DNA from: Vicinamibacterales bacterium | GTDB taxonomy: Bacteria > Acidobacteriota > Vicinamibacteria > Vicinamibacterales > UBA8438 | Direction: 5' to 3' | DNA: 64,000 bases | Assembly: GCA_965229825.1 (NCBI GenBank) | Contig: CBDDJQ010000005.1 | Coordinates: 106,350-170,349 of the forward strand | Part shown: piece after piece, positions 1 to 64,000 of the stretch | How positions within the stretch are numbered: the stretch's first letter is position 1 | Layout: the number at the start of each line of letters is the position of its first letter | Program-made: the position numbers and the translations under genes | The notes under the pieces: generated by a model | What the model saw: only the letters and a program-made list of their open reading frames with translations | Databases searched by the model: none | What the model was told of the DNA's origin: nothing

Positions 1-1495
1 CGCCGCCGATCGCGACCATCGAGAACAGCTCGAACATGATCGACGACGAGGTCAACGCCCTGCCCGTGGGCCGCAGCCTGTTCGGCATCGCCGCCCTCCA
101 GCCGGGGCTGACCACCAACACGCCGAACGGCGGTCAGGTGACGATCAACGGGGCGTTCGCCTACGACAACGTCTTCCTGGTGGACGGGGTCGACATCAAC
201 GACAACCTGTTCGGAACCTCGAACAGTCTCTTCATCGAGGACGCGATCGAGGAGACGCAGGTGCTCACCTCGGGGCCACGGGCGGCATCCAGACGGTCGA
301 CACCAGCGCGCTGGTGCCGCGGCTCGGCGTCGCCTACGATCCGGCCGGGGACGGGCGGCTGTCGCTGCAGGCCAGCTACAGCCACTACTCGGGCAAGTAC
401 AGCGAGGCCCAGTTCGCGCAGACGACCAACGTCGGCAACCCGAGCCTGCTCTACGGCGTCTATGTCGGACCGGACGGGCAGGGGCGCGACTTCGCGCCCG
501 GGTTCGACCCGGACAACTACGTCACGGTCTTCAGCAGCTTTCCCACCCGGAACGTCTTCAACGACCCGAACCTCCGATCGCCCGTGACGAAGGAGCTGAC
601 CCTCTCGGCCGGCGGCGCGATCGGGACGCGCGGCCACCTGAAGGCGACCTTCATCAAGCGGTCGACCGGTGGGGTGATCGAAGACTTCCTGGACCTGACC
701 ACCGGCTCGACGGAGATCATCGAGGACGGCGAGAGCTACGGCACGTTCGTCAACCAGGTGCTGCGGAACACCGATGATCTGGAGCGCCGGTACGACGCGC
801 TGGTGCTCGACGGGCGCGTGCAGGTGACCCGCCGCTTCCTGTTCGACGGAAGCTGGACGGTGCAGCTCAGCAACGAAGGGAACTTCGAGGGCGAAGGGAC
901 CAACACGCCGGGGAGCGCCTCCAGCGCGTTCGACTGGCCGGAGGCGACGCCCGCGGACCGGTATTTCCCGCGCGGCCGGCTCAACGATTACCAGAAGCAC
1001 AAGGTGCGCCTGTGGGGCATCTACAACGTCGGTCTGGGCGGCGTCGGCCGCCTCGACCTCGGCGCCGTCTGGCGCTACGATTCGGGCCTCACCTACAGCT
1101 TCGCGTCCGGCGGCGTGCGGCTGACCCCGCAGCAGGAAATGCTCCTGAACGGTCTGGGCTACGCGAGCCTGCCGTCGTCGCGGTCGATCTACTACTCGAC
1201 GGGCCGCGGCTCGGAGGACTTCGACGGCTACACGCGGCTCGACCTCTCGGCGCAGTGGGAGCTGCCGATCTGGCGGGAGGCCCGGCCGTGGCTGAAGTTC
1301 GAGATGTACAACGCCCTGAGCAACGACAAGATGCTCACGTGGAACACCACCGTCCGGCCCGACTACGACGGACCGCTCGACGAGCTCGGGCTGCCCACGA
1401 CGTATACGGAAGGGGTTCGCTTCGGCGAGGCGACCAGCGCCGGAGACTATCCCAACGGAAGGACCTTCCGGGTCGCGCTGGGCTTCCGCTTCTAG
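1..1495 (+). pseudogene. TonB-dependent outer-membrane receptor, 5'-partial in the window and internally disrupted (deletion plus frame change near nt 270-285)
   Basis: The frame starting at nt 3 reads ...IENSSNMIDDEVNALPVGRSLFGIAALQPGLTT...FIEDAIEETQVLTSG, which is plug-domain-like. It then degenerates into Arg/Ser-rich sequence. From about nt 272 another frame reads GGIQTVDTSALVPRLGVAYDPAGDGRLSLQASY... through to ...GRTFRVALGFRF*, with the terminal aromatic residue typical of OM beta-barrels. The several hundred residues normally lying between these two segments are absent. Confidence 0.55.
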
Positions 1496-3089
1496 GAGTC
1501 TGCGCCGCAGAAAAATCGATGCGAAAATTGTAGGCGAGAATCCAACGCTGGAAGGACTTGATGTCGACGACTTTTCGCCGCTACGTGCCGGAGCAGTCGC
1601 TGCTGTTGCCGCCCGACCTGCGTGATTGGCTGTCCGAGGGCCACTTGGCGCACCACATCAGCGATCTGGTGGACGGTCTGGATCTGACGGCGTTCTACGC
1701 CCCGTACGAAGGGGACGGTCGTCGCAACGCGCCGTATGAGCCCCGGATGATGGTGAAGATTCTGCTCTACGCGTATGCGACGGGGGTGTTCTCGTCGCGT
1801 GGAATCGCGAGGAAGCTGGAGGAGGACGTGGCGTTCCGGGTGCTGGCGGCGGGCAACTTTCCGCAGCACCGTACGGTGTGCGAGTTTCGTCGTCGTCATC
1901 TGGAGGATTTCAAGGCGCTGTTCGTGGAGGTGGTTCGTCTGGCGCGGGAGTTGGGGCTGGCGAGCTTTGGGAAGCTGTCGATTGACGGGACGAAGGTTCG
2001 CGCGAACGCGAGCAAGCACAAGGCGATGAGCTACGGCCGGATGCAGGAGGAGGAACGGCGTCTGGTCGAGGAGATCGAGACGTTGTTGCGGTCGGCGGAT
2101 GCAGTCGACACGGCCGAGGACGTTCGCTTGGGAGCGGATGTGCGGGGGGACGAGTTGCCGGCGGAGTTGCGCCGGCGCGAGGAGCGTCTGGCCGCGATCC
2201 GGGCGGCGAAGGCGCGTCTGGAGGCAGCGGCTCGGTCGGCGGACGACACGCGGGGTCGTCAGCCGGGTCAGGCCCGCAACCCGAAGGGGGGTCGGCCCTA
2301 CAAGCGGGCGTATGGCGAGCCTGAGGAGAAGGCCCAGAGCAATTTCACGGACCCGGAAAGCGGGATCATGAAGACGAGCAACGATGGATTCCAGCAGTGC
2401 TACAACGCGCAGGCGGCGGTGGACGGTGACCACCAGTTGGTGGTGTCGACGGAGCTGACGGCGAACGCGAGCGACCAGGGCGCCCTGCCGGTGTTGCTGG
2501 ATGAAGTGAAGAAGACGTTCGACACTCAGCCGGAGAAGGTGTTGGCCGACGCGGGGTACTGCAACGAGCGGGACTTGGTGGAGCTGGAAGAGCGGGGCGT
2601 TGACGGGTATGTGTCGCTGGGCCGGGAGGGCAAGACAAATGCCGGCCGAGACTTGGACAAGCATCCGGCGACGGGTCGCATGCTGAAGAAGCTGGCCACG
2701 TCGGCGGGCCGGGCGGCGTATGCGGAACGCAAGTGGTTGTCGGAGGCCCCGTACGGCTGGATCAAGCACGTGTTGGGATTCCGGCGTTTCAGCCTGCGGG
2801 GACTGGCCAAGGTGCGTTGCGAGTGGGACTTGGTGTGCCTGGCGCTGAACGCCAAGCGCCTGCACGCGCTGATGGCGGCGTAGTCGCACAGATTATGGGG
2901 CTCGTCACGGCGGCCAATCGGTCCGAATCGTGCTCTCCGGCGGACCCTCCGGCCGATCAGGGCATGATTTTGCTGTTTGTTCGCAATTCACCGGGAAACG
3001 GCCGAGTTGTCGAGTTGCCCCGGCATGGGTGAGTCAGGTCGCGGGACGGCGCTCCATCTCATGCCGTAAATCTCCTGCGGCGCAGACTC
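1496..3089 (+). mobile_element. Insertion sequence, IS5/IS1182-group, apparently intact
   Basis: Perfect 15-bp terminal inverted repeats: GAGTCTGCGCCGCAG (1496-1510) and CTGCGGCGCAGACTC (3075-3089). They are flanked by a direct CTAG duplication (1492-1495 and 3090-3093). One uninterrupted transposase ORF lies inside, and the element is about 1.6 kb. Confidence 0.85.
1558..2883 (+). CDS. IS1182-family (IS5-like) DDE transposase
   Basis: 441-aa ORF. The N-terminal block YVPEQSLLLPPDLRDWLSEGHLAHHISDLVD...YEPRMMVKILLYAYATGVFSSRGIARKLEEDVAFRVLA is a transposase N-domain. The C-terminal region DAGYCNE...YAERKWLSEAPYGWIKHVLGFRRFSLRGLAKVRCEWDLVCLALNAKRL is typical of this family. Confidence 0.9.
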   Translation: MMSTTFRRYVPEQSLLLPPDLRDWLSEGHLAHHISDLVDGLDLTAFYAPYEGDGRRNAPYEPRMMVKILLYAYATGVFSSRGIARKLEEDVAFRVLAAGNFPQHRTVCEFRRRHLEDFKALFVEVVRLARELGLASFGKLSIDGTKVRANASKHKAMSYGRMQEEERRLVEEIETLLRSADAVDTAEDVRLGADVRGDELPAELRRREERLAAIRAAKARLEAAARSADDTRGRQPGQARNPKGGRPYKRAYGEPEEKAQSNFTDPESGIMKTSNDGFQQCYNAQAAVDGDHQLVVSTELTANASDQGALPVLLDEVKKTFDTQPEKVLADAGYCNERDLVELEERGVDGYVSLGREGKTNAGRDLDKHPATGRMLKKLATSAGRAAYAERKWLSEAPYGWIKHVLGFRRFSLRGLAKVRCEWDLVCLALNAKRLHALMAA

Positions 3090-3090
3090 C

Positions 3091-3174
3091 TAGCCCGGGG
3101 TCGTTGCCTTGCGGCGCCGCTTGCCGCCTTGACCAACTCGCAGGAGCCTGCGCCGTTCCACGGGGCAGACTCCT
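3091..3174 (-). repeat. Bipartite REP-like intergenic repeat, copy A (module 1 at 3091-3141, hairpin module at 3142-3174)
   Basis: The reverse complement reads AGGAGTCTGCCCCGTGGAACGGCGCAGGCTCCT + GCGAGTTGGTCAAGGCGGCAAGCGGCGCCGCAAGGCAACGACCCCGGGCTA. This aligns with the copies at 48232-48396, 55371-55455, 40528-40585 and 30306-30362. Confidence 0.7.
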
Positions 3175-3329
3175 GCCCGGACATCGCCGCCTTGCGGGCT
3201 TGGCAGCACTGCCGGCGAAACGGGCTGGCCCGCTTCGCGCAGGTTCGGCGGCACCGCTCCCTCATTCCATTCGTCCCGCCCGGTCCCGCCGCGACTACAA
3301 TCGGTCTGTCTTGCCACGCAGGAGGGAAC

Positions 3330-4313
3330 ATGATGAAGAGGACAGTGAGCGCGTTGTTCGTCGTTCTGTCGGCGACGCTGGCGGCATCGGAATCGGCGGC
3401 CCAGCCCGCCGACTCGGATCGGACGGTGACCGAGGCGCAGTACGAGCGGTGGAAGACCGAGCTGTCCAACTGGGGGCGGTGGGGCGCCGACGACGAAATC
3501 GGCGCCCTGAACCTCGTCACGCCGGCAAAGCGTCTGCAGGCGGTGGCGCTGGTCGAAGACGGCGTCACCGTGTCCCTGGCCAGTGACGCCGATACCGTCG
3601 AGGCCGTCGACAACCCGAATCCCTACGAGCACACGATGGTCGGCATCAGCTCGGATCGGATCGCGGTCCGGTATCACGGCATCACGCATACCCATCTCGA
3701 CGCGCTGGCGCACATCAACGACAACGGCGTCTTCTACAACGGCTACACGCCGGACGTCGACGCCGTCATCGAGAACGGACACCCGAAGAACTCCATTCAC
3801 AACCTGAAGAGCGGCATCGTGACCCGCGGCATCCTCATCGACATCCCCCGGCTGCGGGGCGTGCCGTATCTCGAGCCCGGGACGCCGATCTACGTCGAAG
3901 ATCTGGAAGCGTGGGAGGAGCAGGCGGGGGTGAGGGTCTCCTCCGGCGATGCGCTGTTCATCCGCACCGGCGTCTGGGCGCGCCGTGCCGCCGAAGGTCC
4001 GTGGTTGCGGGGCCGCCGGCCGGGCGGCCGGTCCGCCGGGCTGCACCCCTCGGTCATCCCGTGGCTCAAGGAGAGAGACATCGCCCTGATGGGCAGCGAC
4101 CACCCGACGTACGTCGCGCCGTCCGAGCTGCCTGGCGCCATCCACGACTTCGCGCTGCTGTACCTCGGCGTGCACCTCTTCGACAACTGCGACCTCGAGG
4201 CCCTCGGCGAGGCGGCGGCGGAACGCAACCGCTGGGAGTTCCTGCTGATGGCGGCGCCGTTGCCGATTCGCGGAGGAACCGGCTCGCCGCTGAATCCGAT
4301 CGCGGTGTTCTGA
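3330..4313 (+). CDS. Secreted cyclase-family protein (putative cyclase / kynurenine-formamidase-like fold)
   Basis: ATG at 3330 is preceded by GGAGGG (3321-3326). Signal peptide MMKRTVSALFVVLSATLAASESAAQ. Motifs WGADDEIGALN, HGITHTHLDALAH, GILIDIPR and GDALFIRTG. The longer track ORF starting at 3129 runs through the repeat element and is unlikely. Confidence 0.8.
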   Translation: MMKRTVSALFVVLSATLAASESAAQPADSDRTVTEAQYERWKTELSNWGRWGADDEIGALNLVTPAKRLQAVALVEDGVTVSLASDADTVEAVDNPNPYEHTMVGISSDRIAVRYHGITHTHLDALAHINDNGVFYNGYTPDVDAVIENGHPKNSIHNLKSGIVTRGILIDIPRLRGVPYLEPGTPIYVEDLEAWEEQAGVRVSSGDALFIRTGVWARRAAEGPWLRGRRPGGRSAGLHPSVIPWLKERDIALMGSDHPTYVAPSELPGAIHDFALLYLGVHLFDNCDLEALGEAAAERNRWEFLLMAAPLPIRGGTGSPLNPIAVF

Positions 4314-4568
4314 GTGAACCCGTCCGGTCGGCCGGAGACCGTTAACGCGGCGGGCATCCTGGTCGCTGCACGCCAGCTCCGCCCGGGTGAACAGACGAGT
4401 GTTAACGTTAACGACCGTGCCGGTGCGAAGGGCGGGGCTCGGTGCGCCGGGGGGCGGGGCCACGCCCCCCGCAGCCAGCTTGCGAACGGTTGATGCTGTG
4501 CAATTGGGCGCAAACGGACCCTGATCCTTCGAATCGCTGCGACAGCCGAGGCTCGACTACGCGCACGG

Positions 4569-4739
4569 TCAGGCTGTGTCATCGACACCGGCGGCACGCG
4601 CCGGCCGGAAGCTGAGCATCAGTTCGACCCGCGCACGGTACCCGTGCGGCCGCTTTTCGATCAGGTCCTGCTGCAGGAGCCAGTTCAGGTCCCGTGTCAC
4701 CGTCTTGTCTGTCTTGCCGGCGTAGAGTTCGGCAATCGG
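4569..4739 (-). pseudogene. Gene relic: C-terminal winged-helix-like tail of a Fic/regulator-type protein; no start and no N-terminal part
   Basis: Reads PIAELYAGKTDKTVTRDLNWLLQQDLIEKRPHGYRARVELMLSFRPARAAGVDDTA*. It lies immediately after an in-frame stop at 4740-4742. Nothing upstream would complete a gene. Confidence 0.3.
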
Positions 4740-4782
4740 CTATGCTTCGGCCCTGAACCAGACCTGTACAGGAGTGATTCTC

Positions 4783-5802
4783 ATGAAGACTCGCGCAACC
4801 TGCCGGCTGCTCATCGTGACGGGTACCCTGTTCGCTCTCGGGCTCTTCGCCGCGTTGCCGGCGGCGGCCCAGCTCGACCGGGTCCGGGACCCCGACTGGA
4901 CGACGCCCCGGACGCCTGACGGCCAGCCGGATCTCCAGGGCGTCTGGGGGAACAAGACGATCACGCCGATCGAGCGGTCCGAGAGCGAGACGCGCGCCTA
5001 CCTGACCGATGAGGAAATCGCCGCCCTCAACCAGGGGCGAGCCGTGACGCTGGCGGCCCAGGACGCCGCGCCCGCCGCCCGCACCGTGGCCAGCAGCAGC
5101 CTCGGCAGCGGCTACGGCAGCTACTGGCTCGACTCGGGCGACACCGTGCTGTCGACCGGGCAGACCTCGATGGTCGTCGACCCGCCGAGCGGCCGGGCTC
5201 CCGTGCAGCAGTGGGCCCTGGACGAGAAGGCATGGCGGCTCGAGCACGAAGGCGACCACTACCGCAACATGAGCGTGTGGGACCGGTGCATCTCGCGTGG
5301 CGTCCCCGGCTCGATGCTTCCCGCCGGCTACAACAACGCCTATCGCATTCTGCAGACGCCCGACCACGTCGTCATCTCCCACGAGATGATCCACGATGCG
5401 CGGATCATCCCGCTGTCGGACCGGCCGTTCGTCGATGACCGTATCCGTCAGTGGATGGGGGATGCGCGCGCGCACTGGGACGGTGACGTGCTCGTCGTCG
5501 AGACGAAGAACTTCCACGACCGCGGCTGGGTCGCGTCGAGCGGGGCCGGCCGCCGCCTGAAGGGCATCCGCGTCACCGAGGCGCACCACGTCGTCGAGCG
5601 GTTCGAGCGCGTCTCGGAAACCACCATCATGTGGGACGTGACGATCTCCGATCCCAACGTCTACACGGCTTCCTGGAAGATCTCGATGCCGTTGACGGCC
5701 GAACCCACCTACGAGATGTTCGAGTACGCGTGCCACGAGGGGAACTACGCCATACCCAACGCGCTCAGCGGGGCCCGCTTTCTCGAGAAGCGTACGGAGT
5801 AG
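4783..5802 (+). CDS. Secreted conserved hypothetical protein, paralogue of 8668..9666
   Basis: ATG at 4783 with AGGAG at 4770-4774. Signal peptide ...LFAALPAAAQ. Blocks shared with the paralogue: PDGxPDLQGVW, AYLTDEE, CxxxGVP, HDARxIPL, WxGDxRxxWDGDxLVVETxNF, VERFxR, YEFACHEGNY-like. Confidence 0.75.
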   Translation: MKTRATCRLLIVTGTLFALGLFAALPAAAQLDRVRDPDWTTPRTPDGQPDLQGVWGNKTITPIERSESETRAYLTDEEIAALNQGRAVTLAAQDAAPAARTVASSSLGSGYGSYWLDSGDTVLSTGQTSMVVDPPSGRAPVQQWALDEKAWRLEHEGDHYRNMSVWDRCISRGVPGSMLPAGYNNAYRILQTPDHVVISHEMIHDARIIPLSDRPFVDDRIRQWMGDARAHWDGDVLVVETKNFHDRGWVASSGAGRRLKGIRVTEAHHVVERFERVSETTIMWDVTISDPNVYTASWKISMPLTAEPTYEMFEYACHEGNYAIPNALSGARFLEKRTE

Positions 5803-5901
5803 ACCCGGGGCGGCAGGCGGCACGCGCCGGCCGGAAGCTCGGCATGCGTTGGACCGTTGCGCCGGGGGATCTGCTGGAGCGCGCGCCCGATTCCTTGCGA
5901 G

Positions 5902-6213
5902 TCAGCGCCGGCGGGAGCGGCGGCCGTTCTGTATGGCGGCGGCGGCGCCGGCCCCGGCCACGATGCCCCCGGACAACGCCCCGACCCAGCCCGGGAACTG
6001 CAGCCAGATGAACGTCCCGGCCACGGCAGCGGCGGCGACCACCGCCAGCAGGACGGTGGCGAGATACTTGGGGATCCGGATGGTCGCGCGCGCCTCCCAC
6101 GCGTCAGCGTGGCCGCCCGCCGCGGCCGGCGGCTGGCCGGCGCGCGACCGGCCGACCACGAGCAGAAGCAGCACGATTACGCCGATGACGGCGATTTCGG
6201 ACAGACCCAGCAT
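5902..6213 (-). CDS. Small (103 aa) membrane protein, about 3 predicted TM segments, function unknown
   Basis: High GC3 in this frame. Hydrophobic segments IAVIGVIVLLLLVVG, YLATVLLAVVAAAAVAGTFIWL and GWVGALSGGIVAGAGAAAAI, with a basic C-terminus. Confidence 0.45.
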   Translation of the reverse strand: MLGLSEIAVIGVIVLLLLVVGRSRAGQPPAAAGGHADAWEARATIRIPKYLATVLLAVVAAAAVAGTFIWLQFPGWVGALSGGIVAGAGAAAAIQNGRRSRRR

Positions 6214-6449
6214 GGCCCTATTGGTGTGTCACTTGAACAAGTTTCCAGTTGGGTGGTCCGAGACATTGCGCGTTTCGGGCCGCAATCGTGGGGGAAACTG
6301 GCCGTTGACGGTCTGTTCGGTCGTATTCGGGAAATGTAAAGCCATTCCTCGGACACACCACTAGCAGCCGGTCGTGGAACCCCGCGTTGGACCGAGACCG
6401 GCGAGGCGCCTGTTTGACCAGGCGTGACGAACGAGCCTATCGGGCATCG

Positions 6450-7484
6450 TCAACACTCGTTTCCCAGCAACCCGCCGCCGCCGCAGTAGCTGACGTCCTG
6501 CAACTGCAGCCGCACGCCGTCCGGCGCCTCCACCAGCACCTCCTTCGTCACCCCCTCGCGCAGTCTCGCGTGCGCGGTGACGCCGTGCTCCCCGAGCCGG
6601 GCCATGACCGCATCGGGATCGAAACCCTCGACGCCGAGACCGACGTGCAGTCGGAACGCCTCCGGGCCGCTGCCCTCGACCAGGGCCAAGTGTTGCGGAC
6701 CTGCACCGACCCTGAGAACCGGGATCGGACGACCGTCGTAGCCGGCGGTTCGCGGCCCTCCCTGCGGTTCCTGCCAGGCCGACACCGGCATGTCCGTCAG
6801 CCGCTGATACCACGCCAGGGCGCTCGACAGATCGGATACGTGGTACTTGATGTGGTTCAGGGTCCGGACCGGGATCGGCGGCGGGTCGCCCGGGCGCCGC
6901 ATCGCCTCGGCCGAGTCGTCACACACCTCGCCCAGGAAGCCCAGACCGCCGCAGGCGATGATCGGGTTGAACTGGAGCGGTGCGCCGTCCGGACCGTCGA
7001 AGTTGACGCCGTTGATCGTCGTGCCCTCCCGCAACACCGACCGGGCGAGGGCGGGCATCTCGGCGAGCCCCTCGAAGATCCGGTGGACGTTGAAGTCCTC
7101 GATGCCCCAGCAGAAGTGCGGGCGTCGCGCCTGCGGGCTCTCCGGGCTCCTCTGCGACAGGGCCATGTACGCCGGCGGGTCGCTGGACAAGCGGAGCACC
7201 GTCTGCCCTCCCCCGTAGTCCTGGAACGCGTAGCGCGGGATCGCCAGAACCCTTTCGTACCATGCCACCGTGCTCTGCAGGTCCACGCAGCCGAAGCTCA
7301 CGTGGTTCAGCGTGGCGACGGGGATCGGCAGCGCCGATTGCGCAGCCGTCGAGCCGGCAAGCGGTCTCGCCAGGGCCGCTGCCGGCCGTGCGACCGCCGC
7401 TGCGAAACCCGCAACGAGCAGGTCTCTCCGCGTCATTCTCCCGCCGGCCCGCGCGCGCGACGAGTGATCGATCCGCATCGTCAT
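6450..7484 (-). CDS. Tat-exported tandem VOC (glyoxalase/bleomycin-resistance/dioxygenase fold) protein
   Basis: Twin-arginine signal ...RMTRRDLLVAGFAAAVARPAAA. Two VOC-like halves: LNHVSFGCVDLQSTVAWYERVL and LNHIKYHVSDLSSALAWYQRL. The ATG at 7484 overlaps the stop of the upstream small ORF (ATGA). An alternative start is at 7436. The 717-aa track ORF is an over-extension. Confidence 0.75.
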   Translation of the reverse strand: MTMRIDHSSRARAGGRMTRRDLLVAGFAAAVARPAAALARPLAGSTAAQSALPIPVATLNHVSFGCVDLQSTVAWYERVLAIPRYAFQDYGGGQTVLRLSSDPPAYMALSQRSPESPQARRPHFCWGIEDFNVHRIFEGLAEMPALARSVLREGTTINGVNFDGPDGAPLQFNPIIACGGLGFLGEVCDDSAEAMRRPGDPPPIPVRTLNHIKYHVSDLSSALAWYQRLTDMPVSAWQEPQGGPRTAGYDGRPIPVLRVGAGPQHLALVEGSGPEAFRLHVGLGVEGFDPDAVMARLGEHGVTAHARLREGVTKEVLVEAPDGVRLQLQDVSYCGGGGLLGNEC

Positions 7485-7801
7485 GAGGCACCCCCGTTGA
7501 CCGTATCGTGCTCGAGCCCGATCTCCGCCGGGAGGTCGATAACGTCCCGTTCGCGCCGGTCGACCTGCTCCAGCACCACCGCTACGCCGACATCGGAATC
7601 GCATCGGACGGGGGCACGACGAGCTCGACCGGCACCGCGTGGTCGAGAGTCGAACTCGCTGCCTGCACCCTGGCCGGACCCCCCTGTCACCGGCAGCGGC
7701 GGCAGGGGCTCCCCGGCCTGCGGCCCGGAGAATATCGGGTTCTGGTTCGCCTGAGAGAAAGCGGTGGCGCCGGAGACAAGCCAGCAGGACACGCTCACCA
7801 C
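7481..7801 (-). CDS. Small (106 aa) putative secreted protein, unknown function
   Basis: GTG start. The N-terminus VVSVSCWLVSGATAFSQA is Sec-signal-like. The stop codon overlaps the ATG of the downstream VOC gene (ATGA at 7481-7484). GC3 is moderately high. Confidence 0.4.
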   Translation of the reverse strand: MVSVSCWLVSGATAFSQANQNPIFSGPQAGEPLPPLPVTGGSGQGAGSEFDSRPRGAGRARRAPVRCDSDVGVAVVLEQVDRRERDVIDLPAEIGLEHDTVNGGAS

Positions 7802-7867
7802 CGACCCGCTGCGGCGGATGCCGTCCCCCGCGGCGGTCCTGGCCGGCAGGGGACGGCGCTCTCATGC

Positions 7868-8641
7868 CTACGGCTGAACGATCTCGATGCGGACGCCGTC
7901 CGGGCCGGTGACGAACGAGATCATCATGTCTTCGCCGAGCGGGTTGGTGAACGGGCGCGGCTCGATGTCGAACCCGACGCCCTTGCCCTTGATCTCCTCG
8001 GCGGCGGCGGCCAGGTCGGGGAACTGCCAGCCGAGGTGGTCGAAGGCGCGGCCCTCGGTCGGCGCCAACTCGCCTTCGTGCTGGGAGATGAGGAGCCAGA
8101 CCGAGCCGTAGCGCAGGCCGGCGATGCGTCCCTTCAGGCTGTCCCTCTCGCCCGCGAAGATGTGCTCGTACCAGTCGAGCGCAGCCGCGGGATCGATGGA
8201 CCGGAGGTGCAGGTGGTGGAAGCCCAGCCACTCGGTGTCCTCGACGACCTCGATCTTCGTGCCCCACGGGTCCTCGACGAAGGCGAGCTTGAAGAGGCCG
8301 TCGATTTCCCGTATCGGATTGAGAATCTTGACGCCGGCTGCCTCGAACGAGGCCATCTTGGCGGTGAGGTCGGTGAACGAGAACCCGATGTGGTCGACGC
8401 CGCTGCCGACGCTCGGGCCGGTCGGCTCGCGCTCGAAGAAGATGATCAGGGTGTCGCCGGCGGCGCAGGCGTTGTGCCGGCCGTAGTCGGTGCACCCCAT
8501 GTGGGTCATGTACCACTCCTTCGCCTCGGCGGCGGAGGTGGCGACGAGATGGATGTGATGGTAGTCGGCGGCGGCGGCGACGGCCGGGGTGCCGGCGAAC
8601 CAAGCGGACAACGCGACGAGCACGAGCATCTTGCGAATCAT
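7868..8641 (-). CDS. Secreted tandem VOC/glyoxalase-fold protein
   Basis: ATG at 8641 with an AAGGAAA RBS. Signal peptide MIRKMLVLVALSAWFAGTPAVAAAA. VOC-like halves YHHIHLVATSAAEAKEWY... and FHHLHLRSIDPAAALDWYEHIF.... The 596-aa track ORF is an over-extension. Confidence 0.8.
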   Translation of the reverse strand: MIRKMLVLVALSAWFAGTPAVAAAADYHHIHLVATSAAEAKEWYMTHMGCTDYGRHNACAAGDTLIIFFEREPTGPSVGSGVDHIGFSFTDLTAKMASFEAAGVKILNPIREIDGLFKLAFVEDPWGTKIEVVEDTEWLGFHHLHLRSIDPAAALDWYEHIFAGERDSLKGRIAGLRYGSVWLLISQHEGELAPTEGRAFDHLGWQFPDLAAAAEEIKGKGVGFDIEPRPFTNPLGEDMMISFVTGPDGVRIEIVQP

Positions 8642-8667
8642 CAGTTTCCTTTCAGGTGGTGCTGCTT

Positions 8668-9666
8668 CTAGGGAGCCTCCTCGAGACGCGCGGCTCGCAG
8701 CATCCCCACGATGGAGTAGTTGCCTTCGTGGCACGCGAACTCGTAGATCGGCTGTGTGCGACGCTTCAACGGGAGCGCCGCCGTCCACGGCGAGGCCCAG
8801 GTCGTCGGGTCGGTGAACGTCATCTCGTAGGTGAGGGTGTCGGGGCCGCTCCGCGTGAACCGCTCGACCAGATGCAGCCCCTCGGTGGCGCCGCGATAGT
8901 AGCTGTTCTCGGAAAAATTGCGGGTCTCGACGACCAGCGTATCCCCGTCCCAGTAGCCGCGCGAATCCCCGTTCCACTGGCGGATGGCGCCCGGGAGATG
9001 GGGACGTCCATCGAGCGGGATGAGCCGCGCATCGTGGAACGCCTCGCTGATGAACGCCACGTGGTCCGACGTCTGGACGAGTTGGTAGAAGGTGTACGGA
9101 CCGGCGCCGAAATTGCCGCCCAGACGCGGCACGCCGGTGGTCACGCATCGATGCACGTTGTTGAGGTCTTCCGGTCCGGTCTTGAACTGCCACCCGGTAT
9201 CCACTGCCGCCTCCCGCGCGCGCGCTTCCGGGGTCAGCGCCGGGATGCGCCCGTCGGGCGGGTCGATGACGAGGGACGTCCGGTTGGTGACCTCCACGTC
9301 GACCATGCCGATGGAGCTGCTGGTCGACCAAGCCTCGTAGGTCTCGACGTCGTTGAGGGCGGCGAAGAACGCCCCCTCGGGGGTCGTGAAGGCGCTTCTG
9401 CCGTTTCTGAAGATCCGCTCCGTCCGCGCGCGGAGGGTGGCGACCTCTTCGTCCGTCAGATATGCGCGGTCCGCGAACACCTCGGGGCGCTGCAACGGGG
9501 TGGCGGTATTGCTCAGCCACACGCCCTGCAAATCCGGGCGGCCGTCGGCCAGCCGGGGCGGGGTCCAGTCTTCGGCGCCGGTCTGCGCGCGGGCCGGACC
9601 GGCCACCAGGGCCAGTGTGATCAGGGCGACCGTCGCCGCGGTCCGTACGAGTTGGCAACCACGCAT
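8668..9666 (-). CDS. Secreted conserved hypothetical protein, paralogue of 4783..5802
   Basis: Strong AGGAGG RBS. Signal peptide ...ALVAGPARAQ. Carries the same conserved blocks as 4783..5802. Confidence 0.8.
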   Translation of the reverse strand: MRGCQLVRTAATVALITLALVAGPARAQTGAEDWTPPRLADGRPDLQGVWLSNTATPLQRPEVFADRAYLTDEEVATLRARTERIFRNGRSAFTTPEGAFFAALNDVETYEAWSTSSSIGMVDVEVTNRTSLVIDPPDGRIPALTPEARAREAAVDTGWQFKTGPEDLNNVHRCVTTGVPRLGGNFGAGPYTFYQLVQTSDHVAFISEAFHDARLIPLDGRPHLPGAIRQWNGDSRGYWDGDTLVVETRNFSENSYYRGATEGLHLVERFTRSGPDTLTYEMTFTDPTTWASPWTAALPLKRRTQPIYEFACHEGNYSIVGMLRAARLEEAP

Positions 9667-9699
9667 CCGTGCTCCTCCTGTTTCCTGTGCGCCTCTGCT

Positions 9700-11256
9700 T
9701 CAGCGCGGCGGGGCCGCCGTCGCCGAGGGCGCGGCGTCCGCCCCGCGCGGCGCGTAGATGTCGTAACCCTCCGCCGCCTCTTCCGCTTCCGTCGGCGGCG
9801 GCACCCCCGCGGCGAGCATCGCCTGCTCGACCGCGGCCACCGTCACCGGCGACGGCTTGAAGTTGCCGAACCGGTATCCGCGGGCGATGGTCAGCGGCGA
9901 CCAGCCGAACTGGTTCTTGCGCGCCCAGACGTCGATGTTCGCACCGCTGGCCGCGAGCAATCCCACCACCGCCGGCAGATTCTTGTAGGCCGCGCCGTGC
10001 ATGGCGGTCTCGCCCTTGTCATCGACGGCGTTCACGTCGTTCCCGAGGTCCAGCACAAGCTGAACCGCCTCGAGCACTTCTTCCTCGGTCCCGGCGTCCT
10101 CGCCCGGCGACCGCGTGCCCAGTCCCGCCGCGGCCATCAGCGGGGTGCTGTTCTCGGCGTTGGTCAGCGACGGGTCGGCGCCGAGGTCGACGAGGGTTCG
10201 CATCAGCTCCACGTCGGCCACCAGCGACGCCAGCATGAACGGGGTCGACCCCGGCTCGTGATGGCGGGTGTTGTTCAGGTTGCGCCGGATCGGCATCCGG
10301 GCGTTGACGTCGGCGCCGTGCTCCACCAGGGTCCGCACGAACTCGAGGCTGGTCATGCGCCCGGACCCGTCGGGGGCGGGGTCGTTGTCGCCGACCCCTG
10401 GCCTGCGGACTTTCGGGATCAGGTGCAGCGCGGCATATCCGGGGCCGTCCGCGTTCGGATCGGCGCCGGCCTCGAGGAGCGCCGCCGCCACGTCCCAGTG
10501 CGCATTGGTCGCCGCGAGGAGCAGCGGGGTAGTGCCGACCCCGACCGGCCGTCCGGTGCGGTAGGTCCGCTCTGCCCGAACGACCTCCTCGACCGCGCCG
10601 TTGACCTCGGCGCCGGCGCTCAACAGGGTACGGACCACCCCGAGGTGCCCCTCCCGCACCGCGAACAGCAGCGGGTTGAAACCGGAGTCGAGGGGGGTCG
10701 TGAAATCGGCCCCCACCTCGATCAGCGTCTCGACGACGTCGACGTGCCCCTCGGCCGTCGCCCACATCAGCGCCGTCTGCCGGCGTCTCGGCTCGGTGGC
10801 TTCGATGTCCGCCCCGTGCGCGATGAGCGCCCGGACGACACCGACCCGCCCCGAGCGGGCGGCGGTCATCAGCACCGTCTCGCCCCCCGGCAGCGTGGCG
10901 CCGGCATCGGCGCCGGCGTCGAGCAGCCGCCTGACCATCGCCGCATTGCCGTTCTCGGCGGCCAGCGACAGCGGCATGACGCCATAGCGATTCGGCGCAT
11001 GCACGTCGGCCCCGGCGTCCACCAGCCGGCCTGCGAGGTCCGCATCATCGTGATACGCGGCCCAATGCAGGGCCGTCATTCCGTCGACCTGCGCCGCGTT
11101 CACATCGGTCCGCTGATCGAGCAGACGGTCCAAGGCGGCCCGATCGCGCTGCTGGGCCGCATCGGCCAACGGCGCCTCGGATGCGGCGGCGGCGAACGGC
11201 GCCAAGCCGACGAGCGCCGCGACGATCAGGCATCTACCGGCCATTCTGCGATGCAT
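9700..11256 (-). CDS. Secreted ankyrin-repeat protein (518 aa)
   Basis: Signal peptide ...LAPFAAAAS. Many ANK units (GMTALHWAAYHDDADLAGRLVDAGADV, VMPLSLAAENGNAAMVRRLLDAGAD, ETVLMTAARSGRVGVVRALIAHGADI, and more). Confidence 0.85.
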   Translation of the reverse strand: MHRRMAGRCLIVAALVGLAPFAAAASEAPLADAAQQRDRAALDRLLDQRTDVNAAQVDGMTALHWAAYHDDADLAGRLVDAGADVHAPNRYGVMPLSLAAENGNAAMVRRLLDAGADAGATLPGGETVLMTAARSGRVGVVRALIAHGADIEATEPRRRQTALMWATAEGHVDVVETLIEVGADFTTPLDSGFNPLLFAVREGHLGVVRTLLSAGAEVNGAVEEVVRAERTYRTGRPVGVGTTPLLLAATNAHWDVAAALLEAGADPNADGPGYAALHLIPKVRRPGVGDNDPAPDGSGRMTSLEFVRTLVEHGADVNARMPIRRNLNNTRHHEPGSTPFMLASLVADVELMRTLVDLGADPSLTNAENSTPLMAAAGLGTRSPGEDAGTEEEVLEAVQLVLDLGNDVNAVDDKGETAMHGAAYKNLPAVVGLLAASGANIDVWARKNQFGWSPLTIARGYRFGNFKPSPVTVAAVEQAMLAAGVPPPTEAEEAAEGYDIYAPRGADAAPSATAAPPR

Positions 11257-11344
11257 CGTTCCGTCTCCCGTGCCCGGCTACCCCCGAACCCGTTCCCCCC
11301 CGACGGCGGAGGAGAACGGAGAGGACGCGGGCCGCTCCGCCGAT

Positions 11345-12688
11345 CTACAACGCCACCGGGTCGAGCAGCGTGTCGATCCGGCCGGTGCTGTCGGACCAGG
11401 TGTCCAGCTCGACCCCGACCTTGTCGAGCAGGGTCAGGTGAAGGTTCGCCATCGGCGTCGGTTCGGCGTACCGGACGTGCCGCCCCCCCTGCGTCCGCCC
11501 GGCGCCGCCGCCGGCCACCACCACCGGCAGGTTCACGTGATCGTGCACGTTGGGATTCCCCATCCCGCTGCCGTACATGTACAGGGAGTGGTCGAGCAGC
11601 GACCCCTCGCCGTCGGGCACCGACGCCAGCCGCTCGAGGAAGTATCCGAACAGCGACACGTGGTACTGGTTGATCTTCGCCAGCATCGCGAGCTTCTCGG
11701 GATCGTTGCCGTGGTGCGAGATCGGGTGATGCGGATCGGGCACCCCGATCTCCGGGTAGGTCCGGTTGCTCGACTCCCGCGCGAGCTGGAAGGTGATGAC
11801 CCGGGTGACGTCGCCCTGCAACGCCAGCACCTGCAGGTCGAACATCAGCTTCGCGTGGTCCTCGTAGGCGGCCGGCACCCCGATGGGACGATCCAGGTCG
11901 GGCAGCGGATCGTGCTCCGTTTCCGCCTCCGCCTTCTGAATCCGGCGCTCGACCTCGCGAACCGTGTCCAGGTACTCGTGGACGCGGTGACGGTCGCCGG
12001 GGCCGAGCTCGCGCTGCAGCCGCGCGATATCGTCACGCACCCAGTCCAGCAGGCTCGCGCGCCGTCCCAACGCGGCGCGCCGCTGGACCGCGGTGCCGCC
12101 TTCGCCGAACAGCCGTTCGAACACCATCCGCGGATGGGCCTCGGACGGCAGCGGCGAGGTGGGCGACGACCACGAGAGGTTGTTCTGGTAGACGCAGGCG
12201 TAGCCGTTGTCGCACTGGCCGACCATGTCGAGCAGGTCCATCGCCAGCTCGAGCGAGGGCAGTTGCGTCTCCTGGCCGATCTGCCGGGCCGCGATCTGAT
12301 CGACGGTGGTGCCCAGGTAGTAGTCGGTGCTCTCGGTCCATTTCGCCTTGGCCGCGCTCAGAAACGAGGCGTTCGACGTGGCGTGGGTCCCGGGATACGC
12401 GTTCCGGAGCTCCAGATTGCTGACCACCGTCAACTGGTCCTGCACCGGCGCCAGCGGTCCCAGGCTCGGAGAGAGCTGCGCCAGCTTCCCGTCGCCGGGC
12501 GGGGTCCACATCGCGATGTTGGACCCCATCGGCACGTAGACGAATCCGAGCCTCCGGACCGGTCTGGCCGCGGTGTTGGCGAGCGCCGTCATCGACGGCA
12601 CCATCGCATCGAGCAGCGGCAACGCCACGGTGGCTCCCACCCCGCGCAGAAAGGTCCGCCGCGGCAACGCCTTTTTCGAAATCATCAT
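11345..12688 (-). CDS. DUF1552 domain protein with Tat signal
   Basis: MMISKKALPRRTFLRGVGATVALPLLDAM...; blocks HHPISHHGND and NLPVVVAGG are typical of DUF1552. The ATG overlaps the upstream stop (ATGA at 12685-12688). Confidence 0.85.
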   Translation of the reverse strand: MMISKKALPRRTFLRGVGATVALPLLDAMVPSMTALANTAARPVRRLGFVYVPMGSNIAMWTPPGDGKLAQLSPSLGPLAPVQDQLTVVSNLELRNAYPGTHATSNASFLSAAKAKWTESTDYYLGTTVDQIAARQIGQETQLPSLELAMDLLDMVGQCDNGYACVYQNNLSWSSPTSPLPSEAHPRMVFERLFGEGGTAVQRRAALGRRASLLDWVRDDIARLQRELGPGDRHRVHEYLDTVREVERRIQKAEAETEHDPLPDLDRPIGVPAAYEDHAKLMFDLQVLALQGDVTRVITFQLARESSNRTYPEIGVPDPHHPISHHGNDPEKLAMLAKINQYHVSLFGYFLERLASVPDGEGSLLDHSLYMYGSGMGNPNVHDHVNLPVVVAGGGAGRTQGGRHVRYAEPTPMANLHLTLLDKVGVELDTWSDSTGRIDTLLDPVAL

Positions 12689-15084
12689 GATGCTTTCCTC
12701 ATCTGGAACGGCAGGCTCTCGACCACTCCGAGAATCAGCGACGAGAGACGGTAGTCGTCCTCCTGCGCGGCCCGGAGAATGGTCCGGATGGCCGGCGCAT
12801 CGGTATGCGCGACCCCGCGTCCGGTCGCGAACGTCAGCAGCTTCTCGGCCACCGTGCCCACGAAGAGCTCCGGGCGCCGCAACAGCGCCGCCTCGAGCTC
12901 GTCGACGCCGTCGACGGTCGTTCCGTCGAAGAGCGTCGCCGCGGCGTCGATGGGCATCCCCTCGTCCGCGTCGCGCCAGCGCCCGACCGCGTCGTAGTTC
13001 TCGAGGGCGAACCCCACGGGGTCCATCAACTGGTGGCAGCTCGCGCACGCGGGGCTCGCCCGATGCGCGCTCATCCGCTCCTTCATCGAGCGGGCGCGTG
13101 CGCCCGCCCCCGTGTCCTCAAGCTCGGGCACGTTGGGGGGCGGCGGGGGCGGAGGCACCCCCAGGATGTTGTCGAGCACCCACTTCCCCCGGATGACCGG
13201 CGAGGTGCGCGTCGCATAGGAAGTCGCCAGCAGGATGCTGCCCTGTCGCAGCAGTCCGCCCCGGGTCCCCCCCTCGCCGAACTCGACCCGGCGGAACCGG
13301 CTGCCATAGACGTGCGGCACGCCGTAGTGCTTCGCCAGCCGCTCGTTCAGATAGGTGTAGTCGGCCCGCAGCAGGTCGAGAACGCTGCGATCCTCCCGCA
13401 GGACGCTCTCGACGAGCATCTCCGTCTCCTGCCGGAACGCCTGCCGCAGGTTGTCGTCGAAATCGGGAAAGGCCCGCATGTCCGGGGTAATCGACTCCAG
13501 ATTCCGGAGATGCAGCCACTGGCCGGCGAAATTGGTGACGAGGTTCGAGGCGCGCGGGTCCGCCAGCATCCGGCGCACCTGCCGCTCCAGCACTCCCGGA
13601 GCGGTCAGCTCGCCCCGCTCGGCCACCGCGAGCAGCTCGTCGTCGGGAATGCTGCTCCACAGGAAGAAGGACAGCCGCGACGCCAGCTCGAGGTCGCTCA
13701 AGCGATACGCCGCGCCCGCCTCGACGCCCTCGGGGTCGCGCTCGACCCGGAACAGGAACTCGGGGCTCACCAGCACCGCCGCCAGCCCCATCTCGATGCC
13801 GGCATCGAATCCGTCCTCGTCCCGAGCCGCACGGTACAGCGCGAACGGCCGCGCGAGATCCGCCGCGGTCACCGGACGCCGGTAGGCCTGCCGCATCAGG
13901 GCGGAGAGAATGTCGGTGGCGCAGGCATCCTCGGCGGCCGCCGCGGCCGGCTGGCAGGTGAAGATGCGAGCCCGGCTCGGGGTGTCGCCGGCTCCGGCGG
14001 GGTTGTAGGGACCGACGATGGAGATCTCGTACACCGCCGGCTGCACCCGCGGGTGCCGGTAGTAGTTGAAGTGCGCCTCGTACGGCTGCCGCTCGGTCTC
14101 GAGCAGCAGCTCCGGCTTCTTGGGAAAGGTGACGGCCAGCGCATGAGGACCGGCCGCGACCGCCACCCGTCGCGTGAGGTGCGCATCGAGCGTGTCGTGC
14201 GACGGTTGGTAGTTCAACGCATGCTCCGCGACCTGCTCCGCCGGGTGCACCGTAAAGGCCTCCACCAGCTCACCGTCGAGCAGCAGATGCAGGTCGTGCG
14301 ACTCGCTCAGGCCCTCGATATGCTCGTTCCGGTCGCGGGCCAGCCGGACGCTGATCTCGTAGTCGCCGTCGACCGGAAAGGTATGCGACAGCAGGACCCC
14401 GCCGCGGGTGCCGATGGGCATCCCGGGCAGATGGCCTTCCTGCGTCAGGTCGGGTCGGGTGCGGATCGTGATGCCGCCGGGCCCCAGACCGGGACGCCCG
14501 ACCGCGAGCCGGCTGATCTTCTCGGCCGCCGAGACGTACCGCTCCAGCAACGTGGGCGAGAGATTTCCGACGGTGATGTTGTCGAACCCGAAGCTGGACG
14601 AATCGCTTGGGAGCAGGGCGGCCACGTCGACCTCGAGGGCCAGCAGATCCCGGACCGCGTTGTGATACTCGGTGCGGTTGAGCCGCCTGAACGTCTCCGA
14701 GCGTCCCGGGTCCGGGGCCGCCGCGGCGTGGCGATCCAGGGCTGCTTCCAGCGATGCGATCGCCGCCGCGTACGCCGATTCGTCGGGCCGGCGCGCGGCG
14801 GCCGGCGGCATCTGCCGGGCGCGCAGCTTCCGGACGACCCGCTCCCAGACCTCCGTATGGTCGGCCAGCGCTTCTTCGGCGATCGTGTCCAGGGCGAGAC
14901 CGGCGGTGCGGGTCCGGCTGTTGTGACACGACAGGCAGTAGCGGCTGACCAGGGTCTGATGCGCGTCCTCGGCCGGCGGGGCGCCGGTCGCCGGCGCGGC
15001 ACCGAGGGTACCGGCGAGACTGCCGGCTGCCAGCATCCCCGCCAGACTCGGGCGGAGTCTCCAACGTCGCCTCGGTTTGAGCAT
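12685..15084 (-). CDS. DUF1592/DUF1585/DUF1587/DUF1588/DUF1595-type (planctomycete-cytochrome-like) protein with two CxxCH motifs
   Basis: 799 aa. N-terminal YCLSCHNSRT...RARQMPP and C-terminal ACASCHQLMDPVGFALENYDAVGRWR. This is the usual genomic partner of DUF1552. Confidence 0.85.
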   Translation of the reverse strand: MLKPRRRWRLRPSLAGMLAAGSLAGTLGAAPATGAPPAEDAHQTLVSRYCLSCHNSRTRTAGLALDTIAEEALADHTEVWERVVRKLRARQMPPAAARRPDESAYAAAIASLEAALDRHAAAAPDPGRSETFRRLNRTEYHNAVRDLLALEVDVAALLPSDSSSFGFDNITVGNLSPTLLERYVSAAEKISRLAVGRPGLGPGGITIRTRPDLTQEGHLPGMPIGTRGGVLLSHTFPVDGDYEISVRLARDRNEHIEGLSESHDLHLLLDGELVEAFTVHPAEQVAEHALNYQPSHDTLDAHLTRRVAVAAGPHALAVTFPKKPELLLETERQPYEAHFNYYRHPRVQPAVYEISIVGPYNPAGAGDTPSRARIFTCQPAAAAAEDACATDILSALMRQAYRRPVTAADLARPFALYRAARDEDGFDAGIEMGLAAVLVSPEFLFRVERDPEGVEAGAAYRLSDLELASRLSFFLWSSIPDDELLAVAERGELTAPGVLERQVRRMLADPRASNLVTNFAGQWLHLRNLESITPDMRAFPDFDDNLRQAFRQETEMLVESVLREDRSVLDLLRADYTYLNERLAKHYGVPHVYGSRFRRVEFGEGGTRGGLLRQGSILLATSYATRTSPVIRGKWVLDNILGVPPPPPPPNVPELEDTGAGARARSMKERMSAHRASPACASCHQLMDPVGFALENYDAVGRWRDADEGMPIDAAATLFDGTTVDGVDELEAALLRRPELFVGTVAEKLLTFATGRGVAHTDAPAIRTILRAAQEDDYRLSSLILGVVESLPFQMRKAS

Positions 15085-15248
15085 CCGGCGTTCCCCCCGT
15101 CACGGAATACCTCGGTGGCCGTGACGTTTTCTGGCCCCTTTATACACCGATCGGGGTTCCACGGCCACGAATCCGTCTTATCATTGTCGATAGCGCCGCG
15201 CCGGCTCGCACAACCGACCCGGAACGTCGGCGTTCATCGGAAAGAACC

Positions 15249-15722
15249 GTGTCTGACCATTCACGCCCCTTTACCATCGATACGGATCGGCGCGGGCGAG
15301 GCGTGCAGATCGCCCTGATCCTGATCGGTATCCCGTTCGTCGTGTCGCTCGCGGGGCTGGGACTCCGGTCGCCCCTGTCGGAGCTGGAGTTGCCCGACGA
15401 GGGCCTTCTGACCATCGGCGCCGCCGCGTGCGGCGCCGCCCTGCTGCTGGTCATTGCGGGGGCTTGGGCCGTCGACTGGTGGACGGTCAGAAAACAGCTG
15501 CGGGCGTTGGCCGCGACGAACCGCCAGCTCGAGCTGACGGGCAACGAGATCGAGACGGAACGAGCCCGGCACGGCATGGAATTGCAGATCAAGACGATGG
15601 CGATCGAGAACCGGAGCGACTACGATCCGTCGCTCCGGACGCCGGACGCCGACCTCGAGATCCGGCCCGCCGTCTTCGATGCGGTCGCACAGCCCCCGAA
15701 GCTGCCGGAACGGACATCGTGA
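15249..15722 (+). CDS. Membrane-anchored coiled-coil protein, tandem paralogue 1 (157 aa)
   Basis: GTG start. Two TM segments (VQIALILIGIPFVVSLAGLGL; AACGAALLLVIAGAWAV) followed by NRQLELTGNEIETERARHGMELQIKTMAIEN. Confidence 0.55.
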   Translation: MSDHSRPFTIDTDRRGRGVQIALILIGIPFVVSLAGLGLRSPLSELELPDEGLLTIGAAACGAALLLVIAGAWAVDWWTVRKQLRALAATNRQLELTGNEIETERARHGMELQIKTMAIENRSDYDPSLRTPDADLEIRPAVFDAVAQPPKLPERTS

Positions 15723-16276
15723 CCCCGCGAAGCGCCAACGAGATCGTGACCGCCCTGGATCGCAGTATGCGCCGCGTCCGGGTATCGCTGGTGCTCTACG
15801 GCGTGCCCTGCCTGATCTCACTGGCCGGGCTGGGGTTTCGCGCCTCCCTGACGGGTATCTCGCCGCTCCTGCCGGACATCCTCGAGATCGCGGCGACGCT
15901 CACCGCGGTGGGTCTCCTGCTCGTGATCCTGGCGGGCTGGCTGGCCACGCGGCGCGCGCTCCGGCAACTGGACCTCAGGCTGCGCGAGTCCACCGCCCGG
16001 CTCGCCCTCAATCGCCAGGAGATAGAGGCCGCCAAGACCCGGCATGCGCTCGAGCGGCAGGTCAAGACGTTGGAACTCGAGCACGCCGTGGCGAGCCGGG
16101 AAGCCCGCCTCCGGATTCGAGAGCTCGAGCGCGCGCTCGAACAGCCCGCCCCGGCGCTGCCGCCGGCCGACCCCGAACCGGCCGCGGCCCCATCCCCGCA
16201 CCGGGCCCCGCCGACGACCTTGAACCGGCCGCGCAGGATCCTGCCGGAAGTGGACGCCGCCGACGAGAGCGGGTGA
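15719..16276 (+). CDS. Membrane-anchored coiled-coil protein, tandem paralogue 2 (185 aa)
   Basis: The GTG at 15719 overlaps the stop of paralogue 1 (GTGA). It aligns block by block with paralogue 1: VRVSLVLYGVPCLISLAGLGF; AVGLLLVILAGWLA; NRQEIEAAKTRHALERQVKTLELEH. Confidence 0.55.
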   Translation: MTPRSANEIVTALDRSMRRVRVSLVLYGVPCLISLAGLGFRASLTGISPLLPDILEIAATLTAVGLLLVILAGWLATRRALRQLDLRLRESTARLALNRQEIEAAKTRHALERQVKTLELEHAVASREARLRIRELERALEQPAPALPPADPEPAAAPSPHRAPPTTLNRPRRILPEVDAADESG

Positions 16277-16288
16277 CCCTCGGGCCCC

Positions 16289-19200
16289 TCAACGAAACTC
16301 GATCGGCGGGGGTGAGACCAGCTCCACGGTCCCCGCGGTCACGCGGAGCGTCGAACGCCCCGGGGTGCTCGAGGTGATCTGCAGGCGGACCGCGCCGTCG
16401 GCGGCGGTCATCGATTCGACGGGCCGGATGCTGTCGGCACCCCGGCTGGAGACGACCCGGACCGGCGCCCCGGCCACCGGGTTGTTGAAGGCATCCCGCA
16501 CCGTCACGGTGATCTCGGCCGCCGCGCCTCCGCCGGCGGGGACGGCCGGCGGCGATACGTCAACCGTCGAGGTCGCCGCACTCGGATCCCCCGGAACGAC
16601 CCGAACCTCCGTCGTTCCCTCGACCCCGTTCGACCGCCCCAGCACCTGTCCGGTCCCGGCCGCCAGCGCGGTAAAGATGCCGCGCGCCGGTTCGACGGTG
16701 CCGACGTCCCCCGACACCTGCCACTCGACCGTGTAGCCGGTGACGGTGTTCCCCCGGGCATCGAATCCGGCAGTCTGAAACTGCAGGAGCTCACCGGATC
16801 GCACTTCGGGAACCGCCGGCTGCACCGCCAGCACCGCCAAGGTACCCGGCGTGGTGGTGACATCCGCGATCCCGACCACGGCGCCGACGGTGGCGGAGAC
16901 CACCCCGGTGCCGGCCATGGTCGCGCTGAAACGTCCCTCCGCGTCCAGGCTGCCGACTCCGTAGGTCAGGCTCCAGTCCGGATCGACATCTACCAGATTG
17001 CCGTACGCGTCGCGACCGGCTGCGGTGAACGCCTGCGTCGTATCGCTCGCCACGTCCACCCGCGCCGGCGCGACCACGATCGAGGCGAGCGGGCCTGCCG
17101 TCACGTTCACCTCCGCCTCGGCCGCCGACGATCCGCTGGTCACGCGAATCACCGCGGGCCCCGCCCGGGTCGGGACGAACTGCCCCCCGGCGTCGATGGA
17201 CCCGGCGCCGCGGACGATCTCCCACCGGGGCTCGACGACGACGACATGATCGTCCCGGTCGTGTCCCACTGCGGCCAGCCGGATCCGTTCGCCGGCCGTT
17301 ACCTCGGCGCGGTCCGGGTCGCGGACAATCCGCAGGTCCGCCAGCGGTCCCGGCAACACCCGCACCGGCGCCTCCGCCGAGACGTCGCCCGACCGCGCGA
17401 TGATGCGGCCGCTCCCCGGGGCTGCCGCGGCGAAACGTCCCTCGGCGTCGACCCGGCCGACGCCGCCGGCGACCTCCCACTCCGGCCGGGTCACCACCTC
17501 GTTGCCGTTCGCGTCGACGCCGGTCCAAACCACCGGCCGCGTGTCGCCGACCTGCACGTCGCCCGGCGCGTCGAGGTCGATGGCGGCCAGCGCGCCGGGC
17601 ACGACCCGCACCTCGGAGACCCCCGACAACGCGCCGGCCGTCGCGATTACCGACCCGACCCCGGCCGTGATCGCGCTGAGCCGGCCGTCCCGCGTGCCGA
17701 TCGTGCCGACGCCGCCGGTCACCGTCCACGCCGGCGTCACCGGACGCTCGTTCCCGAGTGCATCCCGGCCCGTGGCCTCGAACGCCTGCACCGAGCCGGA
17801 CGCGATGTCGAGCACCCGCGGGGTCACCCCGAGCGAGGCCAGGGGTCCGGCGTTGACCCGAATCGCGGCCTCGACCGACAGGTCCTCCACCGCCGCCGCC
17901 AACGTGACCGCGCCGGCGACGGTGCCGACGAACGTGCCGCCGGCGTCGATGCGCCCCTCACCCGCCGACAGGCTCCACGCCGGCTCGACCGTCACGCGGT
18001 TGCCCACGCCGTCGACTCCGGTCACCATGAACCGTTGTGACGATCCGGCCACCACGGTGGCGGTGCGCGGCGCCACCGCGAGACTGGTCAGCGCCCCGGG
18101 GACGACCCGCACGTCCGCCGTGCCGGTCACCTCTCCCGCCCTTGCGACCACCTGTCCCTGGCCGGCCTGCCCCCCGGTTAGCTCGCCACCGGGGTCGAGC
18201 TGACCGACGGCCCGGGACAGCTCCCAGACCGGCTCGATAGCCACCTCGTTCCCGGCCGCGTCGCGTCCGACGGCCGCGAAAGCGATGGTGGTTCCGGCCG
18301 GCACGTCGGCCTGCGCGGGACTCACCGCGATCGATTCGAGCGGGCCCGGTACCACCTCGATCACCGTGGATGCCGCGACGCGGCCGGAGGCGACGACCAG
18401 CCGCGCCGTACCGGCCCGCACCGCCCCGAAACGCCCGGTGTCGTCGAGCTCGCCGAGCGCATCGGACAGGCTCCAGGTCGGCGTCAGCGACACTTCATTG
18501 CCGCCGGAATCCTGCCCGACGGCGCGAAACTGCCGCTCGGTCCCGCTGACCACCGTCGGGTTGCGCGGTTCCACGGCAATCGTCACCAAGGGTCCCGTCG
18601 TCACCTCTACCCGGGCCTCGCCCCGAAGATCGCCGGCCGCGGCCACCACCGCCGCCTCTCCGGCCCGTCTCGCCGTCATGACCCCCCGGTCGTCAAGGTC
18701 ACCCACGTCCTGCGTGAGACTCCACTGGACCGTCCCGCCCTGGCCACCCGGGTCGAGCGCCACTGCGTTCCCGCCGGCGTCACGGGCCACGGCGCGCAGG
18801 GTCACCACCTCGCCCGATTCGACGCGCACCTCGGCCGGCAGCACCTCGATACGGCGCGGCGGACCCGGCACCACCGTCAATGCGCTCGACGCCACGACCC
18901 CCCCGATCGCGGCCCGCACCCGTCCCTGGCCCGCGGTCCCCGCCGTGAACGCCCCGGACGGCTCGAGCGCGCCGATTCCTCCCGTGAGGGTCCACTGCGG
19001 CCGCACCCCCAGCTCACCGCCATCGTCGTCGAAGCCGACCGCTTCGAAGGTCAGGGCCTCGCCGGCCAGCAGCTCCGCCCGTTCCGGCCGGACCGTCAGC
19101 CGGGACAGCCGCCGCGTGGGCACGACGAGCGTCTGCGCCGGCAGACCCGCAACCGTGACATCCACCGTGTTGTCGCCCGGATCGGGGGCGGTCGTCAAGG

Positions 19201-19768
19201 TCCGGGTCAGCGCCCCCGCGCTGTCCGTTTCGCCGCCGGGGAGGTCCAGCGCGGACCCGCCCGCGGCCGCCTGCAGCTCGACCGGGACATCGGATACGGG
19301 ATTGCCGAAGCGGTCGGCAACGGCGATGGCGAGGAGGACCATGTCGCCGTTCACCGTGCGCTCCGGATCGGCAGTCACGGCGAGGCTGGCGGGCGCCCCG
19401 GGCAGCCCGGGCAGGACCAGTGAAGCCGACAGAGCGCCGGCGACGGCCTCGATGCGGTTCTCGCCGGCCTGGTTCGACGCGGTCAGGGTCACGCTGGCGG
19501 TACCGGCCGCACCGGTCACTACCTCTTCCGCGCTCAGTACCGTGCCGGGGGTGTCGGTGGACAGTCGAATCAACTGGCCGGGCACCGGGGTGTTCAGGTT
19601 GTCCAGAAGCTCGATCCGAATCTGCGCCGATTCGGCGACCGGCAGCCCATCGACTTCCGCCCCGATCACGAGCCGCTCGGGTTCGCTGCCGACACAACCG
19701 GCGACAGCCAGAAGGCCGCTCGCTGCCGCGCATACCAGGAGCACACTCCGCCTGCATCTTCCGTCCAT
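16289..19768 (-). CDS. Large surface lipoprotein with about 10 tandem Big_2-like Ig domains flanked by Big_1/invasin-like domains (1159 aa)
   Basis: ATG at 19768 with a GAGGAG RBS. Lipobox LLAVAGC. About 85-aa units recur, each starting with V(V)PGPL/PGAL/AGPL/TGPL and containing ...AxGxDxxGNxV...PxWxL...G.ID..G.F.A...G. The 1921-aa track ORF fuses this gene to an out-of-frame shadow of the next gene. Confidence 0.85.
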   Translation of the reverse strand: MDGRCRRSVLLVCAAASGLLAVAGCVGSEPERLVIGAEVDGLPVAESAQIRIELLDNLNTPVPGQLIRLSTDTPGTVLSAEEVVTGAAGTASVTLTASNQAGENRIEAVAGALSASLVLPGLPGAPASLAVTADPERTVNGDMVLLAIAVADRFGNPVSDVPVELQAAAGGSALDLPGGETDSAGALTRTLTTAPDPGDNTVDVTVAGLPAQTLVVPTRRLSRLTVRPERAELLAGEALTFEAVGFDDDGGELGVRPQWTLTGGIGALEPSGAFTAGTAGQGRVRAAIGGVVASSALTVVPGPPRRIEVLPAEVRVESGEVVTLRAVARDAGGNAVALDPGGQGGTVQWSLTQDVGDLDDRGVMTARRAGEAAVVAAAGDLRGEARVEVTTGPLVTIAVEPRNPTVVSGTERQFRAVGQDSGGNEVSLTPTWSLSDALGELDDTGRFGAVRAGTARLVVASGRVAASTVIEVVPGPLESIAVSPAQADVPAGTTIAFAAVGRDAAGNEVAIEPVWELSRAVGQLDPGGELTGGQAGQGQVVARAGEVTGTADVRVVPGALTSLAVAPRTATVVAGSSQRFMVTGVDGVGNRVTVEPAWSLSAGEGRIDAGGTFVGTVAGAVTLAAAVEDLSVEAAIRVNAGPLASLGVTPRVLDIASGSVQAFEATGRDALGNERPVTPAWTVTGGVGTIGTRDGRLSAITAGVGSVIATAGALSGVSEVRVVPGALAAIDLDAPGDVQVGDTRPVVWTGVDANGNEVVTRPEWEVAGGVGRVDAEGRFAAAAPGSGRIIARSGDVSAEAPVRVLPGPLADLRIVRDPDRAEVTAGERIRLAAVGHDRDDHVVVVEPRWEIVRGAGSIDAGGQFVPTRAGPAVIRVTSGSSAAEAEVNVTAGPLASIVVAPARVDVASDTTQAFTAAGRDAYGNLVDVDPDWSLTYGVGSLDAEGRFSATMAGTGVVSATVGAVVGIADVTTTPGTLAVLAVQPAVPEVRSGELLQFQTAGFDARGNTVTGYTVEWQVSGDVGTVEPARGIFTALAAGTGQVLGRSNGVEGTTEVRVVPGDPSAATSTVDVSPPAVPAGGGAAAEITVTVRDAFNNPVAGAPVRVVSSRGADSIRPVESMTAADGAVRLQITSSTPGRSTLRVTAGTVELVSPPPIEFR

Positions 19769-19844
19769 GGCTCTACTCCTCACGCGCAAGGTCCGCCGCA
19801 GGCTCGATTCTACTATGCGGGCCGCGCGCGTCCCCGCCGGCCGG

Positions 19845-19920
19845 CGCGAGTCGCTCGGGCCGCTGGCGAGGGTGGGAACGGTGGACAAGTTCCAGGGCCA
19901 GGAGGCGGCGGTCGTGGGCG
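19845..19920 (+). pseudogene. Short relic carrying an SF1 helicase (DNA2/UvrD-like C-terminal) motif
   Basis: Reads ...SLGPLARVGTVDKFQGQEAAVV...; the TVDKFQGxE motif is characteristic of SF1 helicase C-terminal domains. No surrounding helicase ORF exists. It sits in the 278-bp spacer between two minus-strand genes. Confidence 0.25.
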
Positions 19921-20046
19921 ACGCGGAAGCCGAAGGGGGCGACTGCCGCGCCTCGCGCGCCGGCGTCAACGCGTTCGGCAAAGGGTCAACGCTTCGTGGC
20001 CTTCGCCCTTGGCTCGGCTTCGTTCCGATCCTTCTTCGAGCTCGGC

Positions 20047-22179
20047 TCACAACGCGTCGCGGGACATCAGGAAGGCGTGCACCTGCCAGATCTGGTCCCG
20101 CGACAGCAGCTCCTCGAAGGCGGGCATGTTCGTGCCTTCGCGGCCTCGCGTGACGGCGTCGAGGAAGCGGCCGGTGGGCAGACCGCTCCTGAACAGGTTC
20201 GGGCTTGCGCCGCCCCCGGTCCGGTGACAGACGGCGCAGCGCGCGCGGTAGATGCGCTCGCCGGCCGCGACCGCGGCCTCGTCGCCGAGCACGGGGTTGG
20301 CGGCGTCCCCGGCCGAGGGCGGGGCGGCGGGGGGCGGAGAAGCCGGGGCGACGGGCTCGGCACCCTCGGTGGGCTCGAAGCCGTATCCCGGCAAGACGCG
20401 GCCGCCGAGGGTGTGGCCGGGCTCGCCGACGCGGGGCAGGCCGCCCGGAAGCGGCGTCAGGTTCGTGCCCGGCTGCTCGGCCCGGGGACCGCCGTCGAGC
20501 GCGAACACCCAGAGGTTCCCGGCCTTGGGCTCGGTGTAATAGAAGATCATGTCGCCGCCGATGCCGCCGGACGGCACCGCCACGTACTGCGTCCCGTCGA
20601 GCTCGTAGGTGATGGGGCTGCCGATGATGCCCGAGCCGGTCTGGAACCGCCACAGCACCTCGCCGCTGCGGGCGTCGATGGCCATGAAGTAGCCGCGCAT
20701 GTCGCCGGTGAACACGAGCCCGCTGGAGGTGGCCACGGCGCCGGCCCAGAAGGGCGCCGGGCTCACCACGCGCCACAGCACCTTCCGGTCGACCACGTCG
20801 AAGCCCACGAAGTTGCCGGGGTTCTCGCTCGTCAAGTACTGCTGGTAGTCCCCGCCGGTGTACGCCTCGCCGTTCACCGGCGGCTCGAACTGATCCTCGG
20901 CCCAGAACCGGTAGCCCATCGCCCACTGGTTGGACATGAAGTAGAGCGCGCCGAGGTCGGGGTTGTAGGCGAGCGGCTGCCAGTCGATGGCGCCCTCGAG
21001 GCTGGGGATGATCGGACCTACTTCGGGCCCGCCGGACTGCGCCACCATGGCCGGATTCACCTGCGGGCGGCCGGTCTCCGGGTCGAGGCCGAAGGCCCAG
21101 TTGATGCCGGGAACGATGGGCTCGCCATACAGGAACCGGCCGTCGGTCCGATCCAGCGCGTAGAAGAAGCCGTTCTTGTCGTGGTGGAACAGGGCCTTGA
21201 CGGGACCGTGGCCGGGCAGGGTCACGTCCGCGAGCACCGGCGTGCTGACCGCGTCGTAGTCCCAGCAGTCCCAGGGGGTGTACTGATAGCCCCACCGGAT
21301 GTCGCCGCTGTCGGCGTCGAGGGCGACGGTCGCGGCCGACCAATGGTTGTCGCCCTTCCGGACGTTGCAGTTCCACGGGGCCGCGTTGCCGGTGTTCCAG
21401 TAGACGAGGTTCAGCCCGGGATCGTAGGCGCCGGTCGTCCAGGTGGGGGCGCCGCCGTGCTTCCAGGTGTCGCCGGGCCACGTCTCGTTGCCGGGCTCGC
21501 CGGGACCGGGGATGGTGTAGGTTGTCCAGCGCAGGTCGCCGGTCATCGCGTCGTACGCCTTGACGAAGCCGCGGATGCCGTACTCGCCGCCGGCCACCCC
21601 GGTCAGGACGAGGCCGTTGACGACGAGGGGCGCGCCGGTGATGCTGTAACCCTGCCGCCAGTCGACGACCTCGGTTTCCCACGCGACGGCGCCGGTGTCC
21701 CGGTGGAGCGCGATCAGCCGGGCATCCATGGTGCCGACGTAGACCAGGTCGCCGAACAGCGCGACCCCGCGGTTGTTCGAGCCGCAGCAGTAGACGCGCT
21801 CGACCTCGTTCGACATCTCCGGCTCGAAGCTCCACTTCGTTGCGCCGGTCCGCGCGTCGATGGCGAAGACGCGCGACTCGTCGGCCGAGAGGTAGATCAC
21901 GCCCTCGTGCACCAGCGGCGTGGCCTCGAGACCGCGGTTCTCGCCGCCGGTCGCGAACACCCACGCCGGGTGCAGGCGGTCGACGTTGTCCGGCGTGATC
22001 TCGTCCAGCTCGACGAAGCGGTGGCCACGGTAGTCGCGGCCGTACATCAGCCACGCCGAGGTGTCCTCGGCGGCCCGCTCGAGGTCGAGGGTGGTGACCG
22101 CCTGCCCGTACGCCGGTGGGGCCAACTCCGCCACCAGGAAGACCGCCGCGACCGCCGCCAAAAAGCGTGGGAACCGCAT
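20047..22179 (-). CDS. PQQ-dependent alcohol dehydrogenase (methanol/ethanol family) fused to a C-terminal cytochrome c domain (quinohaemoprotein)
   Basis: Signal peptide MRFPRFLAAVAAVFLVAELAPPAYGQA. Vicinal Cys pair VYCCGSNNRG. Active-site region YTPWDCWDYDAVS. Propeller W-motifs. A Pro/Ala linker, then ERIYRARCAVCHRTGG...GTNMPAF (CxxCH plus a Met ligand). Confidence 0.9.
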   Translation of the reverse strand: MRFPRFLAAVAAVFLVAELAPPAYGQAVTTLDLERAAEDTSAWLMYGRDYRGHRFVELDEITPDNVDRLHPAWVFATGGENRGLEATPLVHEGVIYLSADESRVFAIDARTGATKWSFEPEMSNEVERVYCCGSNNRGVALFGDLVYVGTMDARLIALHRDTGAVAWETEVVDWRQGYSITGAPLVVNGLVLTGVAGGEYGIRGFVKAYDAMTGDLRWTTYTIPGPGEPGNETWPGDTWKHGGAPTWTTGAYDPGLNLVYWNTGNAAPWNCNVRKGDNHWSAATVALDADSGDIRWGYQYTPWDCWDYDAVSTPVLADVTLPGHGPVKALFHHDKNGFFYALDRTDGRFLYGEPIVPGINWAFGLDPETGRPQVNPAMVAQSGGPEVGPIIPSLEGAIDWQPLAYNPDLGALYFMSNQWAMGYRFWAEDQFEPPVNGEAYTGGDYQQYLTSENPGNFVGFDVVDRKVLWRVVSPAPFWAGAVATSSGLVFTGDMRGYFMAIDARSGEVLWRFQTGSGIIGSPITYELDGTQYVAVPSGGIGGDMIFYYTEPKAGNLWVFALDGGPRAEQPGTNLTPLPGGLPRVGEPGHTLGGRVLPGYGFEPTEGAEPVAPASPPPAAPPSAGDAANPVLGDEAAVAAGERIYRARCAVCHRTGGGASPNLFRSGLPTGRFLDAVTRGREGTNMPAFEELLSRDQIWQVHAFLMSRDAL

Positions 22180-22338
22180 CTGCTCACCCTCTTCTCCGCT
22201 TGAAGCCCCCGCGGAAGCCACCCACCGTGGGGTCCGCACAGGCCGAATCAAGCCCGATTGGCTCTGCCTTTCGGGTCAAGCGGCCCGAACCGTCGGCGCC
22301 TGTGATGTCCCGATTGGCGTCCAGCCCGCCGATCACCG

Positions 22339-22773
22339 TCAGAGCCCGCCAAAGATGAACGCGTTGGCCTGCGGATCTATGGCGAATCGAACCCTCTCCA
22401 GAAGACCGGAATAGCCGATGAAGTTCCCTGCGGGCCAATCCCGCGATACGAAGACGGTCGAGTCGACCTCGACGGAATCGCCATCGTCGGCCACCAGGGT
22501 CGTCGTCGCTCTCACGAGTTTCCCTTGGACCGTTCCCATCCGAGAGCTGATGGTCATGGGTTCTCCGTCCCGGTCGAACAATTCGAGATCATCGGCCAGC
22601 TCGGCGTTCAGAACCGACCAGGAAGCGCCGGTGTCGAGCACCGCGAGAACCGGGACACCGTCGAACTCGACCTGGACGTGAACGCTCGCAGTCTCCGAAG
22701 GATGACCCGGATCCTCATCAAGATAGCGGGATCTGCCGGAAGCAAAGGTGGATCCGTCAGGCCAATGGAGCAT
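22339..22773 (-). CDS. Retropepsin-like (clan AA) single-domain aspartic protease, 144 aa
   Basis: The VPVLAVLDTGASWSVL signature contains the D-T-G-A catalytic motif. Size and layout fit a bacterial retropepsin-like protease that must dimerise. GC content is lower than in the flanks. Confidence 0.75.
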   Translation of the reverse strand: MLHWPDGSTFASGRSRYLDEDPGHPSETASVHVQVEFDGVPVLAVLDTGASWSVLNAELADDLELFDRDGEPMTISSRMGTVQGKLVRATTTLVADDGDSVEVDSTVFVSRDWPAGNFIGYSGLLERVRFAIDPQANAFIFGGL

Positions 22774-22781
22774 CGCGGTCG

Positions 22782-23405
22782 CTACAGGCGATGCACGAAC
22801 GGCTTGACGGGAGGGGCGAGCTCCGTCAGCTTCCGCCGCAAGGCAGCCAGAGACTTGCCGGCTGCGAGTAGCTCGCCGTCGGCGAGAGCGACCCACCTGC
22901 CGGCATGGCTGCCGGCATTCCGGCGCAACCACTCGAGGTTGTTGGAACTCTGCGCCCGTGCAGGCCGTCTGCGCCGGACTACCGGCTCCGCCAGCACGAT
23001 CAACAGACGTCGCAGCGACTCGTCCGCGGTCTGATCCAGGGAAACCGCATCGGCCAGCTTGCGCGCGGCCAGGACGCGATGGCCGGACAGAAGCTGACGG
23101 AGCATCGTCTCCATGATCGCCGTCGGCCGGCGTGAACCCAGATCATGCGCCGTCCGGAAGCTCGCACCGCGCTCGACAGGCGGCGGGGCAACCCAAGCCT
23201 CGACGTGCTGGAACCCCCAGGCATCCCTTCTTCGGGCGAACGTGCCCGGATCGATCGGCGCAGCCCCCGTCGCGAACCATCCCCGGCCCTCACTGAACCC
23301 GGTGCTGTCGGCCAGCGGCCGCAGGTGTCCGGCATCCGTCGCCGTGCCGAAGGGCGGTTCCACCGGACTGTCGATCTCGAGACGCCCAAGCTGCTGTCCG
23401 AACAT
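22782..23405 (-). CDS. Hypothetical protein with a DUF5678-like C-terminal domain (207 aa)
   Basis: The C-terminus NLEWLRRNAGSHAGRWVALADGELLAAGKSLAALRRKLTEL resembles the small DUF5678-type domain (recognised from memory). High GC3 from the first ATG supports the full length. It starts 7 nt after the upstream gene and ends 8 nt before the protease gene. Confidence 0.6.
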   Translation of the reverse strand: MFGQQLGRLEIDSPVEPPFGTATDAGHLRPLADSTGFSEGRGWFATGAAPIDPGTFARRRDAWGFQHVEAWVAPPPVERGASFRTAHDLGSRRPTAIMETMLRQLLSGHRVLAARKLADAVSLDQTADESLRRLLIVLAEPVVRRRRPARAQSSNNLEWLRRNAGSHAGRWVALADGELLAAGKSLAALRRKLTELAPPVKPFVHRL

Positions 23406-23412
23406 GGCCCTC

Positions 23413-24075
23413 TCAGGAGTTTTCCAGCCCCACCGCCGTCAGCGCCGCCCCTGTCCGTTCTTCCGCCAGAGCTCGGATCGCCGCGCCGGTTCCGACAGCT
23501 CCCTCCATCACCATGAATACCCGAACGAAGAGACCATCCTGAATCACGCGGGACACGTCCAGGGTCAACGTGGAACTGATCATCGGTGGAGCTTCACCGA
23601 AGTACAGGGCGGCTCCGGCGCCGAGACAATTTCCGAAGCCCTTGATTTTCACCGAGTTCGGAACGAACCGGCGGACGAACTCGGCGCCCTTCGTTCCTTC
23701 GATCAGTCCATGATGGGCGTACGAAATCGCATGGGTCTTGAAGCGAAGCTCGGGCGACGCCCGCCGGACCGCGCCAATCACGCCGTCGACGGAGTCCACG
23801 ACGCGCGGCGCCAGCGAGGAGGCATGGAAGCGAACGCTGTCCAGGCCGATTCTGACGTTGGCCGTGCCTCCGAACAGCCAAGCCCCGAGACCGGCGCCGC
23901 CCACGGATCCGTTGCCGGCATCCCGACGCAGGTCCATGCTCGACAGCCCGACGTAGGCCAACTCGTCCAGCAGCGCGTCGTAGAGCACGGGAACGTCGTG
24001 AACGACGGACCAGAGTCGAGAAGCGAACTTGGACTCAAGCTCGATCTCCGACTGCTGGATGGTGAATCTCTTCAT
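23413..24075 (-). CDS. Hypothetical protein, 220 aa, no recognisable motif
   Basis: Uninterrupted ORF with reasonable codon periodicity and lower GC than the surroundings. It starts 23 nt downstream of the sirtuin gene stop. Confidence 0.6.
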   Translation of the reverse strand: MKRFTIQQSEIELESKFASRLWSVVHDVPVLYDALLDELAYVGLSSMDLRRDAGNGSVGGAGLGAWLFGGTANVRIGLDSVRFHASSLAPRVVDSVDGVIGAVRRASPELRFKTHAISYAHHGLIEGTKGAEFVRRFVPNSVKIKGFGNCLGAGAALYFGEAPPMISSTLTLDVSRVIQDGLFVRVFMVMEGAVGTGAAIRALAEERTGAALTAVGLENS

Positions 24076-24098
24076 GCCGATTTACTTCGCATGGTACT

Positions 24099-24860
24099 TC
24101 ATCCGTTGCCCCGTCGGCCGTCCGCGGCGACCAGCGCAGGCAGGACCCCGCCGATCTCGCCGTGCACGACCAGGTCCGCGATGCCGTCCAGGGGAGTCGG
24201 CTCGCGGTTGACGATGACCAGTCGCGCCCCCGCCGCCTTCGCCACGCGCGGGATCGACGCCGCGGGCTCGACCACCAGCGAGGAGCCGACCGCGAGCAGC
24301 AGGTCACAGGTCTCGGCCGCGGCCTGCGCCCGCGCCATGACGTCGAGCGGCATGGCCTGGCCGAACGAGACCGTCGCAGGCTTGAGGAACCCGCCGCACG
24401 CCCGGCAGCGCGGCGCCCGCTCGCCCGCCTCGATGCGGCGGCCCGCCTCGTCGGACGTGATCCGGTCTCCGCACGTCAGGCACACCGCTTCGGTGGTGGT
24501 GCCGTGCAGCTCGAGCACGGCGTCGGGGGGCAGTCCCGACCGCTGGTGCAGCCGCTCGATGTTCTGGGTGATCAGGGCGAGGAGCCGGCCCTGCCGGTGC
24601 AGCTCGACGAACGCGCGGTGTCCTGCGTTCGGCTGCGCCTCGCGCATGGCGGGCCAGGCCGCGGCCTTCTGGCGCCAGTACTCGACGCGCCCCGCTTCGC
24701 TCGACACGAACTCCTGGAAGTCGACGGTCCGGTTGCGCGCCCACACGCCGTCGGGACTGCGGAAGTCCGGGACCCCCGACTCGGTCGAGATGCCGGCGCC
24801 GGTGAAGCCGACGATCCGCGACGCGCCGACGATCAACGCCCGGGCAGCCTGCTCGTCCAT
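24099..24860 (-). CDS. cobB: NAD-dependent protein deacylase, Sir2/CobB family
   Basis: GAGISTESGVPDFRS, TQNIERLHQRSG, ELHG, a Zn ribbon (CLTCG...CRACGG), and VGSSLVV. These are canonical sirtuin motifs. Confidence 0.9.
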   Translation of the reverse strand: MDEQAARALIVGASRIVGFTGAGISTESGVPDFRSPDGVWARNRTVDFQEFVSSEAGRVEYWRQKAAAWPAMREAQPNAGHRAFVELHRQGRLLALITQNIERLHQRSGLPPDAVLELHGTTTEAVCLTCGDRITSDEAGRRIEAGERAPRCRACGGFLKPATVSFGQAMPLDVMARAQAAAETCDLLLAVGSSLVVEPAASIPRVAKAAGARLVIVNREPTPLDGIADLVVHGEIGGVLPALVAADGRRGNG

Positions 24861-24937
24861 GCCGGAGATCCTATGCGCGATTCCATGCCGGTAAGTCAGC
24901 GAGGCTGGGCCGGCGGGGTAACATCGCCTGTTTTGCC

Positions 24938-26499
24938 ATGCCCGCCGAGCCCCTGACCTACCCCCGCATCGCCGCGTTCTGGCTGCCCCTCGCCGGCACC
25001 TGGCTGATGATGGCGGTGGAGGGCCCGTACCTGGCCGCGATCATCGCCCGGCTGGGACAGCCGACCGAGAATCTGGCCGCGTTCGGGGTGGCCTTCGCGC
25101 TCGCGATCATCATCGAGGCGCCGGTCATCATGCTGATGGCCGCCTCGACCGCCCTCGTCACCGATGCCGCGAGCTACGCCGCGCTGCGGCGTTTCACCTA
25201 CACGCTCAGCGCGGCGCTGACCCTCGTCCAGGTCGTCGCGGTGCTCCCCCCGGTATTCGACTGGATCGCCGTCTCGCTCATCGGTCTGCCGCCCGACGTG
25301 GCCCGTCTGACGCACCATGGGCTCGCCATCATGCTGCCGTGGCCGATGGCCATCGGGTACCGGCGGTTCCGGCAGGGTCTGCTGATCCGCCGCCACCTGA
25401 CCCGTCTCGTCACCTGCGGCACCGCCCTGCGTCTCGCGGCCATGAGCGCGGCTGCCCTGGTCGCGGCGCAGGCGCCCGGACTGCACGGCGTGCATGTAGG
25501 GACCATCGCGCTCGCCACCGGGGTCATCGTCGAGGCCCTGGCCAGCCGCGTCATGACTCGGCACGTCGTTGCGTCGCTCCAGGCCGGCCCGGCCGACCCC
25601 GCAACGGCCGACCGCGCTGCGACCGCGCCGGCCGACCCGGACCCGGCGGCCACCGCCCCGACCGACACCGCCGCGACCGACACCGCCGCGACCGACACCG
25701 CCGCGACCGACACCGCCGCGACCGACACCGCCGCGACCGACACCGCCCCGACCGACACCGCCCCGACCGACACCGCCCCGACCGAGCCCCCCGCAGCGGG
25801 CCCCAGCGCCCCGTTGACGATGCCGGCCATCTTCCGTTTCTACCTGCCGCTGGCCATGACCTCGGTTCTGGCGATGGGGGTGCAACCGGCGGTGACCTTC
25901 TTCGTCGGCCAGAGCCGATTCGCCCTGGAGTCGTTGGCGGTTCTGCCGGTCATCCACGGGTTGACCTTCATGTTCCGCGCGCTCGGACTGTCGTATCAGG
26001 AGGTGGGGATCGCCCTGTTCGGCGACCGCTGGCAGCAGTACCGGCCGATCCGCAACTTCGGGTGCGTGCTCGCGGCGTTCGCGGCCGGCGGCCTCGGGCT
26101 CATCGTGTTCACGCCGCTGGCCGTCGTCTGGTTCCAGGACGTGTCCGGCCTCTCGTCCGAGCTCGCGGCGTTCGCCGTGCTGCCGGCGCAGATCCTCGCG
26201 CTGCTACCGGCCGGATCGGTGTGGATCTGCTTCAGCGCTCGGTGCTCGTCCACGCTCGGCAGACGGCGCCGATCACCTGGGCCGGGCTTCTCGAGGTCAC
26301 CGTGGTCGTCCTGTTGCTCACGGTCACCATACAGGTGCTGTCCTGGGCTGGCGCGGTGGCGGCGGCGACCGCGATCCTGGGCGGGCGTCTCGCCGGCAAT
26401 CTGTTCCTGCTGGCGTTCACGGCGAGAATCGTGCGTCCGTCGGCGGACGCACGGACACCGTCGCCCGGTGCCGCCGGCGCCGTCTCATTCGGCGGGTGA
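24938..26499 (+). pseudogene. Polytopic MATE/MOP-superfamily-like membrane protein with an apparent 1-nt frameshift near 26218-26223 (or a sequencing error)
   Basis: The frame from 24938 is hydrophobic and membrane-like up to ...LALLPAGSV, then turns into an Arg/Ser-rich tail. The frame ending at 26499 continues sensibly with VDLLQRSVLVHARQTAPITWAGLLEVTVVVLLLTVTIQVL.... A repeat-encoded (TDTAA/TDTAP) loop splits the two halves. Confidence 0.55.
25661..25780 (+). repeat. Perfect 15-bp tandem repeat array: 5x ACCGACACCGCCGCG + 3x ACCGACACCGCCCCG
   Basis: Read directly from the sequence. It is in frame and encodes (TDTAA)5(TDTAP)3 in the central loop of the membrane protein. Confidence 0.95.
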
Positions 26500-27084
26500 C
26501 GCCATCGCCCGCTCGACGAGGAGGCGCAGGTTCGCCGGCAGGTCGAGCGCAAGCGCGGCGCGTTGCCCGGTATCCGACATCTTCCGCCACGTCTTGCGGA
26601 GCACCCCGAGCAGCGTTCCGTCGTCGTGCCTCGGCGCGAAATCGGCCAGATAGTGCTCGAGGAAGACGAGGCAGATCACGTCTTCCAGAAGCTGGACGTC
26701 GGGGTCGGCCTTCAGCCGCTCCTTGCGGAGCAGCGACTCGACCCGCGCCGTGACGTCGTCGCCGTAGCCGATGTCGCGCAGGATGGCGGCAGCCGTCTCT
26801 GCATGAAAGCGGGCCAGATCGGTCCGCCACCGGCGGTAGCCCTCGCGGCCGTCCGGATAGTCCGTGCGGGGGATCGTCCAGCGCCGGATGTGCTGGCAGC
26901 GGGCGGCGAGCCGGACCGCCTCCGGCGCATCGGGCCGGAACCGATCGAGGCAGGCCGTCATCCGTCGGGCGTAGACCAGCTCTTTCGGCTGCTCGGCCCC
27001 GTCCACGAGCTCGCGGTTCGGGTCTTCCGCGTTCGCCCCGTCGAACCGCTCGACGGCCCGCCGGAACCGGTCGGTGGAGGTCAT
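26485..27084 (-). CDS. DUF4202 domain protein
   Basis: FDGANAEDPN, ELVYARRMTACLDRF, RCQHIRRWTIPRTDYPDGREGYRRWR, LLEDVICLVFLEHY and LRKTWRKMS are typical DUF4202 blocks. Confidence 0.8.
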   Translation of the reverse strand: MTSTDRFRRAVERFDGANAEDPNRELVDGAEQPKELVYARRMTACLDRFRPDAPEAVRLAARCQHIRRWTIPRTDYPDGREGYRRWRTDLARFHAETAAAILRDIGYGDDVTARVESLLRKERLKADPDVQLLEDVICLVFLEHYLADFAPRHDDGTLLGVLRKTWRKMSDTGQRAALALDLPANLRLLVERAMASPAE

Positions 27085-27135
27085 CGCGTGACTCCTGAGC
27101 GGGGGTCCGCCGCCTCGCCGGACACGTACCCCTCC

Positions 27136-27249
27136 TTACTCAAGATGCGGGATGATCTTCTGCGCCGGCCCTTCAGCCGTCAACTCTGCCGTGCCGATGG
27201 TGATCTCGGCGTCGTCGGGGGTCTCGAAGGAATCCCTGGTCGGCGGCAC
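27136..27249 (-). CDS. Possible small ORF (37 aa), MPPTRDSFETPDDAEITIGTAELTAEGPAQKIIPHLE
   Basis: GTG start. Roughly 80% of third codon positions are G/C (hand count). It ends 51 nt upstream of the DUF4202 start on the same strand. There is no homology evidence, and it is below the size cut-off of the ORF track. Confidence 0.25.
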   Translation of the reverse strand: MPPTRDSFETPDDAEITIGTAELTAEGPAQKIIPHLE

Positions 27250-27361
27250 GGTCGCGATTGGCTCCGTACGTTACTCTCATGCGTCGAATCCTCACGCCGG
27301 GACCCGAGCCGGCGTCGCGTTGTCATGGCGCCGATCGGGATCGCCTTCAGGAGATCGCTCG

Positions 27362-27835
27362 ATGGCTATCGTCGTCGGACAGTCCGCTCCCGATTTCACC
27401 CTGCACGAGACCCTGCAGGAACAGCGAAGCCTGCGGGACTTCCGGGGTCGAAACGTCGTGCTCGCTTTCTTCCCAGGGGCCTTCACCCCGGTCTGCACCA
27501 CGGAGATGTGCGCCCTCCGCGACCGCCTCGACGGGTTCAGCGCGCTGAATGCGGAGATCGTCGGCATCACCGTCGACCCGCCCTTCGTTCAGGCGGCGTG
27601 GAAGGCGGCCCACGATGTCGGCTACACCTTCCTCAGCGACTACAACCGGGAGGTCGTGATCGCCTACGGCGTTGCGTTTCCCGGATTGGGCGGCCTGCCG
27701 GGCTACGTCTGCGCCAACCGCGCGGTGACCGTCGTCGACAAGGAGGGCGTGGTGCGCTACCACTGGATCGGGGAGAGCCTGGGCGTCGAACCCGACTACG
27801 CCGAGCTCCAGTCCGTGGTGGGCGCCCTACCGTAG
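27362..27835 (+). CDS. Peroxiredoxin (AhpC/TSA, Bcp-like)
   Basis: MAIVVGQSAPDFTL...VVLAFFPGAFTPVCTTEMC (peroxidatic Cys in a PxxxTxxC context). 157 aa. Confidence 0.85.
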   Translation: MAIVVGQSAPDFTLHETLQEQRSLRDFRGRNVVLAFFPGAFTPVCTTEMCALRDRLDGFSALNAEIVGITVDPPFVQAAWKAAHDVGYTFLSDYNREVVIAYGVAFPGLGGLPGYVCANRAVTVVDKEGVVRYHWIGESLGVEPDYAELQSVVGALP

Positions 27836-27852
27836 CGCGCCGGAACAGGCCC

Positions 27853-28797
27853 GTGACAGGCATCCTCTCCCGGCTGACCTCGGCGTTTCCCCTGTGGGTG
27901 CTGGCCGCGGGCGTCGCCGCGCTCATCCGGCCGGCGTGGTTCACGTGGTTCAGCGGGCCGCTGATCACCGTCGGCCTCGGCGTCATCATGCTCAGCATGG
28001 GGATGACCCTCGGGTTCGACGACTTCCGCCGGGTGGGACGCGAGCGCGCCCGGGTGCTGCCGGGGGTGGTCCTGCAATACACCGTCATGCCGGCGCTGGG
28101 CTGGAGCCTCGGATATCTGTTCGCCCTGCCGGCGCCGTTCGCGGCCGGCCTCGTGCTGGTCTCGTGCTGTCCGGGCGGCACCGCCTCGAACGTCATCGCG
28201 TACCTCGCGCGGGCGGACGTGGCGTTGTCGGTGACGCTGACCGCGTTGTCCACGATGCTGGCGGTCGTGATGACGCCGGTCCTGACCGCCCTCCTCGCCG
28301 GCAGCCGCGTCGACGTCCCCACCGGCGGACTGCTCCTCAGCACCGTCCAGGTCGTCATTCTGCCGGTGGCCGCGGGGGCGATGCTCAAGTGGCGCTTTCC
28401 CCGCGCCGTCGACCGGGTCCTGCCCATCGCGCCGCTCGTGGCCATCGCCGCCATCAGCCTGATCGTCGGCTCGGTCATCGGCGGCGGCCGCGAGCGCATC
28501 ATCGAGGCCGGGCCGCGGCTGGTGCTCGCGGTCGTGAGCCTCCATTCCCTCGGCTTCCTCCTCGGCTATCTCGCCGGCCGGCTCGCCCTGCGGAGCGAGG
28601 TGGCGGCGCGTACGGTGTCGATCGAGGTCGGGATGCAGAACACCGGGCTCGGCGTGGTGCTCGCCCAGCAGAACTTCGCGAACCCCCTGGTGGCGGTCCC
28701 CAGCGCCATCGCCAGCGTCTTCCACTCCCTCGTCGGCAGCCTGGTGGCGGCGTGGTGGCGGCGCCGGTCCGCCGATGGCACGACCCGCCGCATCTGA
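27853..28797 (+). CDS. Bile acid:sodium symporter (BASS) family transporter
   Basis: GTG start. LSMGMTL, GLVLVSCCPGGTASNVIAYLARAD and SIEVGMQNTGLGVVLA are hallmark BASS blocks. Confidence 0.85.
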   Translation: MTGILSRLTSAFPLWVLAAGVAALIRPAWFTWFSGPLITVGLGVIMLSMGMTLGFDDFRRVGRERARVLPGVVLQYTVMPALGWSLGYLFALPAPFAAGLVLVSCCPGGTASNVIAYLARADVALSVTLTALSTMLAVVMTPVLTALLAGSRVDVPTGGLLLSTVQVVILPVAAGAMLKWRFPRAVDRVLPIAPLVAIAAISLIVGSVIGGGRERIIEAGPRLVLAVVSLHSLGFLLGYLAGRLALRSEVAARTVSIEVGMQNTGLGVVLAQQNFANPLVAVPSAIASVFHSLVGSLVAAWWRRRSADGTTRRI

Positions 28798-28971
28798 CGC
28801 GCCGGCTGGTCTATACTGCGTTCCGTCTCACACAAGTCTCACACAAGACAGGGCACGAGCATTGGTCCTCTTTGACGGAACACATGGATCGTCGCAGCCG
28901 TCGCTCGGGCAGTGGCTCATCGCCAATGCGCCCGGCGCCGGACCGCTTGAGTTCCCGCCACGCGACGAAGG

Positions 28972-29829
28972 TCAGGAGCGACCCGGCCCGTTCGACGACT
29001 GGACCGAGGGCGACTGGAAGGGGCTGGATCGGGGTCCTGGTCTCCCGCCTTCCTCACCGGGCAGCGTATAGGTTCCCGGCCGCAACCCGACCACGAAGCT
29101 GCCGTTTCGCAGCGACGGCTTGTTGTAGCGCAGCGTGCCCGGATGGGGCTCGGGGTGGCCGGAGTGGCGGTGGACGCAGTCGCCGGCCGCGACGTCCCAT
29201 TCCATGGTCGGCCCGAGCCGCGGGTAGACGTCCGCCCGACCTTCGGCGACCACGCAGAACTTCAGCGAGCTGCCGCGTTTGACCCGCTCGACCACGGTCA
29301 GCGGCTCGAGAAACGCCTCGAGGGCCGCGGTGGGATGGGACCGGCTCTCGACGACGCGGAGCGGGTCGGACGGGCTGGACAGGGTCGACCGCAGGCGCCG
29401 GGGCGGACCGCTTGCCTCGCGCTTCCACGCGCCTTCCCCGACGCGGGCGTAGTACAGCAGCCCCGCGGCGGGCGCCGCCACCACCCCGAGGACCGGCTCG
29501 CCGTCCTCGATCAACGCAACGTTGACGGTGAACTCGCCGTTTCGGTTGACGAACTCCTTGGTCCCGTCGAGGGGGTCGACGAGCCAGTAGCGGGACCACC
29601 GGCGACGCACCTCGTAAGGCGGTATCTCGTGCTCCTCGGACAGATACGGGACCGCGGGGTCCAGCGCCGTCAGTCCGTCGCGCAGGATCGCGTCAGCCGC
29701 GAGATCGGCCCCGGTCACCGGCGATCCGTCCGCCTTCGCCCGCACCCACGTGTCGCCGGCGTCGTACCGTTTCAACACCAGCGCGGCGGCGCGTAGCGCC
29801 ACCTCCTTGACGGCTTCCAGGGTCACCAT
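28972..29829 (-). CDS. cysQ: 3'(2'),5'-bisphosphate nucleotidase
   Basis: Inositol-monophosphatase-fold motifs: YLSEE, WLVDPLDGTKEF, GEFTVNVALIE, KFCVVAEGRADVYPR, EWDVAAG. Confidence 0.8.
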   Translation of the reverse strand: MVTLEAVKEVALRAAALVLKRYDAGDTWVRAKADGSPVTGADLAADAILRDGLTALDPAVPYLSEEHEIPPYEVRRRWSRYWLVDPLDGTKEFVNRNGEFTVNVALIEDGEPVLGVVAAPAAGLLYYARVGEGAWKREASGPPRRLRSTLSSPSDPLRVVESRSHPTAALEAFLEPLTVVERVKRGSSLKFCVVAEGRADVYPRLGPTMEWDVAAGDCVHRHSGHPEPHPGTLRYNKPSLRNGSFVVGLRPGTYTLPGEEGGRPGPRSSPFQSPSVQSSNGPGRS

Positions 29830-30087
29830 GGGCCCAAGTGTAGCGGCCCGAGCCCGAAGGACGGCGGTTCCGGCGGCAGGTTCGATTCGCCGTCGAGCAC
29901 GCCGCCGACGAAGTCCGCACGATTCGCGAGGTGCACCGGGTAGGATGTGATTACGCCGCGCCCCGAGCGCGGGCTCAAGGGCCGGCCCGGCGATCTCCTC
30001 CCGCGCGTCGAGAGGCTCGACCGGTCGCAGGGAACGGATACTATCGACAAAATGCCAGAATCACTCGGACAGGTTTTCGACTGGCCC

Positions 30088-30117
30088 TTGACGCGCGGTG
30101 TCGCCGTAGGGTAAAAA
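30088..30117 (+). promoter_or_regulatory. Candidate sigma70-type promoter TTGACG-N18-TAAAAA directly in front of the poly-Cys leader ORF
   Basis: Hexamers at 30088-30093 and 30112-30117. This is the only AT-rich patch in the divergent cysQ/sir intergenic region. An imperfect inverted repeat TCGACAAAA(30044-30052)/TTTTCGA(30074-30080) lies just upstream. Confidence 0.3.
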
Positions 30118-30120
30118 AAG

Positions 30121-30213
30121 ATGGTTGTGATGTTGCTAGCACGAACCGGCTGTTGTTGCTGCTGTTGTCCGGAGGCCGCCGAGGCCCCCACGCTGACGGT
30201 CGTGTCGAGGTGA
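30121..30213 (+). CDS. Candidate leader peptide MVVMLLARTGCCCCCCPEAAEAPTLTVVSR with six consecutive Cys codons
   Basis: ATG at 30121. Cys codons TGT TGT TGC TGC TGT TGT at 30151-30168. TGA at 30211-30213. An intrinsic terminator follows 48 nt later, and the sulfite-reductase/siroheme operon lies downstream. Confidence 0.55.
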   Translation: MVVMLLARTGCCCCCCPEAAEAPTLTVVSR

Positions 30214-30261
30214 TGCACAAGCGCAAGTAGAGCCGGCAAGCACCAGCGCGAGAGACCGAAA

Positions 30262-30292
30262 GCCCGGGGCCACAAGGCCCCGGGCTTTTTTT
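30262..30292 (+). terminator. Rho-independent terminator (attenuator candidate)
   Basis: GCCCGGGGCC-ACAA-GGCCCCGGGC, a perfect 10-bp GC stem, followed by TTTTTTT. It lies 170 nt upstream of the first operon gene. Confidence 0.8.
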
Positions 30293-30305
30293 GTTGACCC
30301 CCGGC

Positions 30306-30362
30306 GGCGGGCGATCACCAAGACGGCGGCAATCGGAGCCGCAGGCGACGATTTCCGGGCTA
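30306..30362 (+). repeat. REP-like repeat, copy C (module 1 only)
   Basis: ...GGCGGCAATCGGAGCCGCAGGCGACGATTTCCGGGCTA is nearly identical to the core of the 48263-48312 copy. Confidence 0.65.
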
Positions 30363-30462
30363 GGATCAATGGTCGACGGTCGCAACACGCCAGCCGCGCC
30401 GGGGAGATGCATCACGACACGCGACGGCGCGCGCGTTTCCATCCGGATCACCGCTATCGGCC

Positions 30463-31065
30463 ATGTCAACACGGGCGACGACGCCGCTCTTTCCGGCGTT
30501 CCTCAAGCTGACGAACCGGCCGGTCACGGTGGTCGGAGGCGGGCTCGTGGCCGCGTCGAAGCTCCGGGCGCTGCTCGATGCGGGGGCGCGCGTGACCGTG
30601 GTGGCGCCGGACGTCACGGCCGAGATCGCCGGGAGCGGCGTGGCCATCCGCCGCCGCCGCTTTCAGGCGTCGGATCTGGAGGGTGCGTGGCTCGCGGTCG
30701 CAGCGGCGCCACCGGAGGTCAACCGTGAGGTCGCACTGGCCGCGGAGGAACGGCACCTGTTCCTCAACGCGGTGGACGATCCGCGGAACGCGAGCCTCTA
30801 TCTTGGAGGCGTGGTCCGCCGGGGGGGCGTCACCGCGTCGATCTCGACCGATGGCCGGGCGCCGGCCCTGGCGGGGTTGATTCGGGAGGCTATCGAGGCG
30901 CTGCTGCCCGAGGACGAGGTGCAACGGTGGCTGGCCGCCGCGGCGGAGCAGCGGGCCGGATGGATCGCCGGCCGCGTGCCGATGGAACGGCGCCGGCCGT
31001 TGCTTCTGCGGGCGCTGGCCGCTCTCTACGACGATCGGACGTCGACCGAAGACCACAAGGGATGA
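30463..31065 (+). CDS. Precorrin-2 dehydrogenase / sirohydrochlorin ferrochelatase (CysG N-terminal-like, siroheme synthesis)
   Basis: FLKLTNRPVTVVGGGLVAASKLRALLDAGARVTVVAP (Rossmann fold) and NAVDDPRNASLYLGGVVRRGGVTASISTDGRAPALA. Confidence 0.8.
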   Translation: MSTRATTPLFPAFLKLTNRPVTVVGGGLVAASKLRALLDAGARVTVVAPDVTAEIAGSGVAIRRRRFQASDLEGAWLAVAAAPPEVNREVALAAEERHLFLNAVDDPRNASLYLGGVVRRGGVTASISTDGRAPALAGLIREAIEALLPEDEVQRWLAAAAEQRAGWIAGRVPMERRRPLLLRALAALYDDRTSTEDHKG

Positions 31066-31922
31066 GACCTCGACCGCAGCAACCGGCAGCGCACGTTCGA
31101 AGGCAGGTGACCGGCGTCGCGGGCGCCGGCCGCGAACCGGACCTGACACCGGGATTCGTGTCGCTGGTCGGGGCCGGCCCGGGGGACCCGGCGCTGTTGA
31201 CGGTGCAGGCGCTGGATCGTCTGGGGACGGCCGATCTGGTGCTCTACGACGCCCTTGTGGCCCCCGAGATCCTGGCGTTGGCGAGCCGGGCGCAGCGCTT
31301 CTGTGTCGGCAAGCGGGCGGGCCGCCGGTCGGTGCGGCAGGACACCATCATCCGCATCCTGGTCCGAGCCGCCCGCCGCGGCCGCCGCGTGGTCCGGCTG
31401 AAGGGCGGCGACCCGTACGTGCTGGGGCGGGGTGGTGAAGAGGCCCTGGCCCTGCGGAGCGCCGGAATCCGGTTCGAGGTGGTGCCGGGGCTGACGACCG
31501 CGATTACCGTTCCGGCCCTGGCCGGGATTCCCCTGACCCATCGCGGCGTCGCCTCGGGATTCACCGTCGTGTCCGGACACGACGAATCGAGCTTTCGGCC
31601 GGTGCTGAGTGCGCTGGCCCCGGGCTCGCTGACGATCGTCGTGCTGATGGGGTTGGCCCGCCGCGCCGCGGTGGCGGCTTGCCTGCTCGACCGCGGCTGG
31701 CCGGCGGACACCGCGGCCGCAATTGTGTGCGCGACCGTCTCGCCGCGAACCCGCGCCTGGATCGGGACGCTGGGACAACTGGGGGCGGCCCCCCACCCGG
31801 CCGCCCCCGATACCCCCGGCACGATCGTCATCGGCAAGGTCGTCGAGCTGCAGGCGCTGCTCGACGAGACGAAGCCGGATGCCGCGGCCGGGGTCGAACG
31901 AAAGGGCTGGAACTCACGATGA
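31062..31922 (+). CDS. cobA: Uroporphyrinogen-III C-methyltransferase (SUMT)
   Basis: VSLVGAGPGDPALLTVQALDRLGTADLVLYDALV, VVRLKGGDPYVLGRGGEE and VVPGLTTAITVPALAGIPLTHRG. ATGA overlap with the upstream gene. Confidence 0.85.
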   Translation: MRPRPQQPAAHVRRQVTGVAGAGREPDLTPGFVSLVGAGPGDPALLTVQALDRLGTADLVLYDALVAPEILALASRAQRFCVGKRAGRRSVRQDTIIRILVRAARRGRRVVRLKGGDPYVLGRGGEEALALRSAGIRFEVVPGLTTAITVPALAGIPLTHRGVASGFTVVSGHDESSFRPVLSALAPGSLTIVVLMGLARRAAVAACLLDRGWPADTAAAIVCATVSPRTRAWIGTLGQLGAAPHPAAPDTPGTIVIGKVVELQALLDETKPDAAAGVERKGWNSR

Positions 31923-34195
31923 CCTGGAAAGACAGACTCGGCGACCGCATCCCGGCAGAGCTGGCGCGGGAGATCGACACCTTCGAGAACCAGATCGCCC
32001 TCAAGCGCCAGGGCCGAATCGACGACAAGGTGTTCGCGGAGACGCGCCTGCGGCGCGGCGCCTACGGACAGCGCTACGACAACGGGCAGCGGAACGACGG
32101 CAACGGGGTCAAGACGCTCGCGTTCCCCTCGAACGGCCGGACCAAGGGTCCCGACACGGTCTGGGACGCTCCCGGCATGCACCGGATCAAGATCCCGTTC
32201 GGCGGGGTGACCCCCGAGCAGATGGACACCCTCGCCGACCTCGCCGAGGAATACAGCGACGGAATCTGCCACATCACGACCCGGCAGGACGTGCAGCTCC
32301 ACTTCGTCCAACTCGACGACACCCCGTCCCTGATGCGCCGGCTCGCGGCGGTCGGCATCACCACGCGGGAGGCGTGCGGCAACAGCGTGCGCAACGTCAC
32401 CGCCTGCCCCCTCGCGGGCGTCTGCCGCGACGAGACGTTCGACGTGACCCCCTACGCCCGCGCGTCCATGCGGTTTCTGCTCGGTCATCCCGATGCCCAG
32501 GACTTCGGCCGCAAGTTCAAGGTGGCGTTCTCGGGGTGCCGGCAACATGCGTGCGGTCTCGTCAACATGCATGACTTCGGGGCGATCGCGGTGACCCGGG
32601 AGACCGGCGGGGGCACGCAACGCGGATTCGAGGTGCACGTCGGGGGCGGCCTCGGCGCGGTGCCCCACGAGGCCAGGCTGTTCGATCCGTTCATGGCCGA
32701 GGCCGAGGTCCTCCCGACCCTGCAGGCTATCTCGCGGGTGTTCGCGCGGCTGGGTGAGAAACGCAATCGGGCTCGCGCCCGCATCAAGTTTCTGGTCGCC
32801 CAGCTCGGGATCGACGAGTTCCGGCGGTTGGTACAGGAGGAACGCCGGCTTCTGGCCCACGACGAGCGCTGGACCGCTCATCTCGCCGATCTGTCGTCCG
32901 CGGCCGAGCAGCCGCTGAAGGATGGTGAACCGCTCGACGGGGAACGGAACGCACCGGGCTTCGCGGCCTGGTCCCGCTCGAACGTCTATCGCCAGCGCCA
33001 GCCGGGATACGCGGTGGTGACGGTGAGCCTGCCGCTGGGCGACATCGGCAGCGATCAGCTGCGGCGGCTGGCCGGCGTCGCCCGCCGGTTCGTCGGCGAT
33101 ACGGTGCGGACCACCGTCGAGCAGAACATCGTGCTGCGCTGGGTGCGCGAGTCGGACCTGCCCGCGTTGCATCGGGAGCTGGACGCCATCGGCCTGGGCC
33201 GGCCCGGCGCGGAATCGATCGGCGACATCACCGCGTGCCCGGGCACCGACACCTGCAAGCTCGGGATCGCCTCGTCGCGGGGACTGGCGGCCGAGCTCGA
33301 GGGGCGCGTGCGGCAGCAGATGGACACCCTGGACGACGCGGTCCGCCAACTGCGGATCAAGGTCAGCGGATGCTTCAATTCGTGCGGCCAGCACCACATC
33401 AGCGACCTGGGGTTCTACGGCGTGAGCCGGCACGTGCGGGGGCGGGTGGTTCCGCACTTTCAGGTGGTGCTCGGCGGCAAGTGGGTCGACAACGGCGGGG
33501 CCTACGGACTTGCAATCGGGGCGGTGCCGGCCCGACGGATTCCGGAAGTGGTCAAACGGATCACGGATCGTTTCGTGCAGGACCGCCACGCGGCGGAGAC
33601 GTTCCACGCGTTCACGACCCGGATCGGCAAGCGAGCGCTGCGCGGCATGATCGAGGACCTGATGGCAGTGCCCGACTACGACGCGGCGCCGGACTACTAC
33701 CGCGACTGGGGCGACCCGCGCGAGTTCGGAATCGGCGACATGGGAGTCGGCGAATGCGCGGGCGAGGTCGTGTCGTTGACCGAGTTCGACCTGGTCGGGG
33801 CCGAGAGCCAGGTGTTCGAAGCCCAACTCGAGCTCGAAGCGGGCAACGTCGCGCAGGCGGACGCGCTCGCCTACGGGGCGATGCTGCAGGCGGCCAGAGG
33901 CCTGATCAAGACCGAGTTCATCGACATCCCGGACGACCCGGATCGCATCGTCGCCGAATTCCGGACCCGCTTCTTCGACAGCCGGATCTTCTTCGATCGG
34001 TTCGCCGGCGGGAAGTTCGCGCAGTACCTGTTCCGGCGGCACGCCCGCGGCGGGCCGCCCGCCGGTGTCGACATGGTGCGGCAGTCGATCGAAGAGGCCC
34101 AGCTCTTTCTGGAGGCCACCCACGCCTGTCAGGCACGGCTGGCCGGCGCGCCGGTGACGGCGGGCGAGGCAGCCGTCTCCAGGAGTCCCGCGTGA
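31919..34195 (+). CDS. sir: Ferredoxin-type assimilatory sulfite (nitrite/sulfite family) reductase, 758 aa
   Basis: TTRQDVQLHFV, REACGNSVRNVTACP, and the siroheme/4Fe-4S cluster motif ITACPGTDTCKLG...SGCFNSCGQHH. ATGA overlap with cobA. Confidence 0.9.
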   Translation: MTWKDRLGDRIPAELAREIDTFENQIALKRQGRIDDKVFAETRLRRGAYGQRYDNGQRNDGNGVKTLAFPSNGRTKGPDTVWDAPGMHRIKIPFGGVTPEQMDTLADLAEEYSDGICHITTRQDVQLHFVQLDDTPSLMRRLAAVGITTREACGNSVRNVTACPLAGVCRDETFDVTPYARASMRFLLGHPDAQDFGRKFKVAFSGCRQHACGLVNMHDFGAIAVTRETGGGTQRGFEVHVGGGLGAVPHEARLFDPFMAEAEVLPTLQAISRVFARLGEKRNRARARIKFLVAQLGIDEFRRLVQEERRLLAHDERWTAHLADLSSAAEQPLKDGEPLDGERNAPGFAAWSRSNVYRQRQPGYAVVTVSLPLGDIGSDQLRRLAGVARRFVGDTVRTTVEQNIVLRWVRESDLPALHRELDAIGLGRPGAESIGDITACPGTDTCKLGIASSRGLAAELEGRVRQQMDTLDDAVRQLRIKVSGCFNSCGQHHISDLGFYGVSRHVRGRVVPHFQVVLGGKWVDNGGAYGLAIGAVPARRIPEVVKRITDRFVQDRHAAETFHAFTTRIGKRALRGMIEDLMAVPDYDAAPDYYRDWGDPREFGIGDMGVGECAGEVVSLTEFDLVGAESQVFEAQLELEAGNVAQADALAYGAMLQAARGLIKTEFIDIPDDPDRIVAEFRTRFFDSRIFFDRFAGGKFAQYLFRRHARGGPPAGVDMVRQSIEEAQLFLEATHACQARLAGAPVTAGEAAVSRSPA

Positions 34196-34815
34196 ACACC
34201 ATCGCATCCGCCGCACCGGACGCCACGACCGTCCAACGCATCGCCCTGAAGCTCTTTCTCGACGAGCAGTCGGTGCTCTCCCCGCGTGACGTCATCCCGG
34301 TGTTCCATCGCTGGATCCAGACCCGCGCGGTGGACGGGCTTCTGATCGACGTCGCCGACTACACCCATCTTCCCACCGGCCCCCTGGTGCTCCTGGTGGG
34401 TCACGAAGGCCGATACGTTCTCGACCGCAGCGAGGACCGGCTGGGGCTGCAGTACCTGCGGACGCAACCGCTGGCCGGGCCGCTGGACGCCCGGTTGCGT
34501 ACGGTCGCGGGGATGCTGCTGCGCGCCGCCCGGCTGCTCGAAGAGGATACGGCTCTGACCGGGCCGGTACGCTTCCGCGGTGACGAGATCGAGTGTGTCG
34601 CGAACGATCGTCTCCTGGCTCCGAACACGCCGGACACGTTCTCGGCCGTCCGTCCGGCCTTCGAATCGTTGCTCGCGGTGCTTTCCGGCGGCGCATCCTG
34701 GACCCTGACCCCCCACATCGGGCCGGGGACGCGCTTCGGCATCCATGCGGGCACCCCCGCCGGGACGCCGGTCGAGACCCTCCGCAGACGGCTGGATTCC
34801 GGGACCGGCTCCTGA
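34192..34815 (+). CDS. Conserved hypothetical protein (207 aa) translationally coupled to sulfite reductase
   Basis: The GTG at 34192 overlaps the sir stop (GTGA), with AGGAG at 34181-34185. The sequence looks like a coherent globular protein (IALKLFLDEQS...LLIDVADYTHLPTGPLVLLVGHEG...). Confidence 0.6.
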   Translation: MNTIASAAPDATTVQRIALKLFLDEQSVLSPRDVIPVFHRWIQTRAVDGLLIDVADYTHLPTGPLVLLVGHEGRYVLDRSEDRLGLQYLRTQPLAGPLDARLRTVAGMLLRAARLLEEDTALTGPVRFRGDEIECVANDRLLAPNTPDTFSAVRPAFESLLAVLSGGASWTLTPHIGPGTRFGIHAGTPAGTPVETLRRRLDSGTGS

Positions 34816-34925
34816 AACGGCGGCCGTCCCTCGGCCGTCCCGCCGGCAGGCGGCGGCAAGGATATAAGAGATACTAATACTGCGCCATCCGGCTATTAGC
34901 CTTTTGTGATAGATTGGTCGGCCTC

Positions 34926-35945
34926 ATGCACGTCGAAACGCTGAACATCTTCTGCGATGTCGTTCGTCACCAGAGCTTTTCGCGAGGCGCCAGGGCCAAC
35001 TCGGTCAGCCAGTCGGCGGCGAGTCAGGCGGTGCGGCAGCTCGAGAAGCACCTGGGCGCCCAGTTGATCGACCGGTCCAAGCGGCCGTGGGAACTGACCC
35101 CGGAGGGCCGGCTGTTCTTCAAGGGCTGCCAGGAACTCGTCGAGCGCTATCACGAGCTGGAAGACGCGGTGCGGCATCGGCAGAATCCGTCGAGCCGGAC
35201 GGTCCGGCTCGCGACGATCTACTCCGTGGGGGTCCACCATCTGACGCAGTACGTGGACCGGTTCCGCGCCGCGGTCCCGGGGGCGGGGGTCGACCTGCAG
35301 TACATGCACCCCGCCGAAATCTGCGAGCAGGTGCTGAGCGACCGGTGCGACCTCGGCCTGATCTCGTTCGTCACCCCGCGCCGCGAGCTCGCGGTCATCC
35401 CCTGGCAACGGCAGTCGATGGTCGTGGCGTGTCCCCCGGAGCATCGGTTCGCGGCCCTGGCGGCGGAGCGGGGCGGCGTCCGGCCGGCGGATCTCGCGGG
35501 CGAGCGATTCGTGGCATTCGACCGGAAGCTGCCGGCCCGCCGGGCGATAGACCGCTTTCTGCGGCGCCACCACGTCGAGGTGACGGTCACGGCAGAGTTC
35601 GACAACATCGAGACCATCAAGCAGGCGGTCGACGAGGAGGCGGGCATCGCGATCCTGCCGGAGCCGACCCTGCGCCGCGAGGTGCGCCGCGGAACCCTGG
35701 TGCAGGCGCCGCTCGTGCTGCCGGCCGGGGAGCCGCCGCTCGTCCGGCCGCTCAGCATCGTGCATCGAAGCAATCGACACCTGAACCCGGCCGTCACCGA
35801 GTTCATCAAGCTGCTCGGCGCCGATGCTCCGGCTGCACCGGTGCGCGCGCCGGCCGGAACCCTCCGGACCGCGAGAACCCGCGGCGCACCGCAACGGACC
35901 TCCGTCCGCACGACGAGCACCGACCCACAGGGAGCCAATCCATGA
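34926..35945 (+). CDS. LysR-family transcriptional regulator with a low-complexity C-terminal tail
   Basis: [44 protein letters not shown] (an HTH) plus a LysR substrate domain. The stop overlaps the gltB ATG (ATGA at 35942-35945). A TTG at 34914 is an alternative start. Confidence 0.85.
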
Positions 35946-38900
35946 GCGGATCCGAAAGTCGAACACCGCACGCATCGGGCCTGGGGCTCTACGATCCGCG
36001 GTTCGAGCACGACTCGTGCGGGGTGGGGTTCGTCGTCCACATCCGGGGGCGGCGCTCGCGCGCCCTCGTCGACCAGGCGATCGAGATCGGGGTCAACCTG
36101 CTCCATCGCGGAGCCTGCGGGTGCGAGCCCAACACCGGGGACGGCGCCGGGCTGCTGCTGCAGATTCCGGACCGGTTTCTGCGACGCGAAACCGCCGCGC
36201 TCGGGTTCACCCTGCCGCCGGAGGGGCAGTACGGCGCGGGCATGCTGTTTCTTCCGCGACGGGGGAGCGAGCGGAGCCGGGTCGAAGCGCTGATTGCCCG
36301 CATCGTCGACGAAGAACGCCAGACTCTGCTGGGGTGGCGGGACGTCCCGACCGACAGCAGCCCACTGGGCGCCACCGCGCGCCAGGGCGAACCGGTCATC
36401 CGGCAGGTGTTCATCGGACGGGATCCCGCGCTGGGCGCCGGCCCGGACGCGCAACTCCGATTCGAACGCAACCTCTACGTCATCCGGCGTCGCATCGAGA
36501 ACGCCGTCGACAGCCTGCACCTCGACGCCGGCGATTCGTTCTACGTGGCGAGCCTGTCGTCGCAGACCATCGTCTACAAGGGCATGCTGATCGCCGACCA
36601 GGTCACCACCATGTTCCCGGACCTGGTGGACCCCGACCTCGAATCGGCGATCGGGCTGGTGCACTCGCGTTTCAGCACCAACACGTTCCCGTCGTGGCCG
36701 CTGTCCCATCCCTACCGCTACATCGCCCACAACGGCGAAATCAACACGCTGCGCGGCAACATCAACTGGATGCGGGCGCGCGAGGCGCTGTGCGAGTCGG
36801 ATCTGCTGGGGGACGACCTCCGGAAGCTGTTTCCCATCATCGAGGAGAGCCAGAGCGATACCGCCACCTTCGACAATGTGCTCGAGTTCCTGGTCATGAC
36901 AGGCCGCCCGCTGACGCACGCGGTCCTGATGATGATCCCGGAACCGTGGAGGAAGCACGAGTCGATGGCGGCCGACCGGCGCGCGTTCTACGAGTACCAC
37001 TCGGCCTTGATGGAACCGTGGGACGGCCCCGCCTCGATCGCGTTCACCGACGGCACGGTGGTCGGGGCGGTCCTCGACCGCAACGGGCTGCGCCCGTCCC
37101 GCTATTACGTCACCAAGGACGACCTGGTGGTCATGGCGTCCGAGGTCGGCGTCCTGGATCTGCCGCCGGAGAACGTGCTGGTGAAGGAGCGGCTGCACCC
37201 GGGCCGGATCTTCCTGGTGGACACCGCCCAGGGCCGGATCATCGACGACGAGGAGATCAAGTCGGGGCTCGCGGCCGAGCATCCCTACCAGGCCTGGCTC
37301 GACGCCCAGGTCGTCCAGCTCCGCGATCTGCCTCCCGCCCCCGACCGGGCGACGGACGGCCGCGACTCGTTGCGGCGGCGCCAGCGGGCGTTCGGATACA
37401 CGGAGGAAGACCTGCGGCTGCTGCTCGGTCCCATGGCCAGGCAGGGCGTCGAACCGGTCGGATCGATGGGCACCGATACGGCCCTGGCGGTGCTGTCCGA
37501 CCGGCCGCGGCTGCTCTACGACTACTTCAAGCAACTGTTTGCCCAGGTCACGAACCCGCCGCTCGACGCCATCCGCGAGGAGCTCGTCACGGACATGAGC
37601 TCGACCCTGGGCGCCGAGCGGAACCTGCTGAAGCCGGAACCGGAGTCCTGTCACCAGATTCGCATCGAGTATCCGATTCTCGACAACGAGGAAACCGCCC
37701 GGATCCGGCACAATCCGGACCCCTCGCTGCGGGCGGTGACGTTGTCAACGCTGTTCGACCCGCACGACGGCGCGGCCGGGATCGAAGAGACGATGGACGA
37801 GCTGTGCCGTCAGGCCAGCGCCGCCGTCGCCGACGGCTGCGCGCTGCTGGTGCTCTCGGACCGGGGCGTGGACGCCGACCACGCCGCGATTCCCAGCCTC
37901 CTCGTCACCGCCGGCGTGCACCATCACCTCGTGCGCGAGGGCACCCGGACCCGATGCGCCCTCATCATCGAGTCGGGCGAAGCCCGCGAGGCGCACCATA
38001 TGGCGCTGCTGCTCGGGTACGGCGCCGGGGCGGTCAACCCGTATCTGGCGTTCGAAACGATCGAGGAGCTGATCGAACGGGGCGACGTCGCGGACGTCGA
38101 CGCGCGGCAGGGCATCCGCCATCACATTCTCGCGCTCACGAAGGGGGTGCTGAAGGTGATGTCGAAGATGGGCATCTCGACGCTGCAGAGCTATCGCGGC
38201 GCCCAGATCTTCGAAGCGGTGGGGCTGAACAAGGCGTTCGTCGATCGCTATTTCACGTGGACGGCGTCACGGCTGGGCGGGATCGGCATCGACACCGTCG
38301 AGGTGGAGGTGAAGCAGCGGCATCGGCTGGCGTTCCCGATTCGCGGCGTCGAGGACGACGAGCTCGACAGCGGCGGGGAATACCAGTGGCGGCGCGACGG
38401 GGAGTACCACCTGTTCAATCCGGATACCGTCTACAAGCTGCAGCACGCCACCCGCAGCGGACAATACGCCGTCTATCGGGACTATGCCCGGCTGGTCAAC
38501 GACCAGAACCGCAACCGCGCGACGCTCCGCGGTCTGTTCGCGCTCCGGCCGGCCGGCGCACCCATTCCGCTCGACGAGGTGGAGCCGGTGGAGTCCATCT
38601 TCAAGCGGTTCGCCACCGGCGCGATGTCGTTCGGGTCGATCAGCGCCGAGGCCCACGAAACGCTGGCGATTGCCATGAACCGCCTCGGCGGCAAGTCCAA
38701 CACCGGTGAAGGGGGAGAGGACCCGGCGCGGTTCAAGCCCGACGAGAACGGGGATCTGCGGCGGAGCGCGGTCAAGCAGGTCGCGTCCGGACGGTTCGGG
38801 GTCACCAGCGAGTACCTCGTGAACGCCGACGACCTGCAGATCAAGATGGCGCAGGGAGCCAAGCCCGGCGAGGGCGGCCAGCTCCCCGGGTTCAAGGTCT

Positions 38901-40528
38901 ACCCGTTCATCGCCAAGATCCGCTACTCGACCCCGGGAGTCACCCTGATCTCCCCGCCGCCGCACCACGACATCTATTCGATCGAAGACCTGGCCCAGTT
39001 GATCCACGACCTGAAGAACTCGAATCCGCAGGCGCGGGTGCACGTCAAGCTCGTGGCCGAGGTGGGCGTGGGCACGGTTGCGGCGGGGGTGGCCAAGGCG
39101 CATGCCGACGTCGTCCTCATCTCCGGGCACGACGGAGGGACCGGCGCCTCGCCGCTGACCAGCATCAAGCACGCCGGAGTGCCCTGGGAGCTCGGCCTCG
39201 CGGAGACGCAGCAGGTGCTGGTGCTCAACCGCCTGCGGGACCGCATCGTCGTCCAGGCCGACGGGCAGATGAAGACGGGCCGCGACGTGGTCATCGCGGC
39301 CCTCCTCGGCGCCGAGGAGTACGGGTTCTCCACCGCGCCGCTCGTCGTCTCGGGATGCATCATGATGCGGGTCTGCCACCTCGACACGTGTCCGGTCGGC
39401 ATCGCGACGCAGAACCCCGAGCTCCGGAAGCAGTTCTCCGGACGTCCCGAATTCGTCGAGAACTACTTCAGGTTCGTGGCCGACGAGGTGCGCGAGCTGA
39501 TGTCCGAGCTGGGCTTCCGTACGATGGAGGAGATGATCGGCCGGGTCGATCGACTCGATACGACCGGTGCGGTCGACCATTGGAAGGCGCGGGGACTCGA
39601 CCTGTCGCCGATTCTGGTGAACCCCGACGTGCCGGACACGGTGGCCAGAAGGGCGGTGCGCGAGCAGGACCACGGCCTGGATCGGGCGCTGGACAACACC
39701 CTGATCGAACGCTGCGCGCCGGCGATCGAGCACCGGACCCCGGTGTCGTTCACCGTGCCGATTCGCAACGTCAACCGGACCGTCGGCACCATGCTCGGGT
39801 CGACCATCACCCGCCGTTGGGGCGGAGAGGGTTTGCCGGACGGGACGATCGACATCACGTTCACGGGGTCCGCCGGACAGAGCTTCGGCGCATTCCTGCC
39901 GACCGGGGTCACCCTGGCGATCGAGGGAGACGCCAACGACTACTTCGGCAAGGGGCTCTCGGGCGGCCGCCTGGCGGTGTTTCCCCCGCGGGCCGCGACG
40001 TTCGTCGCCGAGGACAACATCATCATCGGCAATGTCGCGCTGTACGGCGGCACCGGCGGCGAGGCGTTCGTGCGGGGCGTCGCGGGAGAGCGGTTCGCGG
40101 TGCGCAACAGCGGGGTCCGCGCGGTGGTGGAAGGCGTCGGCGACCACGGCTGCGAATACATGACCGGCGGCCGCGTGGTGATTCTGGGACGGACCGGCCG
40201 GAACTTCGCGGCGGGCATGAGCGGCGGGATCGCCTACGTGCTCGATCGGACCGGGAGCTTCGCCGAACGATGCAATACCGGCATGGTCGACCTGGAGCCG
40301 CTCGACGACGAGGACGTAGAGCTGGTGCAGGGTCTGATCAGGCGTCACGTCGATCACACCGCCAGCGCCTGCGGTCAGGCGGTGCTCGACCAGTGGAGCA
40401 CGGGGCGCCCGGCCTTCGTGAAGGTGATGCCTCGCGACTACAAGCGGGTGCTGATGGCGGAGGCCAAGGCGCGGGCCGAATCGCGCGAACCCGGCTTCGC
40501 CGAGCTGGTCGGCACCGGAGCCGACTAG
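35942..40528 (+). CDS. gltB: Glutamate synthase large subunit
   Basis: 1528 aa. N-terminal amidotransferase [16 protein letters not shown]/Fe-S central domains, and a C-terminal GXGXG domain. Confidence 0.95.
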
Positions 40529-40585
40529 GCGGGTTGGTCGGGCGGCAAGCGGAGCCCGCAACGCGACGATTGCCAATCTCCGGCC
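40528..40585 (+). repeat. REP-like repeat, copy D (module 1)
   Basis: GGCGGGTTGGTCGGGCGGCAAGCGGAGCCCGCAACGCGACGATTGCCAATC..., starting at the gltB stop codon. Confidence 0.65.
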
Positions 40586-40680
40586 GGGGCCTTATATTAG
40601 GGGGTTCACGCTACCGTCCGCGCCGTTGCCCCGACGGTCCAGCGACGCTTCGGGCCCCCCCGCGGCGGCATAACAGAACC

Positions 40681-42129
40681 ATGGGAAAGCTGAAGGGATT
40701 CATCGAGATCGATCGGCAGAAGCAGGCGACTCGCGACGTCACGGAGCGCCTCCGCGACTGGAGCGAAGTCTACCTGCCGTACGCCCCCGAGGAGCTGAGC
40801 GCCCAGGGGGCGCGGTGCATGGATTGCGGAATCCCCTTCTGTCACCAGGGGTGCCCGCTGGGCAATCTGATCCCGGACTGGAACGATCTCGTCTACCGGG
40901 ACAAGTGGAAGGCGGCGAGCGAACGCCTCCACAAGACCAACAATTTTCCGGAGTGGACGGGGCGCCTGTGCCCCGCGCCCTGCGAAGGCTCCTGCGTGCT
41001 CGCCATCAACCGGGACGCGGTGACCATCAAGTCCATCGAAATGGCGATCGTGGAACGGGCGTTCGAGGAGGGGTGGATTCGCCCCGAACCCCCGGCCGTT
41101 CGAACCGGCAGGACGGTGGCCGTAATCGGCTCGGGGCCGGCCGGGTTGGCCGCGGCCGATCAGCTGAATCGGGCGGGGCACGAGGTCACGGTCTTCGAGC
41201 GGTCCGACCGCATCGGCGGGCTTCTGCGCTACGGCATTCCGGAATTCAAGATGGAGAAGCGGTTCCTGAACCGCCGCCTGTCGATCATGGAGGCCGAAGG
41301 CGTCACGTTCCGGCCCGGCACCGACGTCGGAACGACGGTGCCGGCGGACACGATCCGACAGCAGTACGACGCGATGCTGCTCGCGGGCGGCGCCGGACAA
41401 CCGCGCGACCTGCAGGTGCCGGGACGCGAGCTGTCCGGCATCCACTTCGCCATGGAGTACCTGTCGCTGCAGAACCGGCGGTGCGAGGGCGACAGCATCA
41501 GCGATGACGATTTCATCACCGCGAAGGACAAACGGGTCGTCATCATCGGCGGTGGAGACACCGGCGCCGACTGTCTGGGCACCGCGCACCGGCAGGGCGC
41601 CCGCTCCATCCACCAGTTCGAGCTCCTGGCGAGACCCCCCGCTCAGCGGAGCGACGACAATCCGTGGCCGGAATGGCCCAACATCTTCCGGGTATCCGGC
41701 GCCCACGAGGAAGGCGGCGAACGCGTCTATTCCGTGTCCACGGAACGATTCTCGGGCAACGCCGCCGGACAGGTCACCGCGCTGCATGCGACCCAGGTAG
41801 AGGTGAAGCGCGAGAACGGGCGGTTCTCCTTCGCCCCGGTTCCGGGCAGCGCGTTCGAGATCGAGGTCGACCTGGTGCTGCTGGCGATGGGATTTCTCGG
41901 TCCGACCCGCGGCGGGCTGCTGACCGAACTCGGGGTCGAGCTCACCGATCGCGGCAACGTGTCGCGGGACGATAACTGGATGACCAGCGTCGACGGCGTG
42001 TTCACGGCGGGCGATATGCAGCGCGGCCAGTCCCTCATCGTATGGGCGATTGCCGAAGGCCGCAGCGCGGCGGCCGGCATCGACAGGCACCTGATGGGCG
42101 AAACCCGGCTTCCCATGCCGCTGCCCTAA
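40681..42129 (+). CDS. gltD: Glutamate synthase small subunit (NADPH)
   Basis: [12 protein letters not shown]..., [49 protein letters not shown]. Confidence 0.95.
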
Positions 42130-42275
42130 CGAAACCACGGCTTTGCGATGGGCTCTTGGGCTGCTCCGCCGCCCGCAGGGGCCGGATGGCGCGCTCCGCC
42201 GGATTCCGGCGAGCTTCCGAACGCCAGCGCCGGTGACCCGCGGCCCCGTTTGACCGGAGACCCGCGTCATGCCGG

Positions 42276-43841
42276 GTGCCGACGTACAAGGACGAACAAG
42301 AATTGGTGCAAGGAAACGGGTCGACGGACATCGCGCGATTCGAGACGCTGGCCGAGGTCAACAGCGCCCTCGCGGGCGGGTCCAGCCTGCGGGCCGCGCT
42401 CCAGCGGGTGATGCAGCTCCTCGACCGGCGCGACAGCGTCGTGTGCGGATCGATCACGTTGCTGAATCCGGACTCGGGGTTTCTCCAGGTGGAAGCCGCC
42501 GAGGGGCTGACCCCCGAGGGACGCTCGGCCCGGTACGGCATCGGTGAGGGGGTGACGGGCCGGGTCGTCGAAAGCTCGAAGCCGGTCATCGTGCCGCGGG
42601 TCAGCAAGGAACCGATGTTCCTCAACCGGGCCCGGCGCAAGAATCTCGACCAGCGCGACATCAGCTTCATCTGCGTCCCGATCAAGACCCGCAAGAAGCC
42701 GGTGGGGGCCATCAGCATCGACCTGCCGTTCGAGAAGGGACGCGACTACCAGCGGTACGTCAAGTTTCTCGACGTGGTCGCCACCATGATCGCCCAGGCG
42801 ATCCGCGTCAACCATCTGGTGGATGCGGAGCGCCAACGGCTGGCCGAAGAGAACGTCCATCTGCGCGGGGAGCTCAAGGAGCGCTACGATTTTGCGAACA
42901 TCGTCGGCACCAGCAGCCCCATGCGGCAGGTCTACGCTCAGGTCTCCCAGGTGGCGGCGGCCAATACGACGGTGCTCGTGCGCGGCGAATCCGGGACCGG
43001 CAAGGAGCTGATAGCCCATGCCATCCACTACAACTCGCCGCGGGCCAAGAAGCCGTTCATCAAGGTGAGCTGCGCCGCCCTGCCCGACTCGCTGATCGAG
43101 TCCGAGCTGTTCGGCTACGAGCGAGGCGCGTTCACCGGCGCCCAGTCCCGCAAGAAGGGGCGATTCGAGCTGGCTCAGGGCGGCACGCTGTTTCTGGACG
43201 AGATCGGCGACCTGAATCCCTCGACCCAGATCAAGCTGCTCCGGGTCCTGCAGGAACGCGAGTTCGAGCGCTTGGGCGGCACCGAATCGGTCAAGGTCGA
43301 CGTGCGTCTGATCGCGGCCACCAACGCCGCCCTCGAGAAGGCGATTGCCGCCGGCACGTTGCGGGAGGACCTGCACTACCGCCTCAACGTCTTCGCGATC
43401 TTCGTGCCGCCGCTCCGGGAGCGGAAGACCGACGTGCTGCTGCTGGCGGACCATTTCCTGGAACGCTACGGGGTCGAGCACGGCAAGCAGGTGAGGCGCA
43501 TTTCGACCCCTGCCATCGACCTCCTGATGGCCTATCACTGGCCGGGGAACGTGCGGGAGCTCGAGAACGCCCTGGAACGGGCGGTGCTGGTGTGCGACGG
43601 GCACGTCATCCATGCGCACGACCTCCCGCCGTCCCTGCAGACCGCCGAAGCGTCGGCCACGGTCATGAGCCAATCGCTCGGCGATGCCGTCGACGCCTAC
43701 GAGAGGGACCTCATCGAGGATGCCCTGAAGGCGACGCGCGGGAACCGGGTCAAGGCCGCCTCCCTCCTCCGTTCGACCGAACGGATCATCAGCTACAAGG
43801 TCAAGAAGTACGAGATCGACTGCGGCCGCTATCGGACCTGA
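42276..43841 (+). CDS. Sigma54-dependent transcriptional activator with an N-terminal GAF domain (NifA-like architecture)
   Basis: A GAF-like N-terminus. AAA+ core [34 protein letters not shown] (GAFTGA loop) and [10 protein letters not shown]-terminal Fis-type HTH. The start codon is uncertain (GTG at 42276). Confidence 0.85.
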
Positions 43842-44054
43842 CAGCCCGGATCGCCGCTGCGGCGGCGCTTGCGTCCGACCCGGCCTCGGCGGGAGCCTGT
43901 ACGGCTCCTGCGCCCGGCTGCCGGGTGCCGCGGCCGCGTGATATGGTGGCCGGGAAGTTCGATCGCGTACGCGCGCTCGGCCCCCGGCCATCGAGTCGGA
44001 TGGCGCTGGAGGAGTTGCCGCAGTTCCTCGGATGCGCTGGACAGGGAGACCACG

Positions 44055-45740
44055 ATGCACCGCTTCGCCGTTATCGCCGCGCTCGCCGCCCTCGCCGCCG
44101 GCGCCGCGCCAGCCCTCGGCCAAGCGCCGGACGTGCAGCCGGTCACCGACGCCATGCTGGCGGATCCGCCGCCGGAAAGCTGGCTCAACTGGCGCCGCAC
44201 CCGCGACGGATGGGGACACAGCCCCCTCGACCAGATCACCCGCGACAACGTCGGACGGCTCCGGATGGTCTGGTCGTGGGCGATGGAGACCGGATCGCAG
44301 CAGACCACGCCGATCGTCCACGACGGCGTGATGTACCTCGCCAGCCCCGGCAACGTCGTGCACGCCCTCGACGCGGCGACCGGAGACCTGCTGTGGGAGC
44401 ACCGGCGGGAGTTCCCGACGGCGCGCGGCCGGGGGCGGCCGAACCGCAACATCGCCATCCACGGCGACCGGATCATCCTGAACACCGCCGACGCGGGCAT
44501 CGTCGCACTCGATGCGTCGACCGGCGAGGTGGTGTGGGAGACCGACGTCGCGGACGCCGCCAAGGGGTACCAGTACACCGGCGGGTCGCTCGTCGTGGAT
44601 GGCGTGGTGATCTCGGGCATGGCCGGCTGCCTGCGGTTCTGGGACGACGGCTGCTTCATCACCGGGCACGACGCGGCCACCGGACGCGAGCTGTGGCGGA
44701 CGTCGACGGTGGCGCGGCCCGGCGAGCCGGGCGGCGACAGCTGGGGCGATTTGCCGATGATGTTCCGCGGCGGGGGCGACGCCTGGATCACCGGGTCCTA
44801 CGACCCCGGCCTCGGGCTCACGTTCTGGGGGGTGGCCCAGGCCAAGCCGTGGGCGCAGGTGAGCCGCCGGACCGACGGGGACGCCCTCTACACGAGCTCG
44901 ACCCTCGCCCTCGACCCCGCCACCGGCGAGATGCAGTGGTACTTCCAGCACCTGCCGGGCGAGTCGCACGACATGGACGAGACCTTCGAGCGGGTCCTCG
45001 TCGACGTCGACGGCCGGCCGTCGGTGTTCACGATGGGCAAGCTCGGCATTCTGTGGCAGCTCGACCGCGAGACCGGCCAGTACGTCAACGCCACCGACCT
45101 CGGCTATCAGAACATCGTCGACATCGATCCGGCGACGGGACGGATGTCGTTCCGGCCGGGCATGATGCCGGTCCTGAACGAGCGGCTCGAGTTCTGCCCG
45201 AGCCACTCCGGCCTGAAGAGCTGGCGCGCGATGGCCTACCATCCGGAGACCGAGGCGTTCTACATTCCCCTGACCCTGAACTGCCAGCGCTCCATCTACA
45301 GCGACGTCGAATGGCGGGAGGGGGGCGGCGGCGCCGGCATGGTGTTCCGCGAGAACTTCATCCATCCCGACAGCGGCGGCAACCTCGGCGAGTTCGTGGC
45401 CATGCACGTCAGCGGCGAGATCCTCTGGTCGCATCGGAAACGGACCCCGTACATCTCGGCCGCGTTGACCACCGCCGGCGGTCTCGTCTTCGTCGGGACG
45501 TTCGACCGGCGGGCCTACGCCTACGACGTCGCGACCGGCGACGAGCTCTGGGAGACGCGCCTTCCCACGTCCGTTCAGGGTTTCCCGATCACCTATGCGG
45601 TCGACGGCCGGCAGTACGTCGCGATCGGCGCCGGCGTCGGGGGCGGAAGCTGGACGACGATTCCGGTCGAGCTGGCCCCCGAGAAACGGCGGCCCAACGG
45701 CGGGAACGGGCTGTTCGTCTTTGCCCTGCCGGATGAATGA
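44055..45740 (+). CDS. Secreted PQQ-dependent dehydrogenase (8-bladed beta-propeller quinoprotein), substrate unknown
   Basis: ATG at 44055 with an AGGGAGA RBS. Signal peptide MHRFAVIAALAALAAGAAPALGQA. Repeated A.D..TG...W propeller motifs (ALDAATGDLLWE, ALDASTGEVVWE, GHDAATGRELWR, ALDPATGEMQWY, AYDVATGDELWE). Confidence 0.8.
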   Translation: MHRFAVIAALAALAAGAAPALGQAPDVQPVTDAMLADPPPESWLNWRRTRDGWGHSPLDQITRDNVGRLRMVWSWAMETGSQQTTPIVHDGVMYLASPGNVVHALDAATGDLLWEHRREFPTARGRGRPNRNIAIHGDRIILNTADAGIVALDASTGEVVWETDVADAAKGYQYTGGSLVVDGVVISGMAGCLRFWDDGCFITGHDAATGRELWRTSTVARPGEPGGDSWGDLPMMFRGGGDAWITGSYDPGLGLTFWGVAQAKPWAQVSRRTDGDALYTSSTLALDPATGEMQWYFQHLPGESHDMDETFERVLVDVDGRPSVFTMGKLGILWQLDRETGQYVNATDLGYQNIVDIDPATGRMSFRPGMMPVLNERLEFCPSHSGLKSWRAMAYHPETEAFYIPLTLNCQRSIYSDVEWREGGGGAGMVFRENFIHPDSGGNLGEFVAMHVSGEILWSHRKRTPYISAALTTAGGLVFVGTFDRRAYAYDVATGDELWETRLPTSVQGFPITYAVDGRQYVAIGAGVGGGSWTTIPVELAPEKRRPNGGNGLFVFALPDE

Positions 45741-46210
45741 CGGGACTGCTGTTTCTCTGCGTCGCCAACGCCGCCCGCAGCCAGATGGCGGAGGGGCTCG
45801 CCCGGGCCCGGTTCGGACCGCGGGTTCGGGTGGCGAGCGCCGGCTCGTCACCGGCCGCGGTCCATCCGCTGGCCATCGCGGCGCTCGACGAGGTCGGCAT
45901 CGACATCAGCGGACAGCAGTCGACGGGCGTCGAGGCGGTCGACCCGGCATCGGTCGACGTGGTGGTGACGCTGTGCGCCGAGGAGGTCTGTCCGGCGTTT
46001 CCGGGCAGGGTGCGCCGCCTGCACTGGCCGATGCCCGATCCCGCGGGCGGGACAGGATCCGACGCGGATCGACTGGAGCAATTCCGATCGGTCCGTGACC
46101 GGATCGCGCAGCGGCTCGACGATCTGGACGCCGAGCTTGCGCGACCGCGCGACCTTACGGTCGCGTTGGGAGTTTCGCTGGCGCGAAACTCCTGCGGCGG
46201 AAGCACCTAG
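45737..46210 (+). CDS. LMW-PTP / ArsC-family (thioredoxin-type arsenate-reductase-like) phosphatase
   Basis: The P-loop LCVANAARSQMAEG (CX5R) plus distal Cys residues in TLCAEEVCP. ATGA overlap with the PQQ dehydrogenase gene. Confidence 0.7.
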   Translation: MTGLLFLCVANAARSQMAEGLARARFGPRVRVASAGSSPAAVHPLAIAALDEVGIDISGQQSTGVEAVDPASVDVVVTLCAEEVCPAFPGRVRRLHWPMPDPAGGTGSDADRLEQFRSVRDRIAQRLDDLDAELARPRDLTVALGVSLARNSCGGST

Positions 46211-46304
46211 GAGCAACCGAGCAGCAACGCAGTCAGGCAGGATGCATCGCCGGTCGAATGCTGCGGGGTTTCTGCCACGGGCTGTCAGCAGATCCGGCTG
46301 ATTC

Positions 46305-47492
46305 ATGTTCCTTCCGCTCGGCGACGAGCCGAACCCCCCCGGGACACCCGTCGTCACCTGGGCCCTGATCGGGGTCAACGCGGCCGTCTTCCTGCTCGTG
46401 ACGCTGCCCCTGAGCGCGGTGCGGCCGGCGTTGGACGACCCGGTGCTGGCCGACTACGTGCGCGCGCTCGCCCCCCAGCTCGCCGGCCGGATGCCGCTCG
46501 CGGCGCTGCTGGAGCAGGTGTCGACCTACGACCTGGTGGTCTTCGCGCATGGTTTCCGTCCCGCCGACCCGAGCGTGCCGGCGCTCGTGACCTCGATGTT
46601 TCTCCACGGCGGGTTCATGCATCTCGCGGGCAACATGCTGTTCCTCTGGATCTACGGCGACAACGTCGAGCACCGCCTCGGACGGTGGCGCTATCTGGCC
46701 GCCTATCTCGCCACCGGGGTCCTGGCGACCCTCTCCCACGCGATCCTGGAGCTCGACTCCGTATTGCCGATGGTCGGAGCCTCGGGCGCCGTCTCGGGGG
46801 TGCTCGGCTTCTACTTCATCTGGTTTCCGCGGAATCGTGTCCGGCTCTGGATCATGCTGTTTCCGTTCTTCATGAACGTCGTCTACGCCCCGGCGCGGCT
46901 GGTGCTCGGGGTCTATCTCATCGTCGACAATCTGCTGCCGCTCCTGGTGACCCGCGCCGCCGGTGGCGGGGGAGTGGCCTACGGCGCGCATATCGGCGGC
47001 TTCGCCGGCGGACTGGCGTACGCCTGGTGGAGCGCACGGCGCGAGGTCGGCGCGCGGCCGTCGGAGTCCGCGCGGCCGTCGGAGTCCGAGCCGCCGGCGC
47101 CGGTCGTCGACGCCGATCCGTCGTCGACCCGCGGCATCCGTCTGTCGATCGCGGCCGGCGAGCACGAGGCGGCGGTCGCCGCCTACTTCCGACTCAGCCC
47201 GGCGCGCACGGTGCGGCTGCTGATGCCGCGCGATTCCCTCGAGTTCGGGCGGTGGCTGGCCAACCACGACCATCCCGCCGCCGCGCTCGTGGTCTATCAG
47301 CGGCATCTCCGCGACTATCCGCGGGGTCCGTACGTGGCCGAGGCCCACCTCGGGGCGGGGCTGGTGCAACTGTATGCGCGCAACCAGTCGACCGCCGCCG
47401 GTCAGCATTTGATGGCGGTGCTCGACACCGACCCGCATCCCGAGACGGAGGCCCACGCCCGGCGCGCGCTGGCGGATATCGGTCGGCGGTGA
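46305..47492 (+). CDS. Rhomboid-family intramembrane serine protease with a C-terminal TPR-like soluble domain
   Basis: FLHGGFMHLAGNMLFLW, the catalytic GASGAVSG, and the His in AHIGGFAGG. The helical-repeat tail ends ...EAHARRALADIGRR. Confidence 0.8.
   Translation: MFLPLGDEPNPPGTPVVTWALIGVNAAVFLLVTLPLSAVRPALDDPVLADYVRALAPQLAGRMPLAALLEQVSTYDLVVFAHGFRPADPSVPALVTSMFLHGGFMHLAGNMLFLWIYGDNVEHRLGRWRYLAAYLATGVLATLSHAILELDSVLPMVGASGAVSGVLGFYFIWFPRNRVRLWIMLFPFFMNVVYAPARLVLGVYLIVDNLLPLLVTRAAGGGGVAYGAHIGGFAGGLAYAWWSARREVGARPSESARPSESEPPAPVVDADPSSTRGIRLSIAAGEHEAAVAAYFRLSPARTVRLLMPRDSLEFGRWLANHDHPAAALVVYQRHLRDYPRGPYVAEAHLGAGLVQLYARNQSTAAGQHLMAVLDTDPHPETEAHARRALADIGRR
47052..47087 (+). repeat. Perfect 18-bp tandem duplication (GCGCGGCCGTCGGAGTCC x2)
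   Basis: Read directly from the sequence. It encodes ARPSES-ARPSES in the linker of the rhomboid protein. Confidence 0.9.
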
Positions 47493-47651
47493 GCGCGCCC
47501 GGCGCGACGCGGCGCCGCCCGGTCGCGTCACCTCGATACGGCTCCCCGACGTTGCGCGCGCACGGACGCAGACGAGCGCGTAACCCCGTCGATTCGGCCG
47601 CCGGCCGGGACCGCCGGGGCGCCGGTTCCGCCGTTGCCAGCCGGCGCAAAA

Positions 47652-47677
47652 TGTCGGATTGCTCTCCAGAGCCGACA
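47652..47677. promoter_or_regulatory. Palindrome TGTCGG-N14-CCGACA, a candidate enhancer-binding-protein site about 110 bp upstream of the sigma54 promoter
   Basis: Seen directly in the sequence. Its position relative to the -24/-12 element fits an upstream activator sequence. Confidence 0.3.
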
Positions 47678-47773
47678 ATTCCGTAGATTTCGCCAGTCCG
47701 GCGTATTCTCCCGCCACACAATAAACCCCGAATTCATTGGGTTAATAGACCCTGCAGACCCGGCCGGTCAATG

Positions 47774-47788
47774 TGGCCCGGTACTTGC
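47774..47788 (+). promoter_or_regulatory. Sigma54 (-24/-12) promoter TGGCCC-GGTAC-TTGC upstream of glnK-amtB
   Basis: GG and GC dinucleotides have the canonical spacing (consensus TGGCAC-N5-TTGC). It lies about 105 nt upstream of the glnK ATG, in a nitrogen-regulated context. Confidence 0.55.
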
Positions 47789-47794
47789 TTGTAG

Positions 47795-48231
<437 letters not shown>

Positions 48232-48232
<1 letters not shown>

Positions 48233-48396
48233 CAGTCCGCGACGTGGAACGGCGCGGACTGCTGGCGGGTTGGTTGGGCGGCAATCGGAGCCGCAGGCGA
48301 CGATTGGCGGGCGAGGAGTCGCGCCGCGGAACGGCGGAGACTCTCGACAGGGTTGGTCGGGCGGGAAGCGGAGCCGCAGGGCGACGGCTTCCGGAC
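48232..48396 (+). repeat. Two tandem bipartite REP-like units (hairpin 48232-48262, module 1 48263-48312, hairpin 48313-48345, module 1 48348-48396)
   Basis: GCAGTCCGCG-ACGTGGAACGG-CGCGGACTGC is a perfect 10-bp stem. It is followed by GGCGGGTTGGTTGGGCGGCAATCGGAGCCGCAGGCGACGATTGGCGGGC. A second, diverged hairpin plus GGGTTGGTCGGGCGGGAAGCGGAGCCGCAGGGCGACGGCTTCC follows. Confidence 0.75.
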
Positions 48397-48444
48397 GAGC
48401 CCCGAACGTTGCACAGACTGCATGGATAGAGAAGGACACTACCA

Positions 48445-49764
48445 ATGACGAATACGCTGCCGCGGCGGGTCGGTCGCTACGCGCTCTTGCTCCTGGGCCT
48501 CGTACTGGTGCCGAGCGTGGTGTTCGCGCAGGACGAGGTCTCCCAGGAAATGTTCACCGTGAACAACACCTGGATGCTGGTCGCCACCTTCCTGGTGTTC
48601 ATCATGCACCTCGGCTTCGCGGCGCTGGAGAGCGGCCTGACGAGAGCCAAGAACACCGTCAACATTCTGTTCAAGAACACGGCGATCATCTCCATCGGGT
48701 TGCTGACCTACGCCATCGTGGGGTTCAACCTCATGTATCCCGGGGACTTCAGCCTCGGCGAGTTCTTCGGATTCGCCGGATTCGGGCTCGACCCCGGCGC
48801 CGAAGGCAATACTTCGGCCTACAACCCAGGCTATACGTACTACACGGACTTCATCTTCCAGGGCATGTTCGCGGCGACCGCGGCGACGATCGTGTCGGGC
48901 GCGGTCGCCGAGCGGATCAAGCTGGGGTCGTTCCTGATCTTCACCACCCTCTACGTCGCGGTCATCTATCCCATCGCCGGGTCGTGGAAATGGGGCGGGG
49001 GCTGGCTCGACCAGATGGGCTTCTATGACTTCGCGGGGTCGACCCTCGTGCACTCGGTCGGCGGCTGGGCCGCCCTCGCCGGCGTCATCGTGCTCGGACC
49101 GCGGCTGGGCAAGTACGTCGACGGCAAGATTCGACCGGTCGCCGGGCACAGCATGCCGCTGGCCACGATCGGCGTATTCCTGCTGTGGCTGGGCTGGTAC
49201 GGGTTCAACGGCGGGTCGGTGCTCAGCGCCGATCCCGGCTTGGTGTCCCTCGTGTTCGTCACGACGTCGCTCGCCGCCGCGGCCGGCGTCATGGGCGCGA
49301 TGGCCGCTTCCTGGGGCCTGCAGCACAAGCCCGATCTCAGCATGGTGCTGAACGGTGCGCTGGCCGGCCTGGTCGGCATCACCGCCGGCGCGGACACCGT
49401 GGGGGTCACCTCCGCCATCATCATCGGGGTCGTCGCCGGCGTCATCGTGGTCGGATCGGTGCTCCTGCTCGATCGGGTCAAGCTCGACGATCCGGTGGGC
49501 GCCATCTCCGTTCACCTCGTCTGCGGCGTGTGGGGGACGCTCGCCGTCGGGATCTTCAGCACGAACCCGGAGCACTCCTTCCTGACGCAGCTCACCGGCG
49601 TCCTCGCCTACGGCGTCTTTTGCTTCATCGCGGCGTTCGCCATCTTCTTCGCGCTCAAGATGAGCCTCGGACTGCGGGTGGATCCCGACGAGGAACGCAT
49701 GGGCCTCGACGTTAGCGAGCACGGGATGGAAGCCTACGGGGGCTTCCAGATTACCCAGGCCTGA
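48445..49764 (+). CDS. amtB: Ammonium transporter
   Basis: 439 aa with a signal peptide. Hallmark blocks DFAGSTLVHSVGGWAALAG, LLWLGWYGFNGGS and VHLVCGVWGTLAVG. Confidence 0.95.
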   Translation: MTNTLPRRVGRYALLLLGLVLVPSVVFAQDEVSQEMFTVNNTWMLVATFLVFIMHLGFAALESGLTRAKNTVNILFKNTAIISIGLLTYAIVGFNLMYPGDFSLGEFFGFAGFGLDPGAEGNTSAYNPGYTYYTDFIFQGMFAATAATIVSGAVAERIKLGSFLIFTTLYVAVIYPIAGSWKWGGGWLDQMGFYDFAGSTLVHSVGGWAALAGVIVLGPRLGKYVDGKIRPVAGHSMPLATIGVFLLWLGWYGFNGGSVLSADPGLVSLVFVTTSLAAAAGVMGAMAASWGLQHKPDLSMVLNGALAGLVGITAGADTVGVTSAIIIGVVAGVIVVGSVLLLDRVKLDDPVGAISVHLVCGVWGTLAVGIFSTNPEHSFLTQLTGVLAYGVFCFIAAFAIFFALKMSLGLRVDPDEERMGLDVSEHGMEAYGGFQITQA

Positions 49765-49782
49765 GTCTGGTCGGCGATACAG

Positions 49783-49818
49783 GGTGCGCCCGCAGACCGG
49801 GAAGCTGCCGGGCGCACC
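49783..49818 (+). terminator. Strong hairpin after amtB (GGTGCGCCCG-N16-CGGGCGCACC) without a U-tract
   Basis: Perfect 10-bp stem seen directly in the sequence. The lack of a T-run makes its terminator function uncertain. Confidence 0.3.
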
Positions 49819-49999
49819 TCATCACGCACGCAGCCGAGTTTCCGAGCGGGATCGTCCGGTCGCCGGCACGACTCCGCCGGCCGAAGCGCGGCGCGGAGAG
49901 GAACAAGAAAAACGACGCAGGCGGGATTGCATCCGTACCGACACACGGTGCGCCCGTTACCGGCGCGACAACCGATCTTCCAGGAGAGGAATCAGGGCA

Positions 50000-50836
50000 A
50001 TGACTTCGACATGCACACGCAACATCACGAACCGCCTGGCCCGCGGCATTCTGGCCTCGGCGGCGGCATCCGTCCTGTTGGCCGGCACCGCCGCCGCGCA
50101 GAACAGCGGTAACGTATCGATGAGCGCCGGCACCGACATCGTCAACCAGTACTACTTCCGGGGCATCATTCAGGAAACCGGCGGCCTCATCATGCAGCCG
50201 TTCCTGGACGCCAGCATCAGCTTCGGCGCCGCCTCGATAACCGCCGGCACGTGGAGCAGCCTGCACTCCGCGGGCGGCGCCGGGTTCGATGGAGCGGCGG
50301 AGAGCTTCTACGAGACCGACTTCTACGCCGGCATCGGCGGCTCTGCCGGGGCGGTCGGCGTCGACGTCACCTACACGGCGTACATGAGTCCGCGCGGCAG
50401 TTGGGGCACGACCAAGGAGATTGCGCTCGGCTTGAGTCACGACAGCGCCGTCGCGCCCTCCGCCACCTTCGCGTTCGAGCTCAGCGGCGGCGCCGAGGGC
50501 GGTCCGAACAAGGGCAGCTACCTCGAGCTGGGCATCGAGCCGTCGGCGCCGCTCGACGGGCCGGTCGGCCTCTCGTTCCCCGTGACGCTGGGCATGAGCA
50601 TGAGCAACTACTTCGAGTACGTGGACGCCAGCGGGTCCCCGGCCGACGGCAAGTTCGGGTTCTTCAGCGTCGGCGCGTCGGTCGGCATCCCGCTCAATAC
50701 GCCGGAGGAGTACGGCTCGTGGGAGATCGCCCTCGGTCTCAATGCCCTCATGTTCGGCGAGGGGCTCAAGGCGATCAACGGCGAAGACTCCGGCTTCAAG
50801 CCGATCGCGATCTTCGGTCTGAGCGTCGGCTACTAG
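50000..50836 (+). CDS. TorF/Gcw_chp-family (TIGR02001-like) outer-membrane beta-barrel protein
   Basis: Signal peptide ...LLAGTAAAQ. TDIVNQYYFRGIIQETGGLIMQPFLDASISF, ETDFYAGIGGS, VDVTYTAYMSP, and the terminal ...IFGLSVGY. This family is frequently linked to glnK/amtB. Confidence 0.75.
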   Translation: MTSTCTRNITNRLARGILASAAASVLLAGTAAAQNSGNVSMSAGTDIVNQYYFRGIIQETGGLIMQPFLDASISFGAASITAGTWSSLHSAGGAGFDGAAESFYETDFYAGIGGSAGAVGVDVTYTAYMSPRGSWGTTKEIALGLSHDSAVAPSATFAFELSGGAEGGPNKGSYLELGIEPSAPLDGPVGLSFPVTLGMSMSNYFEYVDASGSPADGKFGFFSVGASVGIPLNTPEEYGSWEIALGLNALMFGEGLKAINGEDSGFKPIAIFGLSVGY

Positions 50837-51135
50837 GAGTCGTCTGCAAGGCGGTGTCCGGCGCCGGGCCTCCGGCGTCGGGCGTCACCGTCCCGCAAGA
50901 AACTCGCCGCTCCCTCTGGTAAGATATATCGTTTGCGGACAGCCGCAAGTTGGCCGGTGCCGTCGAATCCGTATCGGATTTGCGCCGGCCCGTGATCGGC
51001 ATCGCGGGGCGCCGAACGCGCCGCCGCACAGACCGCGCGCCTTCGTACCGGTTCACGGCGCCGCCGCGTTCTGCTCCCGGCGTGAACTGGAGCATGGCCC
51101 GGCGCAGTCCCGAACTCCGGCGCGGTCCCGAATCG

Positions 51136-53748
51136 ATGACCAGCACTTCCCCCGGCGCCGCGCCCGCAGAAGGGCAGTCTCCGGCGGACGCCCTCCGCAC
51201 GGCGCGCGACCGCTTCGAAGCGGACATCCGAGAGGCGCGCGGCGGCCGGCAGGCCGCACGGGAGTACTCCACCGCGGTGGACCGCATACTGGCCGGGATC
51301 CTGGCCGACGCCTCCGCCCGGACCGGTGCCTCGACCACCCCGGTGGCGCTGGTGGCGATCGGCGGGTACGGCCGGCGCCAGCTCTGTCTCCATTCCGACA
51401 TCGACCTCCTGATCCTGTTCGACTGCCGGATCACGGCGGCCGAGGAGCGGCTGGCCAAGGCCCTGTTCCACCCGCTGTGGGATCTCGGTCTCGACGTCGG
51501 TCACCAGGTGCGGCAGGTCAGCGAGCTCGAGGGACACGTGGAGACCGACAACCCGGAGTTCCTGGTCTCTGTTTCCGAGGCGCGGTTCCTGGCCGGCGAC
51601 ACGGCGGTCTTCGACCGGCTCACGGCCTGCGTCCGCGACAGCGGGTCACCGTGGCGCGGGGCTACCATCGACGCGTTGCGGGGGTTGGTCGCGGAACGCC
51701 AACGGCACTACAACCACACCATCTACCACCTCGAACCGGACATCAAGGAAGCCCCCGGCGCCCTGCGTGACGTGTCCGCGATCCGGACCCTGATCGCGCT
51801 GGCCCCCTCGGAGACCGACGGTCTGGCGCCCCTCATCACGGGCCGCCGTGACGAGGCGCTCGACGAAGCCGAGGAATTCCTGCTGCGCATCCGGTCGATG
51901 GTGCATCTCGACAACAAGCGCGATCAGAACCTCCTGAGTCATGAACATCAGGAAACGGTAGCCGAACGTTTCGGCTCGCCGGGCTCGAAGGCGGGGGCGG
52001 TCGAGGCGCTGATGAGCGTCTATTTCCACCACGCCCGTATCGTGGCGCGGGTACTGTCGCATGTCATGGAGGGCACGAACCCGGCCCCGGCCGCGACCCC
52101 CACCGGCGTGATCGCCGACAACATCGAGCGCGGCCGCGAGGGGGTCGGCTTCATCGACACCGTGCGCGCCTCGCTGCAGCCGCGCACATGGCTCGCGGTG
52201 TTCCAGGCCGCCGTCGACGAAGGCTGTGCGGTGGCTCCCGACACCCTCACGTTCATCGAGCGGCACGGCGACCGCTACACGTCGGAGCAGTTCTTCCCGG
52301 AAAAGGCCGAATGCGAGCAGTTCCTGCATTTCCTGAAACCGAGAGCCGGCCTCTACCACCGGCTCTCGGAAATGCACGAGAACGGGCTGCTCGGACGCAT
52401 GTTCCCCGAGTTCCGCAAGATCTACTGCCGGGTCATCCGCGACTTCTTTCACAAGTACACGGTCGACGAGCATACGCTCGTGACCATCCGCAACCTGTCG
52501 GACCTGACCGACCGCGACTCGTGCACGCCGTCGCGCCGGCGGTTCTCCGGCGCGCTGGCCGAATTGGACCAGCCCGAGCTGATCGTCCTGGCGTTGCTGT
52601 TTCACGACGTAGGCAAGTGGACGAACAAGAACCATGCGGAAGAGGGCGTTCGCATGGTCGCGGGACCGCTTCGCCGGCTCCGGGTCCCGCCGCCCGCCGC
52701 CCGCATCGTGGAGTTCCTGATACGCCACCATCTCGTCATGTCGCAGGCGGCATTCCGGCGAGACACCCAGGACCCGGAGGTGCCCCGGCAGTTCGCCCGG
52801 CTGGTGGGCACCGAGAACCGGCTCAGGATGCTGTGCCTGCTGACCCTGGTGGACATTCAGGCCACGACCCGGGAGACCCTCACGCCCTGGAAGGAAGAGC
52901 TCCTGTGGCGCCTGTACGTCGACACCTACAACCACCTGACGCTGGGCTACGGCGACGAGGTGATTGCGACGGGCGAACAGAGCGTGGCCGAGCTCATGGC
53001 CGGACGCCCCCCGGAGATCACCGAGGCGCAGGTCACGAGGTTTCTCGACGGTCTGCCCCGGCGCTACCTGCGGCTCGTCGACCCCCGGCGCGTGTACGAC
53101 CACATCGTGCTGTCCCGCGATCTCGAATCGGATGCGGTACGGGTCAACCTCGAACGACAGGACGAGGTGTGGGAGCTCAGTGTCGTCACCCGCGACCGCC
53201 CGCGCATCTTTTCCAAGATCTGCGGGGTGCTGTCCTACTTCGGCATGGACATTCTTCGGGGCCAAGCGATGAGCAATCGCGAACGGGTGGTGCTCGACCT
53301 GTTCCGCTTCGTCGATGCCGATCAGTTCCTGGCCCTCAACGAATCGGGCGCATCCGAGCTCACGCGCCTGCTGCAGCAGGTCTTGACGGGCGCCGTCGAT
53401 CTGAAATCGATGCTGAAGGGACGCGAAGCGGCGGCGCGGGCGCGCCGCCGCCGGATCCGCATCCCGAGCGTGGTGCACTTCGACCACTACTACTCGGACC
53501 GATACACCGTCCTGGAGGTCGGCGGGACCAACCAGTGGGGACTGCTGCACCGCATCAGCGGAGTCATTTCCGAACATGGATGCGACATCGACCTGGCCCT
53601 GATCTCCACCGAAGGTGATCGCGCAACCGACGTGTTCCACCTGACGCGCGACGGCAAGAAGCTGTCGACCGACATGGAGCACGAGCTCCGCGCCGATCTC
53701 GAAGCGGCGTTGGGTACGGCGGAGGCCGTGCGGCAGTCTGCGCCGTAG
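51136..53748 (+). CDS. glnD: [Protein-PII] uridylyltransferase / uridylyl-removing enzyme
   Basis: Nucleotidyltransferase block ALVAIGGYGRRQLCLHSDIDLLILF. HD domain LLFHDVGK. Two C-terminal ACT domains. The start may instead be 51094 or the track start 50950. Confidence 0.9.
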   Translation: MTSTSPGAAPAEGQSPADALRTARDRFEADIREARGGRQAAREYSTAVDRILAGILADASARTGASTTPVALVAIGGYGRRQLCLHSDIDLLILFDCRITAAEERLAKALFHPLWDLGLDVGHQVRQVSELEGHVETDNPEFLVSVSEARFLAGDTAVFDRLTACVRDSGSPWRGATIDALRGLVAERQRHYNHTIYHLEPDIKEAPGALRDVSAIRTLIALAPSETDGLAPLITGRRDEALDEAEEFLLRIRSMVHLDNKRDQNLLSHEHQETVAERFGSPGSKAGAVEALMSVYFHHARIVARVLSHVMEGTNPAPAATPTGVIADNIERGREGVGFIDTVRASLQPRTWLAVFQAAVDEGCAVAPDTLTFIERHGDRYTSEQFFPEKAECEQFLHFLKPRAGLYHRLSEMHENGLLGRMFPEFRKIYCRVIRDFFHKYTVDEHTLVTIRNLSDLTDRDSCTPSRRRFSGALAELDQPELIVLALLFHDVGKWTNKNHAEEGVRMVAGPLRRLRVPPPAARIVEFLIRHHLVMSQAAFRRDTQDPEVPRQFARLVGTENRLRMLCLLTLVDIQATTRETLTPWKEELLWRLYVDTYNHLTLGYGDEVIATGEQSVAELMAGRPPEITEAQVTRFLDGLPRRYLRLVDPRRVYDHIVLSRDLESDAVRVNLERQDEVWELSVVTRDRPRIFSKICGVLSYFGMDILRGQAMSNRERVVLDLFRFVDADQFLALNESGASELTRLLQQVLTGAVDLKSMLKGREAAARARRRRIRIPSVVHFDHYYSDRYTVLEVGGTNQWGLLHRISGVISEHGCDIDLALISTEGDRATDVFHLTRDGKKLSTDMEHELRADLEAALGTAEAVRQSAP

Positions 53749-53765
53749 AACGGCCCCGACTGGGA

Positions 53766-53805
53766 GGGGTTGGGCGGGAACCCGGCGCCGGGAGGCGGGA
53801 TTTCC
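53766..53805 (+). repeat. Degenerate REP-like module 1, copy F
   Basis: GGGGTTGGGCGGGAACCCGGCGCCGGGAGGCGGGATTTCC aligns with the 48348-48396 copy with several mismatches. Confidence 0.4.
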
Positions 53806-53939
53806 AGCCAGCCCGGGCGGGCTCGCGTCGCGAAAGGCCAGTCAGCAGCAATCGAACCGGGGATTCAACGCGCGGCGACCGAACCTGGTGCCGACGTCGA
53901 GACGTCGTCAACGAACGGTGACACAGGGAGGACACACGG

Positions 53940-55373
53940 ATGACAGCGAACGATGTAATGGCACTGATCAAGGACAAAGGGATTTGCGCGGTCGATCTCC
54001 GGTTCATCGACCTGCCGGGTCTCTGGCAACACTTTACGATTTCGGCGAAGGAGTTCCAGGCGGACGCCTTCGAGGAAGGCGTTGGATTCGACGGGTCGAG
54101 CATCCGTGGATTTCAGGCGATTCAGGAAAGCGACATGCTGCTGTTTCCTGACGCCTCGACCGCCTTCATCGATCCGTTCTTCGAGCGGCCGACGCTGAAC
54201 ATCATCTGCAACATCAAGGACCCGATCACCGGCGAGTCGTACTCCCGCGACCCCAGGTACGTCGCGCAGAAGGCCATTGCCTATCTGAAGAGCACCGGGA
54301 TTGCCGACACCGCCTACTTCGGCCCGGAGCCGGAGTTCTTCATCTTCGACGACGTCCGCTTCGATCAGACCTATCAGCACGGCTTCTACTACGTCGACGC
54401 CGGCGAGGGCTTCTGGAACTCCGGGCGGGCGGAGAACCCGGACGCCGCCGGCAATTCGCGCAACCTCGGCTACAAGCCGCGTTACAAGGAGGGCTACTTC
54501 CCGGTTCCCCCGATGGACAGCCACCAGGACCTGCGGACCGAGATGATGCTCGAGCTGGAGAAGGTCGGGGTGGAGGTCGAGGTGCACCACCACGAGGTGG
54601 GGACGGCGGGACAGGCCGAGATCGACATGCGGTTCGACTCGCTCGTCAACATGGGCGACAAGCTCATGAAGTTCAAGTACGTGGTCAAGAACGTGGCGCA
54701 GCGGCACGGCAAGACCGTGACCATGATGCCGAAGCCGATCTTCCAGGACAACGGCTCGGGCATGCACGTCCACCAGAGTCTCTGGCTGAACGGCAAGAAC
54801 ACCTTCTTCGAGCCCGACGCCTACGCCGGGCTCAGCAGGACGGCGCTGCACTACATCGGCGGCATCCTGAAGCACGCCCCGGCCCTGCTCGCGTTCTGCA
54901 ACCCGACGACCAACTCGTACCGGCGGCTCGTCCCCGGCTACGAGGCGCCGATCAACCTCATCTACTCGATGCGCAACCGCAGCGCCGCGGTCCGCATTCC
55001 GGTGTACTCGGGCAGCGAGAAGGCCAAGCGGATCGAGACCCGTTTCCCCGATCCGACCTGCAACGGCTACCTCGCGTTCAGCGCGCTGCTCATGGCCGGC
55101 CTCGACGGCATCCAGAACGCGATCACGCCGATGGGTCCGCTCGACAAGGACCTCTACGATCTGCCACCCGAAGAGCATGCGAAGATCCCGAGCACCCCGG
55201 GCAGCCTCGAAGAGGCGCTCGACGCCCTCGCGGGGGACCACGAGTTCCTGCTGAAGGGGGACGTCTTCACGCAGGACCTCGTCGACAAGTGGATCGACTA
55301 CAAGCGCGGCGAGGTCGATGCGATCCGCCTGCGGCCGCATCCGTGGGAGTTCGCGATGTACTACGACATGTAG
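53940..55373 (+). CDS. glnA: Glutamine synthetase type I (with adenylylation-site Tyr context)
   Basis: 477 aa. AGGGAGGA RBS. Blocks [54 protein letters not shown] and [11 protein letters not shown]. Confidence 0.95.
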
Positions 55374-55455
55374 CCCGCCAATCGTCGCCTGACGGCTCCG
55401 CTTGGCGCCCAACCAACCCTGCGGGAGCCCGCGCCCTTCCACGGCGCAGGCTCCC
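55371..55455 (-). repeat. Bipartite REP-like repeat, copy G (module 1 at 55371-55422, hairpin at 55423-55455)
   Basis: The reverse complement reads GGGAGCCTGCGCCGTGGAAGGGCGCGGGCTCCC + GCAGGGTTGGTTGGGCGCCAAGCGGAGCCGTCAGGCGACGATTGGCGGGCTA. It begins at the glnA stop codon. Confidence 0.75.
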
Positions 55456-55588
55456 GGTCGAGCCGCCGTTCCATCCCGACCGCCGAGATCGGCGGATCGG
55501 AGCATCGGAAGGGGCCGCCGGCCAGCGCCGGCGGCCCCTTTTCGCTTCCGGCCGCCCTTCCCCCTTTCTGATACACTTCGGCGTTCGC

Positions 55589-57097
55589 ATGACCACGCAG
55601 ACCGCCGTTCCCACCGTGCCGTTCTGGGCGAACGGACGCCGTGTCGCCGCGGCCGGCGGCCGGGAGGGGATCGTCACCGATTCCGCGACCGGGCGAACGG
55701 TGCGGACGGTGCCGTTCGCGACCCCTGACGATGTCGACGCCGCGGTGCAGGGCGCCCGCGCCGCCTTCCGCGCCTGGCGGGACACGACCCCGCTGCGCCG
55801 GGCGCGGATCCTGATGCGGTTCCGGGATCTCCTCGAGCGGCACAAGGGGGAAATGGCGCGCGTCATCTCCGAAGAGCACGGCAAGACGGTGGCCGATGCG
55901 GCCGGCTCGGTCCAACGCGGCCTCGAGGTGGTCGAGTTTGCGAGCGGCATTCCCCACCTGCTGAAGGGCGAGCACGCGGAAGACGTGGGCGCCGGCGTCG
56001 ATTCCCACTCCATCCGGCAGCCCCTCGGCGTCTGCGTGGGGATCACCCCGTTCAACTTCCCGATCATGTGCCCGCTGTGGATGGCCCCGGTGGCCCTCGC
56101 CTGCGGGAATGCGTTCGTGCTGAAACCGTCGGAAAAGGACCCCTCGGCCAGCATGATGGCGGCCGAGCTGTTGCACGACGCCGGCCTCCCTGCCGGCGTC
56201 TTCAACGTCGTGCACGGCGACAAGATCGCGGTCGACGCGCTGCTGACGCATCCGGACGTCGCCGCCGTCTCCTTCGTCGGGTCGACGCCGGTCGCGCGGC
56301 ACGTCTACGAGACCGCCACCGCGCACGGCAAACGGGTGCAGGCCCTCGGCGGCGCCAAGAACCATGCGGTGGTGCTGCCGGATGCCGATCTCGACGCCGC
56401 CGCCGATGCCCTGATCGGCGCCGCCTACGGCTCGGCCGGTGAGCGCTGCATGGCGATCTCGGCGGTGGTGGCGGTCGGCGAGGCGGGAGATGCCATCGTG
56501 TCCCGGATCCGGGAACGGGCCGCCGCGGTGCGGGTCGGGCCCGGTGACGGCGAGGGGGTCGAGATGGGTCCCCTCATTACCCGCGATCATCTCGACCGCG
56601 TCAGCCGCTACGTCGACCTGGGTGAACGCGCCGGCGCCGAGCTCGTGGTCGACGGCCGCGGGATACGGGTCGAGGGATACGAAGGCGGGTACTTCCTGGG
56701 GCCGACGCTGTTCGACCGCGTGACGGCCGAGATGCCGATCTACCGCGACGAGATCTTCGGGCCGGTGCTGGTGGTCGTACGCGCCGACACCTTCGACGAC
56801 GCGATCGACATCGTCAACCGGAACCCCTACGGTAACGGGACCGCGGTGTTCACCCGCTCGGGCGACGCGGCGCGCCGGTTCGCCCGCGAGATTCAGGTCG
56901 GGATGGTCGGCATCAACGTCCCGATTCCGGTTCCGATGGCGTTCTTCTCGTTCGGCGGGTGGAAAGGATCGCTGTTCGGCGACCTCCACGTGCACGGAGA
57001 AGACGGGGTCAGGTTCTACACCCGCACGAAGGTCGTCACCACCCGGTGGCCGGACCGGCGCGAGGCGGTGAACCTGAACATGCCCACCTTGAAGTAG
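55589..57097 (+). CDS. mmsA: CoA-acylating methylmalonate-semialdehyde dehydrogenase
   Basis: 502 aa. Blocks FNFPIMCPLWMAPVALACGNAFVLKPSEKDP, the catalytic AGERCMA, and VGINVPIPVPMAFFSFGGWKGSLFGD. Confidence 0.9.
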   Translation: MTTQTAVPTVPFWANGRRVAAAGGREGIVTDSATGRTVRTVPFATPDDVDAAVQGARAAFRAWRDTTPLRRARILMRFRDLLERHKGEMARVISEEHGKTVADAAGSVQRGLEVVEFASGIPHLLKGEHAEDVGAGVDSHSIRQPLGVCVGITPFNFPIMCPLWMAPVALACGNAFVLKPSEKDPSASMMAAELLHDAGLPAGVFNVVHGDKIAVDALLTHPDVAAVSFVGSTPVARHVYETATAHGKRVQALGGAKNHAVVLPDADLDAAADALIGAAYGSAGERCMAISAVVAVGEAGDAIVSRIRERAAAVRVGPGDGEGVEMGPLITRDHLDRVSRYVDLGERAGAELVVDGRGIRVEGYEGGYFLGPTLFDRVTAEMPIYRDEIFGPVLVVVRADTFDDAIDIVNRNPYGNGTAVFTRSGDAARRFAREIQVGMVGINVPIPVPMAFFSFGGWKGSLFGDLHVHGEDGVRFYTRTKVVTTRWPDRREAVNLNMPTLK

Positions 57098-57137
57098 GGG
57101 CGCGCGACGGTCGGCGACCCCGCCCAGGAGAAACCCG

Positions 57138-58361
57138 ATGGCTGAATCACACGCCGGCAACCGATGGCTCCCGTTGATCGGGGGCACGATGTTGAACGTG
57201 GTGCTGGGTACGTTCTACGCCTGGAGCGTCTTCGTGCTGCCCCTCGAAGGAGAGTTCGGCTGGGCGCGCGAACAGACGTCGACCACCTTCAGCATCGGCA
57301 TCTTCACCATGGCGGTGACGTTCGTCATCGCCGGACGCCTGCACGCCACCGTCGGGTTCCGCACCCTGGCCGCCATCGGCGGGGTCCTGTTCAGCGCCGG
57401 GTTCTTTCTGGCCAGCTTCACGACGTCGCTGACGGTTCTGTACGTCACCTACGGCCTCATCGCCGGCGCGGGGAACGGCATCGGCTATTCGGTCGCCATC
57501 CCGATCGTCTCGAAGTGGTTCCCCGACCGGCGCGGCCTCGCCATCGGCATCGCGGTCGGCGGCTACGGCGCCGGGTCGGGCATTTTCGGACCGATCGCCG
57601 ACGAGCTGCTGATCCCCGGCGTGGGATGGGAAACGACCTTCCGGATCTACGGTGTCGTCTTCCTCCTCATCTCGCTCGTCGGCGCTTGGCTGCTCAAGCC
57701 GGCGCCCGACGGTTATGCACCCGAGGGCTGGGACCCCAGCCAGCTCAAGGCCGCGGTGACCCGGGTGACGCGCGAGATCACTCCGTCGGAGATGCTGCGG
57801 GGCAGTTCGTTCTACTTCCTCTTCCTGGCGTTCTTCTTCGGCGCGATCGCGGGACTGGGGTTGATCAGCCAGCTCGTCCCGTTCGGCACGGAAGCGGGCA
57901 TCACCAGCGTGGCGTTGATCGGCCTCGTCGTCGGCGCCATCGGCAACACCGCGGGGCGGGTCCTGTCCGGCGCGATGTCCGACAACCTCGGCCGGCTGAA
58001 CGTGTTGCGGCTGATGGTGGTGGTGTCGGCGGTGGCGATGCCGCTGCTCTACCTGTTGGGCTCGAGCGTGGCGTTCTTCGTGCTCGGCGTCTTCGCGGTG
58101 TATTTCTGCTACGGCGCCCTGCTGGCGGTGTTCGCCGCGACTTCCGCCGACTTCTACGGCACGAAGCACCTGGGGGTGAACTACGGTCTGCTGTTCCTGG
58201 CGTGGGGGTTGGCGGCGGTCGTCGGCGCTCGGCTCGCCGGCCTCGTGTTCGACACCTTCGGCAACTACCAGTGGGCGTTCTTCGGCGCCGCGGTGCTGTC
58301 GATCGTCTCGCTGATCTGTCTGTACGCGGCGAAGAACCCGCCGGCGGACACGGCGTCCTGA
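57138..58361 (+). CDS. MFS transporter, oxalate/formate antiporter (OFA) family
   Basis: 407 aa and 12 TM segments. NVVLGTFYAWSVF and KWFPDRRGLAIGIAVGGYGAGS are typical of OFA. Confidence 0.85.
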   Translation: MAESHAGNRWLPLIGGTMLNVVLGTFYAWSVFVLPLEGEFGWAREQTSTTFSIGIFTMAVTFVIAGRLHATVGFRTLAAIGGVLFSAGFFLASFTTSLTVLYVTYGLIAGAGNGIGYSVAIPIVSKWFPDRRGLAIGIAVGGYGAGSGIFGPIADELLIPGVGWETTFRIYGVVFLLISLVGAWLLKPAPDGYAPEGWDPSQLKAAVTRVTREITPSEMLRGSSFYFLFLAFFFGAIAGLGLISQLVPFGTEAGITSVALIGLVVGAIGNTAGRVLSGAMSDNLGRLNVLRLMVVVSAVAMPLLYLLGSSVAFFVLGVFAVYFCYGALLAVFAATSADFYGTKHLGVNYGLLFLAWGLAAVVGARLAGLVFDTFGNYQWAFFGAAVLSIVSLICLYAAKNPPADTAS

Positions 58362-58370
58362 CACCCTTCC

Positions 58371-59759
58371 ATGTCTTCGATTATCCAGCTCGTCGGCAAC
58401 CTCGGCGAAAGCCTGTCCCGCTTCACCCAGCGCTGGATCCCCGATTCGTGGGTGGTCTGCATGTCGCTGACGGTGCTGGCGATGCTGCTCGCCATCTTCG
58501 GCGCCGGGGCCGGCCTCAACGAGACGGCGCTGGCGTGGGGCGGCGGCATGTGGGCGCTGCTCGAGCTGGCGATGCAGTTCGCCATCGCCCTGATCGCCGC
58601 CCATGCCTGCGTGTCTTCGCGGCCCGCATTCCGGTTTCTCGACTGGCTGGCCAGTCGCCCGGACGTCGACCGGCCGGTGCAGGCGGTGGTGCTGCTGGGG
58701 CTGTTCTCGATCGTGGTCGCCTACTTCAACTGGGCCGCGAGCGTCGTCGCCTCGGCCCTCTTCCTCCCCTTCGTGGCCCGGCGGAATCCGCGCGCGGACA
58801 TCCGGATTCTGATTGCCGCCGGCTATCTCGGCCTCGGCACCGTCTGGCATGGCGGACTCTCCGGATCCGCCCCGCTCATCATGGCGACCGCCGGCAACCC
58901 CATCACGACCCCGCCGCCGGGCGCCGAACCGCTCGTCGACCGGCTGCTGCCGGTGACCGAGACCCTCTTCAACTCGTTCAACCTCCTCTATCTCGCCGTC
59001 GTTTCGGTCGTCGCCCTGGGCATGGTCGCCATCCTGCACCCGCGCCGCAACGCCCGGACGCTGACCGGCGACGAGCTGGCCGCGATCATGCCGGCGATGC
59101 CCGAGGAAGTGAAGCCGACCACGCCGGCGGCCGGCATCGAGGCGTTCCGGGGGTGGATCTTCCTGGGCGTGATCCTGATCGGCTATCCCCTCGGGCACTC
59201 GATCGTGACCCAGGGCTTCGGGGCGAGCTGGACCATCAACGCCTACAACGCGGTGTTCCTGATGGGGGCCATGCTGCTCCAGGGACGGCCCGCGAATCTG
59301 GTGAGGGCGTTCGGCGATGGCGCGCGGACCGCGTCCGGGGTCATCCTGCAGTTCCCGTTCTATGCCGGGATCTTCGGGGTCATCAACGGCACCGGCCTGG
59401 GCGACTGGCTGGGCGCTCTGTTCGTGCAGGTGGCGACCACGGACACCTATCCGCTGATCGTCTACATCTACTCCGGGGTGGTGAACGTGTTCGTCCCCTC
59501 CGGCGGCTCGAAATGGCTGATCGAGGCTCCCTACCTGCTGCCGGCGGCCCGGGAGCTCGGTGTATCTCCGACCACCACCCTGCTCGCCTACTGCTACGGC
59601 GACTCGACCAGCAACCTGATTCAGCCGTTCTGGGCGATCCCGATCCTGACCGTCACCCGCATGAAGTTCGGGGACGTGCTCGGCTACAGCGGCCTCATCG
59701 CGGTGGTCCTGTTCTTCGTCACCGCCATCGCGATGCTGCTCGTGCCGTCGACGCTCTGA
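58371..59759 (+). CDS. Short-chain fatty acid transporter (AtoE-like)
   Basis: 462 aa. Blocks RWIPDSWVVCMSLT, GLSGSAPL, FPFYAGIFG, VFVPSGGSKWLIEAP and YGDSTSNLIQPFWAIP. Confidence 0.85.
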   Translation: MSSIIQLVGNLGESLSRFTQRWIPDSWVVCMSLTVLAMLLAIFGAGAGLNETALAWGGGMWALLELAMQFAIALIAAHACVSSRPAFRFLDWLASRPDVDRPVQAVVLLGLFSIVVAYFNWAASVVASALFLPFVARRNPRADIRILIAAGYLGLGTVWHGGLSGSAPLIMATAGNPITTPPPGAEPLVDRLLPVTETLFNSFNLLYLAVVSVVALGMVAILHPRRNARTLTGDELAAIMPAMPEEVKPTTPAAGIEAFRGWIFLGVILIGYPLGHSIVTQGFGASWTINAYNAVFLMGAMLLQGRPANLVRAFGDGARTASGVILQFPFYAGIFGVINGTGLGDWLGALFVQVATTDTYPLIVYIYSGVVNVFVPSGGSKWLIEAPYLLPAARELGVSPTTTLLAYCYGDSTSNLIQPFWAIPILTVTRMKFGDVLGYSGLIAVVLFFVTAIAMLLVPSTL

Positions 59760-59917
59760 CGCGGAATCGGAGTAGTCGCTTCAACTCGTTGCCAGGACGA
59801 CCTTCAGTTTTATCGGCCTTCCTCGATCGCAACGCCGCCGCCTCGCAATCCCCGCACCTCAGAATGCACGCCGACCGGCCGGACCGGACGACCGGCGTGC
59901 CGCGCCGGCGCGGCCGA

Positions 59918-61561
59918 TCACGCCGGCGGCGGCACGAACTGCGGGAGTACGTAGGCGAAGATCATCGTGACCACGGCCATGAACAGGGCCAGGATGATGC
60001 TGTGCTTCAGCGTGATCCGGAACAGACGTCCTTCCTGCGACGACGCCATGCCCGTCGCGGCCACCGCGACGGCGATGCTCTGCAGCGAGATCATCTTGCC
60101 CATGACCCCGGTGGCGGCGTTCGTCGACGCGGTCAGAATCGGGTTCAGGCCCAGGGCGTTGGCGGTGACTACCTGCAGCGTGCCGAACAGCGCGTTGGAC
60201 GACGTGTCGCTGCCGGTGAGGAAAACCCCGGTCCAGCCGAGCATCGCGCTGAAGAACGGGAAGAGCACCCCGGTCGCCGCGAACGCCAGCCCCAGCGTCG
60301 AGGTCATGCCCGCGTAGTTCATCAGGAACGCGAGGGCCAGGACCGACGCGATGGTCAGCAGCGGCTTTTGCAACTGCCTGAGCACCGCCCCCACGATGCC
60401 GAAGAACTTCCCGGGGGAGAAGCCGGTCGCCAGGGCCGCCGCGAACGCGGCCAGGAAGCACGACGTGCCGGCGGCGGACAACCACTGGAAGTTGTACAGC
60501 GCGCCGTACGGCGACGGCTCCGCCGTCAGCGGCGGGACGCGGGTGATGACGTCGTGCAGCAGCGGCACCGGAATCGACAGGCTGACGGTGTTCAACAGGT
60601 CCTGGATGGGCCGGTAGCGCCAGACGAGGACGAACACCACCAGCAGGATGTAGGGGGCCCAGGCGGACACCAGCTCCCCGGTCGTGTGGGTGCGCGACTT
60701 CGTCGTCGTCTCGACGTCGCCCTCGAGGCGGAAGACCTGTGCCGGCTGCCAGATCTTCATGGCGATGACCATCGCGATCATCGCGGCGATCGACGCCAGG
60801 ATGACCGCGAGCGCCGGGCCCATGGTGTTGGTGACCACGAACAGCACGACCGCGAAGGTCACCGAGCACGCCAGAATCTGCGGCAGCACCTCCAACGCCC
60901 GGCGGAACCCGGACATGATGACCACCATGTAGGCGGGGATGACGATGGCGATCAGGGCGCACAACCGCCCGGTCATGGCGCTCAGGCCCGCCTCCGGCAA
61001 GCCGGTCACCTGCGCCAGGGTCACGACCGGGATGCCCAACGAACCGAACGCGACCGGCGCGGTGTTGGCGACCAGGCAGATGAACGCGGCGTAGAACGGG
61101 GAGAACCCCAGACCGGTCAGCATCGCCGCGGCGATCGCCACCGGTGTCCCGAAGCCGGCCGCCCCCTCGATGAACGCCCCGAAGGCGAAGCCGATCAGCA
61201 CCGCCTGCAGGCGGCGGTCGTCGCTGAGCGAACCGATCGAATCCTTGATGATCTCGAACTTGCCCGAATCCACCGTGACCCGATACAGGATCAGCGAGGC
61301 GATGACGATCCAGCCGATGGGGAACAGGCCGAACGCGGCCCCGTAGACCATCGAGGCCCCCGCCTGCGCGACCGGCATGCCGTACACGCCGAGGGCCAGC
61401 ACGGCCGCCGCTCCGAGGGCGGTGAGGCCGGCGATCCACCCGGGCTTGCGCCGGACTCCCAGCATGTAGAACAGGATGAGGAGCGGGATGGCCGCGGCAA
61501 TCGTGGAGTAGCCGAGACTGCCCGCGATCGGCGTATAGTCTTGTTGCCAACTGGTCAACAT
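59918..61561 (-). CDS. lctP: L-lactate permease
   Basis: 547 aa. Blocks FGAFIEGAAGFGTPVAI, ANTAPVAFGSLGIPV, and TGSDTSSNALFG...GVMGKMISLQSIAVA. Confidence 0.9.
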   Translation of the reverse strand: MLTSWQQDYTPIAGSLGYSTIAAAIPLLILFYMLGVRRKPGWIAGLTALGAAAVLALGVYGMPVAQAGASMVYGAAFGLFPIGWIVIASLILYRVTVDSGKFEIIKDSIGSLSDDRRLQAVLIGFAFGAFIEGAAGFGTPVAIAAAMLTGLGFSPFYAAFICLVANTAPVAFGSLGIPVVTLAQVTGLPEAGLSAMTGRLCALIAIVIPAYMVVIMSGFRRALEVLPQILACSVTFAVVLFVVTNTMGPALAVILASIAAMIAMVIAMKIWQPAQVFRLEGDVETTTKSRTHTTGELVSAWAPYILLVVFVLVWRYRPIQDLLNTVSLSIPVPLLHDVITRVPPLTAEPSPYGALYNFQWLSAAGTSCFLAAFAAALATGFSPGKFFGIVGAVLRQLQKPLLTIASVLALAFLMNYAGMTSTLGLAFAATGVLFPFFSAMLGWTGVFLTGSDTSSNALFGTLQVVTANALGLNPILTASTNAATGVMGKMISLQSIAVAVAATGMASSQEGRLFRITLKHSIILALFMAVVTMIFAYVLPQFVPPPA

Positions 61562-61825
61562 GGTCTGTATCCGTCGTCAGAGGTGTCCGGCGAGTCGAGT
61601 GAACGCGCCACTTTAGCACGCCGCGACGGAGGGTTGCACACCGCCCCGGGTCAGGCGGACGGGACACGGACCGCCTGACCGGCGGGCGATGGGTTGCCGG
61701 ACCTGCTGGCGTCGGTCGGGAAGGACGCGCTTCCGCGAGATGTGCTGGCCGTCTCACCGGCGGTCGAGGAGTTGCACGGTGGCGTCAGCCCATCAGCCGG
61801 CTCCCTTCCTCCCGTGCGGGCGGTC

Positions 61826-62620
61826 TCACGGGCGGTCGGAGGGTTGCAGAAGACCCGCGAATCCCGCGATGAGGTTGCGCCTGCCGACGCGCTCGATCGG
61901 ATTCTCGCCCAGGTACACGTCGAACAGGGCGCGGCAGAGGACCCGCGACTCGATGGGCGGCCGCTCGTCGCCGTCCACCGTCATGGCGAGGCGGCCCGCC
62001 GGACCGCACGAGAAGACGATCTCGACGCCGCGCCGCACCTCGTCCACGTCGAGGTAGCCGCGCAGCCGCGCCAGGGCCGCTGCCGCGGCGTCGCCGTCGA
62101 GGCCGCGCCCGGCCCGCGGCAAGCGCGGCCGCAGCGCGTCGTCGAACGCGTCGGCCACGTCGCCACCGCCGACGGTCCGCGTCATGACCAGCCGTAGCGC
62201 CATCCCGAAGTCGAGGTCGAGCAGGCGCCGGGTGAATCGCTCGTCCCGCCCGAGCGCCTCCGCAGTGGCGCCGGCGAACTCCGAGAGCGCGGCCTGCGCG
62301 CCGGCCGCATCGACGTAGAGGCCGAAGGCGTAGACGTTCACCCGGAAGATCGTCCGCTGCCGGATGCCGGTCCCCACCAGCCCGTGCGGCGTCGTCCCGC
62401 GAGGCGGCGTGAGGACGACGGGGAAGAGGGTTCCGCTCTCGCGCTCGCGGACCGATTCCGGCGCCGCCGGTTGGCTCGCGGCTCCCGCGGTCGACGCTCG
62501 CTCTGCCGGCCCTGTACTTGTCCGCGCCGTCTCCGGCGACGCCGACCGGCCTGCGGCGGGAGCCGGTGCGGCGATCAGCCCGAGAATCAGGGCCCGGCCC
62601 GCGAGTCGCTTCATGGTCAT
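61826..62620 (-). CDS. Secreted chalcone-isomerase-like family protein
   Basis: The ATG at 62620 overlaps the lgt stop (ATGA). Signal peptide MTMKRLAGRALILGLIAAPAPAAG. FRVNVYAFGLYVD... and ...CRALFDVYLG are typical of the bacterial CHI-like fold. The 538-aa track ORF is an over-extension. Confidence 0.65.
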   Translation of the reverse strand: MTMKRLAGRALILGLIAAPAPAAGRSASPETARTSTGPAERASTAGAASQPAAPESVRERESGTLFPVVLTPPRGTTPHGLVGTGIRQRTIFRVNVYAFGLYVDAAGAQAALSEFAGATAEALGRDERFTRRLLDLDFGMALRLVMTRTVGGGDVADAFDDALRPRLPRAGRGLDGDAAAAALARLRGYLDVDEVRRGVEIVFSCGPAGRLAMTVDGDERPPIESRVLCRALFDVYLGENPIERVGRRNLIAGFAGLLQPSDRP

Positions 62621-63672
62621 CTCCGGCGTGCCCCGTTTCCATTCGGAGGCGCGGCGGCCGTCTCGCCAAGATCTCCCGGCGCCGGCGGGGGCGCGGTGTC
62701 GATCTTCGGATACAGCCAGGAGTACTGCAGGCCCGGGTGCCGCGCGCCGTAGCGGGACGGGACGTCCTGCGTCCAGTTGCTCGGAATCGTCAGACAGAAC
62801 GCCAGGAGGCCCGCAAAGGCGAGGCGCTGCGAGACGAGCGGCGGCGCGTCTCTCGACCCGCCGCCGGAGGCCGCCGCGGCGGTACCCCACCCGGCGCTGC
62901 GTTTGAGCCGGCCCAGCCTGCGCAGGCGCGAACGGTACAGGGCCGCGACGCCGACCGCCGCCATGACGATGTTCAGCGTCTGGCCGGTGCCGAGGGCGAG
63001 CCGATGTGTGGGGTAGTCCCGGAAGAGGTCGATGAAGAACCGCGGGAACGCGTACCAGAAGACGAAGCGGGCGGCGACCGCGCCCGGCGTCGTATTCACC
63101 CGCCGCACGTGCAGGAGGTAGGCCATCAGCAGCAGGTTCTTGGCCCCGTCGTAGAGCACAACGGGATGGCGGAAGCCCTCCGCGTCGGGAAACGCGACCG
63201 CCCACCGGACGTCGGTCACTGCGCCGACGATCTGGCCGTCGATGAAGTTCCCGATCCGTCCCATGCCCATCAGGAACGCCGCCGGAATGACCAGCGCGTC
63301 CGCCACGAGCAGGAACGGCTTGCCGGACAGGCGCGCGAACAGCGCGCCGCCCAGCGCCCCGCCGAGCAGCAGCCCGTGGCTCGCCATGCCCCCGAGCCAC
63401 CAGGCGGGGATCAGATGCAGATGCTCGCGGTAGAAGGGCCATTCATCGAATGCGATCTCGACCGCGCGCCCCCCTACCAGCACCCCGACGGAGATGTACA
63501 GGCTCAGGCTCCACACCTCCCGGGGTGACAGCCGGAGCCGTCCACCGCCGCGCTTGAGGAACAGATGCAGCTCCAGGAATCCCAGGGCGAACCCGAGACC
63601 GTACCACCAGAGGTGGACGCCGCCGACGTCGAGCAGGATCGGGTCGATCCGGTGGGTATACGGTCCCAGCAT
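62617..63672 (-). CDS. lgt: Prolipoprotein diacylglyceryl transferase with about 90-aa C-terminal extension
   Basis: HLWWYGLGFALGF, GRIGNFIDGQIVG, HPVVLYDGAKNLLL and FWYAFPRFFIDLFR. There is an extra TM segment (LAFAGLLAFCLTI) in the tail. Confidence 0.85.
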   Translation of the reverse strand: MLGPYTHRIDPILLDVGGVHLWWYGLGFALGFLELHLFLKRGGGRLRLSPREVWSLSLYISVGVLVGGRAVEIAFDEWPFYREHLHLIPAWWLGGMASHGLLLGGALGGALFARLSGKPFLLVADALVIPAAFLMGMGRIGNFIDGQIVGAVTDVRWAVAFPDAEGFRHPVVLYDGAKNLLLMAYLLHVRRVNTTPGAVAARFVFWYAFPRFFIDLFRDYPTHRLALGTGQTLNIVMAAVGVAALYRSRLRRLGRLKRSAGWGTAAAASGGGSRDAPPLVSQRLAFAGLLAFCLTIPSNWTQDVPSRYGARHPGLQYSWLYPKIDTAPPPAPGDLGETAAAPPNGNGARRR

Positions 63673-63891
63673 GGCTGTCTCGCGAACGGAACGCCCGCCG
63701 CTTCTGCCGACGGAAGTCGACGTTCTGGTGGTGTGTCGCTTGAACCAGTTTACAGTCGCTGTGAACGCTTCTGTGGGTCCGGGCGCACGGAGGGCGTGAC
63801 CGTGGATCGGTGGGATCGGACGGCCCGTTCGCGCAGGCCGTGAGGTCCGGAATCGGATGGGCGGTGCGGGCAGTCCCGATGGACATCCGAC

Positions 63892-63999
63892 TCAAGCGGC
63901 TTTGAGGACGGCCACCCGATCCTCCGCGGCGAGCTGACATTGCTCGGGGACGAGCTGACGTGTCAGGCGGTCAGGCCGCTGATCGGAATACCCATCGTC
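63892..63999 (-). CDS. Possible 3' end of an unidentified gene running off the window
   Basis: An open frame to the window edge reads ...DDGYSDQRPDRLTRQLVPEQCQLAAEDRVAVLKAA*. It is too short to identify, and GC3 is only moderate. Confidence 0.2.
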   Translation of the reverse strand, partial: DDGYSDQRPDRLTRQLVPEQCQLAAEDRVAVLKAA

Positions 64000-64000
64000 C

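Follow-up and report, generated by a model that had tools for sequence, protein, structure and literature searches.

What does a short open reading frame with six consecutive cysteine codons, followed by a strong terminator, do ahead of an operon for siroheme synthesis and sulfite reduction? Inspection of the window, that is, the whole 64,000-nucleotide stretch of Vicinamibacterales DNA analysed here, places this leader element between cysQ and a sirC-cobA-sir operon. The reading that we favour, with a probability of roughly 0.8, is that the leader acts as a ribosome-mediated transcription attenuator, predicted from sequence comparison and structure modelling to sense charged tRNA-Cys and to control the assimilatory sulfite-reduction/siroheme operon. 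Profile searches matched the gene context given in the initial annotation, with cysQ on one side and precorrin-2 dehydrogenase, SUMT, sulfite reductase and an unknown gene on the other. The CysQ product scored above the TIGR01331 cut-off, and in Pfam/NCBIfam searches the first operon gene matched the CysG N-terminal domain (SirC-like, above cut-off), the SUMT product exceeded its family cut-off, the NIR_SIR hemoprotein obtained its best score as 'NirA family', and the fourth gene (34192-34815, 207 aa) matched no family. The coupling of the operon genes by ATGA/GTGA overlaps also held, all three overlaps being located, with ATGA at 31062 and 31919 and GTGA at 34192. The operon and its genes are as follows:

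30463 to 34815, plus strand: controlled operon as a whole, delimited by Pfam/NCBIfam matches and start/stop codon overlaps
30463 to 31065, plus strand: sirC-like gene (Pfam/NCBIfam)
31062 to 31922, plus strand: SUMT/cobA gene (Pfam/NCBIfam)
31919 to 34195, plus strand: NirA/Sir-family sulfite reductase gene (Pfam/NCBIfam)
34192 to 34815, plus strand: gene for 207 amino acids without family match, overlapping the preceding gene

The 5' part of the leader consists of a promoter and a short ORF:

30088 to 30093, plus strand: -35 hexamer TTGACG; TTGAC is invariant in 19 aligned relatives, and most leaders have the 18-nt spacer
30112 to 30117, plus strand: -10 hexamer TAAAAA; T25, A26 and A28 are invariant or nearly so at the conserved position
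30127 to 30213, plus strand: leader ORF from the conserved GTG, 28 codons plus TGA, placed by the GTG column in relatives
30151 to 30168, plus strand: six consecutive Cys codons, TGT TGT TGC TGC TGT TGT, unique in the window and conserved in relatives
30211 to 30213, plus strand: TGA at which the leader ORF stops, 9 nt past the end of region 2 (listed below)

For the promoter TTGACG-N18-TAAAAA proposed initially, the hexamers and the spacer are present and positionally conserved, but a strict sigma-70 consensus scan called no promoter at the leader because the -10 hexamer has A in place of a final T. In relatives the -10 reads TACAGT, TAGAGT or TAAAAT, and the basis of our assignment is this positional conservation rather than the strict scan. 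The annotated ORF of 30121-30213 with its hexa-cysteine run was found in place and, read from its upstream ATG, encodes MVVMLLARTGCCCCCCPEAAEAPTLTVVSR. ATG 30121 is in frame, two codons 5' of GTG 30127 and 3 nt past the -10 hexamer, and is missing from most relatives; GTG 30127 lies 9 nt past the -10, and GTG occupies the aligned start column in 18 of 19 relatives. In leader L017 the GTG has been lost and an in-frame ATG is found one codon later. Family A has 7-10 nt between the -10 and the start, families C and D have 10-14 nt (7-14 nt overall), and inspection revealed no visible Shine-Dalgarno sequence before the ORF. The true start is probably GTG 30127 rather than ATG 30121, judging from the aligned relatives. 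Of the earlier suggestion of a leaderless peptide beginning at ATG 30121, the idea of a leaderless mRNA is plausible, but its first codon would be the conserved GTG and not the ATG.

The window contains a single 18-nt TGY run, none of 100 dinucleotide shuffles produced one, and Cys makes up 0.84% of the codons in the 28 coding-like ORFs of the window. In these ORFs TGT accounts for 9.8% of Cys codons (12 TGT versus 111), which bears out the expectation that it is the minor codon, while four of the six Cys codons of the leader are TGT (binomial p = 0.0012 versus the genes). Over all leaders TGT reaches 67% of Cys codons versus 9.8% in the window genes, with a Fisher p of 3e-27 calculated on leaders that are not independent, and TGT TGT forms the final two Cys codons in 42 of 46 leaders. 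That all this reflects a chance juxtaposition, with a fortuitous ORF lying beside the terminator of another transcript, we regard as virtually negligible: besides the absence of such a run from the shuffles, cysQ is transcribed away from the leader region and the ORF list contains no minus-strand gene that ends there, and the layout is kept across Vicinamibacteria, Terriglobia, one Myxococcaceae MAG and metagenomes.

Looking for Cys-run ORFs followed by terminators in related genomes, which had been put forward as a check on the attenuator idea, yielded about 50 relatives with the same succession of promoter, start codon, three to seven Cys codons, P1 hairpin, terminator and sulfate-assimilation genes. 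At 18 Vicinamibacterales loci a Cys-run sORF with a terminator lies directly 5' of a sirC homologue; at further loci the leader is found 1-3 kb upstream, before cysH, DUF2061-cysH, TauE-cysH, cysH-sat/cysC or sir, and cysD is also among the genes preceded by it. The notion of a siroheme/sulfite-reductase attenuator is thus right in that the leader precedes sirC and sir, but it is too narrow, since the leader is not specific to them and precedes cysH, cysD and sat/cysC too. A generic scan for a Cys run, a short ORF and a strong terminator gave 52 matches in 897 kb of fetched DNA, all but one of them 5' of sulfate-assimilation genes in the same orientation, and the T tract followed the Cys run at 83-132 nt (108-132 nt in all but two matches). 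Independent ascertainment was provided by a metagenome scan whose pattern contained no Cys codons and which returned 62 matches. All 14 leader-like matches among these have Cys codons ending 25-27 nt before GACGGTC, with a run of at least three in 12 of the 14 and interrupted runs in L101 and L119; the remaining 48 have no such run of at least three Cys codons and were discarded, either as chance matches situated at gene 3' ends or as other RNAs, two of them being RF02278.

The way in which the leaders differ from one another is informative about what is conserved in them. Run-length changes always involve whole codons, the final three Cys codons are invariant in family A, and the differences within the run are T/C changes at third positions along with occasional first-position and rare other changes that lead to Arg or Ser codons. 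After the run, the variable columns are mostly second codon positions and third positions are nearly invariant; +2 frameshifts alter the C-terminus in L015 and L016, where the stop still falls within region 2, and across families the peptides are unrelated outside the Cys run. The whole-codon indels, the compensated start codon of L017 and the rare-codon bias favour a leader ORF that is decoded, and the peptide itself does not appear to be what is conserved.

These observations also bear on the question of whether the unit could be an independent small gene, giving rise to a stand-alone sRNA of about 165 nt, to a functional poly-Cys micro-protein (such as a thiol- or metal-binding one) or to both, for which the position before the operon would be incidental or which would act in trans. 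Such a gene would account for the unit having its own promoter and strong terminator; trans functions of an attenuator RNA and a leader peptide are documented for Sinorhizobium rnTrpL and peTrpL (PMC7968998, PMC7298713), the family A peptide tail PEAAEAPTLTVV looks conserved, and in L087 a second poly-Cys unit precedes a PSCyt1/PSD3 gene, which is unrelated to sulfur assimilation. However, in all but one of the roughly 50 cases the unit lies directly 5' of sulfate-assimilation genes in the same orientation, with a terminator-to-gene gap as small as about 15 nt, and the tail is conserved as nucleotides, its third positions being invariant and its changes nonsynonymous. Moreover, the frameshifts of L015 and L016 are tolerated, and other families preserve the RNA pairings although their tails are unrelated. 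We therefore consider an independent gene quite improbable and prefer the attenuator, alongside which a trans role of the leader is possible.

The 3' part of the leader contains the following RNA elements:

30171 to 30188, plus strand: hairpin P1 (regions 1:2), from RNAalifold; GGaGGCC/GGCCCC with loop GCCGA, -11.1 kcal/mol
30183 to 30201, plus strand: region 2, 5' strand of the antiterminator (GGCCCC..GCU..CGGUC), from a duplex scan, truncated-transcript MFE and covariation
30197 to 30258, plus strand: long-range helix P2, from RNAalifold; 5' strand 30197-30216, 3' strand 30236-30258
30254 to 30271, plus strand: region 3, GACCGAAAGCCCGGGGCC, with region 2 (antiterminator) or region 4 (terminator) as alternative partners
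30259 to 30292, plus strand: intrinsic terminator, -28.4 kcal/mol, stem of 13-14 pairs, ACAA loop, T7 at 30286-30292

The terminator annotated at 30262-30292 was confirmed as a strong GC stem followed by T7, the stem extending from 30258/30259 to 30288/30289 with 10 G-C pairs. It begins 48 nt past the ORF stop and ends 170 nt ahead of ATG 30463, and all of the approximately 50 leaders possess a terminator of -20 to -36 kcal/mol, with a G+C-rich stem of 10-14 bp and then at least four T. P1 begins 2 nt after the final Cys codon, and a hairpin at this position is present in nearly all families with differing stems (GGACC/GGUCC, GGCCC/GGGCC, GGGGCUC/GAGCUCC); in an alignment fitted to the P1 structure, both-side changes occur at 4 of its 6 pairs. 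P2 is an interrupted helix with internal loops. The stop codon and a variable loop lie inside the stretch that it closes, and its base, CGGUC:GACCG, is common to the antiterminator; with an alignment fitted to P2, 90-96% of cells are paired and compensatory changes are present.

Region 2 lies in the 3' part of the leader ORF and is the best duplex partner of the terminator 5' arm in the window (z = -3.8, 0 of 200 shuffles). Its pairing, 30183-30201 with 30254-30271, produces an interrupted antiterminator helix of 14-15 bp and -26.2 kcal/mol. The initial annotation had pointed to a weak pairing of GGCCCC 30183-30188 with GGGGCC 30266-30271; the two segments are complementary, but the pairing is not weak, as it is the outer part of this -26 kcal/mol helix. 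In families A-D the segment that pairs best with the terminator 5' arm begins 13-17 nt past the final Cys codon. The antiterminator there has energies of -26 to -34 kcal/mol and z values between -3 and -8; no more than 2 of 200 shuffles, and none in most sequences, were as good. In the most distant leaders (L021, L028, L029, L033 and L034) the antiterminator gives a weak signal, with z of -0.2 to -2. Folding thus found both a terminator and an antiterminator, which exclude each other by sharing the terminator 5' arm, as the initial annotation had suggested looking for. Two other pairings were tried and rejected. That of the (UGY)n run with a conserved stretch resembling CAGCAAGCA, located past the stop and ahead of region 3, has energies close to those of dinucleotide shuffles (z about 0 in most families), and that of CCGGAGGCC, just after the run, with the terminator 3' arm shows A/U variation uncompensated by the U/C variation of the arm; the variable position in CCGGAGGCC seems better explained as the P1 bulge.

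A MAFFT alignment of families A-D had the terminator arms of B-D out of register and was replaced by a covariance-model alignment of 40 sequences, fitted to the terminator state and not to the antiterminator. In these 40 sequences 91.3% of the antiterminator cells are paired, versus 30-41% with slid partners, and compensatory changes are found at 13 pairs; the observed values were reached in 0 of 500 shuffles, a count that is not a probability because the sequences are related and the alignment is fitted to one structure. Compensatory pairs in the antiterminator-specific helix Hb are CG 34 / GC 3 and UA 28 / CG 5 / UG 3, and the region-3 columns concerned also vary in step with region 4 when paired in the terminator (AU 29 / GC 8; GC 33 / CG 5). 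Both structures therefore covary through common columns, which answers the covariation check set out beforehand. Within family A conservation is so strong that the majority of pairs show no variation.

Minimum free energy folding of the full-length window leader always gave the terminator state and no switch, at -76.5 kcal/mol versus -66.6 kcal/mol for the forced antiterminator, and the antiterminator entered the MFE structure only for transcripts truncated before region 4. In the truncated window transcript the antiterminator (-50.1 kcal/mol) and the P1 state (-49.3 kcal/mol) are balanced, so that, with no ribosome on the RNA, the MFE structure is by a narrow margin the antiterminator and thermodynamics alone gives no default-off state. 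We then placed a ribosome footprint on the RNA. In the window and in L005, the antiterminator survived masking at all A-site positions through one codon beyond the final Cys, and was lost from 2-3 codons past the run to the stop codon; with the A site on TGA 30211 the simulated antiterminator was abolished. The simulation of the window thus reproduced the earlier proposal that a ribosome at the stop codon masks the pairing and one stalled on the first Cys codons leaves it free, and the simulated on/off boundary coincides exactly with the end of the Cys run. In families B-D and L031 the ORF extends 20-45 nt beyond region 2, and in the model a ribosome parked on the distal stop of L020, L023 or L031 does not mask the antiterminator, which can re-form; for these leaders timing must be invoked.

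On this basis we propose the following course of events. Transcription would start a few nucleotides past the -10 (30112-30117), which would leave GTG 30127 at the 5' end or within about 3 nt of it. When Cys-tRNA is ample, the ribosome would pass the six Cys codons and region 2 and reach the stop at 30211, where it would block region 2, so that region 3 could pair with region 4, the terminator could form, and RNA polymerase would stop at the T tract 30286-30292. When Cys-tRNA is scarce, the ribosome would linger on the Cys codons and region 2 would stay free; a stall on the last two or three Cys codons would also cover the 5' arm of P1 (30171-30177). The P2 base CGGUC:GACCG would then nucleate, region 2 would zip up with the terminator 5' arm once this is synthesised, and, the terminator being prevented, transcription would proceed into sirC-cobA-sir. 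What we infer for this leader is thus where transcription begins, that the ORF is translated, that RNA polymerase terminates at the T tract and that cysteine governs the outcome.

Could the RNA instead be read by a ligand or a protein? In a riboswitch or an attenuator governed by an RNA-binding protein, sensing would fall to P1, P2 and the terminator, and the (UGY)n run would either be bound or be present incidentally, without being decoded. Nucleotide conservation is indeed very high and includes the unpaired GAGA and AAA beside region 3, and P2 is interrupted by internal loops, both of which would suit a sensor of this kind; the conserved unpaired bases, however, vary between families. A sensor that is not decoded would also leave it unexplained why the Cys run changes by whole codons and by third-position T/C, why every leader retains an in-frame stop and a fixed promoter-to-start distance, the start of L017 being compensated, and why the footprint model places its boundary where the run ends. 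Nor does the leader match an Rfam family: with window positions 29500-30800 and E up to 10, Rfam 15 gave only sub-threshold matches to the terminator hairpin, among them Thr_leader, which covers that hairpin alone at 15 bits versus a gathering score of 55, and six other leader loci gave no Rfam 15 match at gathering thresholds. We consider this possibility very improbable, and the ribosome-mediated cysteine attenuator is the reading supported by the comparative data, the covarying exclusive structures and the footprint geometry. The features by which such attenuators are recognised are found here, namely a cluster of Cys codons in the 5' leader ORF of a cysteine-pathway operon, an intrinsic terminator that separates the leader ORF from the first structural gene, a conserved antiterminator exclusive with the terminator and, in the window and L005, the appropriate stall/stop geometry.

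The enterobacterial leader-peptide attenuators trpL, hisL, leuL, thrL, pheL and ilvL share with this element a short ORF containing successive codons for the pathway's final product, the six-codon run recalling the seven His codons of hisL. They also share the four-region logic of 1:2, 2:3 antiterminator and 3:4 intrinsic terminator, in which a stall on the regulatory codons frees region 2 and a ribosome at the stop masks it. The element differs from them in that the amino acid is cysteine, whose genes in E. coli are governed by the activator CysB rather than by attenuation, in the additional long-range helix P2 that joins regions 2 and 3, and in having no sequence or Rfam similarity to them. 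It further differs in lacking a Shine-Dalgarno sequence, the start lying 7-10 nt past the -10 and the mRNA being probably leaderless, as far as the sequence tells.

The leaderless polycysteine uORFs of mycobacteria mentioned in the initial annotation are documented: Ms5788A and the 'Cys ribulon' consist of leaderless polycysteine sORFs leading cysteine/sulfur operons (Canestrari et al. 2020, bioRxiv 10.1101/834739). In Ms5788A, stalling of the ribosome keeps a duplex from forming that would conceal the ribosome-binding site further downstream, and there is no intrinsic terminator (bioRxiv 10.1101/834739). Both kinds are unannotated short ORFs of consecutive Cys codons, and the ribosome pausing under limiting Cys-tRNA by which the mycobacterial ones sense cysteine is predicted here too; leaderlessness is shown there and inferred here, and the mycobacterial sORFs belong to Actinomycetota and the present ones to Acidobacteriota. 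Ms5788A being the only experimentally dissected poly-Cys sORF mechanism (bioRxiv 10.1101/834739), and the promoter-to-start spacing suggesting a similar leaderless layout, a translational attenuator of that type might be supposed here too, with the hairpin and U tract not acting as a regulated terminator. We judge this every bit as improbable as a ligand- or protein-bound sensor. The output of Ms5788A is translational, whereas here a canonical intrinsic terminator ends every leader and the conserved, covarying alternative pairing aims at the terminator 5' arm, not at a ribosome-binding site. Sequestration of a ribosome-binding site, the hallmark of the mycobacterial type, is unlikely here because the stretch from the terminator to the first gene measures anything from about 15 to about 300 nt and lacks conservation.

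A further case is uORFC-8-2, which lies upstream of the Rhodobacterales gene cysS and is predicted to be a ribosome-mediated attenuator, its uORF having tandem Cys codons and an intrinsic terminator coming after it (Brewer et al. 2021, PMC8632094). Both are computational predictions of a tandem-Cys uORF with an intrinsic terminator; uORFC-8-2, however, has two Cys codons, mostly UGC and inside the first stem, whereas the present leaders have 3-7, mostly UGU and 5' of the first hairpin. It also serves a tRNA synthetase gene in Alphaproteobacteria in place of sulfate assimilation, and the leader accordingly lacks what defines uORFC-8-2, a position 5' of cysS and two tandem Cys codons in the first stem. 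Short Cys-codon ORFs 5' of cys, cbs or cysS are likewise known from Actinobacteria, as candidate leader peptides without terminators for which Rho was proposed (Seliverstov et al. 2005, PMC1262725), and from Deinococcus deserti, whose leaderless cysS leader peptide has 2 Cys and starts where transcription was mapped to begin (de Groot et al. 2014, PMC4007540). Cys leaders are thus already on record from mycobacteria, where they are translational, from Rhodobacterales cysS and from Deinococcus, and the kind of attenuator is not new because a terminator-coupled Cys uORF had been predicted at Rhodobacterales cysS (PMC8632094). A literature search that covered a minority of subscription journals found no earlier description of a Cys attenuator in Acidobacteria or for sulfate assimilation.

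Textbook leader-peptide transcription attenuation concerns trp, his, leu, thr, phe and ilv, and to our knowledge cysteine has so far been represented only by the mycobacterial translational attenuators and by predictions 5' of cysS. The present leaders suggest that the full classical terminator/antiterminator design extends to cysteine. Their signature combines a Cys run with a short ORF and, about 110-130 nt further on, a terminator; it gave no false matches in 0.9 Mb and could seed an Rfam family. The leader supports naming the otherwise ambiguous NirA-family hemoprotein a sulfite reductase. Apparently leaderless poly-Cys sORFs as cysteine sensors would have arisen here in a second lineage. 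It is an unlikely idea, to which we still give some room, that the poly-Cys leader represents an old cysteine 'ribulon' from Acidobacteriota to Myxococcota, with the abundant terminated RNA of about 165 nt and/or the hexa-Cys peptide acting in trans in the manner of rnTrpL and peTrpL; if so, sulfur status would be tied to other genes, such as the PSCyt1/PSD3 gene of L087. We know of almost no regulatory RNAs in Acidobacteriota, an abundant soil phylum, in which the element is predicted to govern the whole assimilatory sulfate-reduction branch.

The leader described by the initial annotation was found feature by feature (promoter hexamers, ORF, Cys codons, terminator, gene overlaps), and it occupies the intergenic region between minus-strand cysQ on one side and the plus-strand operon on the other:

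28972-29829, minus strand: cysQ, scoring above the TIGR01331 cut-off
30088-30093, plus strand: -35 hexamer TTGACG, with an 18-nt spacer to the -10
30112-30117, plus strand: -10 hexamer TAAAAA, its position conserved in relatives
30121-30213, plus strand: leader ORF of 30 codons, encoding MVVMLLARTGCCCCCCPEAAEAPTLTVVSR
30151-30168, plus strand: six consecutive Cys codons (TGT TGT TGC TGC TGT TGT) inside the leader ORF
30259-30292, plus strand: terminator, a 13-14 bp G+C-rich hairpin plus T7 tract (-28.4 kcal/mol)

The hairpin lies 48 nt after the leader-ORF stop, and the terminator ends 170 nt before the operon start. The Cys run is beyond chance, as the window contains a single 18-nt TGY run and 100 dinucleotide shuffles contain none. 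Across 28 coding-like window ORFs, Cys makes up 0.84% of codons and TGT 9.8% of the Cys codons, as against four of six in the leader.

The closest relatives of the operon's SirC-like protein are found in Vicinamibacterales MAGs (Acidobacteriota; 83-90% identity). For comparison we retrieved 80 genome loci surrounding sirC homologues. A short ORF with a Cys run and the same terminator stand directly upstream of sirC in 18 Vicinamibacterales loci, while in about a dozen more the leader lies 1-3 kb upstream, ahead of genes inserted before sirC (cysH, DUF2061-cysH, TauE-cysH, cysH-sat/cysC or sir). Two leaders (L019 and L030) were added by a covariance model and three of Terriglobia type (L062, L063 and L067) by a generic scan, and a leader of this type is also present in one Myxococcaceae MAG (L028). 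In the generic scan, both strands of all 897 kb of fetched DNA were searched for short ORFs that contain a run of at least three Cys codons and have a strong terminator after them; it returned 52 matches, all but one upstream of sulfate-assimilation genes, with 83-132 nt between run and T-tract (108-132 nt in all but two).

A metagenome contig carrying a cysD-associated leader has, about 1.2 kb away and in opposite orientation, a second poly-Cys short ORF (…ATCCCCCRCCCAAAVAVRTADNIWSSTPVT) with its own strong terminator (L087:1130-1300, minus strand). The gene downstream of it has PSCyt1 and PSD3 domains (planctomycete cytochrome c / DUF1587), and this is the only Cys leader found before a gene without an obvious sulfur-assimilation role.

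The operon genes themselves are coupled by overlaps (ATGA, ATGA, GTGA):

Operon gene 1, plus strand: SirC-like protein with a CysG N-terminal domain (domain/family match)
Operon gene 2, plus strand: uroporphyrinogen-III methyltransferase (family match)
31919-34195, plus strand: NirA/Sir-family hemoprotein (NIR_SIR, 758 aa), best score 'NirA family protein'
34192-34815, plus strand: fourth gene, 207 aa, its start overlapping the stop of the sulfite reductase gene (GTGA)

Since the hemoprotein scores below every equivalog cut-off, homology alone does not settle nitrite versus sulfite; what favours a sulfite reductase is the Cys-codon leader, together with the presence of cysH/cysD/sat as neighbours in relatives. 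The fourth product matched no Pfam or NCBIfam family and, its gene being co-transcribed with sir, may contribute to sulfite reduction or to the handling of siroheme.

We also scanned metagenomes with a pattern based solely on the RNA that follows the Cys run (GACGGTC, gap, CCCGGGG, gap, CCGGGCYTTT). Of its 62 matches, 48 were evidently due to chance (3' ends of genes, other RNAs) and 14 were leader-like; all 14 had Cys codons ending 25-27 nt before GACGGTC, forming a run of at least three in 12 and interrupted runs in L101 and L119. Because a Cys-blind pattern still recovers Cys codons, the RNA motif is associated with the Cys run. The post-run hairpin has different stems in the families found in this way.

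Among the chance matches, L122:2544-2608 (minus strand), L107:3424-3488 (minus strand), L121, L125 and L126 share GGTTGTCTCCTCCACCTC…GGTGGATT and a terminator; two of these are Rfam RF02278 (Betaproteobacteria toxic small RNA), above the gathering score and unrelated to the leader. Three metagenome contigs (L088:~13440-13623, L092 and L134) have in common a conserved, apparently structured stretch, GGAGGCTGGGTCGCG…GAAGTCAGRCGCT…GACGGTCATCCGCCCGTTACC…, with a terminator at its end, and the L088 stretch had no Rfam match at gathering thresholds.

The window's leader belongs with family A, one of four groups (A-D) of related Vicinamibacterales leaders. In a 19-sequence family-A alignment TTGAC is invariant, the -10 (TAnAnn) is at a conserved position, and a GTG at window position 30127 is present in 18 sequences; L017, which lost it, has an in-frame ATG one codon later instead. 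Because the ATG at 30121, from which the ORF was initially read, lies only 3 nt from the -10 and is missing from most relatives, GTG 30127 is more likely to be the start codon. The -10 to start distance is 7-10 nt in family A and close relatives and 10-14 nt in families C and D, and none of the leaders compared for start position has a Shine-Dalgarno sequence. We infer, keeping this part of the earlier proposal, that the leader mRNA would be leaderless or nearly so.

RNAalifold on family A gave three helices, namely P1, P2 and the terminator, and folds of transcripts cut before the terminator 3' arm (region 4) paired two further segments, regions 2 and 3:

30171-30188, plus strand: P1 hairpin GGaGGCC/GGCCCC, beginning 2 nt past the last Cys codon
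30197-30216 with 30236-30258, plus strand: P2, a long-range helix enclosing the stop codon
30183-30201, plus strand: region 2, GGCCCC..GCU..CGGUC
30254-30271, plus strand: region 3, GACCG AA AGC CC GGGGCC

Pairing of region 2 with region 3 lengthens the base of P2 and uses up the terminator 5' arm. Folding of the proposed attenuator thus yields mutually exclusive structures, with the antiterminator obtained in truncated transcripts. The GGCCCC/GGGGCC pairing noticed initially does exist; far from weak, it is the outer third of an antiterminator helix of -26.2 kcal/mol. Across families A-D the duplex reaches -26 to -34 kcal/mol (z -3 to -8 against 200 dinucleotide shuffles, at most two of them as good and none for most sequences), and its pairing always starts 13-17 nt past the last Cys codon; the signal is weak in the most distant leaders.

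A covariance model built from the family-A terminator-state structure aligned 40 leaders at E below 1e-6, the alignment being fitted to that state and not to the antiterminator outer helices. Because the sequences are related, the covariation counts are descriptive, not probabilities: 91.3% of antiterminator cells were paired versus 30-41% with partners slid by 1-3 columns, and 13 pairs had two-sided changes, the observed values being reached in 0 of 500 shuffles. The antiterminator-specific helix Hb showed CG 34 / GC 3 and UA 28 / CG 5 / UG 3. The terminator, to which the alignment was fitted, had 95.8% of cells paired and 21 covarying pairs, and region-3 columns covaried with region 2 and also with region 4 (AU 29 / GC 8, GC 33 / CG 5). 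In the same terminator-fitted alignment P1 had two-sided changes in four of six pairs, with stem swaps from GGCC:GGCC to GGACC:GGUCC and from GGGGCCC:GGGCUCC to GGGGCUC:GAGCUCC. The leader is kept in relatives with both alternative structures covarying, in support of the initial annotation.

For the window transcript truncated before region 4, the antiterminator (-50.1 kcal/mol) and the P1 state (-49.3 kcal/mol) are predicted to be balanced, whereas at full length the terminator state (MFE, -76.5 kcal/mol) is predicted to be preferred over the forced antiterminator (-66.6 kcal/mol). The folding model without a ribosome gave no clear default-off state. By analogy with the trp 1:2 hairpin, P1 may have a kinetic role or serve as a pause hairpin.

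We then placed a ribosome on the truncated transcript, refolding it at each A-site position with a masked footprint that ran from -15 to +12 relative to the A-site codon's first base. The antiterminator was intact, with 8-9 of 10 core nucleotides paired to region 2, at all positions as far as the first codon after the last Cys in the window and, with two isolated exceptions, in the related leader L005. In both, it was abolished once the A site stood 2-3 codons beyond the run, and stayed so as far as the stop codon. Thus, in this model, the Cys run would be the last pause site still allowing antitermination. When it sits on the final two or three Cys codons, the ribosome also hides the P1 5' arm, which is consistent with the pattern in family A, where the last three Cys codons are invariant and upstream ones vary or become Arg/Ser codons. 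The family-A consensus CUGACGGUCGUGUGAGGUGA (window 30192-30213) holds a UGA in every reading frame within 20 nt, so leaders with +2 frameshifts (L015, L016), and the window's own with its +1 insertion (an extra C), nevertheless reach a stop codon within region 2 or shortly past it. In families B-D (L020, L022 and L023 leaders) and in L031 the ORF runs 20-45 nt beyond region 2, and a ribosome modelled on the distal stop leaves the antiterminator unblocked and able to re-form.

Codon usage bears on whether decoding or the peptide is under selection. Of the leader Cys codons 67% are TGT, and 42 of 46 leaders end the run with TGT TGT (window 30163-30168), though TGT is rare in window genes; it may slow decoding by the single tRNA-Cys via G:U wobble. 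Run length changes by whole codons, and most variation within the run is T/C at the third position. Past the run, in 13 gap-free family-A sequences, four variable columns are second, one first and one third positions, with the other third positions invariant, a pattern opposite to that of a protein under purifying selection and consistent with an RNA-pairing constraint. Peptide tails in other families are unrelated.

Rfam 15 holds no matching family. Candidate Cys leader peptides without terminators were described in Actinobacteria in 2005 (PMC1262725). In M. smegmatis, polycysteine leaderless short ORFs have been demonstrated to attenuate translation in response to cysteine (10.1101/834739). 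For Rhodobacterales, a uORF containing two Cys codons and followed by a terminator has been predicted ahead of cysS (PMC8632094), and in Deinococcus deserti the cysS gene has before it a leaderless leader peptide with two Cys (PMC4007540). Our literature search, whose incomplete coverage does not prove absence, found no poly-Cys terminator-coupled leader before sulfate-assimilation operons and none in Acidobacteriota. Every attenuator-defining feature testable in silico was found, and we consider it probable (roughly 80%) that the element is a cysteine-sensing leader-peptide transcription attenuator of the classical kind. Such a leader is widespread in Acidobacteriota; the principle of attenuation is textbook, and the novelty lies in the amino acid and phylum concerned and in how broadly the leader is conserved.
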